Source of the DNA: a virus
Taxonomy: Duplodnaviria; Heunggongvirae; Uroviricota; Caudoviricetes
Virus record (IMG/VR): IMGVR_UViG_2671180296_000012
Direction: 5' to 3' (one strand)
Length of the DNA: 35,325 nt
Shown: one piece after another, positions 1 through 35,325 of the stretch
How the letters are laid out: each line of letters begins with the position of its first letter
How positions within the stretch are numbered: the stretch's first letter is position 1
Program-made: the position numbers and the translations under genes
Notes under the pieces: generated by a model
What the model saw: the letters and a program-made list of their open reading frames with translations, nothing else
Databases searched by the model: none
Told to the model about the DNA's origin: nothing

Positions 1-1002
1 TTACCCTCTATTGTCAAAAGGGTTCAATTCAACAGCAGCCTCTAAATGACCTGGAGCAAAATGCGCATAACGCATAGTCATTTTTATATCGCTATGCCCC
101 AGTATTTTTTGCAACACAAGAATATTTCCGCCCCGCATCATAAAATGACTGGCAAACGTGTGACGTAGCACATGAGTTAATTGCCCATCAGGAAGCTCGA
201 TCTTCGCTCTCTTAATTGCAGCGTCAAAAGCCTCATAACATGGTGAAAATAGCGCTCCTCGTTTTTTAGGAAGCATAGCCTGCAATTGAGGTGAAATCGG
301 TACAGTGCGGTTCTTCTTTCCTTTAGTTTTAACAAATGTGATTCGACCGGGCAGTACTTGAGATTGCTTTAATCCTTCTGCTTCACTCCACCGAGCACCA
401 GTCGCAAGCCCAATACGGACAACAACCCCCAAATCTTTATTCCGTGACTCATCACACGCAATCAGAAGGCGTTCAATCTCATCTACATACAGAAACGCCA
501 GTTCCTTTTCTTCCTCACGAAACTTGCGAATACCAGTCAGGGGGTTTTCACCAGACCACTCCCCAAGGCGCTTCAGTTCGGCAAAAACAGCATGTAGATA
601 TGACTGCTCGCGATTAACGGTTGCTTCACTAAGTTTTTTCTTCCCCTTGGGATTCCATTCTCCTGATAGCCTTCTTTCCCGATAAGTAGCAAACATATTT
701 TTGTCAAACTGAGAAGCAAATGGATCTCCCAGCCTGGAACAAATCGCCTCAAGTTTGACTTTGCGCTCTGCACCAGAGGACAAGGTTTTACCGTACATCT
801 CAAACCAACGAGCAATCAACTCAGAAAGACGAGGACCAGAACCATCTTGAAACTCGTCTCCAACTCTACTATTCATTAAACGGCGCTCATAAGAGAGCGC
901 CTCACTTTTTGTCGCAAACTGTTTACGAATGCGTTTTCCCGATGCCCCGTAGGGATAACATTCGCAAAGCCATTTACCTGATGGAATCTTACGAACCGAC
1001 AT
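1..1002 (-). CDS. int: tyrosine site-specific integrase (P2 Int family)
   Basis: 333-aa ORF; C-terminal region has the tyrosine recombinase signature (ARWSEA, THVLRHTFASHFMMRGGNILVLQKILGH, MTMRYAHFAP) and resembles P2 Int from memory. Confidence 0.9.
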   Translation of the reverse strand: MSVRKIPSGKWLCECYPYGASGKRIRKQFATKSEALSYERRLMNSRVGDEFQDGSGPRLSELIARWFEMYGKTLSSGAERKVKLEAICSRLGDPFASQFDKNMFATYRERRLSGEWNPKGKKKLSEATVNREQSYLHAVFAELKRLGEWSGENPLTGIRKFREEEKELAFLYVDEIERLLIACDESRNKDLGVVVRIGLATGARWSEAEGLKQSQVLPGRITFVKTKGKKNRTVPISPQLQAMLPKKRGALFSPCYEAFDAAIKRAKIELPDGQLTHVLRHTFASHFMMRGGNILVLQKILGHSDIKMTMRYAHFAPGHLEAAVELNPFDNRG

Positions 1003-1007
1003 TTTAG

Positions 1008-1355
1008 TTACTTATCACATAAATCAAATGCAGCCTTAGTGACATCCCCCAGACTCTTTTTTAACCCTGGGGCGGCATCATTATCTAGCCAAAATGGATT
1101 ATTGTTATCTAACGGTAACGCACCAAATGTTTTACCTTTTATTCGAGCCAAACCTGTAAGTGCATATAACTTATTATCGTCAAAATTCATCACATAAGGA
1201 TTACCATCAAGACACTGTAATTGAACCTCATCAGTATTAAATGGCCATACCCCATTGAAACTCTCACGTTCAATAGTTTTAAAAGGCATTGCGACGGCGG
1301 AAAAAGAAAACATAGATAAAAAAGTAACTAATAGTTGAACCTTTTTTACTTTCAT
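1008..1355 (-). CDS. secreted small protein, YebY/DUF2511-like (accessory)
   Basis: 115 aa with an N-terminal signal-peptide-like hydrophobic segment. Pattern W-x-FN, EV-L-C, GN-YV-N, DNNNP, C-terminal LC resembles the E. coli YebY family as recalled; assignment is from memory only. Confidence 0.55.
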   Translation of the reverse strand: MKVKKVQLLVTFLSMFSFSAVAMPFKTIERESFNGVWPFNTDEVQLQCLDGNPYVMNFDDNKLYALTGLARIKGKTFGALPLDNNNPFWLDNDAAPGLKKSLGDVTKAAFDLCDK

Positions 1356-1384
1356 ATCATTACCTCAATTTAGCTCAAGTAAGA

Positions 1385-2035
1385 TTACAAATTAAAAAGC
1401 ACCCTAGAAATGACACCGCCTACCAACCCCCCTACGCAGATAAAGAATATTATTTCTTTTGGATAAAGTCGGATTAATTCTGAAGCACGAAGTCGGACTT
1501 CTGGTAAGGTCGAACTCTCTGTGTGGCTTGATGCCGATTGTTGCTCTAACCACGACAATGCAGACTGTAACTGAGAACGAGTAAGATCGTTTAAACGTCC
1601 TGTACCGAAATTGATATGGCAATACCGCAGAAGTTTTTGTCGAAGTCCACAGTCTTCACTGTTACGTAGTAATAAACTTACAAGAGCCTTACAGGCATCA
1701 TGATCTTTACATCGCTCAAGCATTGCATGCAGAAAACTCTCCGCTGTTTTATATTGATTTACTGTCATATCATCAATACCAGCTACACCAATCTCCGCAT
1801 GTACTTTTTGCCAAATAATAAACGCTTCAGTATTGCTAGCTTCTGCAATAGCAGCAACCAAGCTATTTAGCTCCTTACGCTGAGCCTTAAGCAAAGGGCG
1901 ATCGTCATCATCATTATTCGAAGGGATTGCGATATTGACGGTATGAGAACCATCATATCGCTCTATCTGAATATTCTTTTCGTGAAAATCACGCCCAGCA
2001 ACGCGATTGTTTGAACCGTTTGAGTTGACGGCCAT
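1385..2035 (-). CDS. hypothetical protein with C-terminal membrane anchor (accessory)
   Basis: 216-aa ORF ending in a hydrophobic segment (IIFFICVGGLVGGVISRVLF). N-terminus contains NNRVAGRDFHE, matching NNRIAGRDYNE at the C-terminus of the adjacent repressor. Confidence 0.6.
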   Translation of the reverse strand: MAVNSNGSNNRVAGRDFHEKNIQIERYDGSHTVNIAIPSNNDDDDRPLLKAQRKELNSLVAAIAEASNTEAFIIWQKVHAEIGVAGIDDMTVNQYKTAESFLHAMLERCKDHDACKALVSLLLRNSEDCGLRQKLLRYCHINFGTGRLNDLTRSQLQSALSWLEQQSASSHTESSTLPEVRLRASELIRLYPKEIIFFICVGGLVGGVISRVLFNL

Positions 2036-2050
2036 GTCACCTCCCTACTA

Positions 2051-2455
2051 TCACCTACCCTTAGTTTCGTTATAGTCACGACCAGCAATACGGTTATTAC
2101 CACCAGAAATATTTAACTCACGTCCTGATGGCTGAGTTTCCTTTTCACTGATCGCACCTTTTAAAGCCCCAATCACCGCGTTTTTCACATCTAACGAAGC
2201 TGCTCGAAAGCGAGTAATCAACTCCTGCTCATCATCGTTATAAGTTTCAGGTGAGTGAATTCCCAACACAACATACTGAACATCAAGGCCAAAACGAGAC
2301 AGCGCTGCCAAATACGCAGCATCAGGAAAGCTATCTCCTTTCTCATATCTAAGCTGAGTTAGCTTTTTGACTCCACCAATGTCGCTCATGGCAACTTGAC
2401 TAAGTCCCAATCTTTCCCTTTCCTCACGCAACCGCTGACCAATATCATTTTTCAT
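2051..2455 (-). CDS. XRE-family helix-turn-helix repressor (immunity repressor, CI/C-like)
   Basis: 134 aa; N-terminal HTH-like segment (LREERERLGLSQVAMSDIGGVKKLTQLRYEKG); divergent from the early operon, the position of the immunity repressor in P2/186-type phages. Confidence 0.75.
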   Translation of the reverse strand: MKNDIGQRLREERERLGLSQVAMSDIGGVKKLTQLRYEKGDSFPDAAYLAALSRFGLDVQYVVLGIHSPETYNDDEQELITRFRAASLDVKNAVIGALKGAISEKETQPSGRELNISGGNNRIAGRDYNETKGR

Positions 2456-2470
2456 ACAAAAACCTTGACA

Positions 2471-2488
2471 GGTATCTTTTTTGATACC
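2471..2488. promoter_or_regulatory. perfect palindrome GGTATC-N6-GATACC in the repressor/early-operon divergent region (candidate operator), next to a TTGACA hexamer at 2465-2470
   Basis: Read directly from sequence: ggtatc tttttt gatacc. Location between divergent repressor and early genes. Confidence 0.35.
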
Positions 2489-2530
2489 AAAATGATTTCA
2501 CGAGCTATTAGATGATCACAATATACCACT

Positions 2531-2737
2531 ATGAAACAAGTTCTTCACGATACCAGATCACGCATTCCGCGTAACACCGCCACAGGTCCAAGACTGGCAC
2601 TTCGGCTGTCCCTCGAGGAGCGAGCCGTCATTGATGAAATGGCAGCTAAAGAACAACGCTCATCCTCTAACATGGCGCGCATGATCTTCCTTCGCGGCCT
2701 AGAGCTAACCCAGAAAGAACAAAACAAATCTTCCTGA
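2531..2737 (+). CDS. small early-operon protein, possible ribbon-helix-helix regulator
   Basis: 68-aa ORF; no obvious Shine-Dalgarno upstream, so the start is uncertain. Motif LSLEERAVIDEMAAKEQRSSSNMARMIFLRGL resembles RHH/CopG-type proteins. Confidence 0.4.
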   Translation: MKQVLHDTRSRIPRNTATGPRLALRLSLEERAVIDEMAAKEQRSSSNMARMIFLRGLELTQKEQNKSS

Positions 2738-2753
2738 TCAGGAGGCTAGTGGG

Positions 2754-2957
2754 ATGTCAGGTATAACCATCAATATCAATGTGAATGCCCCCTATGTATC
2801 CCTGCAGAAATATGCAGAGATAACAGGTATCCCTCTTAATACATGCAAAAAGATGTTGGCTGACGGTCGAATTATTATCCGCCCCAAACGCGCCAAAATG
2901 GAAAAGCCTGAAGTAAACCTTGTGGCGATGTTAAAAGACGCTTTGGCTAACAGCTAA
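2754..2957 (+). CDS. Cox/Apl-like excisionase-type HTH protein
   Basis: 67 aa preceded by AGGAGG. Segment YVSLQKYAEITGIPLNTCKKMLADGRI resembles the HTH of P2 Cox as recalled. Confidence 0.6.
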   Translation: MSGITININVNAPYVSLQKYAEITGIPLNTCKKMLADGRIIIRPKRAKMEKPEVNLVAMLKDALANS

Positions 2958-2978
2958 AACAATGAACAGAGCACCATC

Positions 2979-3329
2979 ATGAAAAAAAACGCTAATAATC
3001 CATACTCCAAATTTCGTAATGGCGTAGAACGCCATGTACACCACGTCACTACCAGTGCATCACGTAGTAACAGTCGCTATAACCTGAACGAGACGCACGC
3101 AACACCGGATGGCCACGCTGTAAAACAAATCGGCGAGCATGCCTGGCTGATTGAGAAAGCTGGAATCGTGGTCCACAAATGCCCACGCAATCCGTTTACC
3201 GGAAACCGCATTTTTGCATTGAGCTGTGGCGACAATCAGTTCGGGCAGGATTTCACATTATACGAAGCACTTCGCACGGTTGATCGTCTGCTTCGCAGGC
3301 AAAGTTTTATTAAACAGGCTGATTTATAA
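2979..3329 (+). CDS. hypothetical early protein
   Basis: 116-aa ORF in the early operon; no recognisable motif. Confidence 0.5.
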   Translation: MKKNANNPYSKFRNGVERHVHHVTTSASRSNSRYNLNETHATPDGHAVKQIGEHAWLIEKAGIVVHKCPRNPFTGNRIFALSCGDNQFGQDFTLYEALRTVDRLLRRQSFIKQADL

Positions 3330-3339
3330 CAGGTGCTTT

Positions 3340-3600
3340 ATGACCAAAGACCATGCACAAGGTGTATTTATCCGTTTTATTGATTTTCGCGGTGAACTGT
3401 TATTACGTGCATCCGCTATTGACGGAGTGACTCCGGCGGGTAAAAACGGAGCCGACGAAGCCACTTACGTTTATCTGAACGGCACGCGACTGCTTGTGGA
3501 ACTTCCGTACCAGACCGTACGAGAAATCATTAGCGAAGCTGAAAAGGCACGCCAAGTTAATGGCGATGAACCCTATATCGAAATTATTTGTATGGATTAA
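3340..3600 (+). CDS. hypothetical early protein
   Basis: In-frame ATG at 3340 within the track ORF 3226-3600, chosen to avoid overlap with the preceding gene; 86 aa. Confidence 0.5.
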   Translation: MTKDHAQGVFIRFIDFRGELLLRASAIDGVTPAGKNGADEATYVYLNGTRLLVELPYQTVREIISEAEKARQVNGDEPYIEIICMD

Positions 3601-3638
3601 GAAGCTGAAATACAGAAAGCAGATTAAAGGGCGTTGTG

Positions 3639-3881
3639 ATGGGCAAAGAATATAAAACTCTCATTAACAAAGCACTTGAGCGTTTTTATTTTCGCTTAAG
3701 TGCATCAGGCACTCATGCTGAACGTGCGGCCCGTGACTCATTGACCAGAGCAATCCGAAGTCTGTATGACGTGGCTTTTTACGCTGATGATCTGGATGCA
3801 CTTAACGAACTTTCCGAGCTGATCTGTGCCGCAGAATGCGGGGAACATATTGAACCGTATAAGCTGGGAAATATCGCATGA
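3639..3881 (+). CDS. hypothetical early protein
   Basis: 80-aa ORF; ATG at 3639 immediately follows the GTG at 3636. Confidence 0.5.
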   Translation: MGKEYKTLINKALERFYFRLSASGTHAERAARDSLTRAIRSLYDVAFYADDLDALNELSELICAAECGEHIEPYKLGNIA

Positions 3882-3991
3882 GTATATTTATCTCATGGCT
3901 TGTTCTGATTATTTCGGTGGTCTGCGCCATTGGGATTATGCGAATTATTAATTCAGTAAAAAAGATTGAACGCTTTTTCACTGAAGAATAA
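3878..3991 (+). CDS. possible 37-aa hydrophobic membrane peptide
   Basis: ATG overlapping the upstream stop (ATGA); translation MSIFISWLVLIISVVCAIGIMRIINSVKKIERFFTEE; below the track's length cut-off. Confidence 0.3.
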   Translation: MSIFISWLVLIISVVCAIGIMRIINSVKKIERFFTEE

Positions 3992-4077
3992 CCGCGCAAA
4001 TAAGACCCCAGGTTAAATAAGAAAATGTGAAAACAAGCCGCATTCGCGGAGGTATTCGCACACGCCAAGGAGGCGTA

Positions 4078-4281
4078 ATGGCAATTAAGCATTTTCCTGT
4101 CGTTCGTTTCACCTCCAGAGGACGTGAATACGAAGTTGACGAACGCCTGATTACCACAATCGACAAACACCGTTCAGAAAAGGATGCACATCACATCTAT
4201 CTCACTGACGGCACTTACTTCTGCGCCACCAACGTGGTGCAGGTGAATCTTATCAGACAGGTACAGGAGTCACGCAGATGA
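4078..4281 (+). CDS. hypothetical early protein
   Basis: ATG at 4078 is preceded by AAGGAGG at good spacing; 67 aa (MAIKHFPVVRF...). The track ORF begins upstream at 4027. Confidence 0.5.
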   Translation: MAIKHFPVVRFTSRGREYEVDERLITTIDKHRSEKDAHHIYLTDGTYFCATNVVQVNLIRQVQESRR

Positions 4282-4523
4282 CCATTCTGGACTACATCGC
4301 TGCCAATCCGGGTTGTAGCGGTGGAGAAATCGCCGCAGCACTGAATACACCAACCACAACCATTAATGCGGAGCTACGCCGTCTCTGGCGCAGCGGTTCA
4401 GTCATAAGAAAAGAGCGCAAAACAGGCGGTCGCTTTTCCTATCAGGTAAACCCGATGCCGTTTGGGTGTAGCAACCCACTAACCCAGATGTTCAACCAGC
4501 TACTGAGGGAAATCAGAGCATGA
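4278..4523 (+). CDS. small winged-helix-like DNA-binding protein
   Basis: 81 aa; start overlaps the upstream stop; MTILDYIAANPGCSGGEIAAALNTPTTTINAELRRLWRSG looks like a winged-helix fold. Confidence 0.5.
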   Translation: MTILDYIAANPGCSGGEIAAALNTPTTTINAELRRLWRSGSVIRKERKTGGRFSYQVNPMPFGCSNPLTQMFNQLLREIRA

Positions 4524-4664
4524 GCACCTCCAACTGCCGGAAACCACGTCAGGCTTCAGCAGCTCATCCGGCTGCAAAACAAACTCCATTAATTCCTGTT
4601 CCGGGCCTTTCCTGCACCTTGTGGCGGGAGGCCTTCGCACATCTGTAACAAGAGGAGTGCCGCA

Positions 4665-5030
4665 ATGATTCTCGCCAACGACTTTCTTGAATACCTGCTC
4701 AACACAGAGCGTGATCTTGCCGTTCGCGTGCGTGAACGTTATGACATGTACCTGAAATCCCTGCCTGTACCGCAGCTCGCTGACGGAAAGATTGTTATTG
4801 ATGGTCGCTACATGATTGACAGCCACGAGGGAAATTACAGGCTTTACCGCATTGAAGGTGGCACCCCGTCCGTTATTGGCATTTACCAGCGCCCATCCTC
4901 TGCAATCGTCGATGTGATTGCCGACAGCATCCGCATCACACATCGCCATGCCGACACAGAAGACACCGTGCTGGAAATTCAGCGGCTGGCTACAGTCTGC
5001 CGCGACACCCTGAATGGCATGACGAAGTAA
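4665..5030 (+). CDS. hypothetical protein immediately upstream of replication gene A
   Basis: 121-aa ORF, co-directional and abutting A. Confidence 0.5.
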   Translation: MILANDFLEYLLNTERDLAVRVRERYDMYLKSLPVPQLADGKIVIDGRYMIDSHEGNYRLYRIEGGTPSVIGIYQRPSSAIVDVIADSIRITHRHADTEDTVLEIQRLATVCRDTLNGMTK

Positions 5031-5036
5031 ATCACT

Positions 5037-7829
5037 ATGACGGCAGAGTACATCAGGGACTGGCAACAACCGCGCCACGCAGTGGGGCGTGAAGGAACGG
5101 GGATCCCCGCTCCTGAATCCGCGCTTTCCTCCTGGCTGGATGCCTACCGGGTAGAGAACGAGCGCCGCCAGGAAATGGCTGATGCGGCGTTCTCCGCCAC
5201 GCCGCAGGGCAACCTGATTAATAAAAGCCTGGACGCACAGGAAAAACAGGACAAAACCATCACACTGGCAGGAGACGCCAGAAAACAGGCACGCGGCGCG
5301 GTGGATGAAGCCATGGCCTCGCTGCGCCTGCTGCCGTCCTATCTGCGCGATCCGCTTATTCGCCACCTCTCCTTCCTGCGCAAAAAACAGGAAGCCGATC
5401 GCCGGAAAGGCAAAAAGAGCTGGCAGGCGGAACGCTATGCACGCGGAACCCTGCGCAAAATATTCGAACGTCTGGATAGCACTGACGGACGCTGGCTGAC
5501 ACCGGGTTATCGCTCCCTTGCCGGACGCGAACGCCTGGACGATTTGCTTTACCTGCCGCAGCTCAACAAACACCAGATACAGACGCTGGCCACCATGACG
5601 GCGGCGATGTTCAGCAGCACCTTCGAAAAACTCTGCGATGGCTTTGGCGCGACCGATGGCGAGCTGACCATGGATGTAACGCTGAAGGCGTATCAGATGC
5701 TGGCCCGCATGGCGTTACACCTGCACGCCATGCCTCCACATTATGACGCACTAACAACAGACAAAGACCGGAGGAACGAACCGGACACGGAGCTGCTGCC
5801 GAGCGCAATCCTTCGCCTGACCTGTGCGGAATGGTGGAAACGCAAACTGTGGCTGTTACGTTGCGAGTGGCGGGAAGAACAACTCCGCGCCGCCTGTCTG
5901 GTTTCCAGAAAGACATCACCCTATCTGAGCCAGGACGCGTTAAGCGAGTTTCGCGCACAGCGCGAGAAAACACGCGATTTCCTGAAAAGTTTCATGCTGG
6001 AAAACGAAGACGGGTTCACGATTGATCTCGAGACAGTGTATTACGCGGGAGTAAGTAACCCGGTTCACCGTAAGGCAGAAATGATGGCCACCATGAAGGG
6101 ACTGGAACTTCTGGCCGAAGCCCGTGGCGACAGAGCGGTGTTTCTGACCGTCACCTGCCCGTCAAAATACCACGCAACAACGGAGAACGGTCATCCGAAC
6201 CCCAAATGGAACGGGGCCACCATGCGCGACTCCAGCGATTACCTGGTTAACACGTTTTTTGCGGCGGTCCGCAAAAAACTGAACCGCGACGGCCTGCGCT
6301 GGTATGGCATCCGCACGGTGGAGCCTCACCATGACGGCACTGTGCACTGGCATATGATGGTCTTTGCACATCCGGACGAGATTGAAACCATCGTGTCCCA
6401 CGTCTGCGATATTGCCATTCAGGAGGACCGCCACGAGCTGGGCGATGACATAACTCCGCGTTTTAAGGCGGAGTATGTCGACGGCTCAAAAGGCACACCA
6501 ACCAGCTACATCGCCACCTACATCGGAAAGAACCTGGACAGCCGCGCCGTGGATGGCATCGACCCGAAAACGGGCAAGCCACGCGTTGACCACGAAACCG
6601 GAAAATCAATGGCCGAGAGCGTGGAGCGCGCCATCGGCTGGGCGCGCCTTCACCGGGTCCGCCAGTTCCAGTTCTTTGGCATTCCCTCCCGTCAGGTGTG
6701 GCGTGAACTCCGCCGCCTTGCCAGCCAGATGGCACGCAACCCGGAGGGCCCGCAACGGCTGAAGGATGACGCAATGGATGCGGTTCTTGCTGCCGCTGAT
6801 GCCGGGTGTTTTGCCACCTACATTGAAAAACAGGGTGGCGTACTTGTTCCGCGCAAGGACTACCTGATTCGCACAGCCTACGACCTCGCAGATGAGCTGA
6901 ACGATTACGGCGAACAGAGTGTACAGATTTACGGGATCTGGTCGCCACTCATCGGGGAATCCTCCCGTGTGTGCACGCACCCGGATAACTGGAAGCTGGT
7001 AAGACGTAAACCGGAAGCGGAAGACAGCACCCACGAAAATGGTTTTGACCTTCAGGGCGGCCCTGCCGCCCCTTGGACTCGTGGCAATAACTGTCCCCGT
7101 GTACAGGAAACGAACAACAACGGGACAGAACAGCCGGAAGAACGGCCAGCACCGTGGCCGCAGCTTCCTGACGGCGTTGACGTGAATGAATGGATGCGCT
7201 CACTGAAACGGCACGAACGTCGGGCGCTGATGCGTTCGCTTCGCGACAAACAGGCAAAAAACAGCAGTGATGAAATGCAGAACTGGTCACAGAGCCGCAA
7301 GCAGCCGCGGCCTTTGCCTGATAACCACGAATTACTCGCTAAAGAATGGCGGGAGTCTGTCGAATCTCTCGGCCTGCATATCGGTGAACAACAGATGCTG
7401 CACCTGTTACGGGGCGGCAGTCTGTACGTTGACGGCAGCATCATTGCACCGCAGGGATTTGAAATTGTACGCAAACCGGATACCCGCCCGGACAGCCGAA
7501 TCACGCAGCTCTGGCAGCGCCTGAGCCGTAATCACGGCGTAAGCAGCACGGAGATCCGTCATAACCCGGTCGCCAGCTATCTGGAACAGCTGGGGGCATC
7601 AGACCCCGAAGCCGCCGCACGCCTGGCATCCACACTTCAGCAGGACCAGAACACCATGAAAACACCCGTTACCGTGCTTTCTGACATGCTGCGCGCCATC
7701 CGTAACGCAGAGCACGAACAGAGAATCAGTGAAACCACTGAACGCGCCCGCCGCAAAGCAGACCTGCTGCGGGGTGGACTGACCAGTGGAAACAAAAACA
7801 GACAGAAACGGGATTCACAAATCCCGTAA
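5037..7829 (+). CDS. A: replication initiation protein gpA (HUH rolling-circle endonuclease)
   Basis: 930 aa; HUH-type motif GTVHWHMMVFAHP and paired-tyrosine motif YIATYIGKN, as in the P2 gpA family. Confidence 0.9.
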   Translation: MTAEYIRDWQQPRHAVGREGTGIPAPESALSSWLDAYRVENERRQEMADAAFSATPQGNLINKSLDAQEKQDKTITLAGDARKQARGAVDEAMASLRLLPSYLRDPLIRHLSFLRKKQEADRRKGKKSWQAERYARGTLRKIFERLDSTDGRWLTPGYRSLAGRERLDDLLYLPQLNKHQIQTLATMTAAMFSSTFEKLCDGFGATDGELTMDVTLKAYQMLARMALHLHAMPPHYDALTTDKDRRNEPDTELLPSAILRLTCAEWWKRKLWLLRCEWREEQLRAACLVSRKTSPYLSQDALSEFRAQREKTRDFLKSFMLENEDGFTIDLETVYYAGVSNPVHRKAEMMATMKGLELLAEARGDRAVFLTVTCPSKYHATTENGHPNPKWNGATMRDSSDYLVNTFFAAVRKKLNRDGLRWYGIRTVEPHHDGTVHWHMMVFAHPDEIETIVSHVCDIAIQEDRHELGDDITPRFKAEYVDGSKGTPTSYIATYIGKNLDSRAVDGIDPKTGKPRVDHETGKSMAESVERAIGWARLHRVRQFQFFGIPSRQVWRELRRLASQMARNPEGPQRLKDDAMDAVLAAADAGCFATYIEKQGGVLVPRKDYLIRTAYDLADELNDYGEQSVQIYGIWSPLIGESSRVCTHPDNWKLVRRKPEAEDSTHENGFDLQGGPAAPWTRGNNCPRVQETNNNGTEQPEERPAPWPQLPDGVDVNEWMRSLKRHERRALMRSLRDKQAKNSSDEMQNWSQSRKQPRPLPDNHELLAKEWRESVESLGLHIGEQQMLHLLRGGSLYVDGSIIAPQGFEIVRKPDTRPDSRITQLWQRLSRNHGVSSTEIRHNPVASYLEQLGASDPEAAARLASTLQQDQNTMKTPVTVLSDMLRAIRNAEHEQRISETTERARRKADLLRGGLTSGNKNRQKRDSQIP

Positions 7830-7899
7830 ATGAGCAAAAAACGCGCCATAAAACATGAAGTGCGCACAAAACAGGCAAAAGCGGGATTTCAGAATCCCG
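7808..7899. promoter_or_regulatory. two near-identical palindromes (ACGGGATT-N4-AATCCCGT at 7808-7827; CGGGATT-N4-AATCCCG at 7882-7899) upstream of parM; candidate parC-like centromere/operator
   Basis: Read directly; centres about 73 bp apart; the first overlaps the 3' end of gene A; located where parC lies relative to parM in R1-type loci. Confidence 0.35.
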
Positions 7900-7934
7900 T
7901 AAACGATTAATTAATCAACATAAGGAAAAGCGAC

Positions 7935-8894
7935 ATGAAAATTTGTATCGACGACGGCTCCACCAACATCAAGCTGGCATGGACTGAGAACGGCGAACGC
8001 CGCAACGCCATCAGCCCGAACAGCTTCAAGTCGGAATGGTCTGCGCCGTTCGGTGGCACGCAGCCCGCGAACTACATGCTTGATGGCGTGCGCTATGGCT
8101 TTGATCCGGTCAGCGATCGCTTTGTCCAGACGACCGACACGCAGTACCAGTACAGCGATGTGAATGTAGTTGCCATTCATCACGCACTGGTCAAATCAGG
8201 CATCACACCACAGGAAGTGGATGTGGTTGTCACCCTACCACTGAGCGAGTATTTCGACACAAACGCACAGCCGGACATGGCCAACATCAACCGCAAAAAA
8301 GCGAACGTCATGCGCCCGGCGGAGTACCAGAACGGCGAAGCATTCACTATCCGTAACGTACGGGTTATGCCTGAATCCATTCCGGCTGGCTTTAAAGCAC
8401 TGGCTGACATGAGTCCGTTTGAATCCCTGCTGATTGTGGATTTAGGCGGAACCACGCTGGATGTGGCAAAGGTTCAGGGACAACTGGCAGGTATCAGCCA
8501 GGTGTTTTGCGATCCACACGTAGGCGTTTCCCTGATGGCCGATGCCGTACTGTCGGTGATGGCCACTAACGGTATGCGTACCAGTCACCACATCGCCAAT
8601 ACCATTATCGAACATCGCCATGATGAAGCCTGGCTGCGCCAGCACATCCACAATGACGCGCATTACGACAGCCTGATGGCGGTTATTCGTGAAAAGGAAG
8701 AAACACTGAAACAACGCGTGATCCGCGCGCTGGCGGGTTTTTCGGGTTACGGGCGGGTGATGGTTGTCGGTGGAGGGGCGGAGATTGTGGCACCCGCTAT
8801 CCGCGAAGCCTGCGGAGTTAATGCGACTTTCATCGCGGACGGGGTGCCACAGTTTGCTCTGGTTAATGGGCTGTACGCAATGGACAAGGAGTAA
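7935..8894 (+). CDS. parM: actin-like segregation ATPase ParM/StbA homolog
   Basis: 319 aa; strong resemblance to plasmid R1 ParM as recalled (MKICIDDGSTNIKLAW, ISPNSFK, YSDVNVVAIHHAL, VMPESIPAG, LLIVDLGGTTLDV, VMVVGGGAE). Confidence 0.85.
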   Translation: MKICIDDGSTNIKLAWTENGERRNAISPNSFKSEWSAPFGGTQPANYMLDGVRYGFDPVSDRFVQTTDTQYQYSDVNVVAIHHALVKSGITPQEVDVVVTLPLSEYFDTNAQPDMANINRKKANVMRPAEYQNGEAFTIRNVRVMPESIPAGFKALADMSPFESLLIVDLGGTTLDVAKVQGQLAGISQVFCDPHVGVSLMADAVLSVMATNGMRTSHHIANTIIEHRHDEAWLRQHIHNDAHYDSLMAVIREKEETLKQRVIRALAGFSGYGRVMVVGGGAEIVAPAIREACGVNATFIADGVPQFALVNGLYAMDKE

Positions 8895-8898
8895 ACCA

Positions 8899-9210
8899 AT
8901 GACGACACCAACCAGACGGATAAGTTTCTATCTGAAGCCCGCCGCCGTCAAGAACGAAGGCGAAGCATGTGCCTGGCTGGACAGCCTTACGCCAGAAGCC
9001 CGCAAAAGCGGCCAACGCGTGGCTTTTTTGGCCGGGCTGGCACTTCTGAAAATGAATCCAGCAGAGGCTTACCGACTGGCTGCATGGGCTGACGATGAGG
9101 CGTTATCGGTGACACAAACCAGGACAGAACACCCCGTGTCACAGCCAGTACCAACCGCACAGATAACCAGTCAGATGGCAGGGAATATCCGGGCATTATT
9201 TCCTGAATGA
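8899..9210 (+). CDS. parR: ParR-like ribbon-helix-helix centromere-binding protein
   Basis: 103 aa from the ATG at 8899 (AAGGAG upstream), directly after parM as in R1; ISFYLKP, FLAGLALL and NIRALFPE resemble R1 ParR from memory. Confidence 0.6.
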   Translation: MTTPTRRISFYLKPAAVKNEGEACAWLDSLTPEARKSGQRVAFLAGLALLKMNPAEAYRLAAWADDEALSVTQTRTEHPVSQPVPTAQITSQMAGNIRALFPE

Positions 9211-9270
9211 CGAATTTGACGGCTTTTAATTTTATCGGGGTGCACTGTCGCCCCGCACGAGGAAAACACG

Positions 9271-9795
9271 ATGAAAAAATACGAATACATGCTAATGAAA
9301 GAAGCACTGCGGGCTGGTCTGGCTCCCTGTCCTGTATCCGTAGAGGCTGTTGTTGGGAACACGATTTTCCGAACGCTGCGAAATCGCGTATCCGTGAAGA
9401 TGATTCATCAACCACCCAAATCTACCAGCATGATCTATCTGCCGCTGCCCGAGGCTATCAAACTTATGCGTTCGCTGAAATTTGCGATTTGGATGCAGAC
9501 ACAACTCAACAAAGCGGTGCAAAACACCTTCGTTAAGAAACTGATGCCGGAGCTTGCTGCCAGATGTGCAAAATGTACCAGACCCGCACTTCAATTTGAT
9601 CTGTCATTGATTCAACAAGCTACGGAGGCAGAACTATACCGCCTGTCACCTCTCCATGATGCTCACACGGAAGCCTCAGAAATGTTCCGGCTCATGTTTC
9701 AATTTAATTTTGCCGTTCGACGCACACACGTTCAGGTCAATCGCATGATGCAGGCGCAGGAAGAGCTGGCGCAACACAAAGGAGGCAACCAGTGA
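9271..9795 (+). CDS. hypothetical protein (accessory, A-Q hotspot)
   Basis: 174-aa ORF with GAGG upstream; stop overlaps the start of the next gene (GTGA). Confidence 0.55.
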   Translation: MKKYEYMLMKEALRAGLAPCPVSVEAVVGNTIFRTLRNRVSVKMIHQPPKSTSMIYLPLPEAIKLMRSLKFAIWMQTQLNKAVQNTFVKKLMPELAARCAKCTRPALQFDLSLIQQATEAELYRLSPLHDAHTEASEMFRLMFQFNFAVRRTHVQVNRMMQAQEELAQHKGGNQ

Positions 9796-10382
9796 GCAAG
9801 ATTGACTATCAGGCATTACGCGAACGTTATTCACCTGTGCCAGTACCGAAATGCCATATTTGCGGCGAGGAAATGTCAATTCAGCGAATATCTGGAGCAC
9901 AGGTTGTTTATGCCTGCTCCGGTTATGGTGATGATGGAGATTTCAAAATTGGTCGAACTCTTGCCGACGAACATTATGAAAAATCACGCGTAACAGTGTT
10001 GGATGTCGGGGATCCTGAAGTATTGGCGCTACTTGATTGGCTGGAAACTAAAGACAACCGAATCGCTGAACTGGAAAAAATCGCCACTGACTATGCACTT
10101 AAATTCCAGAAAGCACAGGACGCATTAAAGTACGCCGCTTTGCTGCATAGCCGAACGGCGCAACAAACCAATAATTTTGCAGTATTGCTTCCGGACATAA
10201 GCGAATATTTCATTAATAACGTATTTCAGCCCTTGCGATACGAGCGGGATGTTGAAAGAGCCATCATAAAGGCTGGCGGAAAAGCATTGTGGCAGGAGAA
10301 ACACGAGGACAGAACGCATCAGTCCTGCGATGTAAATTGTGGATGGTTTAGCCCACTGACGACAGATAAAAATAACACCTGA
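9792..10382 (+). CDS. hypothetical protein with N-terminal Cys cluster (accessory, A-Q hotspot)
   Basis: 196-aa ORF, GTG start overlapping upstream stop; CHICGEEM...YAC near N-terminus and SCDVNCGW near C-terminus. Confidence 0.55.
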   Translation: MSKIDYQALRERYSPVPVPKCHICGEEMSIQRISGAQVVYACSGYGDDGDFKIGRTLADEHYEKSRVTVLDVGDPEVLALLDWLETKDNRIAELEKIATDYALKFQKAQDALKYAALLHSRTAQQTNNFAVLLPDISEYFINNVFQPLRYERDVERAIIKAGGKALWQEKHEDRTHQSCDVNCGWFSPLTTDKNNT

Positions 10383-10394
10383 TCCCCCTCAAAC

Positions 10395-10520
10395 CAGGGC
10401 GATAATCGCGCATCGCCCTGCTGCACAATAGTGCACAAATTTGCACAATTTTTTTGAACGAATTTTTGCCCTTCCGGCCCGCGTGGCGACTGGATCCGTC
10501 AAGGATCCGTGCGTGCACAA
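10395..10520. repeat. palindrome CAGGGCGAT-N8-ATCGCCCTG followed by TGCACAA heptamers (three at exact 10-bp spacing at 10422/10432/10442, a fourth at 10514) and a tandem GGATCCGT pair
   Basis: Read directly from sequence; non-coding region between the accessory genes and Q, where P2-like phages carry cos. Confidence 0.4.
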
Positions 10521-10822
10521 AAAAACACACTTTTTCTGCGCGCAGGTGACGGGGGAACAGCCCGCGTTTCAGGGGGTAAATAGCGTTCCCTTAACGATGT
10601 CGCAGCGACACGACAGAATGGCCGTATTTCTCACGCTGAGCGTGAAAAATACGTGAGGGATTCTGGTTTGATGGGGTGAAAGGTAAGGCCGTCAAAATCG
10701 CACTGAGGCGGCGAGAACATGCAGTCAGCGCAGTGGGATTGCGTAAGAGTCTGACCGTCGATGATGGCAATAAGCAGGAAAGCGTCGTGAAATTATCTGA
10801 CTGATACAGGAGCTGGAGAGTC

Positions 10823-10845
10823 GGGGCATAAATTTTTTATGCCCC
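10823..10845. terminator. hairpin GGGGCATAAA-ttt-TTTATGCCCC downstream of Q and of the plus-strand accessory genes (bidirectional terminator candidate)
   Basis: Perfect 10-bp stem with A/T-rich flanks, read from sequence. Confidence 0.5.
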
Positions 10846-10872
10846 GGCGAAGCAGCAGACAAGCGAAGCGCG

Positions 10873-11919
10873 TCAGGATGTGGGCTGGGTATCTAACAGT
10901 GCGTAAGGGTTAAAGCGGATCACCTCTTCGCCAAGCCAGTCATTGATGTGCTTCATGGCCTCCATGACGGGCATCAGCTCGTTAATTGCGTAAACCCGCG
11001 CGGCCTTCTCCACATCACCAAACGCACTTTTTTCGCCCGGCATCGCCCCCATCAGTTGCGGCGGAACGCGGTGCGCAGCCAGCACATCATCACGGGATGC
11101 CGCCTTAACATTCATGAACTCATCTTTTGCGGTGATCTGCTGGAACGGCAAAATTTGCACCCCCTCTTTGCCCCCGTTGGGCGCATGAATGAGCACGTTT
11201 TTAAACGCACCACCACCACGTGCCCCCTGTAGCGTTTCTTTCAGGGAGTCCATGCTTTCGCGGTTTACCTGCGCTGCACCGATGTAGATGATGCACCCGG
11301 CGTGGGATCCGTTGTCGTAGTACAGTTTTCTGAACATGTCCGCCGAATGAGAAAGGCTGGCCGAGAGTAATGCGCCAAGATATTCCGGCATGCCGTAGAT
11401 TTCCTGGTTAATATCCGGATTCATCAGGTGGCACACTTTGCCAGGACGAAACTGAAACGCGTCCTTGCCATCCTGCACATACCACCATGATTCAAGATCG
11501 CTTCCGCGTCGCATGTATTTCGCCAGTGCGTGCCGTAATTTAAGCGGTTCGCCGAGCATATTGCTCCGAAGCTCAAGGAATGCGTTACCGAACACAAACC
11601 AGTCCAGCGCCAGCGCCGAGAAATCCTGCCGGGAAAGCAGCGGGTGCGGGATGTAGCAACCGAGTAATACATTGCGCTTAAAGTAAAGCGCAGACTGATG
11701 CCAGGACGTTTGCCGGGCTGCTCTTGCCAGACCGTACCAGTCCACCGGGGTTTCATACCACCGCCCGTTATCAGCACAGTACATATTGTCCAGCAGGTCA
11801 TGCCCGGTCAGGCGATAAGGACCATCAAATGTGAATGCACTGAGCGATGATTCTTTCCTGAGCGCATCAGCGAGATCAATGCGTGAACTCATGCGCACTT
11901 TTTTATTTTTTCTGCTCAT
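10873..11919 (-). CDS. Q: portal protein gpQ
   Basis: 348 aa; leftward, adjacent to the terminase large subunit as in P2. Confidence 0.9.
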   Translation of the reverse strand: MSRKNKKVRMSSRIDLADALRKESSLSAFTFDGPYRLTGHDLLDNMYCADNGRWYETPVDWYGLARAARQTSWHQSALYFKRNVLLGCYIPHPLLSRQDFSALALDWFVFGNAFLELRSNMLGEPLKLRHALAKYMRRGSDLESWWYVQDGKDAFQFRPGKVCHLMNPDINQEIYGMPEYLGALLSASLSHSADMFRKLYYDNGSHAGCIIYIGAAQVNRESMDSLKETLQGARGGGAFKNVLIHAPNGGKEGVQILPFQQITAKDEFMNVKAASRDDVLAAHRVPPQLMGAMPGEKSAFGDVEKAARVYAINELMPVMEAMKHINDWLGEEVIRFNPYALLDTQPTS

Positions 11920-13670
11920 CAGAACTCCATAACCGTGAAACGCTCGTTTTCTCCTTCGCCGCCAATCGGTTCGTTAATGACAGCAAGCATGGTTGCCCAC
12001 GCAAGGTCGCCGTGGCTGATCCCCCTCGCGCGGTCCGTTTCGTAAGTGATAAAGCCGCCCGGTGTTTTCACCTTACGCACGGCGTTAAAGGCCGCGACCA
12101 GCTCGCGTTCGGCGCGATCGTATTCCCACCGCCCGGCACGCATTATTTGCAGCATTTTCAGTACCAGCGACCGTTTTGATGACAGCGTGAAGGTGTACGG
12201 AATAGCAGCAGGGAAAAACCGTTTCACTATCTGATAAACAGCCTCCCCGTTCCCGCCCGTCACATCAATGCCGATGTGTTCCACGTTGTAGCGACACGTG
12301 AACTCTTCAATGACTCTGGCCTGTTCTTCAAACTCCAGCCCCTGAACGCGTCGCGTCTCCACCGTTCGAAAACGGCCACCAGGAACAGCCGGAGGAACCA
12401 CCACGGACACAGCGCCGCTGTCGCCGTTGCCACTGCTGCCGTTTGCGTCATACCCAATCCATACCGGACGATTCCCCATCGGGCGGGGAGCAAAAGGTTT
12501 CCAGTCTTTCCAGTCGTCGTATCCGTCAACACCGCAGCCAATCAGGATATTCAGGTTAAATGCCGATTCCCCTTCGCGGACAAACTCACACATATAGAGA
12601 TTGCGGAACTCGTCTTCGGTGTTTTCATCACGAATTTCGTCAATATCGGTGTGTTTCCAGCCGTGATTAACCACATCTTCCAGCGTGACAATTTGCCGCC
12701 ACGTCCGGTCAGGGCAGATAAGCCCGTTATGCAGCGTTTTCCAGTCCACAGAAAAACGCTGACGTTTATGCGTGGCCTTTTTCTCGTTCCAGCGGTCGCC
12801 GTTCCAGTAGGCGTATGCCTCGTGCGTTTCGGTGGATGGCGTGGAGAAGTAGGTGCGCCGCAGTCCGCTGAGGGTTGCCATAGCGCCAGCCACCTTGCGC
12901 AGTTCAGCAAAGCGACTGACCCAGAAAAATTCATCAAAATAAAAATTGCCCGTATAGGACTGTGCCGACGCAGCAGAAGTGCCGAGAAAATGCAGTTCTG
13001 CGCCGTTGGAGAGGATGATTTTATCGCCCCCTTTCAGCTCCACATCAACTTCAGCCGCGGCCTTCTGAATAATGCTTTTAAACTGGAACGCCTGACGACG
13101 CGACGCAGACAAAAAAATCTGGTTACGCTGGTAAGGCTGCGCCACATCGTCACGCAGCGCCATCAGCAGTGCTTCCTGTGCAAAATACCAGGTCGCCCCA
13201 ATCTGTCGGGATTTCAGGATCATCCTGTTACGTATCCCGGCTTCCCTGCAAAGGGTCAGGGAGTCAAACCAGCCCCGCTGATGCCACTCCAGCCTGCTGA
13301 TGATTTTTTCCCGCAGTGCGGCAATCTGTTCCGGCGTGAAATGATTTTTGAGTTTTTTCGCCCGGCCTTTCTTTCCTGTGGCCGTCGCATCCGGCTGGCC
13401 ATCATGCAGTTTTTTAAGCTGCCGGGTCAGCAGGTCTATTTCCTTGAAGTCACCACCTGTTTTATTCTGTTTTTCAGTGAGCTGGATGAGGCGCGCATCG
13501 ATGGACTGCGTGACACGCTGCACGGGTGGCGTTTCATCCCACTGGTCGCGTTTTTTCCACGCATAAATCGTGTTCGGGTTTATTCCCATCAGACGTGATA
13601 TTTCTGCGGGCGGATAACCCTGCCAGTAAAGTTGTCGCGCACGCTGGCGCACAAAAGCGTCCTGAATCAT
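11919..13670 (-). CDS. P: terminase large (ATPase) subunit gpP
   Basis: 583 aa; N-terminus MIQDAFVRQRARQLYWQGYPPAEISRLMGINPNTIYAWKKRDQWDE; position next to Q. Confidence 0.9.
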   Translation of the reverse strand: MIQDAFVRQRARQLYWQGYPPAEISRLMGINPNTIYAWKKRDQWDETPPVQRVTQSIDARLIQLTEKQNKTGGDFKEIDLLTRQLKKLHDGQPDATATGKKGRAKKLKNHFTPEQIAALREKIISRLEWHQRGWFDSLTLCREAGIRNRMILKSRQIGATWYFAQEALLMALRDDVAQPYQRNQIFLSASRRQAFQFKSIIQKAAAEVDVELKGGDKIILSNGAELHFLGTSAASAQSYTGNFYFDEFFWVSRFAELRKVAGAMATLSGLRRTYFSTPSTETHEAYAYWNGDRWNEKKATHKRQRFSVDWKTLHNGLICPDRTWRQIVTLEDVVNHGWKHTDIDEIRDENTEDEFRNLYMCEFVREGESAFNLNILIGCGVDGYDDWKDWKPFAPRPMGNRPVWIGYDANGSSGNGDSGAVSVVVPPAVPGGRFRTVETRRVQGLEFEEQARVIEEFTCRYNVEHIGIDVTGGNGEAVYQIVKRFFPAAIPYTFTLSSKRSLVLKMLQIMRAGRWEYDRAERELVAAFNAVRKVKTPGGFITYETDRARGISHGDLAWATMLAVINEPIGGEGENERFTVMEF

Positions 13671-13824
13671 TGCTCCCCCTGAGTAATTACAGGAAGATTA
13701 CCCGCGCGCGAAACCGTTCTCCTTAACCCCCTGTTCTGGCCGTTTTCTTACAACAAAAGCCCTTTGTATCAGCCTGTTACGCTTTGCCATCATGACTGAA
13801 GAACCAGTCAGAGGGGCAAAAACT

Positions 13825-14661
13825 ATGGCTAATGAAAAAAAGACATCCCGCAAAAAGTTTCGCGTGGCTGTCTCCGGATCAACTGTTGATGGCCGTGAAA
13901 TCAGTCCGGTGCATCTGCGTGAAGCCGCCGAGAACTTCAACCCGGATGTTTACGCTGCCCGCGTGAACGTTGAGCACTATCTCTCGCCATGCCCGTCAAG
14001 CGAATTTTCCGCAATGGGCGATGTCACCGCACTGAGTACGGAAGACATTACGGAAGGTCCGCTGGCCGGACGTACTGCGCTGTATGCAGAAATCGAACCG
14101 ACCGAGCGCATGAAGCAGCTTGTCGCTGACGGCAAGAAAATCTATTCCAGTATCGAACTGCACCCGCAGTTCTCCGTTAACGGGCGCGCCTATCTGGTCG
14201 GGCTGGCGATGACCGACACCCCGGCAAGCCTGGGCACTGAGCGCCTGAAATTCACGGCACAGCAACGTCAGGCGGTGATGACGTTCAACAGTATCCAGGG
14301 TGAAGCGCCGCTTATCTCCGAAGCCATCGAGTCTGAAATCATCGAAATGGCAGAACAACGCCAGGAAGAAGGCACCCAGTGGTTTAACCGCGTAATGGGG
14401 ATTATTGGCCGTGGCCGCAAAGCGGATGACGCCAGTTTTTCCCGCATTCAGGAAGCAGTGGAAGGCGTCGCAACGTCACAGGCCGACATTATCGACCGTT
14501 TTAATGCACTGGAAGCCCGCCATAAGCAGGACCGTCAGAAAATCACGTCACTGACCACAGAGCTGACAGCACTGAAGGAAAAACTGCGCACGCAGGACGG
14601 CGATCCGCAGAACCGGTTCACCGCAACGGGCGCAGCCTCCGATCAACTGGCTGACTTCTGA
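13825..14661 (+). CDS. O: capsid scaffolding protein gpO
   Basis: ATG at 13825 with GAGGGG upstream, in frame within track ORF 13792-14661; resembles P2 gpO (FRVAVSGSTVDGREI, YLVGLAMTDTPASLGTE). Confidence 0.85.
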   Translation: MANEKKTSRKKFRVAVSGSTVDGREISPVHLREAAENFNPDVYAARVNVEHYLSPCPSSEFSAMGDVTALSTEDITEGPLAGRTALYAEIEPTERMKQLVADGKKIYSSIELHPQFSVNGRAYLVGLAMTDTPASLGTERLKFTAQQRQAVMTFNSIQGEAPLISEAIESEIIEMAEQRQEEGTQWFNRVMGIIGRGRKADDASFSRIQEAVEGVATSQADIIDRFNALEARHKQDRQKITSLTTELTALKEKLRTQDGDPQNRFTATGAASDQLADF

Positions 14662-14684
14662 TAAGACAAAGGAGCAAATTTTTT

Positions 14685-15737
14685 ATGAATCTGGTGATGT
14701 CAGATATTACCCGCAACAAGCTGGGTTGCTATATGGCGCAGCAGGCGTCGCTTAATAATATCCCGGTTTCTGCGCTGGTATCGCGATTTACCGTAGAACC
14801 CTCGGTGCAGCAGCGTTTTGAAAACGCCTCAAAGGAAAGCACCGAATTTACAAAAAGAATTAACGTGATCGGCGTGACCGACCAGAAAGGCGAAAAAATC
14901 CTCCCGGATACCACAGGACCGATTGCGCGCACGAATACCAGTTATGACGGCACAAAACGCCGTAACCCGAATAACGTGGTTGATCTGAAAAACCGCAAAT
15001 ACCAGTGCGAACAGGTGAACTACGACACGTTTATTTCATATCCGCAGCTTGATGCCTGGGCGGCACATCCTGATTTTCAGTCCCGCATCAGCGCACAAAT
15101 TGCCCGACAGGTGGCGCTTGACCGCATCATGATCGGTTTCAACGGCACGTCTCACGCGGATGAGTCCAACTTCAGCACCAACAAGCTGCTTCAGGACGTT
15201 AACGTGGGCTGGCTGGAGCACATCAGAACCGACGCCAGCGAACGCGTTATGAATGACGTGACGCTGACCTCCCGCAACATGGACAACACCGTGGCGCACG
15301 CGGGTAAGTATGCGAACGCTGATGCACTGGTACAGGACGCGCGTTCATCCCTGCTGGATGAATGGCACAAGGAAGCTGACGACCTCGTGGTGATTATGGG
15401 GCGCAACCTGTTTAACTCGCTGCGTCTGCCCGTGCTGAACAGCATCAGCGGCCAGAATCCCAATGCGGAATTACTCGCCGGGCAGCTCATCCTGTCATCG
15501 CGCACCATTGGCGGGCTGGGCGTGTTCCTTGCGCCGTTCTTCCCGGATGCAACGATGCTGATCACCTCGTTCAACAACCTGTCGATTTACTGGCAGAAAG
15601 GTTCAATGCGTCGCCTGATGAAAGACGAGCCGGAATACAACCGCATCGCCACCTACCAGTCCATCAATGACGCTTATGTCGTTGAAGACTATGGCAAGTG
15701 CGCGATGGTCACTGGCCTGAAGTTCGCCGACAGCTAA
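14685..15737 (+). CDS. N: major capsid protein gpN
   Basis: 350 aa; FTVEPSV, NKYQCEQVNYD, LQDVNVGWL, MLITSFNNLSIY, DAYVVEDY match the P2 gpN pattern as recalled. Confidence 0.9.
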   Translation: MNLVMSDITRNKLGCYMAQQASLNNIPVSALVSRFTVEPSVQQRFENASKESTEFTKRINVIGVTDQKGEKILPDTTGPIARTNTSYDGTKRRNPNNVVDLKNRKYQCEQVNYDTFISYPQLDAWAAHPDFQSRISAQIARQVALDRIMIGFNGTSHADESNFSTNKLLQDVNVGWLEHIRTDASERVMNDVTLTSRNMDNTVAHAGKYANADALVQDARSSLLDEWHKEADDLVVIMGRNLFNSLRLPVLNSISGQNPNAELLAGQLILSSRTIGGLGVFLAPFFPDATMLITSFNNLSIYWQKGSMRRLMKDEPEYNRIATYQSINDAYVVEDYGKCAMVTGLKFADS

Positions 15738-15782
15738 TCAACTCACGGCGGGCATCATGCCCGCCAGTAACGGAGAGAACAA

Positions 15783-16583
15783 ATGATTACTCCTGCACAG
15801 CAACACTGGCAGAACGTGATGGCACAGCGCGCAGGCCGGGCGAATGAAGGCGTGGACCACGCCGCGCGTACCGCGCATGAAGAGGTGCTGTATCGTCTGC
15901 GTCTGGCACAGGCCCGGCTTAAGGGCGTACAGGCCAGAAGCGCGAAAGCCGCCATCAAAAAAGAGTTGTTGCCGGATTTTTCCGGCTGGATTGAGGGAAC
16001 GCTGGAGGCTGACGGCGGGCAGCAGGATGAAGTGATTGCCACGCTGATGGTGTGGGCGATTGACTGCGGCGATCTTCCGCTGGCGTTGCGTATTGGTGCG
16101 TATGTGGTCCGTCATAACCTCATCATGCCGGATAACTTTGGCCGTACTGCTGCCACAGTGCTGACCGAAGAAATCTGCAACCCGGTACTGACGCAGGCCG
16201 GGGCGGATGCCGACGCGGATTTGTCCGCCTTTATCGAACCACTGGACACCCTCCGGAAGATTGTCACCGACCAGGACATGCCGGACGAAGTGCGCGCCAA
16301 ATTATGCAAGGCGTGCGCCTTTGCCCGTCGTGGTCTGACCGATGCAGACAACATGGCCTTATCACTGAAGCTGCTGCGCGAAGCGATGCACCTGAACCCG
16401 AACGCAGGTGTGAAACGCGAGATTGCAACCCTTTCCCGCGCCCTGAAAAAAGCCGATTCCGCAGCCGAACCAGAAGACGCCAGCGCACAGCAGGCGCAGG
16501 ACGAAAGCAGCAAAAGTAAAAAGACAACGCGGAAGCCTGCAACACGAAAAACCACCGCGACGCAGAAGGCGAAGCGCGGTTAA
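15783..16583 (+). CDS. M: terminase small (endonuclease) subunit gpM
   Basis: 266 aa; ELLPDFSGW, MPDEVRAKL, AGVKREIATL and a basic C-terminal tail resemble P2 gpM. Confidence 0.85.
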   Translation: MITPAQQHWQNVMAQRAGRANEGVDHAARTAHEEVLYRLRLAQARLKGVQARSAKAAIKKELLPDFSGWIEGTLEADGGQQDEVIATLMVWAIDCGDLPLALRIGAYVVRHNLIMPDNFGRTAATVLTEEICNPVLTQAGADADADLSAFIEPLDTLRKIVTDQDMPDEVRAKLCKACAFARRGLTDADNMALSLKLLREAMHLNPNAGVKREIATLSRALKKADSAAEPEDASAQQAQDESSKSKKTTRKPATRKTTATQKAKRG

Positions 16584-16684
16584 CGACTGACCCCGTCAGC
16601 GGGCGGCGTGCGCGGTGTTCCGGTTTGACTCCGTGACCGTTTACACCGCGCACCCACCGCCCGATTTTTTCAGGAGTGAACCCC

Positions 16685-17179
16685 ATGAGTATGGTTGCCA
16701 GAACCAACCCCGGACCCGCAGAGGACGACATCACCGATACCGATGATGGTGATACCCGTATTTCAGCGGGTGCATTCTGGCCGGATATTGTGCTGCGTGA
16801 GCTGCGTCTGGCGGTACGACTGCCGGGCCGTGTGACCACCTCCCGCCTGCTGCATACCGCCACCGGGGCCGTGGCACACGTTACCCGCGAGCTGGAAGCG
16901 TGGCAGCAGGAACAGCAGGCGGCTGGCCATCAGACGCTGGCCGATGTTCCGGCACCCGTAATTAACGGAGAAAGCGTCAATCTCTGGCACTGGCGCAATG
17001 CGGTTTACACCGCCACACGCGCCCTGATTCTGGAGCGTTATCGTGATGCAGACACAACGGACAAGGGCGACCGCCGGGCGGACGCACTGGATATACAGAC
17101 ATCGGATTTGTGGCGCGATGTGAGCTGGGCCATCTCTGACATTCTGTGCCGCCCGCGAATCTTTGCGGAGTTGTGCTGA
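16685..17179 (+). CDS. L: head completion/stabilisation protein gpL
   Basis: ATG at 16685 with CAGGAG 8 nt upstream; the track ORF starts at an upstream GTG; about 164 aa at the gpL position. Confidence 0.8.
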   Translation: MSMVARTNPGPAEDDITDTDDGDTRISAGAFWPDIVLRELRLAVRLPGRVTTSRLLHTATGAVAHVTRELEAWQQEQQAAGHQTLADVPAPVINGESVNLWHWRNAVYTATRALILERYRDADTTDKGDRRADALDIQTSDLWRDVSWAISDILCRPRIFAELC

Positions 17180-17379
17180 TGAAAGTGAAGGCACTGGAAG
17201 GCGACACCGTGGATTCGCTCTGTTTCCGGTACTACGGCACGACGAAGGGCGTCACCGAAAAGGTGCTGGATGCCAACCCCGGACTCTGTCAGCAGGTATT
17301 TCTGGACGCCGGGCAGGAAGTGGAGATGCCGGAGCCGGAGAAGAAGAAACGAGAAATGATTCAGTTGTGGGGGGAGTAG
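17179..17379 (+). CDS. X: tail protein gpX
   Basis: ATG overlaps the gpL stop (ATGA); 66 aa (MKVKALEGDTVDSLCFRYYGTTKGVTEKVLDANPGL...) resembling P2 gpX. Confidence 0.7.
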   Translation: MKVKALEGDTVDSLCFRYYGTTKGVTEKVLDANPGLCQQVFLDAGQEVEMPEPEKKKREMIQLWGE

Positions 17380-17381
17380 CA

Positions 17382-17705
17382 GTGAGCACCATTCAAACAG
17401 GGATCACAGAGCAGGTTATTGCGTGGCTCTTTGACCACCTGCCAACGGTGTATGCAGTAGGCGCGGCGGTCAGCATTTCCGCGCTGATGAGTCTTTATGA
17501 CGGACGAACACTGGTTCAGACCGTAACGGGATCGCTGGCATGCGGCGTTCTTGCCATGGCCGTGGCCGGGTCGTTGCGCTTCTTCGGGTTTCCTGAAGAT
17601 GCCGTGACGTTTATCGGCGCATCAATCGGTTTTATGGGTGCAGAGAAAGCACGCGACAAGGTTATTGCGGCCTTTAATCGCAGGGTGAAGGAGAAGGACG
17701 AATGA
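17382..17705 (+). CDS. holin (putative)
   Basis: GTG start after GGGGAG; about 107 aa with two to three hydrophobic segments and a charged C-terminus; immediately upstream of the endolysin. Confidence 0.6.
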   Translation: MSTIQTGITEQVIAWLFDHLPTVYAVGAAVSISALMSLYDGRTLVQTVTGSLACGVLAMAVAGSLRFFGFPEDAVTFIGASIGFMGAEKARDKVIAAFNRRVKEKDE

Positions 17706-18094
17706 GCAACACATTTAAATTCAGCAGCCGGAGCGAAAAGAATTTGCAGGGCGTAAATCCTGATCTGGTGAAAGTGACCCGACGGGCACTGGAAATTTCG
17801 GAAGTGGATTTTGGTATCACCGAAGGGTTGCGCAGCCGTTACCGCCAGAAGCAACTGGTGGCCACGGGTAAGAGCCAGACCATGAACAGCCGCCACCTTA
17901 CGGGACATGCCGTGGATGTTGTGGCTTATATCGGCAGCCAGGTGTCATGGGAATGGCCGCTGTACGAAAAAATCGCAGCAGCATTCAGACAGGCCAGCCG
18001 GGAACTGAATATTCCGGTGGAATGGGGCGGCGACTGGAAGACCCTGAAAGACGGACCACATTTTCAGTTACCACACGGAGCCTATCCGGCATGA
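17702..18094 (+). CDS. endolysin, peptidase M15-type (L-alanyl-D-glutamate peptidase-like)
   Basis: 130 aa; motifs SRHLTGHAVDV and a C-terminal His pattern typical of M15 Zn-peptidases; not the P2 gpK lysozyme type. Confidence 0.7.
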   Translation: MSNTFKFSSRSEKNLQGVNPDLVKVTRRALEISEVDFGITEGLRSRYRQKQLVATGKSQTMNSRHLTGHAVDVVAYIGSQVSWEWPLYEKIAAAFRQASRELNIPVEWGGDWKTLKDGPHFQLPHGAYPA

Positions 18095-18498
18095 AGCTCT
18101 GGCCCACGCTTGGCGTCGCTTTCCTTCTGATTGCCGGATGGGGAACATCCATGCGTCTGTCGTGGTCGCTGGGCCGGGAGAACGCCAGAAACGAAGCGCA
18201 GGCCAGCACCCTGAAAAGTACCGCCGACACCCTGAATATCATCAGCGCCGGGGTACAGGATATGCAGCAGGTGCTGGCGCAACTCCGCGTGGAAAATCAG
18301 CAACGCAATCAGGACGGAGAGGTAAGACGTGAACAGCTACGCAACGATATTGCAAAAGATGAATGCGCCCACGCTTTGCCTGACGCTCGTTTTACTGACA
18401 GGCTGCGCAGGCACGCAGAACGCGCCACTGCCAGCGCCGTCAGTCCGGCTTATACCGCAGACGCTGACCATACCGGTAACGCCTCCCCCCTTCCCTGA
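18091..18498 (+). CDS. i-spanin (Rz/LysB-like)
   Basis: ATG at 18091 overlapping the endolysin stop; N-terminal TM segment (LWPTLGVAFLLIAGWG) followed by a charged coiled-coil-like region. Confidence 0.6.
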   Translation: MKLWPTLGVAFLLIAGWGTSMRLSWSLGRENARNEAQASTLKSTADTLNIISAGVQDMQQVLAQLRVENQQRNQDGEVRREQLRNDIAKDECAHALPDARFTDRLRRHAERATASAVSPAYTADADHTGNASPLP

Positions 18499-18649
18499 TA
18501 CTCCCACATGGGGAAATCTCGGTATATGGGGCGACCGCCTTCTGGATGCACTGGAAACCTGTAACGCGGATAAACGGGCCATTGAATTACAGGAACAGCG
18601 CAGGCTGCAACGACTGAACAACGAGGATAACAACCATGCTGAAAACTGA
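18359..18649 (+). CDS. o-spanin lipoprotein (Rz1/LysC-like), overlapping the i-spanin in another frame
   Basis: Lipobox LLTGC after a short signal sequence (MNAPTLCLTLVLLTGCAG), proline-rich; starts inside and extends beyond the i-spanin. Confidence 0.6.
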   Translation: MNAPTLCLTLVLLTGCAGTQNAPLPAPSVRLIPQTLTIPVTPPPFPDTPTWGNLGIWGDRLLDALETCNADKRAIELQEQRRLQRLNNEDNNHAEN

Positions 18650-19103
18650 TTCCCTGCGTGAAGCCATGACCCGTTCATGCCGATGGTGTCAGGCCAACCC
18701 GGAAAAATTCACCATTTTCGTGGAGAGCGGCAACATTGAAACGACAGGAGAAACCCCATCGTTTGTTTACCGCTATCAGATGGTGATGTTTGTCATGGAT
18801 TACGCCGGGGAGCTGGACGACCTCACGCTGCCGCTGCTGGCGTGGTTATCCGAAAATCAGCCACAGTTGTTGCTCAACCCTGAGCGTAATCAGGACATCA
18901 AATTCTCCGCCGTTATCAATGACGATGACAGCGCCGATCTCCTGTTTACGCTCCCCCTGCGGGAACGCGTTCGCATCACGCGCAGCAGTCAGGGCACACC
19001 GCAGGCAGAACACCTGCCGGAGCCAAAACCCCGCCTGCCATCTTCCGAAGGCGACTGGTCGCATGTATTCCAGGATGTGACGTGGGGTGAAAGCGATGGA
19101 TAA
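18636..19103 (+). CDS. R: tail completion protein gpR
   Basis: 155 aa; MLKTDSLREAMTR..., PLLAWLSENQPQLL resembles P2 gpR. Confidence 0.85.
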   Translation: MLKTDSLREAMTRSCRWCQANPEKFTIFVESGNIETTGETPSFVYRYQMVMFVMDYAGELDDLTLPLLAWLSENQPQLLLNPERNQDIKFSAVINDDDSADLLFTLPLRERVRITRSSQGTPQAEHLPEPKPRLPSSEGDWSHVFQDVTWGESDG

Positions 19104-19731
19104 GGCATTCACCCGCGTGGATGAAACCTTTGAGGCCATCCGCGACAGCCTGAATCAGCAGGCCATCAATAACATCGCCAGAAAGCTGGCACAGGATTTA
19201 CGCCGCGCCCAGCAGGCGCGTATCCGGTCACAGAAAGCGCCGGACGGGACTGCATGGACACCACGCAGACGCCGCGTAACCCGGATACAGGAGCGCATTC
19301 GCTTTATCTGGAATAACGAAGCACGCACGCTGAAAAACTGGCATCACGACACGGGGAAATACGGGCGAACCATTACCGGGTGGGATGAGGATAAAAACAA
19401 TATCCGCACGTTTTACCGGGATGACATCGACCGTTTTCTGGAAATACGCACCCGGCGCATCAACCAGGACAGCACCAGGCGCGTCCCCATGTTCGTAAAA
19501 CTGCGCACCGCCCGCTACCTGAAAGCCCGTGCAGATGCTTCCGGTGTGACGGTGGGTTACAGCGGCGTGGCCGCACGTATTGCACGCGTTCATCAGTTCG
19601 GTGAGCGTGATCAGGTTGCGCCGGGCATTTTCACCGATTACCCGGTACGTGAGCTGCTGGGTATCAGCCAGGCAGATGAGCGCCTGATTTATAACACGGT
19701 GCTGGGCCGGATTGCGGAGGCTGTACGGTGA
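19096..19731 (+). CDS. S: tail completion / virion morphogenesis protein (gpS position)
   Basis: ATG at 19096 with GGGGTG upstream (track ORF starts at GTG 19087); about 211 aa between R and V. Confidence 0.7.
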   Translation: MDKAFTRVDETFEAIRDSLNQQAINNIARKLAQDLRRAQQARIRSQKAPDGTAWTPRRRRVTRIQERIRFIWNNEARTLKNWHHDTGKYGRTITGWDEDKNNIRTFYRDDIDRFLEIRTRRINQDSTRRVPMFVKLRTARYLKARADASGVTVGYSGVAARIARVHQFGERDQVAPGIFTDYPVRELLGISQADERLIYNTVLGRIAEAVR

Positions 19732-19808
19732 GCGCAGAACTCATGCGACTGCTGAGCAATATCATCCGCACCGGGATCATCTCTGAAGTTGATGAGAAGT
19801 CCTAGCGC

Positions 19809-20309
19809 GTGCGCGTTCGCAGCGGCGAACTGGAAACAGGCTGGCTGCGCTGGAACACCACGCGCGCGGGAGCCTTCAATGTGTGGCTGCCGCCATCACC
19901 AGGCGAACAGGTGGTAATTGCCTGCATTGGCGGCAACCCGGAAACCGCCATGATAATTGGCAGCCTGTGGAGTGATGCCAATCCGGCCCCCGGCAAAAGC
20001 CTGAAAGAAATCGTGGTCAGCGCGCCGGATGGCGCGGTGTTCCGCTACGACGCGGACGCAGGCGCACTGAGCGCCAGCGGCATGAAAACAGCCAGCCTGC
20101 AGGCATCCGTCAGCGTGACACTGAACACGCCCGTCGTGGAATGCACAGACCTTCTGAGAACGGCGACGCTTGACGTCACAAAAGGGGGAAAGATGAGCGG
20201 CAATATCACGCACAGCGGCGGCAATTTCACCTCAAACGGCATCACAGTGCATACGCATAAACACGGTGGCGTTAAAGGTGGCAGCGATTCGACAGGAGGC
20301 CCGCAGTGA
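19809..20309 (+). CDS. V: baseplate spike/assembly protein gpV; intact ORF as drawn, but conserved N-terminal coding sequence continues upstream to GTG 19728 across an in-frame TAG at 19803-19805
   Basis: 166-aa ORF resembling P2 gpV (WLRW, PSPGEQVVI, HTHKHGGV). The 25 codons upstream in the same frame (VSAELMRLLSNIIRTGIISEVDEKS) resemble the gpV N-terminus and start at a GTGA overlap with gene S. Confidence 0.7.
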   Translation: MRVRSGELETGWLRWNTTRAGAFNVWLPPSPGEQVVIACIGGNPETAMIIGSLWSDANPAPGKSLKEIVVSAPDGAVFRYDADAGALSASGMKTASLQASVSVTLNTPVVECTDLLRTATLDVTKGGKMSGNITHSGGNFTSNGITVHTHKHGGVKGGSDSTGGPQ

Positions 20310-20656
20310 CAACCCGCTACACAGGAATGAACCCGGACGGAACGGGAAACCTGAACGATATGGAGCACCTGAAACAGTCAGTCAGGGACATCCTGACCAC
20401 CCCGCTGGCAAGCCGGGTTATGCGACGGGAATATGGCAGCCTTGTGCCTGATTTGATTGACGAACCCATGAATAACACCACGCGTCTGCAATGCATGAGT
20501 GCTGCCGTGATTGCGCTGACACGATGGGAACCCCGCATTGCCCTGGACGCCATCGACGTTGTCTGGAAGGCAGGAGGCCGCGCCGGGGTGACGCTGTCGG
20601 GCACTGTCATGCAGACCATGCAGAATGTTGAATTAACCATCACGCTGAGAGAGTAA
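20306..20656 (+). CDS. W: baseplate assembly protein gpW
   Basis: 116 aa; GTG start overlapping the V stop; MTTRYTGMN...RVMRREYGSL resembles P2 gpW. Confidence 0.85.
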   Translation: MTTRYTGMNPDGTGNLNDMEHLKQSVRDILTTPLASRVMRREYGSLVPDLIDEPMNNTTRLQCMSAAVIALTRWEPRIALDAIDVVWKAGGRAGVTLSGTVMQTMQNVELTITLRE

Positions 20657-20659
20657 ATC

Positions 20660-21556
20660 ATGCCTGCTGTTGACCTTTCCCAGTTACCGGACCCCGCCAT
20701 CATCGCGGAGCCTGATTTTGAGGCAATTCTGGCTGACACAAAGGCCATGATGATTGCGTCCTATCCTGCCGAACAGCGTGAAGCCGTCTCCGCCGCGCTG
20801 GAGCTGGAATCGGAACCCCTGAACGTTATCGCTCAAACCATGTCTTTTCGTGAAATGCTGTTACGCCAGCGGGTTAACGAGGGCGCACGCGCCTGCATGT
20901 TAAGCCACGGTTCAGGGACAAACCTGGACAACCTCGCGAGCAATATGAACACAAAGCGCCTGGTTATCACTCCGGCAACGGATACCACCGACGCGGTGAT
21001 GGAGAGCGACACCTCGCTGAGACTGCGGGCGCAGCGGGCGTACGACGGCCTGAGTGTTGCTGGCCCGTCAGGTGCATACGAGTATTTTGCCCGCAGCGCC
21101 AGCGGTCTGGTGCGTGATGCGCGGGCTATCAGTCCGTCTCCGGCAAATGTGACGGTTTCCATTCTGTCCACTGAAGGCGACGGCACAGCAACGGAGGCGT
21201 TGCTTAATACCGTTCGCTCCGTTCTGAATGCAGAGGACACCCGCCCGGTGGCCGACCGCCTGACCGTACAGAGCGCCAGAATCGTGACATGGCGGCTGAA
21301 TGCAAAACTGTACTTTTACCCCGGTCCGGAATCCGAACCTATTCTGGCGGCGGCTGAATCGTCGTTCAGGAAGTGGCTGGCTGAGCAGGGGCTTATCGGT
21401 CAGGACGTGGCGTTGTCCGCCATTGCTGCCGCACTGCATGTGCACGGTGTGCAACGCGTGGAAATAATCGAACCCACACAGAATATGGCCATCAGCGACA
21501 TACAGGCGGCGCGCTGTGAGTCATTCACCATCAGCGAAGGTGGACGCAATGAGTAA
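20660..21556 (+). CDS. J: baseplate assembly protein gpJ
   Basis: 298 aa in the conserved W-J-I order. Confidence 0.85.
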   Translation: MPAVDLSQLPDPAIIAEPDFEAILADTKAMMIASYPAEQREAVSAALELESEPLNVIAQTMSFREMLLRQRVNEGARACMLSHGSGTNLDNLASNMNTKRLVITPATDTTDAVMESDTSLRLRAQRAYDGLSVAGPSGAYEYFARSASGLVRDARAISPSPANVTVSILSTEGDGTATEALLNTVRSVLNAEDTRPVADRLTVQSARIVTWRLNAKLYFYPGPESEPILAAAESSFRKWLAEQGLIGQDVALSAIAAALHVHGVQRVEIIEPTQNMAISDIQAARCESFTISEGGRNE

Positions 21557-22157
21557 TTCACTGTTACCACCATCAGCCAGCAATTTCATGCGTTGTGCCG
21601 AAGCCGTCGGAACACGCATTACAGACATTCCGGTAGACCTCAACACGCTGTGGTCGCCGGACACCTGCCCGGCGCATCTGCTGCCTTATCTCGCCTGGGC
21701 GTTTTCCGTTGACCGCTGGGATCGCAACTGGCCGGAAGAGACAAAGCGACAGGTGATTCGTGATGCCTGGCTGATACACCGACACAAAGGGACCATCAGC
21801 GCACTGCGAAGAGCCGTGGAGCCTCTCGGCTACCTGATTGAAGTAAAGGAGTGGTGGCAACTCAACGAGGAGCCGGGAACATTTCGCATTGTTGTCGGAG
21901 TACTTGATCAGGGCATCACCGATGAAATGTATCAGGAACTTGAGCGCCTTATTGCGGATGCAAAACCAGTAAGTCGCCATCTGACGGGGCTGGCGATCAG
22001 CCTGAGTGTGAACGGAAAGATTTTCGTTGGTACGGGATGCTATCACGGCGATGCCCTGACGGTTTATCCCTACACCCCGGAGTCCATTATTGTCGAAGGG
22101 GATTATTTCTCTGCCCCGGCCATTCATTTAATTGATAATCTGAGAGTAAACGCATGA
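21549..22157 (+). CDS. I: baseplate/tail protein gpI
   Basis: ATG at 21549 overlapping the J stop; MSNSLLPPSAS..., LWSPDTCPAHLLPYLAWAFSVDRWD, LIADAKPVSRHL closely resemble P2 gpI. Confidence 0.85.
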   Translation: MSNSLLPPSASNFMRCAEAVGTRITDIPVDLNTLWSPDTCPAHLLPYLAWAFSVDRWDRNWPEETKRQVIRDAWLIHRHKGTISALRRAVEPLGYLIEVKEWWQLNEEPGTFRIVVGVLDQGITDEMYQELERLIADAKPVSRHLTGLAISLSVNGKIFVGTGCYHGDALTVYPYTPESIIVEGDYFSAPAIHLIDNLRVNA

Positions 22158-23767
22158 CAGTGAAATACTACGCCATTCTGACTAATCAGGGCGCGGCACG
22201 ACTGGCTAACGCGACGATGCTCGGCAGTAAGCTGAATCTGACGCAAATGGCCGTTGGTGATGCAAATGGTGTGTTACCAACACCAGACCCTGCACAAACA
22301 AAACTGATTAACCAGAAACGCATTGCACCGCTGAATCTTCTGAGTGTTGACCCTAACAATCAGAGCCAGATTATTGCGGAGCAAATCATCCCTGAAAACG
22401 AGGGAGGATTCTGGATCCGTGAGATTGGTCTTTATGATGATGAAGGTGTACTCATTGCGGTGGCAAACTGCCCGGAAACGTACAAACCGCAGTTGCAGGA
22501 AGGCAGTGGACGCACCCAGACTATCCGCATGATTCTGGTTGTCACGAACACCGAAGCCATCACGCTGAAAATCGACCCGTCTGTGGTTCTGGCAACCCGC
22601 AAATATGTGGATGATAAAATCTCAGAGCACGAACAGTCACGACGTCACCCGGACGCCTCGCTGACCGTAAAAGGTTTTACTCAGTTAAGCAGTGCAATTA
22701 ACAGTGAATCAGAAACACTGGCCGCAACACCGAAAGCGGTTAAGGCTGCATATGACCTGGCTAACGGGAAATATACCGCCCAGAACGCCACCACTACACA
22801 AAAAGGAATTGTTCAGCTCAGTAGCGCCACGAACAGCACGTCTGAAACGCTGGCAGCGACACCAAAATCTGTTAAGGCGGTAATGGATGAAACGAACAAG
22901 AAAGCACCATTAAACAGCCCGGCACTGACCGGAACGCCAACAACACCAACAGCGCCACAGGGGACTAATGATACCCAGATCGCAAGCACAGCTTTCGTTA
23001 TGGCCGCGATTACCGCACTTGTAGATTCGTCACCTGATGCACTGAACACGCTGAACGAACTGGCTGCGGCGCTGGGCAATGACCCGAATTTTGCGACCAC
23101 CATGACTAACGCGCTTGCGGGTAAGCAACCGAAGGATGCCACCCTGACGGCGCTGGCGGAGCTTGCTACATCAGCAGATAAACTCCCATATTTTACAGGG
23201 GCAGATCGTGCCGCGTTAACCGCGTTGACGAGTGTTGGACGTGCCATTCTTGGTAAAACCAGCACTCAGGGAGTTCTTGATTACCTTGGTTTGGGAGAAG
23301 GCTCTGCATTACCTGTTGGTGTCCCTGTTCCGTGGCCTTCAGCCACTCCGCCAACAGGCTGGCTGAAATGCAACGGAGCAGCTTTTTCTGCTGAAGAATA
23401 CCCGGAACTGGCAAAGGCTTACCCGACAAATAAATTGCCAGATTTACGTGGTGAGTTTATTCGTGGCTGGGATGACGGGCGTGGTATTGATGCTGGACGT
23501 GCTTTATTGAGCCTTCAGGCTGGGATGCTGGAAAAACACCGCCATATTGTTGTTGCCAATGATGGTTACGACACAAAAGATGAATGGGAACTGGCTACGA
23601 TTTTCAAAAAAACATACACACAAGGACGGGGACTTGATGCCACAAATACAGGAGGGAGTCTGATCCCATCACCGACACTTCATTCACGAGGGAGTATCGG
23701 TAATACTGGCGGGAGTGAGACCCGTCCACGAAATATTGCATTTAACTTTATCGTGAGGGCTGCATAA
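22154..23767 (+). CDS. H: tail fibre protein gpH (conserved N-terminal part plus currently expressed variable C-terminus)
   Basis: 537 aa; conserved N-terminus; C-terminal motif PVPWPSATPPTGWLKCNGAAF typical of tail-fibre receptor-binding tips; contains the left crossover site. Confidence 0.9.
   Translation: MTVKYYAILTNQGAARLANATMLGSKLNLTQMAVGDANGVLPTPDPAQTKLINQKRIAPLNLLSVDPNNQSQIIAEQIIPENEGGFWIREIGLYDDEGVLIAVANCPETYKPQLQEGSGRTQTIRMILVVTNTEAITLKIDPSVVLATRKYVDDKISEHEQSRRHPDASLTVKGFTQLSSAINSESETLAATPKAVKAAYDLANGKYTAQNATTTQKGIVQLSSATNSTSETLAATPKSVKAVMDETNKKAPLNSPALTGTPTTPTAPQGTNDTQIASTAFVMAAITALVDSSPDALNTLNELAAALGNDPNFATTMTNALAGKQPKDATLTALAELATSADKLPYFTGADRAALTALTSVGRAILGKTSTQGVLDYLGLGEGSALPVGVPVPWPSATPPTGWLKCNGAAFSAEEYPELAKAYPTNKLPDLRGEFIRGWDDGRGIDAGRALLSLQAGMLEKHRHIVVANDGYDTKDEWELATIFKKTYTQGRGLDATNTGGSLIPSPTLHSRGSIGNTGGSETRPRNIAFNFIVRAA
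22670..22905 (+). repeat. tandem protein-level repeats inside gpH (two copies of about 35 aa)
   Basis: KGFTQLSSAINSESETLAATPKAVKAAYDLANGKY and KGIVQLSSATNSTSETLAATPKSVKAVMDETNKK, read from the translation. Confidence 0.6.
23274..23299. promoter_or_regulatory. left crossover site for DNA invertase (hix/gix-like, TTCTTGATTACC-TT-GGTTTGGGAGAA) inside gpH
   Basis: 26-bp site with a 2-bp core; partner site in inverted orientation at 25140-25165 with complementary core (AA). Confidence 0.6.
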
Positions 23768-24375
23768 TGGATAACGCAGTATTAAATAGCGAGTTTATTG
23801 CCACGAAGGCGGGGAATATTACCGTCTATAACTACGATGGTGAAACTCGGGAATATATTTCTGCATCAACTGAATATCTTGCAGTGGGTGTCGGTATTCC
23901 AGCATATTCCTGTTTAGACGCTCCTGGTACATATAAGGCTGGTTATACAATTTGCCGTTCTGTAGATTTAAATTCATGGGAATATGTGCCAGACCATCGC
24001 GGTGAAATCGTCTATAACACCGAAACGGGAGATGCCAAAGAAATCACAGCACCGGGTGATTACCCCGAAAATACAACCACTATCGCCCCATTAACGCCAT
24101 ACGATAAATGGGATGGTGAGAAATGGGTGACCGATACTGAGGCACAGCATAGCGCCGCAGTAGACGCGGCAGAAGCACAGCGTCAGTCACTGATTGATAC
24201 TGCAATGGCTTCCATTAGTCTGATTCAGCTGAAATTACAGGCCGGACGGAATCTGACGCAGTCAGAAACCAGCCGACTTAACACGGTGTTGGATTACATT
24301 GACGCGGTGACGGCAACAGATACCAGCACCGCGCCGGATGTTATCTGGCCTGAACTGCCGGAGACTGCACAATAA
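23767..24375 (+). CDS. G: tail fibre assembly chaperone gpG (for the currently expressed fibre tip)
   Basis: 202-aa ORF immediately after gpH with ATGA overlap. Confidence 0.8.
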   Translation: MDNAVLNSEFIATKAGNITVYNYDGETREYISASTEYLAVGVGIPAYSCLDAPGTYKAGYTICRSVDLNSWEYVPDHRGEIVYNTETGDAKEITAPGDYPENTTTIAPLTPYDKWDGEKWVTDTEAQHSAAVDAAEAQRQSLIDTAMASISLIQLKLQAGRNLTQSETSRLNTVLDYIDAVTATDTSTAPDVIWPELPETAQ

Positions 24376-24544
24376 ACTCACCATCAATATATAAATCCCC
24401 CTGCTGTGTGTCAGCAGGGCATTCTTTCCATATTAATGATGGATGGAATCTTCCTTCAGGATTAATTTCCGTTATCTCTTCTACTTTATTTTCTTCAATT
24501 CTTGCCCACATATGAACCTCACCAGTAAATATAAACTGCGCCAT
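24341..24544 (-). CDS. putative alternative tail fibre assembly chaperone (start uncertain; track ORF extends to 24769)
   Basis: Minus-strand ORF inside the invertible segment; ATG at 24544 (MAQFIF...) overlaps the stop of the alternative fibre cassette; upstream in-frame starts would overlap that cassette by 170-250 nt. Confidence 0.35.
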   Translation of the reverse strand: MAQFIFTGEVHMWARIEENKVEEITEINPEGRFHPSLIWKECPADTQQGDLYIDGEFIVQSPAVQAR

Positions 24545-25152
24545 CTGCTCCGGCACCCGACTGACCCGTTGATGAATTAGGACATAATCCAGCACCGCCA
24601 CCTCCAGGCCCAACTGCTGATACCGCTTTTCCGTTAGCTGTATCTCTGAATGAACCTGCTCCTCCGGGGCCACCACCAGAACCACCATTACCAGCTCCCG
24701 ATGCGGCAGAAGCAATGGAACCTGGAGAACCTGGCCCAAGCGATGTATTAATTGTTCCCCCGACACCAACTGCGCCTAACCCTCCGGAAGGCTGGCCTCC
24801 GCTATAGCCTCCGGAAGCTGACATGTAAGTCCCGAAACTGCTCGAGCCACCATTTTTACCGTTTACAGAAATACCAGACACAGGCGCACCACCGGCACCA
24901 ACCGTAATCGAAACACTGTTTATACCAGTTAAATCTACCAGCCCCTCAGCAACTCCGCCCCCACCACCTCCTCCGCCACATGTAACGGCTGAAGCGGTTG
25001 TTGAACCTATCCCTCCTGACGCACCGCCACCAATAACTTTGACGTAACATTTTCTTCCATTGCGCAACTCTTCAGGAACAGTCCAGCTTGTTACTCCAGC
25101 CGTTGTGAAGGCAACCAGATTTCTGAACCCAAATGAACCTTCTCTCAAACCA
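24519..25152 (-). CDS. silent alternative tail-fibre C-terminal cassette (glycine-rich), no start codon of its own
   Basis: Minus-strand ORF reading into the right crossover site. Manual inversion between the two sites joins it in frame to gpH, giving ...DYLGLREGSFGFRNLVAFTTAGVTSWTVPEE..., which matches the translated minus-strand ORF. Confidence 0.65.
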
Positions 25153-25165
25153 ACGTTTAAGAAAA
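25140..25165. promoter_or_regulatory. right crossover site for DNA invertase (TTCTCTCAAACC-AA-CGTTTAAGAAAA)
   Basis: Resembles hix/gix/cix sites as recalled; inverted relative to the site at 23274-23299; lies just upstream of the invertase gene. Confidence 0.6.
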
Positions 25166-25220
25166 TGCAGAGATTACGGCTAACTGGCATCATCCCCGGT
25201 TTTTATTCAGGGGATCCATC

Positions 25221-25820
25221 ATGCTTATTGGCTATGTCCGCGTATCAACAAATGACCAGAATACAGAATTGCAGCGTAACGCGCTGGAGTGCGCAGGATG
25301 TGAACTGATTTTTGAAGATAAAATCAGCGGAACGAAATCAGCCAGACCGGGATTGAAAAAACTGCTCAGAACGCTATCAGAAGGAGATACGCTGGTTGTC
25401 TGGAAGCTGGACAGACTGGGCAGAAGTATGAAACACCTGATCACGCTTATTGAGGAATTGCGGGAAAAAGGTGTTAATTTCCGTAGTCTGACGGACAGCA
25501 TTGACACATCAACACCCATGGGGCGTTTCTTTTTTCACGTCATGGGAGCTTTAGCCGAAATGGAACGTGAATTAATTGTAGAGCGTACACTGGCCGGGCT
25601 GGCAGCAGCACGCGCACAAGGACGCATTGGCGGACGTCGCCCGAAGTTGACAAAAGAACAACACGAGCAAATAGCGAGGCTGATTAAAAACGGTCATGAC
25701 AGGAAACAACTGGCGATCATTTACGACATCGGCATATCGACGATTTATCGTTATCACCCTGTAGGCGATATACAGGCTGAAGAAACAACCAGGCAGATTC
25801 AGGAAAATGAAAACCGCTAA
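25221..25820 (+). CDS. serine DNA invertase (Hin/Gin/Cin/Pin family)
   Basis: 199 aa; N-terminal catalytic region GYVRVSTNDQ with conserved serine, and a C-terminal HTH (GISTIYRY). Confidence 0.9.
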   Translation: MLIGYVRVSTNDQNTELQRNALECAGCELIFEDKISGTKSARPGLKKLLRTLSEGDTLVVWKLDRLGRSMKHLITLIEELREKGVNFRSLTDSIDTSTPMGRFFFHVMGALAEMERELIVERTLAGLAAARAQGRIGGRRPKLTKEQHEQIARLIKNGHDRKQLAIIYDIGISTIYRYHPVGDIQAEETTRQIQENENR

Positions 25821-25839
25821 TCTGACCATTAGCGGTTTT
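25810..25839. terminator. hairpin AAAACCGCTAAT-ctgacc-ATTAGCGGTTTT between convergent invertase and gpU genes
   Basis: Perfect 12-bp inverted repeat overlapping the invertase stop codon. Confidence 0.5.
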
Positions 25840-25846
25840 GCGTTAA

Positions 25847-26341
25847 TCAAAACAGCCCTTTAACGGAGCTGGCCGCGCTGTTAAGGGATGATGTGACCTT
25901 ATCTTTGAAGCCGGACAGCATATCACTGAACGATGAGGATTGCAGGCGCTCCCGCAAATCCTCATCACAGCGTTCAAGAGTCAGTGAAAATTCTATCTTT
26001 TTCGCCTTACCGTAGCGATCAAACTCGGAGCGGGTCGTATTCGTTTCAGTCAGTACATACATGCCGTAAATCTGCCCGACACCATCAATCAGAGGCCAGG
26101 GGCGTCCTGTATATGCCTGCGTGGTCAGCAACGAAAGCGACACTTCGCCACCTGTAATTTCAGGATAAAGCACACCAGAAAGAACGATGCGATCATCGCC
26201 TGCCCCGATATACTGCCAGCTTGCTGAACGGTTAACGCGTTCATTTTTCACATGCCGCCAGCTTTTATTTTGCTGTAACTGCTGATGCGGCAATGTGCGC
26301 AGCTCAAAAACAAACATGCCGTAGATCATCATCATGGCCAT
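25847..26341 (-). CDS. U: tail protein gpU
   Basis: 164 aa; GRPWPLIDGVGQIYGMYVL, KIEFSLTL resemble P2 gpU. Confidence 0.85.
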   Translation of the reverse strand: MAMMMIYGMFVFELRTLPHQQLQQNKSWRHVKNERVNRSASWQYIGAGDDRIVLSGVLYPEITGGEVSLSLLTTQAYTGRPWPLIDGVGQIYGMYVLTETNTTRSEFDRYGKAKKIEFSLTLERCDEDLRERLQSSSFSDMLSGFKDKVTSSLNSAASSVKGLF

Positions 26342-26347
26342 GACTCC

Positions 26348-29191
26348 TCAATCTTTATCGTAAAAACTGCCACGTCCGGCACGGTCGCGTCGTTCCAATT
26401 CTGCCCTGACCATTTCACCGACCAGTTTCGCCAGTTCGCGGGGATTCTGCGTAACAACGTTATGCAGATGAACATGAATTTCACCGCCAAATCCGGAGAC
26501 AGCAGGCTCCCGATTACGGGAAGCTGCAGGAACTGATGCCACTGGCGATCGTATGGCCTCCGCCACCGGGCGGGAGCTGGCCGCAACAACAGGGACCAGC
26601 GCCGGAGGCAGAGGAGTCGGGACCACGGGTGTGATGTTGATTGCGGAAGCAGGCTTACTGACCTGCGCAATCTTCCGCTCCTGCCACTCCCCACGAACAG
26701 CAAGTGCGCGGGGCAGGTTCTTAAAGACAATATCGCCGGGGCCAATGCGTTTTTTCGTCTCATCAACCAGCTTACCTGTGTTATCAGCAATTTTGCTGAG
26801 TCTGCGTAGCGTACCGGTATTGCTGTCTGTGAGCGGTTTGTTGTCTTTGGGTTTATCACCTCCGGTGCCATTGCCATTTTCCACAGGCTTCGGCGGATTG
26901 ATTTTCGCAAGGTCCCCCTGAAGCAAGGCAACCTTGTCCTGAAGAATGGCCGCACGCTGTGCGTCTTCGATTTTCTTTCTCGCCCTTTCCGCTTCATCCG
27001 GAAGAACACCGAGTTTTTCAAGTATCCACGCCAGCGTATCCAGCAACATTTTTGCAGGCGTCAGAACAAGCTGTAACGCGCCACCAAGAACGTTACCGAA
27101 TATCTCGCCAGCACTGGTACATTTATCCAGCGTTTCCTTGCTGGACTCCATCGGTGACAGCAGCGATTTAAACCAGTTAAACACCTGGCTGATCCCGCTT
27201 CCGATTGCGTCAAAAACAGGACCAAACTGTTCAAAGGTTTCGCGCAACGGGATCAGCCTTTCCATAATCCCGCTGAACACCCCGGCAAAAAATGCCCTGA
27301 TGGGATCCCAGTATTTCCAGATAAGAACGGCAGCTCCGGCAAGCGCAGCCACGATAAGACCAACCGGACTGAACAGCGCCCCGATAGCGCCTCCCAGCAA
27401 AGAAACGGAACCCGTCACCATTCCCCATAGTGCTGGCAGGACCCTGACAGCATTCATTGATCCGGTCAGGAGAGAAAAACCAAGACGCAGTTTTGCCAGC
27501 GGGCCAGCAAGCACACCAATAGCCAGCGACAACGAGCCAACCGTTGCAGTCATTGCCAGCAACGCACCGCCTGCTATCAGTAGCTGGCGCGTCAGTGTCG
27601 GATGGGCCTGCGCCAGCGCCGTCACCCTTGATACCACCCGTGTGAGCCACTGCGTGACAGAACGCAGCGGACCGTCAATCAGATCTGCAATGCGGATGCG
27701 CAACCCTTCCCATGCACTGCCGAGTGATTTCAGATCGCCGTCAAGGTTGTTGGCCATAACCTTTGCTGTGCGTTCAGCCTCACCGCGTGCGCCTTCAAGT
27801 TCTTTTCTCAGTTTGGGTAAGGAACCGTCACCTGCCGCATCAACGAGGGCCATAAACGATGTGAAAGCCTCTTCCCCGGCGATGTCCTTAAAGAAGGATA
27901 CCCGGTCAACTTCCCCGTATTTGCGGGTGGCTTTATAAAGGTCGGCCAGCACATCCTCCATCGGGCGCATTTTGCCGTTCGCGTCAGAAACTGCCACACC
28001 AAGCTCTTTCAGCGCCTCTGCCGCCGCCTTTGGCGGTGATGCCAGACGAGCCAGGCTGGCACGCATTGCCGTCCCGGCATCACTCCCTCTGATGCCCATA
28101 TTCGCCAGCACGCCAGCCATCGCTGCGGCCTGCTCCAGCGATATTCCCAGCTTACCCGCCACCGGACCTGCATATTTCATGGTTTCGCCCAGTGCGCGAA
28201 GGTCAGTGTTGGTACGGGTAAACGCTGCGGTGAGTGTGTCACCGACCCGGTCCATCTGGTCAGCAGAAAGGCCGAACTGCGTCAGGATATTTGAGCCAAT
28301 ATCTGCCGTCTCGCCGAGATCCATACCGCCAGCCGTTGCCATGCTCAGCACGCCGGGAAGCGCAGCCTGAATGGCCTGTGGAGTGAAGCCAGCCATTGCA
28401 AGAAATGCCTGTCCACTGGCGGCATCGCCTGCGGTGAACTGCGTTTCAGAGCCAAGTTTTAACGCCTGCTCACGCAGCGCCTTAAACTGCGGGCTGTTCT
28501 GGTCGATTCGCGTCAGTGCCTGAACGCGGGACATCTCTTTCCCGAACCCGATCGCAGGCTGCAAAAAACGCCCGGTAGCATAGCCGCCAGCCGCTGCCGC
28601 ACCAATTGCCAGCGCACCACCTGTTTTCAGTTTTCCCGCGGTTTCCTGCGCGCGCGAATACCGCTCACGCGCCCGCGTTACACGCGCAAGCGCCTGCCGT
28701 TCGCGTTCAAGCTGGTTGTTGTACTGTTCGGTGCGTCTGATGGCCTGCTGGATGGTGTTATCGCTGCCTGTCAGGGAAATGCCGTGGCGTTTCAGCTCTC
28801 CGCCAAGTTCCCGCATTTTCTGAATTTCCCGTGTGCGCGATTCATTCAGGCGTTCAAGCCGGGTGCTTAACTGCTGCATCAGCTTTTGTTGTTTTTCGCT
28901 GAGCACTGTACCCGTGCGTTGTAACTGATTAAGGGCGTTAAGCTGGCGTCGTGCTTTCAATATGCCAGCATCCGCTTTACTGACAGCGTCACGGGCGCGC
29001 TCAAATGAACGCGCCTGACGCTCGAGATTTTTGATCGCCCCCTGAGTTCGCTGGATGGAGTCACCAAACTGCCCCATCAGGCGGCGGGCGTTTTCGGCAG
29101 GCCGGGTCAGCCTGTCAACGGCGCTGAAAGCGACCCGGATATCAAGAGTCTTCATTGTCTGCATTCCCGCTGCGAAGTGCCGCCCGCTCAC
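26348..29191 (-). CDS. T: tail tape measure protein gpT
   Basis: 947 aa; long coiled-coil N-terminal region, Ala/Gly-rich hydrophobic middle, position between E' and U. Confidence 0.9.
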   Translation of the reverse strand: MSGRHFAAGMQTMKTLDIRVAFSAVDRLTRPAENARRLMGQFGDSIQRTQGAIKNLERQARSFERARDAVSKADAGILKARRQLNALNQLQRTGTVLSEKQQKLMQQLSTRLERLNESRTREIQKMRELGGELKRHGISLTGSDNTIQQAIRRTEQYNNQLERERQALARVTRARERYSRAQETAGKLKTGGALAIGAAAAGGYATGRFLQPAIGFGKEMSRVQALTRIDQNSPQFKALREQALKLGSETQFTAGDAASGQAFLAMAGFTPQAIQAALPGVLSMATAGGMDLGETADIGSNILTQFGLSADQMDRVGDTLTAAFTRTNTDLRALGETMKYAGPVAGKLGISLEQAAAMAGVLANMGIRGSDAGTAMRASLARLASPPKAAAEALKELGVAVSDANGKMRPMEDVLADLYKATRKYGEVDRVSFFKDIAGEEAFTSFMALVDAAGDGSLPKLRKELEGARGEAERTAKVMANNLDGDLKSLGSAWEGLRIRIADLIDGPLRSVTQWLTRVVSRVTALAQAHPTLTRQLLIAGGALLAMTATVGSLSLAIGVLAGPLAKLRLGFSLLTGSMNAVRVLPALWGMVTGSVSLLGGAIGALFSPVGLIVAALAGAAVLIWKYWDPIRAFFAGVFSGIMERLIPLRETFEQFGPVFDAIGSGISQVFNWFKSLLSPMESSKETLDKCTSAGEIFGNVLGGALQLVLTPAKMLLDTLAWILEKLGVLPDEAERARKKIEDAQRAAILQDKVALLQGDLAKINPPKPVENGNGTGGDKPKDNKPLTDSNTGTLRRLSKIADNTGKLVDETKKRIGPGDIVFKNLPRALAVRGEWQERKIAQVSKPASAINITPVVPTPLPPALVPVVAASSRPVAEAIRSPVASVPAASRNREPAVSGFGGEIHVHLHNVVTQNPRELAKLVGEMVRAELERRDRAGRGSFYDKD

Positions 29192-29378
29192 GCCAGCTAA
29201 CCACTTCGCCGGGCGTCATCATGAAGATTTCGGCGGGCGACCAGTTAAAAATGGCGGCAATATCCGCCACAAAGTCTTCTATGTGCTCAAAGCACACAAC
29301 CGTGATCAGGCTTCCGTCGCCTGTTCGTTCTTCCCGCCAGAGTCCGCACCGCTCAAAAAATTTACGGCAACCACACAT
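29142..29378 (-). CDS. E' extension, expected to be made as an E+E' fusion by programmed -1 frameshift at TTTTTTG (plus-strand 29354-29360)
   Basis: Slippery heptamer near the 3' end of gene E; the -1 frame continues as FFERCGLWREER...VCFEHIEDFVADIAAIF for 78 codons, overlapping the start of T. Confidence 0.6.
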   Translation of the reverse strand: MCGCRKFFERCGLWREERTGDGSLITVVCFEHIEDFVADIAAIFNWSPAEIFMMTPGEVVSWRERAALRSGNADNEDS

Positions 29379-29671
29379 AACTGAATAAAGTCACGGGATG
29401 CCATTTTTTTGATCGTCACTTCATCCAGTCGCGGTGATGTCACGCGTGACAGCAGCGTAAACATGGATTCCGCTTTCAGATTCAGCACATCAGACAGCGA
29501 CAAATCTCGCAGAGATCCAGCCTGCTCAATAGCCCCGGTGATCTCCACATACGTGATTTTTTCGCTGCCTCGCTCAATTGGTTGGGTAAGTTTTACGCCA
29601 CGCTCACTGGTTTCTTTCACAGTGTCAGCAACTACCGTGTTTTCGGTATCGATGTTTTTCGTCTCTTTCAT
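29306..29671 (-). CDS. E: tail assembly chaperone gpE
   Basis: 121-aa ORF between FII and T containing the slippery site. Confidence 0.8.
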   Translation of the reverse strand: MKETKNIDTENTVVADTVKETSERGVKLTQPIERGSEKITYVEITGAIEQAGSLRDLSLSDVLNLKAESMFTLLSRVTSPRLDEVTIKKMASRDFIQLCVVAVNFLSGADSGGKNEQATEA

Positions 29672-29725
29672 CAGGAAACTCCTTTCAGTCAGAGGCGACG
29701 CACTGCGCCGCCTGCATATTACTTA

Positions 29726-30238
29726 TCAGCCAAGCCCGAGCGCGGAACGGATGCGATCGGGCACAATGTCCTTGCCGTCCTTCCGGTAAATGAAGTTCAG
29801 CAGGTCAATCTCCCACAACGGGCGATCGTTAACACTCAGCTTGTAGTAGGTGTTTTTAATGGCGTAAGTGTGTGATGTGGCTTCGCCCTGTTTGGCTTCC
29901 CCCATATCAATTTCCGTCACACGTCCGCGCATTTCGACTTCATACAGGTCGCTTTCTGCATCGGTGTAGTATTCACCCGCAAAACGCAGCAGCGTGCCGT
30001 CAATCGTGCCGCCATACTTAAGGAACAGCTCACGAACTGCGCCCCCCATGACAAAGCTCGCATCAAGCGCGGAGTCATCCAGACCGAGATCAATACTTAC
30101 CGCTCCCATCATGCCACCACCCCGGTAGCTGTCGGTTTTGCGCGTCAGCTTAGGCAAAGTGACGGACGTCACCTTACCCACTTCGTTTTCACCATCCACA
30201 AACAGCGTAAAAAAGCGAAGATGTTTTGGCACAGCCAT
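29726..30238 (-). CDS. FII: tail tube protein gpFII
   Basis: 170 aa; VTLPKLTRK, DLGLDD, LRFAG resemble P2 FII. Confidence 0.9.
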   Translation of the reverse strand: MAVPKHLRFFTLFVDGENEVGKVTSVTLPKLTRKTDSYRGGGMMGAVSIDLGLDDSALDASFVMGGAVRELFLKYGGTIDGTLLRFAGEYYTDAESDLYEVEMRGRVTEIDMGEAKQGEATSHTYAIKNTYYKLSVNDRPLWEIDLLNFIYRKDGKDIVPDRIRSALGLG

Positions 30239-31422
30239 CAGGCACCTCCCAGCACCGCAAATGCGGGTTCAAAGTATTCATCAGTAAACGTCTGGTAAAG
30301 CTCCATGTCTTCCAGTGGCGGAACGGGCGTATATTTGTAGCGAATACGCACACGCCCCTGACGTAAATCCGTGGTGCTGTTATCCACCACGTCATACCAG
30401 CACTCCGCGCCAATCAGTTTCCCGGCAGTCACCAGTGAATCCAGTTTTGCCCTGATGGCACTGATAACATCCTTCACGTTCGCAGGCGTCAGTGGACTGT
30501 CGATGGTTTCAAACTGCGCTTCCGCAATTGAATCAGCCAGCACCTGTGCGGTTCGGGTATACACCTCAAAAATGTAGGCGTTCGTTTCCGGTGTGCGGTT
30601 GCCCCAGAAGCGGAACCCGTTGCGACGAATAATGGTCGTGATTTCTTTGTTGTTGAGGCTGTTGGCATCGCTGTCTTCGGCCTGCAACGACCAGAACACA
30701 TGCCTCGACATCCCCAGCACATTTTTAACCGGAACGTTGGACAGCGATTTGTGCCAGCCCTGCTCATGGTCAATGTACGCACGAAGGCCGCACGCATAGG
30801 CAGGCGCGGGGAACGTTTCGTTTTCGCCACTTTTCGGGTTGTAGGCGATGAAGTCCGGCCATAAGAGCATCACTTCACGTTCGTTGAATTTCTGGCGGTA
30901 GGTAATCGCTTCAGCCATCGTGTTACAGCCGTGACATGAGGCATACACAAATGCGCGCAGTTTACCCGCAATCACGCACAGGGATTTTGTCACCGCCTCC
31001 GTGTCCAGCTCCGGCGCGGCCAGAATACGCGGACGGTATCCGATGCTTTCATCCTGCTCTGCAACAAGCAGCGCATACATCCCCGTATAGCTGCCGTCAT
31101 CCTCAGAACCACCGATAACCAGTTGATCCTGCGTCTTTTCGTCTTCTTCTTTGTGTTCAGCCACGCGAACGACGATCACCTTTGTGCTCACCTGGTCTGC
31201 GATGGCCTTAAGCGCACGATAAAGCGTCCCCGTTGTTCCGCATTTTCCCAGCACGTCATTGACGCGGGTCAGCAGTGTGGGCTTGTTCAGCGGGAACAGC
31301 TTCGCGTCCGCATCATCCGCCGTTGCCACGATACCGATAACGCTGGAATCAACATCGTTAATCGCTGTTACCAGGTCGGTATTTTCCGTAACACGGGTAC
31401 CATGAAAACGAGTTTCACTCAT
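30238..31422 (-). CDS. FI: tail sheath protein gpFI
   Basis: 394 aa; start overlaps the FII region as in P2; size and position fit the tail sheath. Confidence 0.9.
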   Translation of the reverse strand: MSETRFHGTRVTENTDLVTAINDVDSSVIGIVATADDADAKLFPLNKPTLLTRVNDVLGKCGTTGTLYRALKAIADQVSTKVIVVRVAEHKEEDEKTQDQLVIGGSEDDGSYTGMYALLVAEQDESIGYRPRILAAPELDTEAVTKSLCVIAGKLRAFVYASCHGCNTMAEAITYRQKFNEREVMLLWPDFIAYNPKSGENETFPAPAYACGLRAYIDHEQGWHKSLSNVPVKNVLGMSRHVFWSLQAEDSDANSLNNKEITTIIRRNGFRFWGNRTPETNAYIFEVYTRTAQVLADSIAEAQFETIDSPLTPANVKDVISAIRAKLDSLVTAGKLIGAECWYDVVDNSTTDLRQGRVRIRYKYTPVPPLEDMELYQTFTDEYFEPAFAVLGGA

Positions 31423-31579
31423 AGCTTCAGCCCCTTGTATCCGTTAAATGATTCGGCAACAATCATCACCCACCACGCGCGTAATCTCACCCCTGCGCCG
31501 TTCTCCCGCCACGGCGACAACAAAAAGCAGTAACCCCCTCCGCACGCACATGCGACCATGCCACACAGGGAGGGAGCAG

Positions 31580-32680
31580 ATGACCGACACCACCATGCAA
31601 TTGCTCAGTCAGGACACAGACCCCGTGAAAATGCCGGATTTTGATATTCTCGCCGAGGGTAAAACGCTGTCCGGCGTGGCAGAACGCCTGATGAGCCTGT
31701 CACTGACCGACAACCGGGGATTTGAGGCGGACCAGCTCACCATCACGCTGGATGATGCCGATGGCCAGTTGCAGCTACCGCCACGGGGCGCGCGTCTGAC
31801 GGTTCTCATTGGCTGGAAAGGGGAACCGCTGACAGAAAAAGGCACTTACATTGTTGATGAAATCGCTCACGAAGGACCGCCGGACAGGCTGACTGTTTCA
31901 GCCAGAAGCGCAGATTTTCGGGATGAATTTAACGTTAAACGTGAGGTGTCCTGGCATGATGTGACCGTTGAGCGAGTGGTATCCGCCATCGCTCATCGGT
32001 ACGGTCTGAAACCACAAATCAGCGAAATGCTGATGGATATCGAAATCGACCACGCCGACCAGACCGAAGAAAGCGACATGTCCTTCCTTACGCGCATGGC
32101 GGAAATGCTGGGCGCAATCACCACGGTAAAAAGCGGCAATCTGTTATTCATTATGCCAGGCGGTGGCGTAAACGCGCAGGGGCAGCCGTTGCCATCGTTC
32201 GCCATCACACGCAGCAGCGGCGATCGCCATCAGTTCCGCATTGCTGACCGCGAGGCGTATACGGGGGTACGCGCCTACTGGCTTGATCTTAATTACGGGA
32301 AAAAGAAAAAAGTCAGCGTGAAACGCCGCAAACCGAAAAAGGAGAAAAGCAGCAGCCGTGAAGGTGACTATATGGAAGGTGCGGAAGGCAACGTGTTTGT
32401 GTTACGCAAGACTTATCAGAACGAGCAGGCAGCAAGACGTGCAGCGGCGGCAAAGTGGCAGCAGCTACAACGCGGAGCCGCATCATTCTCCATCACACTG
32501 GCGCGTGGATGCGCAGAACTCTATCCCGAAATGCATGGCACGGTGACAGGCTTCAAAAGTGACATCGATAATCAGGACTGGATTATTGCAAAAGCCGAGC
32601 ACACCATTGATAACAGCGGCTTTACCACGCAGCTTGAGCTTGAAGCAAAAATCCCGGAATGGATAGCAGAAACAGAGTAA
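31580..32680 (+). CDS. D: tail protein / late control protein gpD
   Basis: ATG at 31580 with AGGGAGGGAG upstream (track ORF starts at 31448); LTDNRGFEADQL, SARSADFR, SWHD, ITRSSGDRHQFRIADREAYTGV, GFKSDID, GFTTQLELE resemble P2 gpD. Confidence 0.85.
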   Translation: MTDTTMQLLSQDTDPVKMPDFDILAEGKTLSGVAERLMSLSLTDNRGFEADQLTITLDDADGQLQLPPRGARLTVLIGWKGEPLTEKGTYIVDEIAHEGPPDRLTVSARSADFRDEFNVKREVSWHDVTVERVVSAIAHRYGLKPQISEMLMDIEIDHADQTEESDMSFLTRMAEMLGAITTVKSGNLLFIMPGGGVNAQGQPLPSFAITRSSGDRHQFRIADREAYTGVRAYWLDLNYGKKKKVSVKRRKPKKEKSSSREGDYMEGAEGNVFVLRKTYQNEQAARRAAAAKWQQLQRGAASFSITLARGCAELYPEMHGTVTGFKSDIDNQDWIIAKAEHTIDNSGFTTQLELEAKIPEWIAETE

Positions 32681-32722
32681 GCAACTTAGAATAGCGGCAG
32701 CACCACGTTAAGGGAGGTCGCT

Positions 32723-32983
32723 ATGTTCCGTTGTCCGCTTTGTGGCGCATCTGCCCGTATCCGCACCAGTCGTCCGGAAAATGATTCAAACACCGTGCGG
32801 CAAAAGTATTACCAGTGTAACAACCTGGAATGCGGCGTATGCTTCTCAACACTGGAAGCTTTCCATAAATTCACATCGAAACACGCCTCCGGCGTTCACT
32901 CTTCAGAAGGTATCCCGTGGCATGAGCTGCCAGCTTCGCACAGGGGAAACAATCAGATGAGCTTGCCTTTACCTCAGAATTAA
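32723..32983 (+). CDS. ogr: Ogr/Delta-family zinc-finger late transcription activator
   Basis: 86 aa; N-terminal MFRCPLCG...ARIRTSR...YYQCNNLEC Cys4 pattern as in P2 Ogr; last gene before the element end. Confidence 0.75.
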   Translation: MFRCPLCGASARIRTSRPENDSNTVRQKYYQCNNLECGVCFSTLEAFHKFTSKHASGVHSSEGIPWHELPASHRGNNQMSLPLPQN

Positions 32984-33084
32984 CAGGCAGAATTGCCGGA
33001 GTAACAAAAAAGCGATAGATTACGCGCGGGTGCCTTTCGGCTGATGGTCGGAGGGAATACCCGAAGGCCGGATGTGGAAAGGCC

Positions 33085-33120
33085 CCGGAAAACATTTCTG
33101 TTTAACCGAGGCCCTAACCC
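33085..33120. repeat. imperfect direct repeat, copy 1 (core GTTTAACCGAGGCCCTA); candidate att-type junction
   Basis: 27 of 36 positions identical to 34079-34114, with a 17-bp core differing at one position; lies about 100 bp past ogr. Confidence 0.45.
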
Positions 33121-33172
33121 GTCAACCTAGCAAGTGATAGGTTAGCGCCTCTCCAACAAAGGAGCAAGCGCT

Positions 33173-33313
33173 ATGTCGCAAAAATCGCTTACGGCCATCA
33201 CGTTCTGCGTGACGGTAATCCTCATCATCTGGATGCTGCACGGTTCGCTGTGTGAAATACGGATGAGCTTCTGGGGAGCGGAGTTTGCGGCGTTCTTACA
33301 GTGTAAGCAGTAA
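33173..33313 (+). CDS. Hok/Gef-family type I toxin (small membrane peptide)
   Basis: 46-aa ORF below the track cut-off; AAAGGAG 8 nt upstream; MSQKSLTAITFCVTVILIIWMLHGSLCEIRMSFWGAEFAAFLQCKQ has a TM segment followed by SLCEIR and EFAAF, the Hok signature; followed by stem-loops and a terminator. Confidence 0.65.
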   Translation: MSQKSLTAITFCVTVILIIWMLHGSLCEIRMSFWGAEFAAFLQCKQ

Positions 33314-33401
33314 GGAAACCGCGACGGGGAGGCAACTCCCCGTCAATCGGTTGCTAGGGTAAGGCCGATAAGGCACCCTATCTCATAGGCATGAATAACA
33401 A

Positions 33402-33434
33402 CCCCGCAGCGTAAAAACTGCGGGGTTTCTTTTT
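33402..33434 (+). terminator. rho-independent terminator (CCCCGCAG-cgtaaaaa-CTGCGGGG plus T-run) downstream of the hok-like ORF
   Basis: Perfect 8-bp GC-rich stem followed by TTTCTTTTT. Confidence 0.6.
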
Positions 33435-33502
33435 GGAACTCTCACTAGCTAGTGAGCCGTTAACTGCACATTATGCTCGCACAACAAATCAGTTAAAAGA
33501 GA

Positions 33503-33784
33503 TTACTCAGCATTCTCCTGCTTCCATTGCCGGATCATTTCATCGGTAACATCACTTTCATAACATACCACGTCATACCCTCCAGTACGGCTATATGCAC
33601 TGCGTCCACCACATCTACTACCATTCCTTGCATGATTATACGGACACGCACAATTGCCTGGATAAGATTCAATGGACTCTTTAATTATTTCTTTCTTGAT
33701 CTGAGCATCTGACTTTCCTGTTGCTGCATACCCACTAAAAGATACCAAACAAAGGCAGATTGCCATTAATAAACCACATCGCAT
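33503..33784 (-). CDS. small secreted Cys-rich protein in AT-rich DNA (start uncertain; track ORF extends to 33898)
   Basis: Internal Met gives MRCGLLMAICLCLVSFSGYAATGK..., a signal-peptide-like N-terminus, then a Cys-rich region (NCACPYNHARNGSRCGG); surrounding DNA is markedly AT-rich relative to the prophage. Confidence 0.4.
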   Translation of the reverse strand: MRCGLLMAICLCLVSFSGYAATGKSDAQIKKEIIKESIESYPGNCACPYNHARNGSRCGGRSAYSRTGGYDVVCYESDVTDEMIRQWKQENAE

Positions 33785-34078
33785 ACCGATACACTCTATT
33801 ACTAACCAATCATAGCCCACATCATAAAATCGAGATGAGGAGTACAACACCTTTAACAAGAAGGTGCCATCACGATAATATGCCGTGCAATTCATCAAAA
33901 AAAAGATCTATATCAAAGAGATAGAGTTATTATCAGTGCTGCAGACATCAGCATTCGAGGCAGCAGAAAGACAGTAAATCTAACGAATTTGTCTTTTTCT
34001 CAGGATGTTGTCAGATTAAAAAAGATAGAGTAGCGCAGACACCTTTTGGTGGATGGTAGGAGGAAAAATGAAGTTGAG

Positions 34079-34114
34079 TGGGAAGATCCCAGAAAAAACT
34101 TTGGTTTAACCAAG
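34079..34114. repeat. imperfect direct repeat, copy 2 (core GTTTAACCAAGGCCCTA)
   Basis: Matches 33085-33120; a 13-codon ORF with a perfect AGGAGG (34058-34099) ends inside this repeat. Confidence 0.45.
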
Positions 34115-34253
34115 GCCCTAGTTCAATATGCAAAATGCAGATGAGTTGCAGGGAGTTTTGCTTCACCCTTAGAGTTTAAACAGACGTGTACTATCATTAT
34201 TTCTGCATATCGCCACACCATCGCCACTTTACCGCCATTTAACAAAATACAAA

Positions 34254-34280
34254 TACAAAAAAACCACCCGAAGGTGGTTT
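34254..34280 (-). terminator. rho-independent terminator of the glyW-cysT-leuZ tRNA operon
   Basis: Hairpin AAACCACC-cgaa-GGTGGTTT with a 7-nt A-run upstream on the plus strand (T-run on the minus strand), about 45 bp downstream of tRNA-Leu. Confidence 0.6.
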
Positions 34281-34323
34281 CACGACACTGCTTATTGCTT
34301 TGATTTTATTCTTATCTTTCCCA

Positions 34324-34410
34324 TGGTACCCGGAGCGGGACTTGAACCCGCACAGCGCGAACGCCGAGGGATTTTAAATCCCTTGTGTCTACCGATTCCA
34401 CCATCCGGGC
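34324..34410 (-). tRNA. leuZ: tRNA-Leu (anticodon UAA)
   Basis: Reverse complement reads GCCCGGATGGTGGAATCGGTAGACACAAGGGATTTAAAATCCC...GGGTACCA; 87 nt with long variable arm and encoded CCA. Confidence 0.9.
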
Positions 34411-34422
34411 TCGGGAAGAAAG

Positions 34423-34496
34423 TGGAGGCGCGTTCCGGAGTCGAACCGGACTAGACGGATTTGCAATCCGCTACATAACCGCTTTGTTAACGCGCC
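34423..34496 (-). tRNA. cysT: tRNA-Cys (anticodon GCA)
   Basis: Reverse complement reads GGCGCGTTAACAAAGCGGTTATGTAGCGGATTGCAAATCCGTCTAGTCCGGTTCGACTCCGGAACGCGCCTCCA; 74 nt. Confidence 0.9.
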
Positions 34497-34549
34497 AAAT
34501 TCTTCAGGCCTTTCAGCCGGACATCCGCTGAAGCCGATGTCTTTTAAAC

Positions 34550-34625
<76 letters not shown>

Positions 34626-34776
34626 ATTCATCAAGCAATCAGTTAATCACTTGATTTTATTATCGTCTGGCAATCAGTGCCGCCGTTCGATGCGTTGCAT
34701 TCTACTTACCTGGCGCGATGAGTCAACGATATTTTTCACCACTTTTGATCGTTTGCTGAAAATTGCGCCGAAACGA

Positions 34777-35325
34777 TCACTGATCAAGCAAATCTGCACG
34801 CGCAGCGCTCAAATATTGCAACATTGACCACAGAGTCAGTACCGCAGCCACAAAGAAAAGTGCAATACCGGCGTACTCAACCCAAATGTTCGGACGCCAC
34901 AGCAGCCAGGCCAGCGCTACCATCTGGGCAGTGGTTTTCACTTTCCCAATCCAGGAGACAGCCACGCTACTGCGTTTACCCAACTCTGCCATCCATTCGC
35001 GTAGCGCAGAAATAATAATTTCACGGGCGATCATCGTTGCCGCCGGTAATGTCACCCACCAGCTGTGATAATGCTCGGTTACCAGCACCATGGCGATAGC
35101 CACGAGAACTTTATCTGCTACAGGGTCAAGGAAAGCACCAAACCGGGTACTCTGGTTCCAGCGGCGTGCCAGAAAACCATCGAACCAGTCAGTCACCGCC
35201 GCGACGCAGAAAATGAGCGCGGCGGCAAACGGCGACCAGGTGACAGGCAGATAAAAGACCAATACAAAGAATGGGATAAGGATGACACGGAACAGTGTAA
35301 GCAACGTAGGGATATTAAATTGCAT
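34777..35325 (-). CDS. pgsA: CDP-diacylglycerol--glycerol-3-phosphate 3-phosphatidyltransferase (phosphatidylglycerophosphate synthase)
   Basis: 182-aa ORF (start codon at window end) with the CDP-alcohol phosphotransferase motif [10 protein letters not shown]...[10 protein letters not shown]; matches E. coli PgsA as recalled; upstream of glyW-cysT-leuZ as in E. coli. Confidence 0.95.

Follow-up and report, generated by a model that had tools for sequence, protein, structure and literature searches.

What would a gene pair resembling the partition machinery of low-copy plasmids do in a phage that integrates into the chromosome of its host? The question is raised by a 35,325-nt stretch of DNA (IMG/VR record IMGVR_UViG_2671180296_000012; hereafter the window), which is an integrated P2-like (P88-type) prophage, with an integrase gene at positions 1-1002 and host tRNA-Leu/Cys/Gly genes and a pgsA-like gene at its right end. 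The original prediction was that a partition system would be unexpected at such a place. However, the ParM/ParR module of P2-like phages is not new, since it has already been annotated and published. In RefSeq the genes of phage P88 (genus Xuanwuvirus) are named 'plasmid segregation protein ParM' and 'partition protein', PHROGs families exist for both proteins, and in approximately a fourth of the E. coli P2-like phages the gpA-gpQ interval was reported to contain a putative partition system (Rousset et al., 2022; PMC9122126). In phiSM the module was counted as a 'fitness' gene (PMC6456863). What is added here is the constancy of the module, its chromosomal location, the selection acting on it, its single clade across genera and a conserved two-site element in front of it.

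Organization of the locus

The replication gene A (5037-7829, stop codon 7827-7829; Pfam Phage_GPA, E 7e-130) is the sole replication protein gene found in the window, and its product is of the rolling-circle type. As the window ORFs show, the partition pair lies directly 3' of gene A, where it had been placed originally, and ahead of the portal gene Q, which is found beyond parR on the minus strand (10873-11919). Both genes of the pair are on the plus strand: parM (7935-8894) encodes an actin-like ATPase of 319 aa and parR (8899-9210) an adaptor protein of 103 aa, the ATG of parR being 4 nt past the parM stop codon. Two palindromic sites precede the pair at -126 and -53, so that the order is sites, parM, parR.

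In P2-type phages gene A is repressed in lysogens. A terminator scan found no terminator-like sites on the plus strand of the A-to-parM interval, and early-operon transcription of gene A probably continues through parMR. A promoter scan of the spacer between the two sites (7827-7881) found no sigma-70 promoter with at least 9/12 consensus matches. A weak promoter with 8/12 matches, read by eye, is possible further downstream (-35 TTCAGA, 7888-7893; -10 ATTAAT, 7910-7915), and parMR may have an additional weak promoter overlapping site 2.

The ParM and ParR proteins

Both protein assignments of the original prediction held in database searches. ParM matches the Pfam domains StbA_N (1.4e-81) and ParM C-terminal (1e-68), and residues 2-316 align with the R1 ParM structures in the PDB (1mwk and others; E 3e-92) at approximately 50% identity. 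In this alignment the segments IDDGSTNIKL, VMPESIPAG, DLGGTTLD and GGGAE are the same or nearly the same as in R1 ParM, and the nucleotide-binding and hydrolysis motifs are intact. The parM ORF is intact in 79/80 IMG/VR loci and its dN/dS is approximately 0.07; by these sequence measures ParM is under strong purifying selection and has diversified little. Truncated parM clusters (P0010 and P0017), with hundreds of members, do occur on long contigs, which suggests that loss is tolerated in some host lineages.

ParR matches PF10784 (Plasmid_stab_B; StbB/ParR; 1.6e-24) and the 'partition protein' family phrog_2515 (3e-58), and is 34% identical to R100 ParR over residues 6-61; of the 78 IMG/VR loci that could be judged, 76 encode it at full length. 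Its N-terminus reads TRRISFYLKP, and the RRISFYLKP strand is unchanged in 30/30 alleles. The linker that follows at about residues 66-95 is hypervariable, with many alleles. At the C-terminus a motif NIxxLFPE, in general form N-[IA]-x-x-[LF]-F-P, aligns with the C-terminal KKNAMKLIN of R100 ParR, and its Asn is invariant in 10/10 sequences and 30/30 alleles. The AlphaFold monomer is a low-confidence model (pLDDT 54) with helices at 20-29 and 38-52 and the strand unformed; at this confidence the modelled helices would fit a ribbon-helix-helix domain. ParR of the E. coli lineage is without a helix segment of approximately 25 residues found in plasmid ParRs and in other phage ParRs, and higher-order assembly could be impaired as a consequence. 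Taken together, the ParM/ParR pair is almost certainly genuine and under selection.

Constancy of the module in P2-like phages

The survey of the A-Q position covered E. coli chromosomes as well as Plesiomonas, Hafnia, Serratia and Enterobacter prophages. Among 5426 complete E. coli genomes parMR is present in 1307, at 1453 chromosomal places and 2 places on plasmids. P88, P884B11, phiSM, 520873, Chuche and other Xuanwuvirus phages, together with the CP-933T-type remnants of E. coli O157:H7, share an identical arrangement, their ParMs being 95-99% identical. Compared with these the window shows no essential difference, but it has another ParR allele, other cargo behind parR and a 1-nt change in an A-run at the end of gene A. 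It had been proposed that parMR occupies the place of variable cargo such as tin/old, and this does not agree with its distribution: all 14 phage records having this gene A 3' end also have parMR (14/14), the same 3' end is present in 1355 E. coli genomes and parMR in 1278-1307, and the variable part of the A-Q interval consists of the genes between parR and Q. The module is therefore a lineage-constant component of P88-like (Xuanwuvirus) and related P2-like phages and not accessory cargo.

In the Plesiomonas, Hafnia, Serratia and Enterobacter prophages ParM is found at 54-62% identity in the same A-ParM-ParR-...-Q position, and it outconserves A, Q and P, which are 30-55% identical. In a neighbour-joining tree the phage-context ParMs form one clade, separate from the plasmid ParMs.

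Constancy of this kind bears on the possibility that ParMR is expressed by the prophage and acts in the lysogenic state, helping the host or excluding rivals, for instance by partition incompatibility towards related phages or plasmids or by another kind of anti-phage defence, as the cargo of the adjoining hotspot does. The gpA-gpQ interval is a known defence hotspot and parMR borders it (PMC9122126). Both genes are also intact in degraded prophages, namely the truncated EDL933 remnant (L005), in which an IS3 element adjoins parR, and two loci in which gene A is cut by IS1203 (L008) or frameshifted (L009). Intact parMR beside a disrupted gene A or in such a remnant could point to a lysogenic-state role instead, and a hypervariable linker with many alleles, as in ParR, is a pattern sometimes found in conflict genes. 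Nevertheless, neither the two proteins nor the two ORFs that follow them gave a defence match in PADLOC, the module co-diverges with the phage, unlike the shuffled defence cargo, ParM is under strong purifying selection and little diversified, and the window has no further copies of the sites that could serve as targets. We regard a lysogenic-state function as unlikely.

The upstream palindromes

As originally described, there are two palindromes upstream of parM. The sequence CGGGATTNNNNAATCCCG (CGGGATT-N4-AATCCCG) has exactly two matches in the 35.3-kb window, 73 bp apart from start to start, while the chance expectation with up to 2 mismatches is 0.14 matches and two matches were obtained in 0/100 shuffles. 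Both sites are strandless. Site 1, CGGGATTcacaAATCCCG (7809-7826), is a candidate ParR-binding site and the putative distal half of a parC-like element, and site 2, CGGGATTtcagAATCCCG (7882-7899), located 53 nt before the parM ATG, is a candidate ParR operator/centromere site. Site 2 is followed by a conserved leader block, ATTAATTAATCAACATAAGGAAAA (7900-7934, plus strand), with the RBS AAGGA 8 nt ahead of the parM ATG. A repeat search revealed that each palindrome is enclosed in one copy of a 39-nt direct repeat on the plus strand (7795-7833 and 7868-7906), the copies being 73 bp apart and 79% identical. This repeat was missed in the original prediction; its first copy covers the 3' end of gene A, including the final codons and the stop codon.

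Diversity was determined from 79 upstream sequences, comprising 78 IMG/VR loci and the window. In the E. coli lineage three of the four half-sites have a diversity of 0.005-0.015, versus 0.068 at parM four-fold sites, and the site centres are more diverse (0.11-0.13). The inter-site spacer (0.058) evolves at a roughly neutral rate, and the leader block has a diversity of 0.038. The fourth half-site, on the right of site 2, is changed from CCCG to CCTG in 27% of the 79 sequences, which indicates weak constraint there; the variant showed no association with the ParR allele.

The two-site pattern extends beyond E. coli. In Plesiomonas and Hafnia, where ParM is only 61-62% identical, CGGG-N10-CCC(G/A) is retained twice with a spacing of 72-73 bp. 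The equivalent CGGG-N10-CCCG site 1 is located at -132 in Plesiomonas and -129 in Hafnia, compared with -126 in the window, and a TTAATCAA..AAGG block resembling the leader is present in both. Folding energies of the palindromes are -9 to -11 kcal/mol in the window and about -4 to -5 kcal/mol in Plesiomonas and Hafnia, with stems of 3-4 bp. Motif and spacing have thus been retained despite the loss of hairpin stability, a pattern that speaks for a DNA site bound by a protein rather than for a terminator.

The same data weigh on the proposal that the palindromes are RNA elements unrelated to ParR, either leftward terminators or attenuators/processing sites ending the early operon. They are indeed the top-ranked terminator-like sites of the minus strand, with stems of 7-8 bp and T-rich tails, and their folding energy in the window would suit such elements. 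Yet the window contains no minus-strand gene downstream of the palindromes, the plus strand has no T-run after them, Rfam gave no match, and stem changes in the E. coli lineage are non-compensatory (e.g., CGGGACT...AATCCCG), besides the retention of only the outer CGGG/CCC(G/A) and the spacing in the other two genera. An RNA element is therefore rather improbable, and the conservation pattern suggests that the two palindromes, proposed from the beginning as a ParR site, are probably ParR-binding sites.

Comparison with known partition systems

Among the closest known systems are the parMRC (stbA/stbB) type II partition systems of plasmids R1 and R100. Shared with these are the order of cis site, parM and parR, a ParM approximately 50% identical with its nucleotide-binding motifs kept, and a ParR from the same Pfam family, whose N-terminal DNA-binding region and C-terminal motif can be aligned. 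The host replicon differs, being a low-copy plasmid in one case and an integrating P2-like phage in the other. ParR here has 103 aa instead of the 116 aa of the plasmid type, lacking the internal helix segment, and ParM belongs to a phage-specific clade. R1/R100 parC has approximately ten 11-bp A/C-rich direct iterons in two blocks of five, one on either side of the promoter; such an array is absent from the window, which has two 18-bp palindromes 73 bp apart. Plasmid or ICE relatives (L017 and L018) have many TATCTC-type iterons. Of the R1-type parC-parM-parR layout originally predicted, the gene order was thus borne out and the R1-like cis element was not. A related StbA-type ParM (47% identity) is encoded by D6, a P1-like plasmid prophage.

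Two characterised systems show that such modules are not confined to plasmids, which further reduces the unexpectedness of the one described here. The srpMRC system of SXT/R391 ICEs also combines a ParM-like ATPase and a small adaptor on a chromosomally resident element, and it was shown that the replicating element is lost less often after excision when the system is present (Carraro et al., 2015; PMC4489591). However, SrpM is distant from R1 ParM, SrpR has no homology to known ParRs, the element is conjugative (PMC4489591), and the function of srpMRC has been demonstrated, whereas that of the P88-type module is predicted. AlpA/AlpC of the C. glutamicum prophage CGP3 similarly comprises an actin-like filament former and a co-transcribed adaptor, which binds to sites upstream of its own gene; both genes are switched on soon after excision, and efficient replication of the phage DNA depends on them (Donovan et al., 2015; PMC4446434). 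AlpAC differs in its actin-like family and adaptor, its Gram-positive host and the adaptor gene being first. The window has the same architecture as AlpAC and srpMRC, an actin-like ATPase and an adaptor with upstream candidate sites on an integrating element, and the likeness proposed here is one of function and architecture.

A proposed role on extrachromosomal phage DNA

We infer a mechanism in which ParR dimers, or dimers of dimers, would bind the two CGGG-N10-CCCG sites through the invariant N-terminal strand. At a distance of 73 bp, approximately seven helical turns, the sites would lie on one face of the helix. The bound sites would form a minimal parC, serving both as parMR operator and as filament attachment point, and the conserved ParR C-terminal motif would capture the ends of ATP-ParM filaments, which would push apart pairs of site-bearing DNA molecules. 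Two sites only, compared with approximately ten iterons in R1, R100 and related plasmids, weigh against a functional reading.

Since the phage is usually chromosomal and gene A replicates by the rolling-circle mode, the substrate is most likely the circular phage genome in transient extrachromosomal phases. These would be the interval between infection and integration and the period of A-driven replication that follows excision. Mitomycin C induces P88 from its chromosomal position (PMC5285337). The module could distribute the replicating circles, hold them in position or prevent their loss at division, a role that would be analogous to those of AlpAC in CGP3 and srpMRC in SXT/R391. In our estimate there is an even chance that action on extrachromosomal phage DNA is the main role, and the whole chain, a functional ParMRC variant with the full mechanism acting on this DNA, is the most likely of the readings considered and stands equally in the balance.

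Rousset et al. (2022; PMC9122126) proposed that ParMR allows a stable low-copy plasmid state, instead of or besides integration. In line with this, the related ParM of D6 serves a plasmid prophage, and a circular 34,461-bp PLSDB entry, pZ1323PEC0009-2 (L019), represents an entire P88-like genome whose ends are joined across attP. The prophage as an autonomous replicon is nevertheless not borne out: 1453 of the 1455 places in complete E. coli genomes are chromosomal; the circle is one exception to chromosomal residence, but a sister strain has the identical phage in integrated form, and spontaneous induction can also yield a circular contig, as for another prophage (PMC5454188). The window itself sits beside host tRNA genes, has an integrase, and has no replication protein other than the rolling-circle gene A product. 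Maintenance as a plasmid prophage is accordingly improbable. That the module is a functionless remnant, decaying since an early recombination between plasmid and phage, as the reduction of the centromere to two sites and the truncated parM clusters might suggest, is scarcely credible and strongly disfavoured given the low dN/dS, the intact ORFs of both genes and their retention across genera at 54-62% identity, above the flanking core genes.

More broadly, it is conceivable, though on balance doubtful, that this whole P2-like clade, which is present in about one in four E. coli genomes and extends to several further genera of enterobacteria, uses a plasmid-derived actin-like spindle with a minimal two-site centromere. 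The spindle would organise or segregate rolling-circle genomes or allow a facultative low-copy episome. If this reading is true, partition machinery would count among the regular components of an integrating phage's life cycle.

Organization of the prophage and its A-Q interval

The window comprises a P2-like prophage in its integrated state. At one end (1-1002, minus strand) it encodes a tyrosine integrase, replication gene A occupies 5037-7829 (Pfam Phage_GPA, E 7e-130), and the genes Q (portal; 10873-11919) and P (terminase; 11919-13670) lie on the minus strand. The right end consists of host DNA with genes for tRNA-Leu, tRNA-Cys and tRNA-Gly (34324-34625) and for a CDP-alcohol phosphatidyltransferase (pgsA-like; 34777-35325). 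The A-Q interval holds four ORFs, every one on the plus strand: parM (7935-8894; 319 aa), parR (8899-9210; 103 aa), an ORF of 174 aa (9271-9795) and an Ead/Ea22-like ORF (9792-10382; PF13935, 1.7e-32). The last two overlap and form the variable cargo proper of this prophage (9271-10382); the 174-aa ORF has no Pfam, PHROG, NCBIfam or PADLOC match.

Two further features of the window concern its left part. In P88 the integrase adjoins the C repressor directly, whereas here two additional minus-strand genes, a DUF2511 protein gene (1008-1355) and an ORF for 216 aa without family match (1385-2035), precede an HTH repressor-like gene (2051-2455, minus strand; 134 aa). Neither of the two has a PADLOC match, and the 1008-2455 region could be either a second site for cargo or an immunity region of another kind. 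At 7795-7799 the window has a run of five A, where six are found in nine of nine related loci compared and in nearly all IMG/VR loci. The shorter run alters the frame of the final gene A codons, so that A ends in NKNRQKRDSQIP before the stop at 7829, and the annotated A of P88 extends 29 nt beyond this point; the run could reflect genuine variation or a sequencing error at a homopolymer.

ParM and ParR

The predicted homology to ParM and ParR was borne out by database searches. ParM has Pfam matches to StbA_N (1.4e-81) and to the C-terminal ParM domain (1e-68), R1 ParM structures align with it end to end (E 3e-92), and in the alignment to R1 ParM the phosphate-binding and adenosine motifs are kept. 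ParR matches PF10784 (StbB/ParR family; 1.6e-24) and phrog_2515, and R100 ParR is 34% identical to it over residues 6-61; the AlphaFold model of the ParR monomer is of low confidence (pLDDT 54).

Both genes are maintained. Within the E. coli lineage the dN/dS of parM is approximately 0.07. In a set of 80 IMG/VR loci chosen by similarity to ParM, 79 have an intact parM; parR could be judged in 78, and in 76 of them it has its full length. The first 18 residues of ParR, RRISFYLKP included, are nearly invariant and the C-terminal NIxxLFPE is conserved, while residues ~66-95 form a hypervariable stretch with numerous alleles, the lowest identity being 52%. Judged from these alignments, the evolution of ParR is modular. 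The variability occurs among otherwise near-identical phages with both protein ends fixed, and clustering at 90% identity gives dozens of clusters for ParR vs. very few for ParM. The E. coli-lineage ParR also lacks a helix segment of ~25 residues that is found in plasmid ParRs and in the phage ParRs of Plesiomonas, Hafnia, Serratia and Enterobacter. The NIxxLFPE motif can be aligned to KKNAMKLIN at the very C-terminus of R100 ParR; in the R1 system this part of ParR is reported to be the ParM-binding peptide (Gayathri et al., 2012).

The paired palindromes upstream of parM

The two near-identical palindromes predicted upstream of parM are present as described: the 35 kb contain exactly two copies of CGGGATT-N4-AATCCCG (7809-7826 and 7882-7899), with 73 bp from one to the other. 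At a tolerance of up to two mismatches the chance expectation is 0.14 matches, and no shuffle out of 100 gave two; elsewhere in the phage there is only a chance-level match with three mismatches at 6046. Both palindromes are embedded in a 39-nt direct repeat, the first copy of which overlaps the final codons of gene A.

Comparable pairs precede parM in the Plesiomonas and Hafnia prophages. The distal and proximal sites are CGGGATTCACAAATCCCG and CGGGATTTCAGAATCCCG in the window (-126 and -53 relative to the parM ATG; spacing 73 bp), CGGGACAACAAAAACCCG and CGGGACAACACTAACCCA in Plesiomonas (-132 and -60; 72 bp), and TGGGATTGAGGAAACCCA and CGGGTTCATTAAATCCCA in Hafnia (-129 and -56; 73 bp). The outer CGGG...CCC(G/A), the 10-bp gap and the spacing of 72-73 bp are kept across all three, the inner stem bases are not, and in most of the Plesiomonas and Hafnia sites the predicted hairpin energy is only approximately -4 to -5 kcal/mol, compared with approximately -9 to -11 kcal/mol for those of the window. 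In Serratia and Enterobacter there is a different pair with inverted arms of 14-20 nt (GGGAAC...ATAGAAAAAT), 26-28 nt apart, which has its left flank, GGCAAAA-N-(C/T)GGGA, in common with the proximal site of the window.

For the E. coli lineage, the comparison covered 79 upstream sequences, from the window and from 78 IMG/VR loci. Nucleotide diversity is 0.005-0.015 in three of the four half-sites; the corresponding values are 0.068 at four-fold sites of parM, 0.11-0.13 at the centres of the sites and 0.058 in the stretch that separates them. The remaining half-site, in the proximal palindrome, carries a CCCG-to-CCTG variant in 27% of the sequences, and no association of this variant with the ParR allele was seen. 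Low half-site diversity, together with conservation of motif and spacing without hairpin stability, favors recognition as DNA by a symmetric protein over an RNA hairpin. No Rfam match to the region was obtained at E values up to 1. Both palindromes are the top minus-strand terminator-like sites of the terminator scan, but a terminator was rejected as the main explanation, since it is the motif and spacing that are conserved and not the hairpin stability; the absence of a gene downstream on the minus strand also disfavors it.

The original prediction of a candidate centromere/operator thus stands as a candidate, with motif and spacing kept in Plesiomonas and Hafnia, while its likening of the element to that of R1 has to be given up. 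The parC of R100 is built from 11-bp A/C-rich iterons in two blocks, and many TATCTC-type iterons are found in other plasmid and ICE relatives; the window has two palindromes instead, and its putative cis element is not an R1-type parC. We found no prior description of such a two-site element.

With regard to transcription, the terminator scan found no plus-strand terminator-like site between A and parM, which fits co-expression with the early replication operon. No sigma-70 promoter reached the scan threshold upstream of parM; by eye, a weak promoter candidate (8/12 matches) overlaps the proximal palindrome and no Ogr-type late-promoter motif (TGT-N12-ACA) was seen in 7780-7935.

Distribution and relatives of the module

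Fourteen phage records share the A-parM-parR arrangement; they are members of Xuanwuvirus and their relatives, among them P88, P884B11, phiSM, 520873 and Chuche. The 3' part of this type of gene A turns up in these 14 records and in no others of the phage collection, and it is the DNA separating parR from Q that differs from phage to phage. Hence parMR is a constant module and not, as had been supposed from its position, variable hotspot cargo. Among 5426 complete E. coli genomes, parMR is present in 1307 (24%), including O157:H7 strain EDL933; at a coverage of at least 80%, parMR is detected in 1278 genomes and the 3' end of A in 1355.

A contig scan with ParM gave only three close loci, and diverged relatives were reached by protein search and contig look-ups. 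In addition to E. coli, parMR is present at the equivalent position in P2-like prophages of Plesiomonas (L012), Hafnia (L013), Serratia (L015) and Enterobacter (L016). Their ParMs are 54-62% identical to that of the window, and their A, Q and P proteins, at 30-55%, are less conserved. The loci rank differently by identity for ParM than for Q and P, which suggests modular exchange among P2-like phages. In a neighbor-joining tree (no bootstrap) all ParMs with verified phage context form one clade apart from R100, IncI and other plasmid ParMs. Homologs from Dickeya and Mangrovibacter, with at most 50% identity, belong to a conjugative element and a plasmid, both of them integrated. An additional ORF of 167 aa (5453-5956 of the Hafnia locus) and a methyltransferase-like ORF with a small ORF (4914-5848 of the Enterobacter locus) lie between A and parM, so insertions are possible to the left of parMR too.

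Several individual records deserve mention. In O157:H7 EDL933 the prophage is truncated and parR directly adjoins a pseudogene of the IS3 family; IS1203 cuts gene A in O111:H8 SF4-1, and a frameshift affects gene A in CAU16175. All three have parM and parR intact. The prophage copy on the Salmonella IncHI2 "plasmid" pS2122_1 (NZ_CP110658.1), which carries the same pair of 174-aa and Ead/Ea22-like ORFs 3' of parR, is flanked by chromosomal aroF, tyrA and pheA; either the plasmid has captured a piece of chromosome here or the record is misassembled. A contig labeled Vagococcus sp. (Firmicutes; NZ_JBQPOM010000071.1) contains the module with a ParM 97% identical to that of the window, which is typical of E. 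coli-type prophages; this assembly is probably contaminated or mislabeled.

Nor is the module as unexpected as had been thought. RefSeq already names the products 'plasmid segregation protein ParM' and 'partition protein', a survey of the gpA-gpQ locus mentions a putative partition system there in about a fourth of E. coli P2-like phages (Rousset et al., 2022; PMC9122126), and in the phiSM paper the gene is listed as a 'fitness' factor (PMC6456863). A functional study of parMR in P2-like phages was not found in the literature.

Possible function

All components of a type II segrosome are present and under selection: an ATPase, an adaptor with a conserved putative DNA-reading strand and filament-binding tail, and paired sites that fall on a single helix face. 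We therefore regard the module, from its sequence, as a working ParMRC variant in which a minimal pair of sites would serve as centromere and operator. Its substrate would most likely be circular phage DNA during transient extrachromosomal phases, given the near-universal integration (1453 of 1455 parMR places in complete E. coli genomes are chromosomal and two are on plasmids), the integrase, the rolling-circle gene A as the only replication protein, and inducibility: P88 can be induced from the chromosome with mitomycin C (PMC5285337) and phiSM is spontaneously active (PMC6456863). Two known systems indicate what such a module may do. AlpAC of the Corynebacterium glutamicum prophage CGP3, an actin-like protein with its adaptor, is induced early and required for efficient phage DNA replication (PMC4446434), and srpMRC of the SXT/R391 ICEs, with four 13-bp repeats, lowers the loss of the excised replicating form (PMC4489591). 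The role could be AlpAC-like or srpMRC-like, and the sequence leaves room for both.

A role in the lysogenic state or in exclusion is suggested by two observations: parMR stays intact where the prophage is degraded, and the ParR linker is hypervariable. As for defense, the module has no PADLOC match, and its constancy within the lineage is unlike the pattern of shuffled defense cargo. Stable plasmid lysogeny finds some support in a circular PLSDB record of 34,461 bp (NZ_CP148288.1, 1-34461), which is a whole P88-like genome closed across attP. It comes from a cat isolate of E. coli (strain Z1323PEC0009) and spans the integrase to the ogr/methylase region, with a Hok/Gef gene, a Com-type regulator and a methyltransferase near attP. 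The identical phage is, however, chromosomal in a sister strain of the same series, human isolate Z1323HEC0067, and the chromosome-to-plasmid count also argues against a plasmid lifestyle as anything but a rare state. The selection data contradict a reading of the module as a non-functional relic.

Neither the genes nor their annotation is new; what interest remains lies in a very common and conserved partition module in an integrating phage, combined with a putative two-site cis element. If shown, a role for the ParMRC variant would link plasmid partition biology to phage replication or lysogeny, be it by positioning replicating genomes as with AlpAC, by stabilizing the excised form as with srpMRC, or by a facultative plasmid state, and a minimal type II centromere, of two sites, would be defined as well.

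Follow-up and report, generated by a model that had tools for sequence, protein, structure and literature searches.

An Ead/Ea22-like gene and an orphan accessory gene in the gpA-gpQ hotspot of a P88-like E. coli prophage

The gpA-gpQ hotspot and the setting of the gene pair

In the Ea22 protein of phage lambda, a variable N-terminal region is followed by a coiled coil that forms tetramers and a C-terminal domain that forms dimers (PMC10834534; PMC8614690). Deletion of the ea22 gene in lambda and in Stx phages favours lytic growth, i.e. Ea22 is pro-lysogenic, and this is the sole phenotype examined within the family (PMC7093339; PMC10834534). The interval between the genes gpA and gpQ, in turn, was defined as a variable hotspot of P2-like phages by Rousset et al. 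2022 (PMC9122126). The hotspot houses numerous validated defence systems (PMC9122126; PMC13586616), and it also harbours a partition system in about a quarter of the P2-like phages, as well as a toxin (PMC9122126). The arrangement of the two genes analysed below is already present, with no sign of a defence test, among the gpA-gpQ locus arrangements of supplementary file 6 of Rousset et al. 2022 (PMC9122126).

The window, i.e. the whole stretch of 35,325 nucleotides of the IMG/VR record IMGVR_UViG_2671180296_000012, represents a P88-like E. coli prophage (Xuanwuvirus, Peduoviridae, P2-related). It contains two co-directional genes, termed ORF1 and ORF2, for which the sizes and the GTGA overlap reported in the first-pass annotation were confirmed from the list of open reading frames and the raw sequence (Table 1). 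The gene order at this locus is gpA, parM, parR/stbB, ORF1 and ORF2, followed by about 490 bp of conserved non-coding DNA and the oppositely oriented portal gene, a gpQ homologue. The pair is accordingly located in the cos-adjacent slot between gpA and gpQ, as the first-pass annotation had stated, which nevertheless left unmentioned the ParM/ParR module directly upstream. This module was recognized by profile matches to PF06406 (1.4e-81), PF21523 (1e-68) and PF10784 (4.1e-24). The immediate upstream neighbours of the pair are therefore genes of a type II plasmid partition system of the ParMR (StbA/StbB) type, encoded on the same strand and probably on the same transcript, whereas ORF1 and ORF2 themselves lie outside the partition module.

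The regions flanking ORF1 and ORF2 share 94-97% identity with the phages P88, P88_4B11, Chuche and others, with a different sequence in the middle. ParMR is kept across the P88-like phages and the genes downstream of it vary; in sister prophages, a YafO toxin gene occupies the same slot. The GC contents of ORF1 (0.49) and ORF2 (0.45) are low when compared with about 0.55 in the neighbouring genes, which fits horizontally acquired cargo and agrees with the first-pass view of the two genes as cargo. Moreover, the slot draws on a gene pool that is shared with the 'ea' regions of lambdoid and P1-like phages, since Ea22-like genes and small ClpX-type zinc-finger genes were found in both settings. 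The ClpX-type zinc-finger genes carry the annotation 'carboxylate--amine ligase' in P88 and D6.

Table 1. Features of the locus, with positions given for the window
Feature	Position	Strand	Description	Basis
gpA (replication gene)	5037-7829			
ParM	7935-8894	+	partition module, upstream of ORF1	
ParR/StbB	8899-9210	+	partition module, directly upstream of ORF1	
ORF1	9271-9795	+	ATG start, 174 aa	ORF list and raw sequence
Gene junction	9779-9795	+	AAGGAGG at 9779-9785; GTG at 9792-9794; TGA stop of ORF1 at 9793-9795; GTGA overlap at 9792-9795	
ORF2	9792-10382	+	GTG start, 196 aa	ORF list and raw sequence
ORF2, N module (about residues 1-74)	9792-10013	+	MSKIDYQALRE start motif; C21-x2-C24...C42...H61	
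ORF2, central long helix (residues 75-123)	10014-10160	+	RIAELEKIATDYALKFQKAQDALKYA	AF2 model
ORF2, small alpha/beta C-terminal domain (residues 130-167)	10179-10292	+	core EYFINxVFQPLRYERDVERAI	
ORF2, C-terminal tail (residues 171-196)	10302-10379	+	pLDDT 31-36, very low confidence	
Terminator-like hairpin with T-run	10431-10456	+	about 50 nt past the ORF2 stop	consensus scan only
Portal gene (gpQ homologue)	10873-11919	-	right border of the variable slot	portal annotation in near-identical prophages

ORF2 is preceded by a strong Shine-Dalgarno sequence, AAGGAGG, which falls within the last part of ORF1 and is separated from the GTG start codon by six nucleotides; this layout would allow translational coupling of ORF2 to ORF1. 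The junction sequence including the 4-nt overlap (CACAAAGGAGGCAACCAGTGAGCAAGATTGACTATCAGG) is common to Stx phage PA2, in which the upstream gene is unrelated, and a 4-nt overlap upstream of Ea22-type genes is also found in ES18, again with an unrelated upstream gene, and in D6. The overlap is a general feature of the junctions that precede Ea22-type genes, i.e. a mosaic joint, and since it is shared with unrelated upstream genes it is not a signature of the ORF1-ORF2 pair. A simple consensus scan of positions 7700-11000, which can provide weak negative evidence only, revealed no sigma-70-like promoter and in particular none before ORF1. The terminator-like site downstream of ORF2 is the probable end of the rightward transcription unit. 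With no promoter found and a terminator-like hairpin located after ORF2, the pair probably forms the tail of the gpA/parMR transcript.

ORF2, a mosaic member of the Ead/Ea22 family

The deduced ORF2 protein matched the Ead/Ea22-like profile PF13935 with an E value of 1.7e-32 and a score of 113.3 bits (cut-off 27), and the alignment of its residues 2-138 covered positions 1-133 of the 139 positions of the profile. Additionally, ORF2 matched phrog_368, near-identical copies are named 'ead/Ea22-like family protein' in RefSeq, and a homologue search yielded 1283 relatives. The same Pfam profile gave no match in ORF1. The first-pass annotation had recognised neither protein as a member of a known family; this stands for the orphan ORF1 and is corrected for ORF2. 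The start of ORF2, which encodes an acidic protein (pI 5.4), is supported by an ATG codon at the same position in a sister prophage. ORF2 is a genuine gene and a new mosaic member of a known and poorly understood family.

Alignments of the relatives indicated that ORF2 is a mosaic of four parts, the boundaries of which are confirmed by natural domain swaps. The N module shows short beta strands in the AF2 model, and sister loci carry either of two other N modules in its place. All 18 proteins with the ORF2-type N module share the residues C21, C24, C42 and H61, and this invariance suggests a plausible zinc-ribbon-like site of the Cys3-His type that would bind zinc. The family start motif MS(E/K)I(D/N)xQALRE is present in ORF2, lambda Ea22, ES18 gp41 and all partners of ORF1. 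The central helix is the best-predicted stretch of ORF2, with block-mean pLDDT values of about 64-81, and is presumed from the model to be a coiled-coil oligomerisation region; the coiled coil is retained in all Ea22-type partners of ORF1. Within the C-terminal domain, the YERD motif (Y150-E151-R152-D153) is invariant in 23 of 23 sequences. The tail that follows this domain is absent from the variants of 174 and 179 aa.

Two cysteine motifs had been pointed out in the first-pass annotation, and both are present in ORF2. The N-terminal one belongs to the invariant set of residues described above, whereas the cysteines of the CDVNCGW motif in the tail are not conserved: C179 is retained in 11 of the 19 sequences compared, and C183 in four of 18. 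A metal site at CDVNCGW was rejected because of this lack of conservation and the poor prediction of the tail. A search with the C-terminal 73 residues of ORF2 alone returned only four near-identical fragments. The AF2 model of ORF2 is of low confidence (mean pLDDT 61) and displays a beta-rich N-terminal part, the long helix and the small alpha/beta domain. Foldseek, one of the checks named in the first-pass annotation, detected no match of this model in the PDB at an E value of 0.001 or below, the top matches (Cas12f and others) being noise, and the ORF2 sequence retrieved nothing from the PDB at E values up to 1.

A comparison of ORF2 with the Ea22 proteins of lambda and the Stx phages revealed several common features. 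ORF2 scores above the PF13935 threshold and begins with the same start motif, its gene shares the GTG start codon with lambda ea22, and, according to the low-confidence model, the protein follows the same three-part plan, in which a central coiled coil lies between a variable N-terminal region and a separate C-terminal domain. Like Ea22 genes, ORF2 belongs to a run of small early genes and shares 4 nt with the gene that precedes it. However, the pairwise similarity between ORF2 and lambda Ea22 is not significant (BLASTP E value of 11 or worse), and the two proteins share only the first ten or so residues in addition to the general architecture. The N module of ORF2 is of the zinc-ribbon-like 'Ead' type and not of the lambda type, and its C-terminal domain bears no relationship to that of lambda, the solved structure of which (8DSX) was retrieved at 1.2e-51 by lambda Ea22 and not by ORF2. 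Moreover, ORF2 is located behind gpA-parM-parR in a P2-like prophage and not in the exo-xis region of a lambdoid phage with its early pL transcription.

A closer relative is gp41 of phage ES18, annotated as 'similar to phage P22 eaD', which shares 55% identity with ORF2 over residues 1-132. Like ORF2, gp41 combines an N module of the CxxC...C...H type with a coiled coil; its C-terminal part differs from that of ORF2. Judged by sequence, ORF2 is closest to the Ead type of the Ead/Ea22 family.

ORF1 and its association with Ea22-type genes

ORF1 encodes a basic protein (pI 9.9) with very few relatives, which comprised eight clusters among 5.8 billion proteins. An exhaustive profile search among 1.84 billion representatives returned only three, all of the same family. 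Searches of ORF1 against Pfam, PHROGs, NCBIfam and PADLOC assigned it to no family, the best match being phrog_4116 with an E value of 0.34; seven members of the ORF1 family gave only noise against Pfam, and a sequence search of the PDB gave no match. The AF2 model, which was based on an alignment of seven sequences, is mostly helical and unusable (pLDDT 51). The ORF1 profile detected no relative among all open reading frames of the 'ea' regions of lambda, ES18, PA2 and D6 or in the rest of the window, and ORF1 was on these grounds rejected as a diverged gene of the EaE, orf73 or gp42 type.

A full, uninterrupted reading frame of similar length is retained in ORF1 homologues down to 45% identity. 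Deep comparisons according to Nei-Gojobori yielded dN/dS values of 0.18-0.34 at dS values of 0.54-0.75. By this pattern of substitution, ORF1 qualifies as a genuine gene under purifying selection. All copies of ORF1 that were found occupy the ParR-to-portal slot of P88-like elements, and ORF1 is classified as an uncharacterised orphan accessory gene.

The joint occurrence of the two genes was counted among 5426 complete E. coli genomes, which are not phylogenetically independent. ORF1 was detected in 29 of these genomes and an ORF2-type gene in 134, and ORF1 is absent for about 88% of the ORF2-type genes. A direct junction between parR and an Ea22 gene was present in 194 of the 5426 genomes. 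ORF2 follows parR directly, without ORF1, in phage P88_4B11 and in O26-type strains. The pair nonetheless recurs, as at least 80% of the two-gene query was covered in 21 complete E. coli genomes. The co-occurrence expected from the first-pass annotation was thus borne out as to recurrence, whereas the unequal numbers of genomes with ORF1 and with ORF2-type genes speak against a fixed association.

The genes downstream of ORF1 were tabulated for 33 ORF1 loci, comprising the window, E. coli genomes, IMG/VR contigs and metagenome contigs, and seven arrangements were distinguished. ORF1 is followed by the 196-aa ORF2 type at six loci and by an ORF2-type gene truncated to 174 aa at four. Seven loci encode an Ea22 protein of 179 aa whose N module is a different one, four an Ea22 protein of 179 aa with a lambda-type N module, and three a 99-aa version of the latter, which lacks the C-terminal domain. 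At one locus, a 161-aa gene is inserted between ORF1 and the Ea22 gene. The other arrangements consist of a 72-bp Ea22 remnant followed by an unknown protein and the YafO toxin (four loci), and of an unrelated DUF7446 protein, the gene of which likewise overlaps ORF1 by 4 nt (four loci). At L037, one of the DUF7446 loci, an insertion of the IS3 type interrupts ORF1.

An Ea22-type gene with the same coiled coil accordingly follows ORF1 in 25 of the 33 loci, including loci in which ORF1 shows 69-78% identity, and an intact Ea22 gene is missing downstream of ORF1 in eight, where a remnant or unrelated genes are present instead. This adjacency could reflect a functional linkage; since the ORF1 loci are not independent samples, it is also explained by shared ancestry. 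Neither gene needs the other and the linkage is non-obligate. An obligate two-component system was rejected on the basis of these co-occurrence data.

Functional interpretation of the two genes

On balance, it is probable, with moderate confidence, that the pair represents shuffled accessory genes of the lambdoid 'ea' type, with ORF2 being an oligomeric, non-enzymatic adaptor and ORF1 an independent and optional gene. According to this interpretation, ORF1 and ORF2 would be 'moron' genes that are shuffled independently of each other and lie where the rightward gpA-parM-parR string ends. ORF2 is assembled from exchangeable modules, namely the zinc-ribbon-like N module, the coiled coil, the YERD domain and the dispensable tail, and its central coiled coil probably oligomerises the protein. 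By analogy with Ea22 of lambda and the Stx phages, the resulting adaptor may bind a host or phage factor and may thereby tune the lysis-lysogeny balance, the phage life cycle, or host survival and physiology; it would probably not act as a nuclease-type exclusion effector. Given the lack of significant similarity between ORF2 and lambda Ea22 and their unrelated C-terminal domains, the transfer of the pro-lysogenic phenotype to ORF2 is weak. The small, basic and presumably helical ORF1 protein would be at most an optional partner of the coiled-coil and C-terminal part of Ea22-type proteins, and its 4-nt overlap would allow coupling to whichever gene follows. On the other side of the balance stand the P2-like, defence-rich hotspot, which differs from the exo-xis region of lambda, the adjacency of ORF1 to Ea22-type genes in 25 of the 33 loci, and the low confidence of both structure models.

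It is rather unlikely that one or both proteins serve in counter-defence, i.e. are made early after infection or induction and neutralise a defence of the host or of a rival prophage. Ea22-type genes are located in early, recombination-linked accessory regions, and such regions were proposed as reservoirs of anti-immunity proteins in a 2026 preprint, in which the anti-OLD protein Oad2 was described as related to P22 EaE and as fused to EaD/Ea22 in some phages (10.64898/2026.07.10.737580). The small size of the two proteins, their non-enzymatic nature and the fast swapping of modules are features reminiscent of inhibitors, and the genes point in the direction of the early replication genes, no promoter of their own having been detected. 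However, the link to Oad2 consists of a fusion in other phages and not of a similarity to ORF1 or ORF2, and the ORF1 profile matched neither the EaE-like genes of ES18 nor the other 'ea'-region genes that were fetched. Homology to known anti-defence proteins was likewise not found in the family and defence libraries searched, namely Pfam, PHROGs, NCBIfam and PADLOC.

The first-pass annotation had proposed the pair as an uncharacterised two-gene system for anti-phage defence or superinfection exclusion, which the prophage would express in the manner of old and tin in P2, and this reading is considered unlikely. Its one supporting argument is the location, as the pair lies near cos, flanked by the replication gene and the portal gene, in the slot that holds old, tin and the other defence cassettes of the P2 hotspot, the home of validated defence systems (PMC9122126; PMC13586616); the cargo-like low GC content, the recurrence in at least 21 complete genomes and the persistence of ORF1 beside Ea22-type genes even at 69-78% identity can be placed next to it. 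The hotspot also holds non-defence cargo such as partition systems and a toxin (PMC9122126), however, and unlike the old/tin-type cassettes the pair resembles no defence protein model in sequence or domain content. In particular, no PADLOC-DB v2 family was matched by ORF1 or ORF2 at E values up to 1, and none of the libraries searched revealed a catalytic or sensor domain, the first-pass annotation having likewise seen no catalytic motifs. ORF2 belongs to a known family whose studied members act on the life cycle of their own phage, and the simple scan detected no promoter belonging to the pair itself. The location given in the original proposal stood and the pair recurs, whereas a fixed unit was not supported: ORF1 and ORF2 are not consistently linked, with the great majority of ORF2-type genes lacking ORF1 and eight of the 33 ORF1 loci lacking an intact Ea22 gene. 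Since each gene is often found without the other, nothing marks a new two-gene anti-phage system.

A closer relationship between the two proteins, in which ORF1 would be a dedicated partner of the coiled-coil/YERD part of Ea22-type proteins, is regarded as improbable. The basic ORF1 protein would then bind the acidic oligomer, and the two would form a new module of inter-phage conflict acting in defence or counter-defence. The exchangeable N modules would represent swappable sensors or targeting heads, and the presence of ORF1 beside Ea22 genes with three different N modules would reflect function and not ancestry.

A toxin-antitoxin-like addiction or stabilisation module that works with ParMR in the maintenance of the element is very improbable and was rejected on the co-occurrence data: it would accord with the position directly downstream of parM-parR, the 4-nt overlap of genes for a basic and an acidic protein and the YafO gene in the same slot of sister prophages, but each gene is intact without the other in many genomes, the fact that neither needs the other argues against such a pair, no toxin or antitoxin family was matched in Pfam, NCBIfam or PADLOC, and type II toxin-antitoxin proteins are typically small, ORF1 and ORF2 both being larger. 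The probability left over falls to something else.

The main value of the interpretation as shuffled 'ea'-type accessory genes is that it averts a wrong call, since genes carried in a defence hotspot need not serve in defence. With ORF2, the large and poorly understood Ead/Ea22 family gains a further mosaic member, and the locus indicates that lambdoid 'ea'-type accessory genes circulate in P2-like phages too, where they are linked through conserved start-codon junctions. Mutagenesis could start from two invariant features, the Cys3-His site of the Ead-type N module and the YERD motif. As a small orphan gene on which purifying selection acts, ORF1 is perhaps worth a phenotype screen, and if the improbable linkage hypothesis is true, it would be the first functional partner for an Ea22-type protein.

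Variation between ORF1 and the portal gene in sister prophages

The slot occupied by ORF1 and the Ea22-like gene was found to differ among the sister prophages represented by the 33 tabulated ORF1 loci. In locus L017, a 161-aa gene (L017 2794-3279), the product of which begins with MTGNAAILDMCCGSRMFWFDKNDD and has no Pfam match, has been inserted precisely where ORF1 would otherwise meet the Ea22-like gene and shares a 4-nt overlap with each of them, thereby demonstrating a cassette-style insertion at start/stop junctions. Four further loci (L007, L008, L016 and L030) retain only a 72-bp remnant of the Ea22 gene, which is replaced by the genes of a 197-aa protein without a family match and of a YafO-family toxin (L007 3022-4181), with no annotated antitoxin evident. 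ORF1 itself is broken after residue 61 in one IMG/VR prophage (L037) by an insertion of approximately 1.25 kb (L037 2249-3501) that codes for IS3-family-like OrfA and OrfB transposase proteins, as assigned by eye.

The ORF2-portal non-coding DNA (at 10421-10656) is kept in all sister loci, each of which also contains a spurious ORF starting with MHNFFERLFALPARVAAGS within this stretch. The region includes three GTGCACAAA-type repeats and a palindrome, and probably represents the cos/packaging region.

Repeats and partition genes at and beyond the end of gpA

Two 39-nt direct repeats, each with an internal CGGGATT...AATCCCG hairpin, span the end of gpA, with parM located immediately downstream. 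They could represent a parC-like centromere or a ParR operator, or else transcription attenuators, and their minus-strand score is terminator-like. The same prophage combines a tyrosine integrase (Int_N and Phage_integrase domains) with a complete ParM/ParR partition module (7935-9210). This oddity occurs in about a quarter of P2-like phages according to Rousset et al. (PMC9122126), who suggest that such phages may be maintained as plasmids.

Candidate cargo and a candidate tail-fibre switch

The DUF2511 gene and the gene of a 216-aa protein are flanked by the integrase gene and the HTH repressor-like gene, and may constitute additional cargo in another, minor variable site. The DNA invertase gene adjoins a glycine-rich gene on the opposite strand, and the two genes may form a tail-fibre inversion switch that provides host-range variation.

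Additional features located in the window
Feature	Position	Strand	Remark
Tyrosine integrase	1-1002		
DUF2511 protein	1008-1355		
216-aa protein	1385-2035		no family match
HTH repressor-like gene	2051-2455		
39-nt direct repeat, copy 1	7795-7833		copies 79% alike
39-nt direct repeat, copy 2	7868-7906		copies 79% alike
Three repeats	10421-10538		ORF2-portal non-coding stretch
15-nt palindrome	10623-10653		near-perfect; ORF2-portal non-coding stretch
Glycine-rich gene	24519-25193	-	
Serine-recombinase DNA invertase	25221-25820	+	Resolvase and HTH_7 domains

Follow-up and report, generated by a model that had tools for sequence, protein, structure and literature searches.

Gene V, which codes for the central spike of the baseplate (gpV), is broken by an early in-frame amber codon in a P2-like prophage of the P88 type (Xuanwuvirus, Peduoviridae). 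The reading we favour, with a probability of roughly 0.7, is that of a real, recent and lineage-private nonsense mutation, which arose through deamination at a Dcm site and leaves the prophage defective. Judged from its sequence, gene V is effectively a pseudogene here, a disrupted copy of the gene and no functional member. The event is of an ordinary, well-understood kind and raises no new biological question. For annotation, it means that a prophage which looks complete, and would be called "intact" by prophage finders, is to be scored as probably defective, and that the 166-aa open reading frame (ORF) beyond the stop is not to be entered as an ordinary product of the baseplate genes. Additionally, it would represent a clean natural case of a 5-methylcytosine (5mC) transition at a Dcm site making an amber codon. 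The window is the whole 35-kb stretch of DNA that was analysed (35,325 nucleotides), and all coordinates are window positions; the features of the locus are collected in Table 1.

The reading frame was found as the preliminary description had given it, in all of its coordinates. The frame opens with GTG at 19728-19730, overlapping the TGA of gene S at 19729-19731, and runs through sense codons that translate as VSAELMRLLSNIIRTGIISEVDEKS, before meeting TAG at 19803-19805, which is codon 26. It then continues without a shift as RVRVRSGELETGWLRW... up to TGA at 20307-20309. Against P88 gpV (193 aa), the translation aligns from end to end in one frame, with 96% identity (E 5e-124) and one stop, and the 25 codons ahead of the stop are identical to P88. 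Because both flanks of the stop align in this way, the interruption is not a chance break between ORFs. The next in-frame start, GTG 19809, lies 3 nt beyond the TAG, and the ORF finder lists only the piece that begins there; an exact look-up of this 166-aa product returned no gene on record. The GTG start of the following gene, W, overlaps the stop of V and has its own AGGAGG (anti-SD duplex -10.3 kcal/mol).

Table 1. Features of the S-V-W locus around the early stop (window positions)
Feature	Position	Strand	Evidence and remarks
Gene S (tail completion / virion morphogenesis)	19096..19731	+	Pfam Phage_tail_S, E 1.3e-27; 99.5% identity to P88 S over 211 aa, no stops
Shine-Dalgarno GGAGG of V	19716..19720	+	7 nt upstream of GTG 19728; anti-SD duplex -9.5 kcal/mol
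Gene V (baseplate central spike, gpV)	19728..20309	+	193 codons (194 in all to TGA), broken at codon 26; translation and P88 gpV alignment
N-terminal fragment of V	19728..19805	+	25 sense codons and TAG; the sole product predicted for the native start
CCTAG, former Dcm site	19801..19805	.	CCTGG in every aligned relative; bottom strand now CTAGG
Private G-to-A transition (TGG Trp26 to TAG amber)	19804..19804	+	G in 107/107 aligned relatives
Remaining V frame from GTG 19809	19809..20309	+	166 codons; from the ORF list; without residues 1-27
Second private V change, GAC to AAC (Asp133Asn)	20124..20124	+	G in 88/88 and 102/102 relatives; downstream of the stop
Gene W (gp25-like wedge protein), intact	20306..20656	+	Pfam GPW_gp25; 100% identity to P88 W

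The assignment to baseplate gene V, proposed earlier from the letters alone, is upheld by domain and structure matches. The records of relatives label the 582-nt equivalent of 19728-20309 as baseplate assembly protein V; those of P88 and PhiR44_2 begin it with the same GTG, and RefSeq E. coli uses an ATG five codons downstream. Pfam finds the OB domain (PF04717) of P88 gpV at residues 14-81, covering profile positions 1-75 (E 2.3e-15); in the ORF after the stop of the window, the match covers profile positions 16-75 only. The same ORF (19809-20306) carries the Phage_spike (PF18715, E 3.1e-23) and Apex (PF18946, E 6.9e-07) domains, and the HTHKH iron-binding apex motif, the HxH iron cage, is present. 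P88 gpV also matches the solved full-length structure of P2 gpV (3QR8, E 8.6e-51), and the genes S, V, W, J, I, H and G are collinear with those of P88. The spike under the P2 gpD hub is a trimer of gpV (bioRxiv 10.64898/2026.09.14.750843), joined to the tube and baseplate by its OB domain (bioRxiv 10.1101/2023.02.25.529910). The stop falls inside this N-terminal OB domain. An AlphaFold2 monomer model of the spike reached a mean pLDDT of 52, too poor to tell which strand is lost.

Among known systems, P2 gpV (3QR8; PF04717, PF18715 and PF18946) and P88 gpV (YP_009113078.1) share with the window the position within S-V-W-J-I-H-G, the three-domain architecture and the HTHKH apex. The V product of the window is 96% identical to that of P88 and about 50% identical to that of P2, and differs from both in that its frame is interrupted at codon 26. 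P2 V possesses its own promoter after orf30 and a terminator, whereas V in the window overlaps S, as in P88.

The interruption comes down to a single nucleotide. The region of about 1.4 kb around the stop shares 97-99% identity with more than 1,000 complete E. coli genomes, and equally with the phages P88, PhiR44_2, 520873 and others. Codon 26 is TGG in P88, PhiR44_2 and E. coli E2348/69, and G19804A is the sole difference at this codon. Position 19804 is G in 88/88 full-length related V genes, none of which contains an internal stop. In a protein alignment of 106 homologues, 104 sequences have Trp in the codon-26 column; the other 2, P2 among them, have Gly. The glycine that the preliminary description gives for P2 gpV at the column of the TAG was thus correct, while the closer family has tryptophan (104/106); on these alignments, the ancestral residue in the lineage is Trp (TGG). 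The exact 61-mer centred on TAG was found at 0 of 1,155 homologous places in 1,035 complete E. coli genomes, where the best places were all one mismatch off. Scanned for the exact pattern with TAG, collections of genome, viral and metagenome contigs gave no match; with TGG, the same pattern is present in 102 viral contigs.

Private substitutions were counted over the 9,080 sites that are comparable in at least 30 relatives. There are 7 of them, including 3 synonymous changes, 2 missense changes outside V and 2 changes in V; one of the missense changes outside V falls in an unconfirmed ORF (18329-18649). With just 7 private substitutions in 9,080 sites, the mutation is judged to be recent. The two private changes within the 582 nt of V (W26* and D133N) compare with 0.45 expected, which is not significant (Poisson P about 0.07), and relaxed selection after the stop was set aside on this ground. 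D133N is compatible with relaxed constraint or with chance.

The genes dcm and vsr lie beyond the window, and dcm is present in many E. coli. The sequence context of the change is that of a Dcm site. G19804 pairs with the internal C, the methylated position, of CCAGG on the bottom strand, and the step from CCAGG to CTAGG is a C-to-T change at the internal C of one strand of an ancestral CCWGG. Since the ancestral CCTGG is a Dcm site and G19804 stands opposite the methylated C, the change has the form of a classic product of 5mC deamination, and we infer this origin for G19804A from the sequence context. The 9,080 comparable sites contain 16 Dcm motifs, or 32 5mC-paired positions, and the chance that at least one of 7 private substitutions would fall on such a position is about 2.4%. 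CTWGG/CCWGG is known as a product of 5mC deamination, and the T:G mismatch is corrected by very-short-patch repair (PMC2715241). In the proposed course of events, the bottom-strand 5mC at 19804 would deaminate, changing CCAGG to CTAGG, and the T:G mismatch would escape very-short-patch repair and become fixed as G19804A, turning the TGG of Trp26 into an amber TAG.

A well-known precedent is found in lacI of E. coli, where Coulondre and Miller reportedly observed in 1978 that spontaneous amber mutations come from 5mC deamination hotspots at Dcm sites. There, as here, a C-to-T change at the second C of CCWGG creates an amber codon. The two cases differ in strand: at the lacI hotspots it is the coding strand in which CAG becomes TAG, whereas in V the methylated C belongs to the template strand and the codon therefore goes from TGG to TAG.

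The same Dcm context gives weight to another explanation, a base-calling or assembly error in which the true codon is TGG and V is intact. The change sits exactly at the 5mC-paired position of CCTGG, about 70% of the consensus errors of older ONT basecallers were in the Dcm motifs CCAGG/CCTGG (PMC6591954), and modification-induced assembly errors are of the C2T and G2A types (PMC11610603). The fact that the TAG allele is seen nowhere else, neither in the E. coli genomes nor in the contig collections, would also fit an error. However, 39/43 consensus Dcm motifs in the window are intact, and the three that differ besides this one show shared polymorphisms of another kind, none of them a change of the G19804A type, which argues against systematic miscalling at Dcm sites. 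Likewise, about 35 conserved genes contain no frameshift and no other stop, and the absence of frameshifts speaks against long-read errors of the homopolymer type. Current models read CCWGG with an accuracy of about 99% (PMC11610603), and genuine 5mC deamination predicts the identical change. An error is unlikely in our estimate. Because nanopore errors mimic them, Dcm-site changes such as this one call for read-level confirmation.

The state of the remaining element was assessed by searching the window with all 53 P88 proteins in tblastn. Full length and free of stops and frameshifts are the portal, terminase, scaffold and capsid genes, L, X, the lysis genes, R, S and W, and likewise J, U, T, E, E+E', FII, FI and D. 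The gene ogr is intact, and I and H are divergent from P88 and align only partially. General decay of the prophage was not seen, as the other conserved virion genes shared with P88 are uninterrupted over the aligned parts, and a nonsense mutation in an otherwise intact element, one of the options offered in the preliminary description, is the one favoured here. Two further apparent stops were rejected: that in repA came from a spurious tail alignment and marks no lesion, and that in a small ORF at 3598 is a C-terminal length variant, a normal gene in the annotation of E. coli MFDS1019527. Prophage decay through the inactivation of a single virion gene is a familiar pattern, likewise with one lesion in an element that is otherwise complete, and nothing distinctive is seen here.

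The consequences for spike production can be predicted from what is known of P2. Ribosomes would load at the strong native site (GGAGG, 7 nt from GTG 19728) and release a peptide of 25 residues. The full spike, with its OB domain docking under the gpD hub, its beta-helix and its iron-binding apex, would then go unmade, and the baseplate and tail would be left incomplete. The prophage would still be maintained, and would probably still replicate and lyse, yielding no infectious particles in a non-suppressing host. We infer the loss of gpV function and the defective phenotype from P2 genetics and from the position of the stop in the domain. P88 itself, with TGG at V codon 26, is an inducible, plaque-forming phage (PMC5285337). 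P2 vir1 bearing Vam1 (Gln9 to amber) does not grow without a suppressor and grows on a supD host (bioRxiv 10.1101/2023.02.25.529910). Vam1 is, like the window allele, an early UAG in V, and no growth without an amber suppressor is the phenotype to be expected; it differs in being engineered at P2 codon 9, whereas the amber of the window replaces Trp26 in a prophage of the P88 type and seems to be spontaneous.

It is improbable that the stop is real and gpV function is nonetheless kept, fully or in part, through reinitiation at GTG 19809, a low level of UAG readthrough or an amber-suppressor tRNA of the host. Some features would suit such a rescue: GTG 19809 is in frame and close behind the TAG, the 166 codons downstream are still nearly identical to those of functional relatives, the amber in P2 V is rescued by supD, and one gpV trimer per virion suffices. 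The anti-SD duplex at GTG 19809 is, however, weak, at -2.7 kcal/mol versus -9.5 at the native start. The restart product would also be without OB-profile positions 1-15, presumably the first OB strand, a part that no homologue lacks, the pyocin spike 4S37 included, and the early P2 amber fails without a suppressor. The three tRNAs of the window, all host genes, are Leu(taa), Cys(gca) and Gly(gcc), and none has a CUA anticodon. The preservation of the downstream sequence is to be expected anyway if the mutation is recent. Quite improbable, in turn, is a living prophage with a true amber allele, to which reinitiation at GTG 19809 or leaky readthrough of UAG supplies gpV; if this were so, the element would be an attenuated temperate phage of low burst, needing one gpV trimer per virion, and the first OB strand of gpV would be dispensable.

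Programmed recoding, or a V gene that is naturally split or shorter in this lineage, can hardly be credited, since nothing beyond the presence of the stop speaks for it, while the stop is missing in every relative examined (0/1,155 places, 0/88 V genes and none in the three contig collections), the equivalent of 19809 is not the start of any homologue, and the RNA beyond the stop is no more stably folded than shuffled sequences (z -0.51). The suppressed or readthrough codon raised in the preliminary description is thus disfavoured, the stop being private, the window tRNAs being without a CUA anticodon and the downstream RNA structure being ordinary, and programmed readthrough was rejected because the stop is not conserved among relatives. 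A natural downstream start, a finding that had been named as able to overturn the nonsense reading, was not encountered: all of the 120 best database homologues keep the N-terminal segment, and none starts at the 19809-equivalent position. Almost all database homologues are 193 aa long with the N-terminus kept, and the nine shorter than 180 aa (157-173 aa) still carry the N-terminal IIRTGII...W segment.

Under the favoured reading of a nonsense mutation, effects on the genes downstream of V may also be considered. No C-rich, G-poor tract was found downstream of the stop, and W has a strong Shine-Dalgarno sequence of its own; for these reasons, a Rho-dependent polar effect on W-J-I-H-G is at most possible and is not indicated.

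The prophage occupies the interval between yecA and leuZ of an E. coli-type chromosome, inserted at the 3' end of the tRNA-Leu gene leuZ. The host flank in the window is 99.7% identical to E. coli, and the closest complete E. coli genome reaches 98-99.9% identity, by segment. A stretch of 125 bp (34254-34378) overlaps the 3' part of the tRNA-Leu gene (34324-34410), and the same 125 bp recur exactly in E. coli MFDS1019527, past the integrase end of the homologous prophage there. This repeat is probably the att core, and it places the prophage at the leuZ 3' end, between yecA and the glyW-cysT-leuZ-pgsA cluster. The window ends at the integrase stop codon, and the second att copy falls outside it. 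E. coli MFDS1019527 (NZ_CP169309.1) is the closest relative with a complete genome, with its prophage at the same yecA/leuZ site and V intact. In that locus, at 3431-4284 and 10968-13923 of its own coordinates, a gpD-type gene is shortened and several pieces of tail-fibre genes are marked as pseudogenes. The copies at the yecA/leuZ site carry different lesions and seem to decay independently of one another.

Several other parts of the window merit description. The integration and immunity module (1-2455) is unlike that of P88: the integrase is just 39% identical to that of P88, and tblastn found no match for P88 C and cox in the window. A 134-aa HTH protein is encoded in the immunity module on the minus strand (2051-2455). 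Between its gene and int lie two cargo ORFs, a DUF2511 protein (1008-1355) and a 216-aa PHROG 5825 protein (1385-2035), neither of which has a PADLOC match. At 7935-9207, a ParM-type actin-like segregation ATPase and a partition protein, with 99% and 96% identity to P88, form a plasmid-style partition module in a chromosomal prophage, as in P88. Between the partition genes and the portal gene is a 174-aa ORF (9271-9792) without a match in Pfam, PHROGs or PADLOC, adjoining an Ead/Ea22-like gene (9792-10382).

In the tail-fibre region (22154-25820), H (537 aa) matches P88 H in its N-terminal part only, with 63% identity. Behind H lie G (a Caudo_TAP chaperone), ORFs on the opposite strand (24341-25193) and a recombinase/invertase (25221-25820), and this gene order is consistent with an invertible host-range segment. 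Near the other end of the element, a Hok/Gef-type toxin ORF (33173-33313), 100% identical to that of P88, adjoins ogr, and a 131-aa ORF (33503-33898; PHROG 27544, with weak matches to "membrane associated" morons) lies between the phage end and tRNA-Leu.

Follow-up and report, generated by a model that had tools for sequence, protein, structure and literature searches.

The window, by which we mean the whole 35,325-nt stretch of DNA that was analyzed (IMG/VR record IMGVR_UViG_2671180296_000012), carries a prophage with the P2 gene set (Q P O N M L X Y K R S V W J I H G FI FII E T U D ogr). The P2 gene order is not kept: the block U-T-E-FII-FI lies on the opposite strand, between an invertase gene and gpD, unlike in L008 and KC618326, both of which retain the order of P2. 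The prophage is P2-like in content, and its gene order is a lineage variant. The invertase was considered as the cause of the inverted tail block (U to FI), a candidate that was dropped because the block ends contain neither a Din-like site nor a long inverted repeat.

The features surrounding the tail-fibre gene gpH are collected in Table 1. The constant N-terminal part of the fibre is located outside a segment bracketed by two crossover sites, while two opposed C-terminal parts are encoded inside it, both in frame with the constant part. The plus strand of the segment encodes a collar tip and gpG/Tfa and the minus strand a glycine-rich tip and a 56-aa ORF, each tip being followed by its own partner gene (the collar tip by Tfa, the glycine-rich tip by the 56-aa putative chaperone). 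A GC-rich hairpin at the center of the segment, 24 nt past the gpG stop codon and within the 56-aa ORF, is partly kept in a distant homologue, L010. All five ORFs of the switch are intact. A first-pass annotation of this DNA had described a bracketed segment of about 1.87 kb holding both tips and their partner genes; every element that it named was found where it had been claimed, and the site centers are 1,866 bp apart. An identical gpH is encoded in the assembly GCA_001264195.1 (contig LFZI01000022.1).

Table 1. Features of the gpH locus (positions are those of the window)
Feature	Position	Strand	Remarks
Constant N-terminal gpH part, aa 1-378	22154-23286	+	Pfam Phage_tail_fib, Phage_fiber_2
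Left crossover site, dix-type 12-2-12, core TT	23274-23299	.	Inside gpH coding frame (...LDYLGLGEG)
Expressed variable gpH tip, collar-domain tail-fibre tip, ~160 aa	23287-23767	+	Pfam Collar PF07484
gpG/Tfa-type tail-fibre assembly chaperone, 202 aa	23767-24375	+	Pfam Caudo_TAP E 4e-32
GC-rich hairpin, terminator-like on both strands	24399-24419	.	Terminator scan; cassette center
56-aa partner gene, putative minimal tail-fibre chaperone	24341-24511	-	Directly after stop codon of the Gly-rich tip
Parked alternative gpH tip, predicted TNF-like/glycine-rich receptor-binding domain, ~210 aa	24519-25152	-	Pfam Gly_rich_2
Right crossover site, core AA	25140-25165	.	55 nt upstream of invertase ATG
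Short leader (ATGATG...), outside the segment	25153-25193	-	ORF list; its frame continues into the tip parked at the time
Din-family serine DNA invertase, 199 aa	25221-25820	+	Pfam Resolvase, HTH_7; catalytic motif YVRVSTNDQ
Putative Fis-dependent recombinational enhancer	25239-25310	+	nt 19-90 of invertase gene

The two tips share no sequence similarity, and their predicted folds differ. The expressed tip matches the PHROG tail collar fibre families (E 5e-75), and gpG matches the tail fibre assembly family phrog_105 (E 5e-98). The C-terminus of the parked tip is intact in comparison to 63 homologues, with the nearly invariant C-terminal residues of the family kept. Its AF2 model (pLDDT 93.4) yields Foldseek matches to the Pam3 fibre gp24 and the Bxb1 tail tip (E 5e-7 to 1e-5; for Pam3 7ypx_A, E 5e-6 and TM 0.61), and on the basis of this model the tip is predicted to consist of a TNF-like plus a glycine-rich domain of the Pam3 gp24 type.

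The partner of the parked tip had been proposed as a small putative chaperone, and two observations favor that assignment. The gene, which has a GAGG 5 nt ahead of its ATG, accompanies Gly-rich tips in three genomic settings as a conserved pair, and the best PDB match to the predicted fold of its product is a tail-fibre chaperone. The resemblance of the 56-aa protein to the Pam3 and Mu chaperones is confined to their fibre-binding domain; the C-terminal helical trimerization domain of such two-domain chaperones is absent. It thus looks like a chaperone that has kept no more than the fibre-binding domain and serves glycine-rich tips specifically, a candidate function suggested by the model and the conserved pairing. 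Should this be confirmed, no smaller chaperone of the type would be known, and the protein would be handy for fibre engineering. In public records the Gly-rich tip and its partner are either absent or wrongly annotated (for example as an out-of-frame "hypothetical protein" of 115 aa or as a 224-aa ORF), so that half of the receptor-binding repertoire is invisible to host-range prediction.

The left crossover site reads TTCTTGATTACC-TT-GGTTTGGGAGAA (TTCTCCCAAACC-AA-GGTAATCAAGAA on the opposite strand) and is identical at 25/26 positions to the published p15B site mixQ''R' and at 22/26 to pixL; the right site, TTCTCTCAAACC-AA-CGTTTAAGAAAA, matches the published e14 pixR at 24/26. The two conform to the dix consensus at 13/15 and 14/15 specified positions (hand count, with the consensus read as 12-2-12). 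They are inverted relative to each other, and their core dinucleotides, TT and AA, are compatible with inversion. Two inverted 26-bp crossover sites, one in gpH and one ahead of the invertase gene, had been claimed at first pass; their positions are borne out, a comparison to known Din-type sites places them close to published mix and pix sites, and the window contains no others. A scan for the Din-type 17-mer TTCTCYCAAACCAASGT allowing up to three mismatches returned exactly two occurrences in 35 kb, both with zero mismatches (chance expectation 0.24; at least two matches in 2 of 100 shuffles). A shufflon like that of p15B or of one EPEC prophage would need a third crossover site, and the same whole-window scan found none.

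The inner arms of the sites form the longest inverted repeat between positions 22000 and 26000 (23283-23304 and 25135-25156, 19/22 identical). We rejected this repeat as statistical evidence: at least 19/22 was reached in 3 of 30 shuffles of the 4-kb region, so the bare repeat is unexceptional. The deciding evidence for a switch is comparative rather than statistical. In four draft assemblies a contig ends at the identical base within the left site. Such ends could also arise if the cassette is repeated in further prophages of the same genome.

The invertase, which the first-pass annotation had described as Hin/Gin-type, is a Din-family (Hin/Gin/Cin/Pin) serine recombinase according to Pfam (Resolvase, E 6e-52; HTH_7, E 1e-12), structure matches (E 1e-91 to Mu Gin 4m6f/3uj3 vs 1e-31 to gamma-delta resolvase), and sequence identity (73% to Gin, 75% to Cin, and 82% to K-12 PinE; overall range for Gin, Cin, and PinE 73–84%). 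The characterized Din invertases can substitute for one another functionally, and the present protein is closely related to them. It belongs to the DNA invertase family phrog_125 (E 6e-99) and shares the motif MLIGYVRVSTNDQ unchanged with Gin, Cin, and PinE. The C-terminal domain matches both the Hin DNA-binding domain (1hcr) and Gin; likeness to the two is about equal, and a specifically Hin-like DNA-binding domain was accordingly rejected.

The putative enhancer, nt 19-90 of the invertase gene, corresponds by homology to the Cin enhancer as annotated for P1, with high conservation at the DNA level. Synonymous codons are identical in 6/19 cases in this stretch vs 7/93 in the rest of the gene (Fisher p = 0.009). 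Two G-N13-C 15-mers, at nt 22-36 and 71-85 of the gene, are conserved, with centers 49 bp apart. The corresponding spacing in the Hin enhancer is 48 bp, so the enhancer is assigned here by homology only. The switch may be Fis-dependent.

When the segment is inverted in silico at the central dinucleotides (TT on one strand, AA on the opposite one), an open gpH frame of 588 aa results, compared to 537 aa in the present state, with the junction ...VLDYLGL-REGSFGFRNLVAFTTAGV... The in-frame joining of the alternative cassette to the constant gpH part that had been worked out by hand is therefore reproduced, and it has a natural counterpart: the E. coli protein P0001, in which the Gly-rich tip is fused in frame to constant gpH, is 99% identical to the predicted fusion over all 588 aa (7 substitutions). 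The locus of P0001, L003, is a prophage ~97% identical to the present one in which the segment is flipped. The alignment is co-linear to position 23301, inverted across 23286-25156, and has its breakpoints inside both the left and the right site; the constant gpH part is unmoved in both switch states. Because this relative is ~97% and not 100% identical, the comparison is one between lineages and not within a clone.

The same cassette is found beside pinE in complete E. coli genomes, in the native orientation in H1-H3 and flipped in 15 genomes; these orientations were called from assemblies, not reads. Both orientations thus occur between genomes (L003/P0001, and beside pinE). The P2 constant gpH part joined to the Gly-rich tip was found in 0/5,426 complete E. 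coli genomes and came to light only through the protein database, as P0001. The segment is also 99.7% identical to a copy in an e14/Mu-type prophage of E. coli S1-IND-01-A, and elsewhere that copy is seen either way round. On its left the exchanged module is bounded by the left crossover site, which makes it a clean example of a cassette passing between different tail architectures, in this case with an unrelated Mu/e14-type tail module.

These observations make it very probable that the tail fibre of this P2-like prophage is governed by a two-state site-specific inversion switch of the Din family (Gin/Cin/Pin/Hin type). Differences in orientation could in principle be due to rare homologous (RecA) recombination between short inverted repeats or to assembly error, instead of the invertase. 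The inner arms do share 19/22 nt, and the reliance on assemblies leaves room for error; RecA recombination, however, usually needs repeats far longer than these. Both orientations recur across many independent complete genomes, and the breakpoints lie in sequences identical at 24–25 of 26 positions to biochemically defined Din sites, beside a Din invertase. Moreover, the homologous e14 segment was inverted Pin-dependently in experiment. We therefore regard recombination or misassembly as an extremely improbable source of the two orientations.

According to the site-specific switch model, invertase dimers would bind both 26-bp sites and form a synaptic complex that includes the Fis-bound enhancer near the beginning of the invertase gene. 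Cutting at the central AA/TT dinucleotides, rotation, and religation would then flip the 1,866-bp segment. In the present state the constant 378-aa part of gpH would be fused to the collar tip and co-transcribed with the Tfa chaperone; in the flipped state it would be fused to the TNF-like/glycine-rich tip and co-transcribed with the 56-aa mini-chaperone. As gpH would carry either of two tips, a lysogen population would release two kinds of virion differing in receptor specificity. The segment presumably inverts in this strain, and the prophage likely encodes two receptor-binding specificities, with host range changing on a flip; the folds of the tips are unrelated, and one of them resembles a solved receptor-binding domain.

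It is also conceivable that the Din architecture is retained without meaningful flipping at present, whether because the sites are weak, the invertase is silent, or the enhancer has decayed, in which case the Gly-rich cassette would be an unexpressed relic. The evidence on orientation comes from comparisons between genomes, a simple scan found no sigma-70-like promoter for the invertase, and the left outer half-site departs from the Din consensus (GTAA for GTTT). In a relative, KC618326, the right site is interrupted by 16 inserted nt, which indicates that such decay does occur. The deviant half-site, however, is identical to a half-site of a published functional p15B site. Likewise, the intactness of all five ORFs, the retention of the nearly invariant C-terminal residues in the Gly-rich tip, and an invertase with its catalytic motif kept and 97% identity to that of the flipped relative all argue against a relic, as does the near-identity of the segment to the copy seen in both orientations elsewhere. 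A frozen locus is thus quite improbable, and we favor a switch that is still functional.

The leader outside the segment opens a further possibility, which adds to the host-range switch and does not replace it. Together with the parked Gly-rich tip it forms a 224-aa ORF (24519-25193), and the parked tip could be translated from the ATG at 25193 as a free receptor-binding protein that masks surface receptors of the lysogen against other phages, thereby defending the host; the product would be the 224-aa protein now and a collar-tip protein after a flip. Besides the open frame itself, the leader geometry is the same at K-12 e14 stfE/pinE, and most relatives carry the leader. In addition, inversion of the e14 P segment is reported to create StfE2, which blocks T2 adsorption (PMC12529663). 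Against such a dual use, the ribosome-binding context is weak, with GGGG directly against the ATG, and the gap between the leader and the start of the divergent invertase gene is only 27 nt, so there is no room for a promoter of its own outside the invertase gene; a promoter scan found none at the leader. The leader was also rejected as a conserved peptide, as its codons change freely, its amino acids vary (MMPVSRNLCIFLNVGL vs MMPFACYFFIFINVGL), and L003 is without it. Overall, we consider dual use unlikely. If true, every flip would alter both the hosts open to the released phage and the range of phages that the lysogen excludes.

Inversion of tail-fibre genes by Din-type recombinases is a textbook system since Mu, P1, and e14. 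The present switch adds nothing to it conceptually, given that inversion in e14 and in P2-like prophages has already been documented experimentally. Like Mu G/Gin and P1 C/Cin, it combines an adjacent serine invertase (Fis-enhancer-dependent in Mu and P1) with 26-bp sites, one of which is in the fibre gene, and it would swap the C-terminus of the fibre in frame together with its own chaperone (S/U vs S'/U'). The enhancer of Mu and P1 is in the 5' end of the invertase gene, the same place as the putative one here. The G and C segments, in contrast, are 3.0 and 4.2 kb in size with long variable parts, compared to 1,866 bp; the gix core of Mu is GA rather than AA; and both tips in Mu and P1 belong to one family with Tfa-type chaperones, whereas two unrelated folds are predicted here. 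The p15B Min system shares the left site, including the unusual GGTAATCAAGAA half-site, but has six sites and many permutations where the present locus has two sites and two states.

[quoted passage not shown] In both cases the partner gene is directly downstream of the fibre gene. Pam3 gp25, at 162 aa, comprises a fibre-binding beta-sandwich (residues 1-55) and a helical trimerization domain, of which the 56-aa protein corresponds to the first only. Sequence identity between the Pam3 and present proteins is low (22–25%), and Pam3, a cyanophage, is without an inversion switch.

The P2-like prophages of EPEC E2348/69 are, by description, of the same phage type with the same kind of switch (Goldberg et al. 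2014, PMC4272514). In two of them both orientations coexist in clonal cultures, as determined by sequencing and PCR (PMC4272514), and a survey remarks that the P2 Z/fun hotspot often contains DNA invertases. One of the EPEC loci has three repeats and forms a four-state shufflon, in contrast to the present two-state switch.

The e14 P segment with PinE, inversion of which was demonstrated by sequencing, PCR, and qPCR (PMC4272514, PMC12529663), shares the whole layout: a constant fibre part, a site, a tip with its chaperone, a reversed chaperone and tip, a second site, a leader stub, and the invertase gene. The segments are of similar size (1,797 bp in e14 vs 1,866 bp), and the inner repeat TTGGTTTGGGAGAAGG is the same as the published e14 repeat. 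The invertase is longer at its C-terminus than PinE (199 vs 184 aa), and the K-12 P segment holds StfP/TfaP and StfE/TfaE tips, with no Gly-rich tip and 56-aa partner. While e14 is a cryptic element with a short StfP, the present locus belongs to a complete-looking P2-like prophage with a 378-aa constant gpH part of the P2 type.

The prophage very probably carries an active two-state Din-type switch, in which inversion would fuse the constant part of the tail-fibre protein gpH (residues 1–378) to either of two tips, and each tip would share a transcript with its partner gene. Based on these alternative tips and partners, we propose that virions with two different specificities would emerge from induced lysogens. 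In the window, a P2-like prophage, the integrase sits at the left end; a replication gene and the genes for portal, terminase, capsid, and lysis precede baseplate genes V, W, J, and I.

Genes of the tail-fibre region and BLAST alignments of the window to L003, a prophage with the cassette flipped
Feature	Coordinates (nt)	Strand or orientation	Length or identity
Tail-fibre gene H	22154-23767	+	537 aa
Tfa-type chaperone gpG	23767-24375	+	202 aa
Small ORF	24341-24511	-	56 aa
Glycine-rich ORF, open from 25193	24519-25152	-	about 210 aa
Serine recombinase	25221-25820	+	199 aa
BLAST alignment to L003	12155-23301	co-linear	97.1%
BLAST alignment to L003	25221-33378	co-linear	97.2%
BLAST alignment to L003	23286-25156	inverted	92-95%

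The two 26-bp crossover sequences quoted in the first-pass annotation lie at 23274-23299 and 25140-25165. The inner arms of these sites make up the region's longest inverted repeat (19 of 22), which by itself is not above chance, being reached in 3/30 shuffles of the 4-kb region. A scan of the 35-kb window for the Din-type 17-mer, tolerating up to three mismatches, returned exactly two matches where 0.24 were expected, both with zero mismatches. Compared with a published table of Din-family sites (PMC3241671), the left site, which reads TTCTCCCAAACC-AA-GGTAATCAAGAA on the other strand, is identical at 25/26 positions to mixQ''R' of plasmid p15B and at 22/26 to pixL, while the right site matches pixR of e14 at 24/26. 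The inner repeat TTGGTTTGGGAGAAGG has exactly the sequence reported for the P segment of e14 (PMC12529663), and the core dinucleotides of the two sites are compatible, as inversion demands. In KC618326, a P2-like phage of E. coli O157:H43 T22, a 16-nt insertion splits the outer half-site from the core of the right site (about 10440-10554, aligned to window 25125-25226), which may disable the switch there.

An in silico flip of the 1,866-bp segment, with both sites cut between the central dinucleotides (TT; AA on the other strand), yields an unbroken 588-residue gpH reading ...VLDYLGL-REGSFGFRNLVAFTTAGV..., exactly the in-frame junction that the first-pass annotation had proposed. The strongest evidence for the switch is the natural occurrence of both orientations, which were looked for between genomes. 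A search with the predicted fusion retrieved an E. coli protein of the same length (P0001; 99% identical over 100% of the query, with seven substitutions), whose contig (GCA_025300295.1, L003) carries the same prophage type with the glycine-rich gpH and small ORF on the plus strand and Tfa and the collar tip on the minus strand, ahead of the invertase. The limits of the co-linear and inverted alignments place the breakpoints within both sites. Among complete E. coli genomes, the cassette adjoins pinE in the window orientation in the matches H1-H3 and is flipped in 15 genomes (e.g., H56 and H57, at 98% coverage). Many database gpH entries are partial, dozens of them 405-448 residues long, and contigs of four independent E. 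coli draft assemblies (L014-L017) end at the same nucleotide, equivalent to window 23284 and 11 nt into the left site; these shared ends could stem from cultures that contained both orientations when sequenced, or from further copies of the cassette in the same genomes. Inversion has been demonstrated by sequencing, PCR, and qPCR for the e14 segment, which is homologous to this one (PMC4272514, PMC12529663), and also in two P2-like prophages of EPEC (PMC4272514). Because of these experiments and the evidence between genomes, it is very unlikely that the flips are due to RecA or are assembly artefacts.

The expressed tip has a phage tail collar domain and matches tail-collar-fibre PHROGs, and its chaperone gpG is of the usual Caudo_TAP type. 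The parked tip falls in Pfam Gly_rich_2, and a comparison with the collar tip detected no similarity. Its AlphaFold model, built on 64 sequences, is confident (pLDDT 93.4, pTM 0.89) and matches the cyanophage Pam3 fibre (7ypx_A; E 5e-6, TM 0.61), the mycobacteriophage Bxb1 tail tip (E 5e-7), and, more weakly, the ALK/LTK glycine-rich domain.

Family searches with the 56-residue ORF gave zero matches. It is a real gene, because a GAGG ribosome-binding site immediately follows the tip stop codon, in an unrelated prophage that lacks an invertase a 64% identical homologue occupies the same junction behind a glycine-rich fibre of just 53% identity, and a counterpart fills the gpG slot behind a glycine-rich gpH in a Budvicia P2-like prophage, also without an invertase. 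In Pam3 gp25, 55 residues form a beta-sandwich that binds the fibre and a helical domain mediates trimerisation (PMC9608196), whereas the protein encoded here corresponds to the first of these domains only. Based on its position and predicted fold, and as the first-pass annotation had suggested for a small minus-strand gene, we regard this protein, conserved beside glycine-rich fibres, as a putative minimal chaperone.

A GC-rich hairpin (24399-24419), terminator-like on both strands, lies midway along the invertible segment, within the 56-residue coding sequence and 24 nt past the gpG stop; a hairpin is partly retained in a distant homologue (L010). Public annotation of the parked cassette is faulty (L001 5059-5406; L004 12188-12535 and 12366-13040), missing the true tip and the 56-aa gene. 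What is called instead is either an out-of-frame "hypothetical protein" of 115 aa, covering the small gene and the end of the glycine-rich tip, or an ORF of 224 aa starting outside the segment.

The recombinase is of the Hin/Gin type, as first proposed: it contains Resolvase and HTH_7 domains and the catalytic motif YVRVSTNDQ, matches Mu Gin crystal structures at E 1e-91 as against E 1e-31 for gamma-delta resolvase, and shares 73% of its residues with Gin, 75% with Cin, and 82% with K-12 PinE. The Cin enhancer is annotated in the P1 record at nt 19-90 of cin, and the homologous stretch here (25239-25310) is strongly conserved as DNA. Among codons whose amino acid is invariant across four invertase genes, 6/19 are identical within the stretch versus 7/93 elsewhere (Fisher p = 0.009). 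Two G-N13-C 15-mers are also conserved, at nt 22-36 and 71-85 of the gene. These observations fit a putative Fis enhancer, short of proof. With all parts intact, it is improbable that the switch is frozen in this strain. Also improbable, and compatible with the two-state switch, is a dual use in which translation from a leader ATG at 25193 would turn the parked tip into a free protein that masks receptors. StfE2 is reported to be such a protein (PMC12529663) and the leader geometry is the same as in K-12, but the leader is unconserved as a peptide, has a poor ribosome-binding context, and is absent from L003.

Among complete E. coli genomes, the strongest DNA matches begin at the left site. 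The Mu/e14-type prophage of E. coli S1-IND-01-A (L001) shows no relation to the window up to 23282, is 99.7% identical (seven mismatches) between 23283 and about 25205, a stretch that takes in the right site, and then falls to 70-90% identity within the invertase gene. The invertible segment has thus recently passed between P2-type and Mu/e14-type tail modules, with the left limit of the exchange at the crossover point. Compared with the e14-type pinE of L001 (5918-6493), the invertase (window 25200-25820) slides from 90% to about 50-70% identity toward its 3' end and has a C-terminus 15 aa longer; the gene is itself mosaic.

The tail genes U, T, E', E, FII, and FI (25847-31422, minus strand) form a 5.6-kb block between the invertase and gpD that is inverted relative to the canonical P2 order. 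This inverted order is common to L002, L003, and L004, while L008 (7655-9683) and KC618326 (11198-17500) keep the canonical one; neither a Din-like site nor a long inverted repeat was found at the ends of the block. A hotspot between the replication gene and portal, with zero PADLOC defence matches, encodes a ParM/StbA-type actin-like segregation protein (7935-8894, plus strand; Pfam E 1e-81, 1e-68) and an Ead/Ea22-like protein (9792-10382, plus strand). A plasmid-partition ATPase inside an integrated P2-like prophage is unexpected. A 45-aa Phage_fiber_2 repeat (ATPKAVKAAYDLANGKYTAQNATTTQKGIVQLSSATNSTSETLA) differs in copy number among otherwise near-identical fibres, with two copies in the constant part of gpH (22154-23286) and three in the database protein P0039.

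The initial observation is thus confirmed and its interpretation supported. We found no description of such a switch in which a glycine-rich tip of the Pam3 type is paired with a single-domain partner of 56 aa, or of a near-identical segment common to two tail architectures. The switch mechanism is classical. Based on the deposited P2-like phages with an annotated invertase (KC618326, 500465-2, pro483, and S164), a survey noting frequent invertases at the P2 Z/fun hotspot, and the inversion already demonstrated by experiment in P2-like prophages, the locus belongs to an already known kind of system. It shares with the Din family its recombinase type, likeness to characterised members, site structure, and inversion observed between genomes, and its architecture is that of the tail-fibre switches Mu G, P1 C, and e14 P.

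Follow-up and report, generated by a model that had tools for sequence, protein, structure and literature searches.

The Minus-Strand F Operon of P88-like Prophages: A Fixed Gene Order with a Candidate Bidirectional Late Promoter

The window analyzed here, a 35,325-nucleotide stretch of DNA from a tailed phage, is very probably a P88-like (Xuanwuvirus) prophage of the P2 family, in which the minus-strand block of F genes is the standard gene order of its clade. This confidence applies to the whole reading jointly, namely that a single ancient inversion established the order, that the spacer between FI and D serves as a bidirectional late promoter, and that the invertase encoded next to the block was not involved. 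The inverted order recurs in functional phages and in many enterobacterial prophages, and only one orientation was seen among the surveyed members of the clade. We describe the gene order and its distribution, the age of the inversion, the case against the neighboring invertase, and the promoter-like elements that may have kept D expressed.

The window contains a full P2-type late gene set (Q, P, O, N, M, and L through V, W, J, I, H, G, FI, FII, E/E', T, U, D, and ogr), as judged from the open reading frame (ORF) map, from Pfam and PHROG profiles for the tail genes, D, and ogr, and from a gene-by-gene match to the P88 annotation. The block formed by U, T, E/E', FII, and FI (25847-31422) occupies the minus strand, flanked by a plus-strand serine invertase on one side and by plus-strand D and ogr on the other (Table 1). 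The first-pass annotation had reported this arrangement from the sequence, and its gene identities and strands are borne out by the ORF map and by Pfam and PHROG profile searches. The divergence of FI and D across a 157-bp spacer (31423-31579) is likewise confirmed, and the opposite strands support its statement that D and FI-U cannot share a transcript. The convergent invertase and U genes are separated by a hairpin, likely a bidirectional terminator, that would end the F operon on the minus strand.

Several gene boundaries were refined. The T reading frame is open as far as a GTG at 29191, and the ATG equivalent to that of P88 is at 29155. The E/E' frameshift device is intact, with the slip site read in the sequence. 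D starts at 31580, with a ribosome-binding site, GGGAGGGAG, directly 5' of it (31569-31577), and is annotated as 1101 bp in P88. A 410-aa ORF opening at ATG 31448 was considered for D and rejected: it crosses the promoter region and is unused in the P88 annotation. The window Ogr shares 42% identity with P2 Ogr over 53 aa.

Table 1. Coordinates of the genes, sites, and predicted elements discussed in the text.
Feature	Position	Strand	Basis and remarks
Dyad of the same type as in the FI/D spacer, in the divergent P/O spacer	13735-13752 (extended 13733-13754)		Pattern search
Left crossover site, hix/cix-like, 26 bp, inside H	23274-23299		Pattern search; inverted-repeat pair I5
Right crossover site, 26 bp, just upstream of the invertase gene	25140-25165		Pattern search; inverted-repeat pair I5
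Serine DNA invertase (Hin/Gin/Cin/Pin type)	25221-25820	+	Pfam Resolvase and HTH_7; PHROG 125
Hairpin, 12-bp stem, between convergent invertase and U	25810-25839		Terminator scan and sequence
U, tail protein	25847-26341	-	PF06995 Phage_P2_GpU, E=5.5e-39; 99% identical to P88
T, tape measure	26348-29155	-	PF10145, PHROG 28; 2808 bp in the P88 annotation
E	29306-29671	-	PHROG 103 and PHROG 1756 for the E/E' pair
E+E' via -1 frameshift	29142-29671	-	Slippery heptamer TTTTTTG at 29360-29354; E' frame ends at 29142
FII, tail tube	29726-30238	-	PF04985 Phage_tube, E=7.5e-47
FI, tail sheath	30238-31422	-	PF04984, PF22671, PF17482; PHROG 23
Predicted pF -10 hexamer, GATGAT	31462-31467	-	Predicted FI transcript start ~31455
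Candidate Ogr-type activator dyad, TCT-N12-ACA (GTTCT...ACAAC)	31502-31519, center 31510.5		Conservation
Predicted pD -10 hexamer, GACCAT	31554-31559	+	Predicted D transcript start ~31566
D, baseplate hub / late control D	31580-32680	+	PF05954 Phage_GPD; PHROG 52; 99% identical to P88 D
ogr homologue, 86 aa	32723-32983	+	PF04606 Ogr_Delta; CX2CX24CX4C zinc finger (four cysteines)

The first-pass annotation describes the canonical layout of P2 (Peduovirus P2, NC_001895) correctly: V-W-J-I-H-G, FI-FII-E-T-U-D, and ogr all lie on one strand. P2 resembles the window in its late gene set, its annotated E/E' frameshift, its Ogr-type activator, and its dyad of the TGT-N12-ACA type, which in pF stands ~70 nt from the FI ATG, as it does in the window. 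Unlike the window, P2 has FI-FII-E-T-U-D as one operon co-directional with V-G, in which the U stop overlaps the D start; it has Z/fun in the slot of the invertase, which it lacks; and its proteins are only 32-48% identical to those of the window. By contrast, P88 (Xuanwuvirus P88, NC_026014) and Citrobacter phage PhiSM (Shae_phiSM) are collinear with the window, i.e., invertase(+), U-T-E-FII-FI(-), D(+), and ogr(+), with 94.7-95.5% nucleotide identity over 7.8 kb. Their tail proteins are mostly 97-100% identical to those of the window (E is 75% identical in PhiSM), and their FI/D spacers are 157 bp long with dyad arms identical to the window, the N12 differing in PhiSM. They differ from the window in the tail-fiber H/G sequences, in the immunity and early genes, and in the integration site. 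The window itself is located at the tRNA-Leu/Cys/Gly-pgsA locus. Two queries were compared with P88: one of 9.3 kb, of which 84% aligned at 95.5% identity, and one of 351 nt from S/V, with 98.9% identity; the ICTV genus level, ~70% nucleotide identity, refers to most of the genome. The V gene of the window has a TAG at the position where P88 has TGG.

The inverted layout is widespread. The 9.3-kb query gave one collinear alignment, at 94-96% identity, to each of P88, Xuanwuvirus P884B11, and Citrobacter phage Shae_phiSM, and the strands annotated in the P88 and PhiSM records match the layout of the window. Among complete E. coli genomes, 1107 of 5426, O157:H7 and ST131 strains included, align in one collinear stretch to 80% or more of the invertase-to-ogr region. 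The probability that the arrangement is an assembly artefact of the source genome is close to nil, as the same junctions recur in independent phage records and in these 1107 genomes, each time in a single collinear alignment. The same order is found in SEN5 (Senquatrovirus), Kp4871-3 (Reginaelenavirus), and Kp4847-1 (Reipivirus), with D proteins 63-73% identical to that of the window, which brings the ICTV genera with the inverted layout to four, Xuanwuvirus included.

A locus survey, built on a D-protein alignment with one genome per species and limited to the best 80 of 433 genome_contigs matches, extended this distribution. The orientation of these loci, and that of the phage loci and the window, was assigned by tblastn. 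The layout was inverted in 62 of these best 80 loci, which, with eight phage or E. coli records and the window, make up an inverted set of 71, all having U-, T-, FII-, and FI- adjoining D+ and ogr+; the P2 order was found in 18. Among the matches listed, the inverted loci come from ~28 genera, mostly enterobacterial, including Escherichia, Salmonella, Citrobacter, Klebsiella, Enterobacter, Serratia, Erwinia, and Pantoea, as well as Pectobacterium, Edwardsiella, Providencia, Morganella, Xenorhabdus, Photorhabdus, Yersinia, and Hafnia. The layout is compatible with full function: P88 forms plaques, has a burst size of ~65, and bears a contractile tail (PMC5285337), and PhiSM, temperate like P88, is described as fully functional (PMC6456863). 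The suggestion of a rearrangement in this prophage thus falls, since related functional phages share the orientation, an outcome that the first-pass annotation had itself named as refuting it, and the synteny comparison proposed with it finds P2 co-directional and P88, PhiSM, and their relatives inverted.

The inversion separates the surveyed loci cleanly by D identity to the window: all those at 59% or above are inverted, and all those at 53% or below are co-directional. Neighbor-joining trees of D, which lies outside the block, and of FI, FII, and U, which lie inside it, place the inverted loci in one clade without intruders, on a stem branch of 0.15-0.23. These are simple trees without bootstrap, built from the 71 inverted-layout sequences and the 18 P2-type loci. 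P2 is co-directional, and so are the outgroups phiCTX (Pseudomonas), Shewanella M16-3, Ralstonia RsoM1USA, and Vibrio MAR. Since the four trees give one inverted clade and the outgroups are co-directional, the layout points to a single ancient inversion that is now fixed, and its age follows from the protein identity inside the clade, which falls to 40-56%. The simplest reading is that one inversion would have occurred in an ancestor of this enterobacterial clade and been fixed since. The first-pass annotation had proposed an ancestral inversion; the block is indeed inverted relative to P2 and the outgroups, but the event is not peculiar to this prophage, being fixed in the whole clade.

P2-like phages are mosaic, and their tail-fiber and cargo regions clearly exchange, which leaves room for the inverted layout to have arisen several times or to have spread by recombination of tail modules. 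We consider this improbable: D, FI, FII, and U each give the same single inverted clade, free of intruders and on a stem of that length, and the architecture of the FI/D spacer is homologous across all of it.

A second explanation concerns the adjacent serine invertase, which, according to the first-pass annotation, might have flipped the block through a secondary site. The invertase gene abuts the block, and serine invertases can use secondary sites, so that it could have inverted the block recently or could still do so. However, the evidence makes this very improbable, less so only than an assembly artefact. A degenerate 26-bp hix/cix pattern, allowing up to three mismatches, has two matches in the window against zero expected by chance. 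These two sites bound a tail-fiber invertible segment (23274-25165) holding alternative fiber tips and chaperones, and a third site is absent from the whole window at up to three mismatches, with none at the 25.8 kb or 31.5 kb borders. Inverted repeats flanking the block are no more convincing. The best pairs, I8 (26054/31910) and I21 (24987/31411), are 22 nt long, 73-82% matched, and within genes, and they are no better than dozens of other pairs, i.e., at chance level. Both searches agree with the earlier remark that convincing flanking crossover sites could not be identified.

The distribution of the invertase and the constancy of the orientation argue in the same direction. A tblastn match to the invertase lies near the block in only 13 of the 71 inverted loci, and prophage L005 and phage SEN5, whose annotations were read, have the same orientation without an invertase. 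All 71 inverted-clade loci show a single orientation, rare reversals being possible outside the surveyed loci. A synthetic alternative junction, in which the last 400 nt of the invertase run on the same strand into the first 600 nt of FI, represented the P2 orientation; both halves occur together in none of the 1535 complete E. coli genomes that match either half. The 40-56% protein identity within the clade, moreover, makes the event old, which speaks against a recent flip. The window thus has a typical fiber switch of the Hin/Gin/Cin/Pin kind, with a serine invertase and two inverted 26-bp sites, whereas the FI-U block, unlike such a switch segment, has neither border sites nor orientation polymorphism. 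We found no evidence of switching, and the neighboring invertase appears to serve only the tail-fiber segment, with no role in the orientation of the block.

Because FI is on the opposite strand, D needs a promoter of its own inside the 157-bp spacer. The first-pass annotation had proposed separate late promoters and a search of this region for Ogr-dependent elements, and that search yields a conserved dyad flanked by mirror-image -10 elements. The P2 late consensus is TGT-N12-ACA according to PMC3931495, which refers to Christie & Calendar 1985 and Julien & Calendar 1995. The exact form has one match in the window, at 10598, unrelated to late genes; the motif was relaxed to T[GC]T, a step justified afterwards by relatives that have TGT at the same position. 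The perfect extended form, GTTST-N12-ACAAC, occurs twice in the window, in the FI/D spacer and, as the only other instance, in the P/O spacer. Two such matches in 35 kb are no more than chance, and the argument for the dyad therefore rests on location and conservation.

Of the 71 inverted loci, 65 have T[GC]T-N12-ACA at an almost fixed distance from the FI ATG (65-79 nt), and the six others have one-base variants of the dyad at the same place. Conservation was scored in 34 representatives, mutually less than 80% identical and anchored on the dyad. The dyad arms are nearly invariant (T0 in 33, T2 in 34, A15 in 34, C16 in 33, and A17 in 34 of the 34), and the TGT form occurs in 23 representatives, the window having the TCT variant in place of the canonical form, a point against reading its dyad as an Ogr site. 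To the left, the minus strand shows a (G)AnnAT block (-40 to -36) in which positions -40, -39, and -36 are each conserved in 33/34; to the right, a block AAnnAT ends at +57 (A53, 31/34; A56, 26/34; T57, 30/34). The sequence between the dyad and these -10 blocks varies freely. A CGCGCGC block between the dyad and the pD -10 is also conserved. The two -10-like hexamers are mirror-symmetric, each ending 48.5 nt from the dyad center, which places the center ~55 nt from both predicted transcript starts, a distance judged from the conserved -10 elements. In nearly all 34 representatives, 75-89 nt separate the dyad start from the D ATG. The predicted FI start is ~33 nt upstream of its ATG, and the predicted D leader is short, ~14 nt, which speaks against a pD start at this position.

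From this arrangement, we infer that one Ogr site may drive both pF and a new pD. The FI/D spacer would then be a compact bidirectional late promoter, with pF directed leftward (FI to U) and pD rightward (D). The separate promoters proposed earlier are upheld only in part: late-promoter elements are present, but they look like two divergent core promoters served by a single activator site.

A rival reading keeps the fixed lineage trait and has D transcribed from an independent promoter, either an Ogr-independent sigma-70 promoter or one with a separate activator site, so that the dyad is not shared with pF. In keeping with this, the right -10 is conserved somewhat less (26-31/34) than the left -10 (33/34), and the CGCGCGC block intervenes on the side of pD. 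Against it, a sigma-70 consensus scan gave no match in the FI/D spacer, a result that fits activator dependence and is uninformative alone. No other conserved dyad was found within the 157 bp, and the mirror symmetry of the -10 elements about the dyad center is exact. Single-site control of two divergent promoters also has a precedent in P2 pP/pO, and the P/O spacer of the window has an identical architecture. An independent pD is thus unlikely, if clearly more plausible than a repeated origin of the layout, and a shared dyad remains the preferred reading.

The P2 precedent is specific. NC_001895 has one annotated activator site (3057-3087) between the pP and pO starts at 3016 and 3127, i.e., a single dyad-symmetric site midway between starts ~111 bp apart, each 55-56 nt from its center. 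By conservation, the FI/D spacer of the window has the same spacing, its starts being predicted, whereas those of P2 are annotated. The dyad in the P/O spacer of the window has the same flanking architecture as that of the FI/D spacer, the true O start being 13825 from the P88 annotation. The FI/D spacer, however, pairs pF with a D promoter, and P2 has no counterpart of pD. A further promoter of P2, pV, has a site to itself, whereas S and V overlap in the window and no third dyad was found there; a relaxed dyad search of the window returned 50 matches against 50 expected, none upstream of V. We lean slightly toward the view that, in this clade, the inversion rewired the late regulon, such that the single Ogr dyad in FI/D would drive pF together with a newly evolved pD and, with the pP/pO pair and the overlap of S and V, all late transcription would depend on two bidirectional activator sites against the three sites of P2.

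P2-type loci also suggest how the inversion may have happened. In P2-type enterobacterial loci, the pF dyad and the same -10 block stand upstream of FI, the dyad 67-74 nt from its ATG; terminator hairpins lie beyond the dyad, and the pD -10 is absent. Because the geometry of the dyad and -10 is common to these loci, pF probably traveled with the block, and because terminators, and no second -10, stand at this place in P2-type loci, one cut would have fallen shortly beyond the dyad and the other between U and D. In the proposed history, (i) the F operon would have been inverted once, in an ancient event, and its promoter and Ogr-binding dyad with it; (ii) one predicted breakpoint would lie just past the dyad and the other between U and D; and (iii) the dyad-symmetric activator site would thereby have come to lie immediately 5' of D. 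The pD half may then be new to the inverted clade, in which the first 12-18 residues of D vary, as would fit a rebuilt 5' end of the gene.

The layout has been visible for years in annotated public genomes; the window belongs to a known phage group, is typical of it, and displays an ordinary lineage trait. Inversion, orientation, and gene order go unmentioned in the P88 paper, in a 2026 survey of P2-like viruses, and in a paper on C. rodentium prophages, and a paper on Burkholderia P2-like phages uses 'inverted' only in unrelated senses. We found no paper that describes the inversion or the FI/D promoter.

For annotation, a minus-strand F operon beside a plus-strand D in P88-like prophages should be taken as neither a rearrangement, nor an artefact, nor decay. 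This concerns many genomes: prophages with the layout (at least 80% collinear) are present in about one-fifth of complete E. coli genomes, and the same gene order is found in many Enterobacterales. The orientation is also a single-origin marker that sets Xuanwuvirus, Senquatrovirus, Reginaelenavirus, Reipivirus, and their relatives apart from P2, 186, and Fels-2-type phages. Finally, if the promoter reading is true, a dyad-symmetric activator site would make the inversion of an operon viable by supplying the downstream gene that the inversion strands, a modest and inferential point.

Among related prophages of E. coli, the gap between D and ogr is a hotspot for cargo, and three loci (L003, L004, and L005) hold there a gene for a GmrSD-type endonuclease, a DUF3800 protein, or a PIN-domain protein; in the window, it is empty and only 42 bp long. 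A second variable site is the G-to-U slot, occupied in the window by a complete tail-fibre inversion switch, i.e., two crossover sites, an invertase, and, on the minus strand, genes for an alternative fibre tip and its chaperone. In L005, an O111:H2 relative, a serine O-acetyltransferase replaces the switch.

Features of the window and of related prophages (loci in their own coordinates)
Feature	Sequence	Position	Strand	Remark
Low-GC ORFs (two)	window	1008-2035	minus	between integrase and repressor; GC about 0.39
ParM/StbA-type actin-like partition gene	window	7935-8894		early region
Gene V, baseplate spike	window	19728-20309		in-frame TAG at 19803-19805
S stop/V start overlap	window	19728-19731		GTGA
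G-to-U slot	window	23274-25820		inversion switch
G-to-U slot	L005	779-1351		serine O-acetyltransferase
D-ogr gap	window	32681-32722		empty
D-ogr cargo	L003	9325-10908
D-ogr cargo	L004	9055-10224
D-ogr cargo	L005	8586-10088
Right-end flank	window	34324-34625 and 34777-35325		tRNA genes and CDP-alcohol phosphatidyltransferase gene

Possible lysogenic-conversion cargo is also found between the integrase and repressor genes, as two low-GC ORFs, one DUF2511-like and the other without a significant family. The partition gene of the early region, unusual in an integrating P2-like phage, is shared with P88, where it is gp17.

The right end of the window is flanked by tRNA-Leu(taa), tRNA-Cys, and tRNA-Gly, along with a pgsA-like phosphatidyltransferase gene; this copy of the prophage therefore occupies a tRNA locus, whereas near-identical relatives adjoin ihfA/pheT or raiA. 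A full P88-like tail region, with D 98% identical to that of the window, was found in a contig (L010, NZ_JBQPOM010000071.1) whose label names a Gram-positive bacterium, Vagococcus sp. WN89Y, and most likely reflects contamination or a mislabelled assembly.

In gene V, codon 26 reads TAG in the window versus TGG in P88, a single G-to-A change within sequence otherwise 99% identical to P88. Tail production by this prophage is probably blocked, barring suppression of the TAG or restart at the GTG at 19809. The start of V overlaps the stop of S, and the junction contains no spacer, terminator, or activator dyad, unlike the equivalent point in P2, which carries orf30, a terminator, and the late promoter pV. 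Because of this arrangement, a single long operon transcribed from pO may span the genes for head, lysis, and baseplate in the lineage of the window.

Follow-up and report, generated by a model that had tools for sequence, protein, structure and literature searches.

The textbook hok/sok-type system is the hok/mok/sok locus (parB) of plasmid R1, in which translation of mok up to the Shine-Dalgarno (SD) sequence of hok is required for Hok synthesis (PMC9841398). A prophage-borne hok/sok locus, hokW-sokW of the Stx2 prophage Sp5 / 933W, has been studied as well (Takada et al. 2021, PMC8621323). More recently, a catalogue of Hok diversity (Escalera-Maurer et al., 2026 preprint, 10.1101/2025.08.07.668861) found hok genes to be enriched in prophages, and chromosomal hok loci are cited in that preprint as having been reported unable to mediate post-segregational killing.

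Here we describe a hok locus in the window, by which we mean the whole 35,325-nt stretch of DNA that was analysed. A sequence-only reading of this DNA had called it a hok/sok-type locus arranged like a hok mRNA. Profile searches and RNA folding agree with this, as do covariation, public annotation and the literature. We put the probability that it is a hok/sok-kind Hok/Gef type I toxin-antitoxin locus, with prophage stabilisation as the best guess for its role, at roughly 85%.

A Hok-family gene in an accessory module of a P88-like prophage

The hok coding sequence (33173..33313, + strand; 46 codons plus stop) encodes the peptide MSQKSLTAITFCVTVILIIWMLHGSLCEIRMSFWGAEFAAFLQCKQ and is present exactly as the sequence-only reading had described it. 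The strong SD sequence claimed for it was found as AAGGAG at 33159-33164, 8 nt before the ATG, and the product is indeed predicted to cross the membrane once: residues ~5-22 form its only strongly hydrophobic stretch, with a 15-residue Kyte-Doolittle mean of up to 2.7. Alignment to Hok family profiles, which had been proposed as a check, gave a match to Pfam HOK_GEF (PF01848) of 30.1 bits against a gathering threshold of 22 (E 3.7e-7), covering profile positions 5-42 of 42, together with a match to PHROG 251 (E 2.5e-23). The Pfam match stays significant after correction for 1000-2000 short ORFs in the window, a number that is a rough estimate and not a count. The length fits the ~50 aa usual for Hok toxins, which have one N-terminal transmembrane helix. 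For comparison at the residue level we used the Hok logo residues M1, C16, T18, L30, C31, E32 and E41; in the alignment of the peptide with R1 Hok and other relatives, four Hok sequences besides its own, its M1, C12, T14, C27, E28 and E37 are invariant and L26 is present. The closest characterised Hok is that of K-12 hokA (43% identity), which is also the best NCBIfam match, while the identity to R1 Hok is 33%. The peptide nevertheless falls far short of the cut-offs of both the NCBIfam HokA equivalog model (NF007290; 35.8 bits against 89) and the Hok subfamily model (NF007279; 23.6 bits against 73), and it is therefore a member of the family rather than an orthologue of a named hok gene.

Across the coding sequences of 46 close homologues, 14 of the variant codons are synonymous and 2 non-synonymous, where ~21% synonymous would be expected by chance; the 46-aa Hok-family peptide is intact and under purifying selection. 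By profile and alignment, the ORF at 33173-33313 is a genuine Hok/Gef family member, and by analogy this exact sequence would be toxic.

The ORF had been taken to be unannotated, which turned out to be wrong, as an identical peptide is RefSeq WP_000078920.1 ('Hok/Gef family protein'), and another is gp52 of phage P88 (NC_026014), labelled 'MokW-like host killing, hok/gef family protein'. Complete E. coli genomes carry the locus in 1549 of 5426 cases (28%), and every record listed annotates it. In the Hok catalogue, the cluster 72 construct 72_1621 is one residue off the present peptide, and neither 72_1621 nor the Stx-phage variant 72_1589 is among the three of the 45 Hok constructs that are named as non-toxic (10.1101/2025.08.07.668861). 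The gene is thus already known: it is catalogued, annotated and close to a variant listed among the constructs reported toxic.

The window consists of E. coli chromosome and a P88-like prophage (genus Xuanwuvirus, P2-type) inserted beside leuZ. The prophage contains an integrase gene (1-1002, − strand), the replication gene A (5037-7829) and, towards its right side, ogr (32723-32983), after which the hok locus follows. Homology to strain K-12 resumes at 34255, just past the 3' trailer of leuZ, and continues through leuZ-cysT-glyW and pgsA, placing the prophage/chromosome junction at ~34254/34255. This is 0.8 kb to the right of the hok module, so the module does not lie at the very right end of the element, as had been claimed, and is instead its penultimate feature. 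Homology to P88 and to the Chuche phage ends at 33434-33436, which is the hok terminator, and the segment beyond it (33437-34254) is variable cargo that differs between carriers, as does the insertion site. The hok locus is accessory to the P88-like prophage, a module placed between its ogr gene and its right attachment end. Strain PK6 was considered as an example of the empty site and set aside, as it keeps only the last 69 nt of the locus and is an IS-disrupted remnant, not attB.

The element also carries parM (7935-8894) and a parR-like gene (within 8764-9210). Both are real, and the observation that the element holds homologs of both stabilisation loci of R1 therefore stands. In P88 and its relatives parMR likewise accompanies hok, which follows ogr there too, so that the pairing of parMR and hok is a standing, already known property of P88-like phages.

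Fold of the hok mRNA and its conservation among relatives

A candidate hok promoter lies at 32993..33021 (+ strand), with TTGCCG (32993-98) and TAGATT (33016-21) separated by a 17-nt spacer. Judging from its sequence, it would start transcription at G33028. Only 8 of the 12 consensus positions match, which is why a scan with a threshold of 9/12 did not report it; among relatives, the −10-like hexamer keeps the pattern T-A-x-A-x-T (TAGATT / TAGAAT / TACATT). From the start of the Rfam leader and the end of the terminator, the full-length hok mRNA is predicted to span 409 nt (33028..33436, + strand). The Rfam hok/sok leader model RF01794 'sok' covers 33028-33183 (+ strand), including the 145 nt ahead of hok, end to end with 47.3 bits (E 4.4e-9), a score below its gathering threshold of 59, and the family is accordingly absent from a gathering-threshold Rfam scan of the locus. 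The RNA of 33028-33436 has a minimum free energy (MFE) of −182.5 kcal/mol, with z = −8.9 relative to shuffles.

A fold-back of the mRNA had been proposed for checking by structure prediction, and the predicted MFE structure does pair the 5' end (33028-33042) with the 3' UTR (33363-33378), as expected for the tac- and fbi-equivalent elements. In the predicted folds, the tac-equivalent 5' element (33028..33042, + strand) has three mutually exclusive partners. Besides the fbi-equivalent 3' element (33363..33378, + strand), these are a local segment (33046-33062), with which the 5' end pairs once the 3' partner is removed, and 33074-33086, the anti-SD side of the GAGG stem, with which it pairs in RNA cut at 33345. 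The corresponding duplex energies are −28.4 kcal/mol for 33363-78, −21.8 for 33074-86 and −16.8 for 33046-62, so the fbi element ranks above the anti-SD box and the anti-SD box above the local hairpin. In silico, these three partner states would be those of the R1 model summarised in PMC9841398.

The leader contains a stem-loop at 33081..33113 (+ strand), the presumed Sok target, in which the conserved GAGG box (33108-33111) is sequestered by GCCCC (33082-86). The Rfam alignment and the description of R1 in PMC9841398 make this stem the homologue of the mok-SD/anti-SD stem in R1. It is followed by a hypervariable segment (33126..33138, + strand), which supplies the 5' side of a second long-range helix whose 3' side lies in the 3' UTR (33346..33358, + strand), as seen in both the fold and the alignment, and which overlaps the target of the putative Sok 5' tail. 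We considered labelling this helix 'ucb/dcb' and rejected the label, since in PMC9841398 ucb lies at the anti-SD and dcb close to the Sok promoter. Further downstream, a hairpin at 33143..33173 (+ strand) sequesters the hok SD by pairing GGAG (33161-64) with CUCC (33151-54); it reaches the A of the ATG and contains an in-frame TAG at 33143-45.

Behind the coding sequence, the two elements that the sequence-only reading had noticed were both recovered. The GC-rich stem-loop just after the stop codon lies at 33323..33344 (+ strand) and is presumed to protect the 3' end of the processed, active mRNA, a role modelled on the 3' stem-loop of R1 described in PMC9841398. The rho-independent terminator occupies 33400..33436 (+ strand), with a stem at 33400-33427 followed by TTTCTTTTT.

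We then set the fold against a collection of 52 distinct homologues of the locus (phage records, plasmids, genomes, viral contigs), counting the MFE pairs on their alignment; the fold derives from one of the 52 sequences, and most of these are close relatives. A search of genome contigs with an alignment as query gave 13 loci, 3 of them in non-enterobacterial assemblies, which are probably contamination. Over the 52 relatives, 93.6% of the paired cells can pair, as against 37-46% when the partners are slid along the alignment. Changes on both sides were seen for 27 pairs versus 12.9 in shuffles, and none of the 500 shuffles reached 27.

The compensatory changes are concentrated in three elements. 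In the second long-range helix (33126-38 / 33346-58, helix 7), 6 of 12 pairs have changed on both sides and 90% of the cells remain paired. The hairpin after the stop codon (helix 17) is paired in 100% of the cells with 4 of 9 pairs compensatory, and 4 of 10 pairs of the terminator stem are compensatory among the relatives. The SD-burying hairpin (helix 8) is 97.4% paired and the GAGG stem (helix 5) is nearly invariant. The tac-fbi helix (helix 1) is 96.5% paired in the 52 relatives and its changes are one-sided only (G-C to G-U), so that its support is conservation and not covariation. Taken together, the compensatory changes among the 52 relatives support the long-range fold.

The antisense RNA and the mok frame

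On the opposite strand, 33074..33131 (− strand, approximate ends) would encode a Sok-like antisense RNA of ~55-60 nt, a candidate suggested by its fold and its match to the leader. Its predicted structure opens with an unpaired 5' tail, continues as a long hairpin and closes with UUUCC (−24 kcal/mol, z = −2.9), an architecture shared with the antisense strand of an R1-type locus. A candidate promoter for it lies at 33139..33167 (− strand), with TTGCTC (33167-33162), a 17-nt spacer and TAACCT (33144-33139). The complement of this −10 hexamer, AGGTTA on the + strand, is invariant in the 52 relatives. Relative to the hok SD, TTGCTC-17-TAACCT sits where the R1-type sequence has TTGCGC-17-TATCCT, which we take to be the R1 Sok promoter. 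A consensus promoter scan of 32900-33600 with the 9/12 threshold reported no promoter in the sense or the antisense direction. The same scan run on the R1-type locus as a control also left the TTGCGC-17-TATCCT motif and the R1 terminator unreported, and the negative result is uninformative because this control motif was missed too. We infer the Sok antisense RNA from the homology of the leader, the position of the promoter-like hexamers and the Sok-like fold.

The expectation that a mok frame would lie in the ~130 bp upstream of hok was not borne out. No ORF initiated by ATG, GTG or TTG reads into hok: stops at −30, −35 and −58 from the hok ATG close all three frames, and no start codon follows them. 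Moreover, none of the 52 relatives has an ATG, GTG or TTG 3-14 nt after the GAGG box. Where R1 has the AUG of mok, 33 of them carry just AUA, AUC or AUU; the window lacks even these. This differs from the R1-type loci, of which 7 of 8 have an ATG at −57/−58 reading through the hok start, the eighth having an in-frame ATG at −42. Two upstream ATG-initiated ORFs (33044-33130 and 33072-33137) were considered as substitutes for mok and rejected as conserved frames, since near-identical relatives differ in where these ORFs end, from −118 to +137. The K-12 hokA leader was likewise discarded as a guide to mok, since its sequence is unrelated and it is cut by IS150.

A switch that needs no mok was considered too: under this 'anti-anti-SD' idea, GAGGC (33108-12) would titrate GCCUC (33147-51), the two being paired in the MFE structure of the RNA cut at 33345. 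The predicted accessibility of the hok SD hardly changes between the full-length, truncated and antisense-blocked RNA, and the switch is unsupported because this ensemble accessibility stays at 0.33-0.37 in all states.

The missing mok frame is the one departure from the textbook system and leaves the classification unchanged. Tentatively, and with rather more doubt than confidence, we suspect that the widespread cluster 72 clade, found in P88-like phages, in Stx phages and on some plasmids, needs no mok leader peptide and has retained the GAGG box and the refolding switch, with the antisense RNA acting only through mRNA decay or structure. The segment 33126-38, covarying with 33346-58, would then set the specificity of the antisense RNA, which would allow several hok loci to coexist in a cell without cross-talk. 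In this clade nature supplies a test of whether other family members can do without the mok leader that R1 requires.

Proposed role and comparison with known systems

By analogy with R1, the full-length mRNA would be stable, closed and untranslatable. Slow trimming of the 3' end back to the GC-rich hairpin would strip both 3' partners, upon which the 5' end would re-pair with 33074-86 and the leader would open. As in R1, a short, unstable antisense RNA made from the promoter at 33167-33139 (− strand) would bind 33074-33131 and lead to decay by RNase III. If synthesis of the antisense RNA stopped, Hok would be made, enter the inner membrane and collapse it, the trigger probably being either the loss of the prophage or a shut-off of transcription by an infecting or induced phage. 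Our best guess for the role is that cells losing the prophage would be killed and the prophage thereby stabilised, with the same trigger operating on phage infection or induction.

Other readings keep much of this evidence and assign it differently. The same molecular system may have been selected to aid the phage's own lytic cycle, in that the antisense RNA is lost on induction and early membrane damage by Hok improves the release of progeny. For the prophage Sp5, mitomycin C is reported to make sokW RNA disappear, HokW to precede the endolysin and a deletion to cut the phage yield by half (PMC8621323), and the present locus comes immediately after ogr, the late-gene activator. No terminator was found between the two, so that read-through on induction is conceivable. 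We consider this reading unlikely, however, since HokW is a different Hok (51 aa) on a lambdoid and not a P88-like phage, and since the module is also found on plasmids, where such a role makes no sense.

Distinctly unlikely, in our view, is that the system was selected as an abortive-infection defence, in which a superinfecting lytic phage shuts off transcription, the antisense RNA is depleted and Hok is lethal to the host before the incoming phage can mature. The locus does lie at the end of a P2-type prophage, in a region whose accessory genes vary. Such variable end regions of P2-type prophages often carry defence genes. The R1 hok/sok locus reduced the plating of T4, as cited in PMC8621323, but the effect is given there as modest and was obtained on a high-copy plasmid, and the Hok survey saw no excess of hok genes in the neighbourhood of defence systems (10.1101/2025.08.07.668861).

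That the locus is an attenuated or silent relic, whose mRNA is made and folded while the buried hok ribosome-binding site is never opened without mok, so that no toxin comes from the native transcript and the locus persists by hitch-hiking on successful prophages, would fit the missing mok start in the window and all 52 relatives, the AUA/AUC/AUU triplets in 33 of these, which resemble start-codon decay, the hok SD being paired in every predicted RNA form, the need for mok translation in R1 and the inactivity in post-segregational killing cited for chromosomal hok loci, yet it is very improbable given that the peptide is under strong purifying selection (14 variant codons synonymous, 2 non-synonymous), the compensatory changes by which the long-range helices, the hairpin after the stop codon and the terminator have been preserved, the retention of the module in unrelated carriers and its presence in 28% of complete E. 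coli genomes.

With a stabilising hok/sok-type locus as the preferred reading, the comparison with described systems is as follows. The locus shares with R1 hok/mok/sok a Hok-family toxin, a probably homologous leader, the predicted fold-back of the 5' end onto the 3' end and the predicted alternative 5' hairpins, as well as the GAGG box in a stem, the SD-burying hairpin, the protective 3' hairpin and the terminator. The antisense strand would also resemble that of R1 in its predicted Sok-like fold and in the position of its candidate promoter. It differs from R1 in being without a mok frame, in encoding 46 instead of 52 aa and in residing in an integrated prophage instead of a plasmid. As reported for HokA, both cysteines (C27 and C44 here) are encoded directly, whereas the hokA leader has an unrelated DNA sequence and hokA shares its reading frame with mokA.

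The hokW-sokW locus is likewise prophage-borne and is the source of the 'MokW-like' name that annotation pipelines give to the present gene. We rejected the identification of the present locus with the studied hokW-sokW, as HokW has 51 aa and the N-terminus MKQQKAM (from primer YO-357) on a lambdoid carrier, while the present peptide has 46 aa and starts with MSQKSL; the pipeline name should not be taken as identity. A true homologue does occur in Stx2 phages, with 83% identity to the present locus in its DNA (46 aa, MSQKSLITVT...); it is often unannotated there and is not 'hokW' either, since PMC8621323 shows HokW to be the different, 51-aa peptide. The carriers of the module are P2-type phages, Stx phages and plasmids, which are unrelated to one another. 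From cluster 72, WP_000078920.1 and P88 gp52, nothing of substance separates the present locus.

Leader variation and upstream region of the hok locus

The most variable stretch of the hok locus is a leader segment at window positions 33115-33138, and this variation is found among relatives that are otherwise 90-99% identical. The segment is predicted to lie opposite the antisense RNA's 5' tail, and it covaries with a 3' UTR counterpart at 33346-33358. The variability and covariation of the leader segment, as read from the alignments, fit a diversification of antisense specificity.

We also examined the position at which R1-type loci carry the AUG of mok, the leader reading frame, which in the relatives lies 52 to 56 nt upstream of the hok ATG. 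In alignment A3 of homologous hok loci, 33 of the 52 relatives have AUA, AUC or AUU at this position; the hok variant of the window itself carries none of these three codons there. Such codons could be either decayed start codons or deliberately weak near-cognate starts.

Upstream of the locus, the search for a terminator gave none from the stop codon of ogr to the 5' end of hok (32983-33028), and the candidate -35 element of hok lies 10 nt past ogr. Read-through from this late activator gene could produce 5'-extended hok transcripts that are incapable of the 5'-3' fold-back.

Insertion site, cargo and partition genes of the prophage

The right junction between prophage and chromosome was placed at 34254/34255 by K-12 homology, which reaches 99% from 34255 on and starts directly past the 3' external trailer of leuZ (3'ETS-leuZ sRNA). 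This indicates that the element sits with yecA on one side and the glyW-cysT-leuZ operon on the other, a site read from the right junction; the left end of the element is located beyond the window.

Past the hok terminator, the segment up to the junction (33437-34254) is variable cargo that is missing from P88 and Chuche; phage Chuche carries com and a DNA methyltransferase in its place. The cargo ORF on the minus strand (33503-33898), listed in RefSeq as a 93-aa hypothetical protein, encodes a cysteine-rich protein and matches PHROG 27544, a family of unknown function, with an E value of 2.7e-59.

In addition, domain profiles identified parM and a parR-like gene on the plus strand at 7935-9210. 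ParM is complete, scoring 272.6 bits on StbA_N and 230.9 bits on the ParM C-terminal domain, and the ParR-like protein matches Plasmid_stab_B with 84.6 bits. An integrase and an actin-type partition system are present together on one integrated P2-type prophage. P88, P884B11, Chuche, 520873 and a Citrobacter phage have conserved the parM-parR pair, with DNA identities of 94-98%.

Probable database artefacts and the homologue in Stx2-converting phages

Related loci in assemblies labelled as a Planococcaceae MAG, a Vagococcus sp. and Xanthomonas pisi (L010, L011 and L014; peptide identity 100%, 100% and 74%), the last on an 857-nt contig, most likely stem from contaminating E. coli or phage DNA. 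Among the matches listed, 21 of 80 IMG/VR contigs (about a quarter) terminate precisely at the stop codon of hok, among them L027, L032, L035 and further contigs of 841 nt. Gene-based prophage boundary calls at this codon drop the 3' UTR and, with it, the fbi element (the partner of the mRNA 5' end), the hairpin and the terminator.

Stx2-converting phages contain a second hok-type locus, a homologue of the window's hok with 83% DNA identity (phage matches H11-H25). It encodes a 46-aa peptide beginning MSQKSLITVT (locus L002, 1670-1810) and is without annotation in many Stx2 phage records. These phages carry this homologue on top of the studied hokW-sokW system, which has a different toxin.
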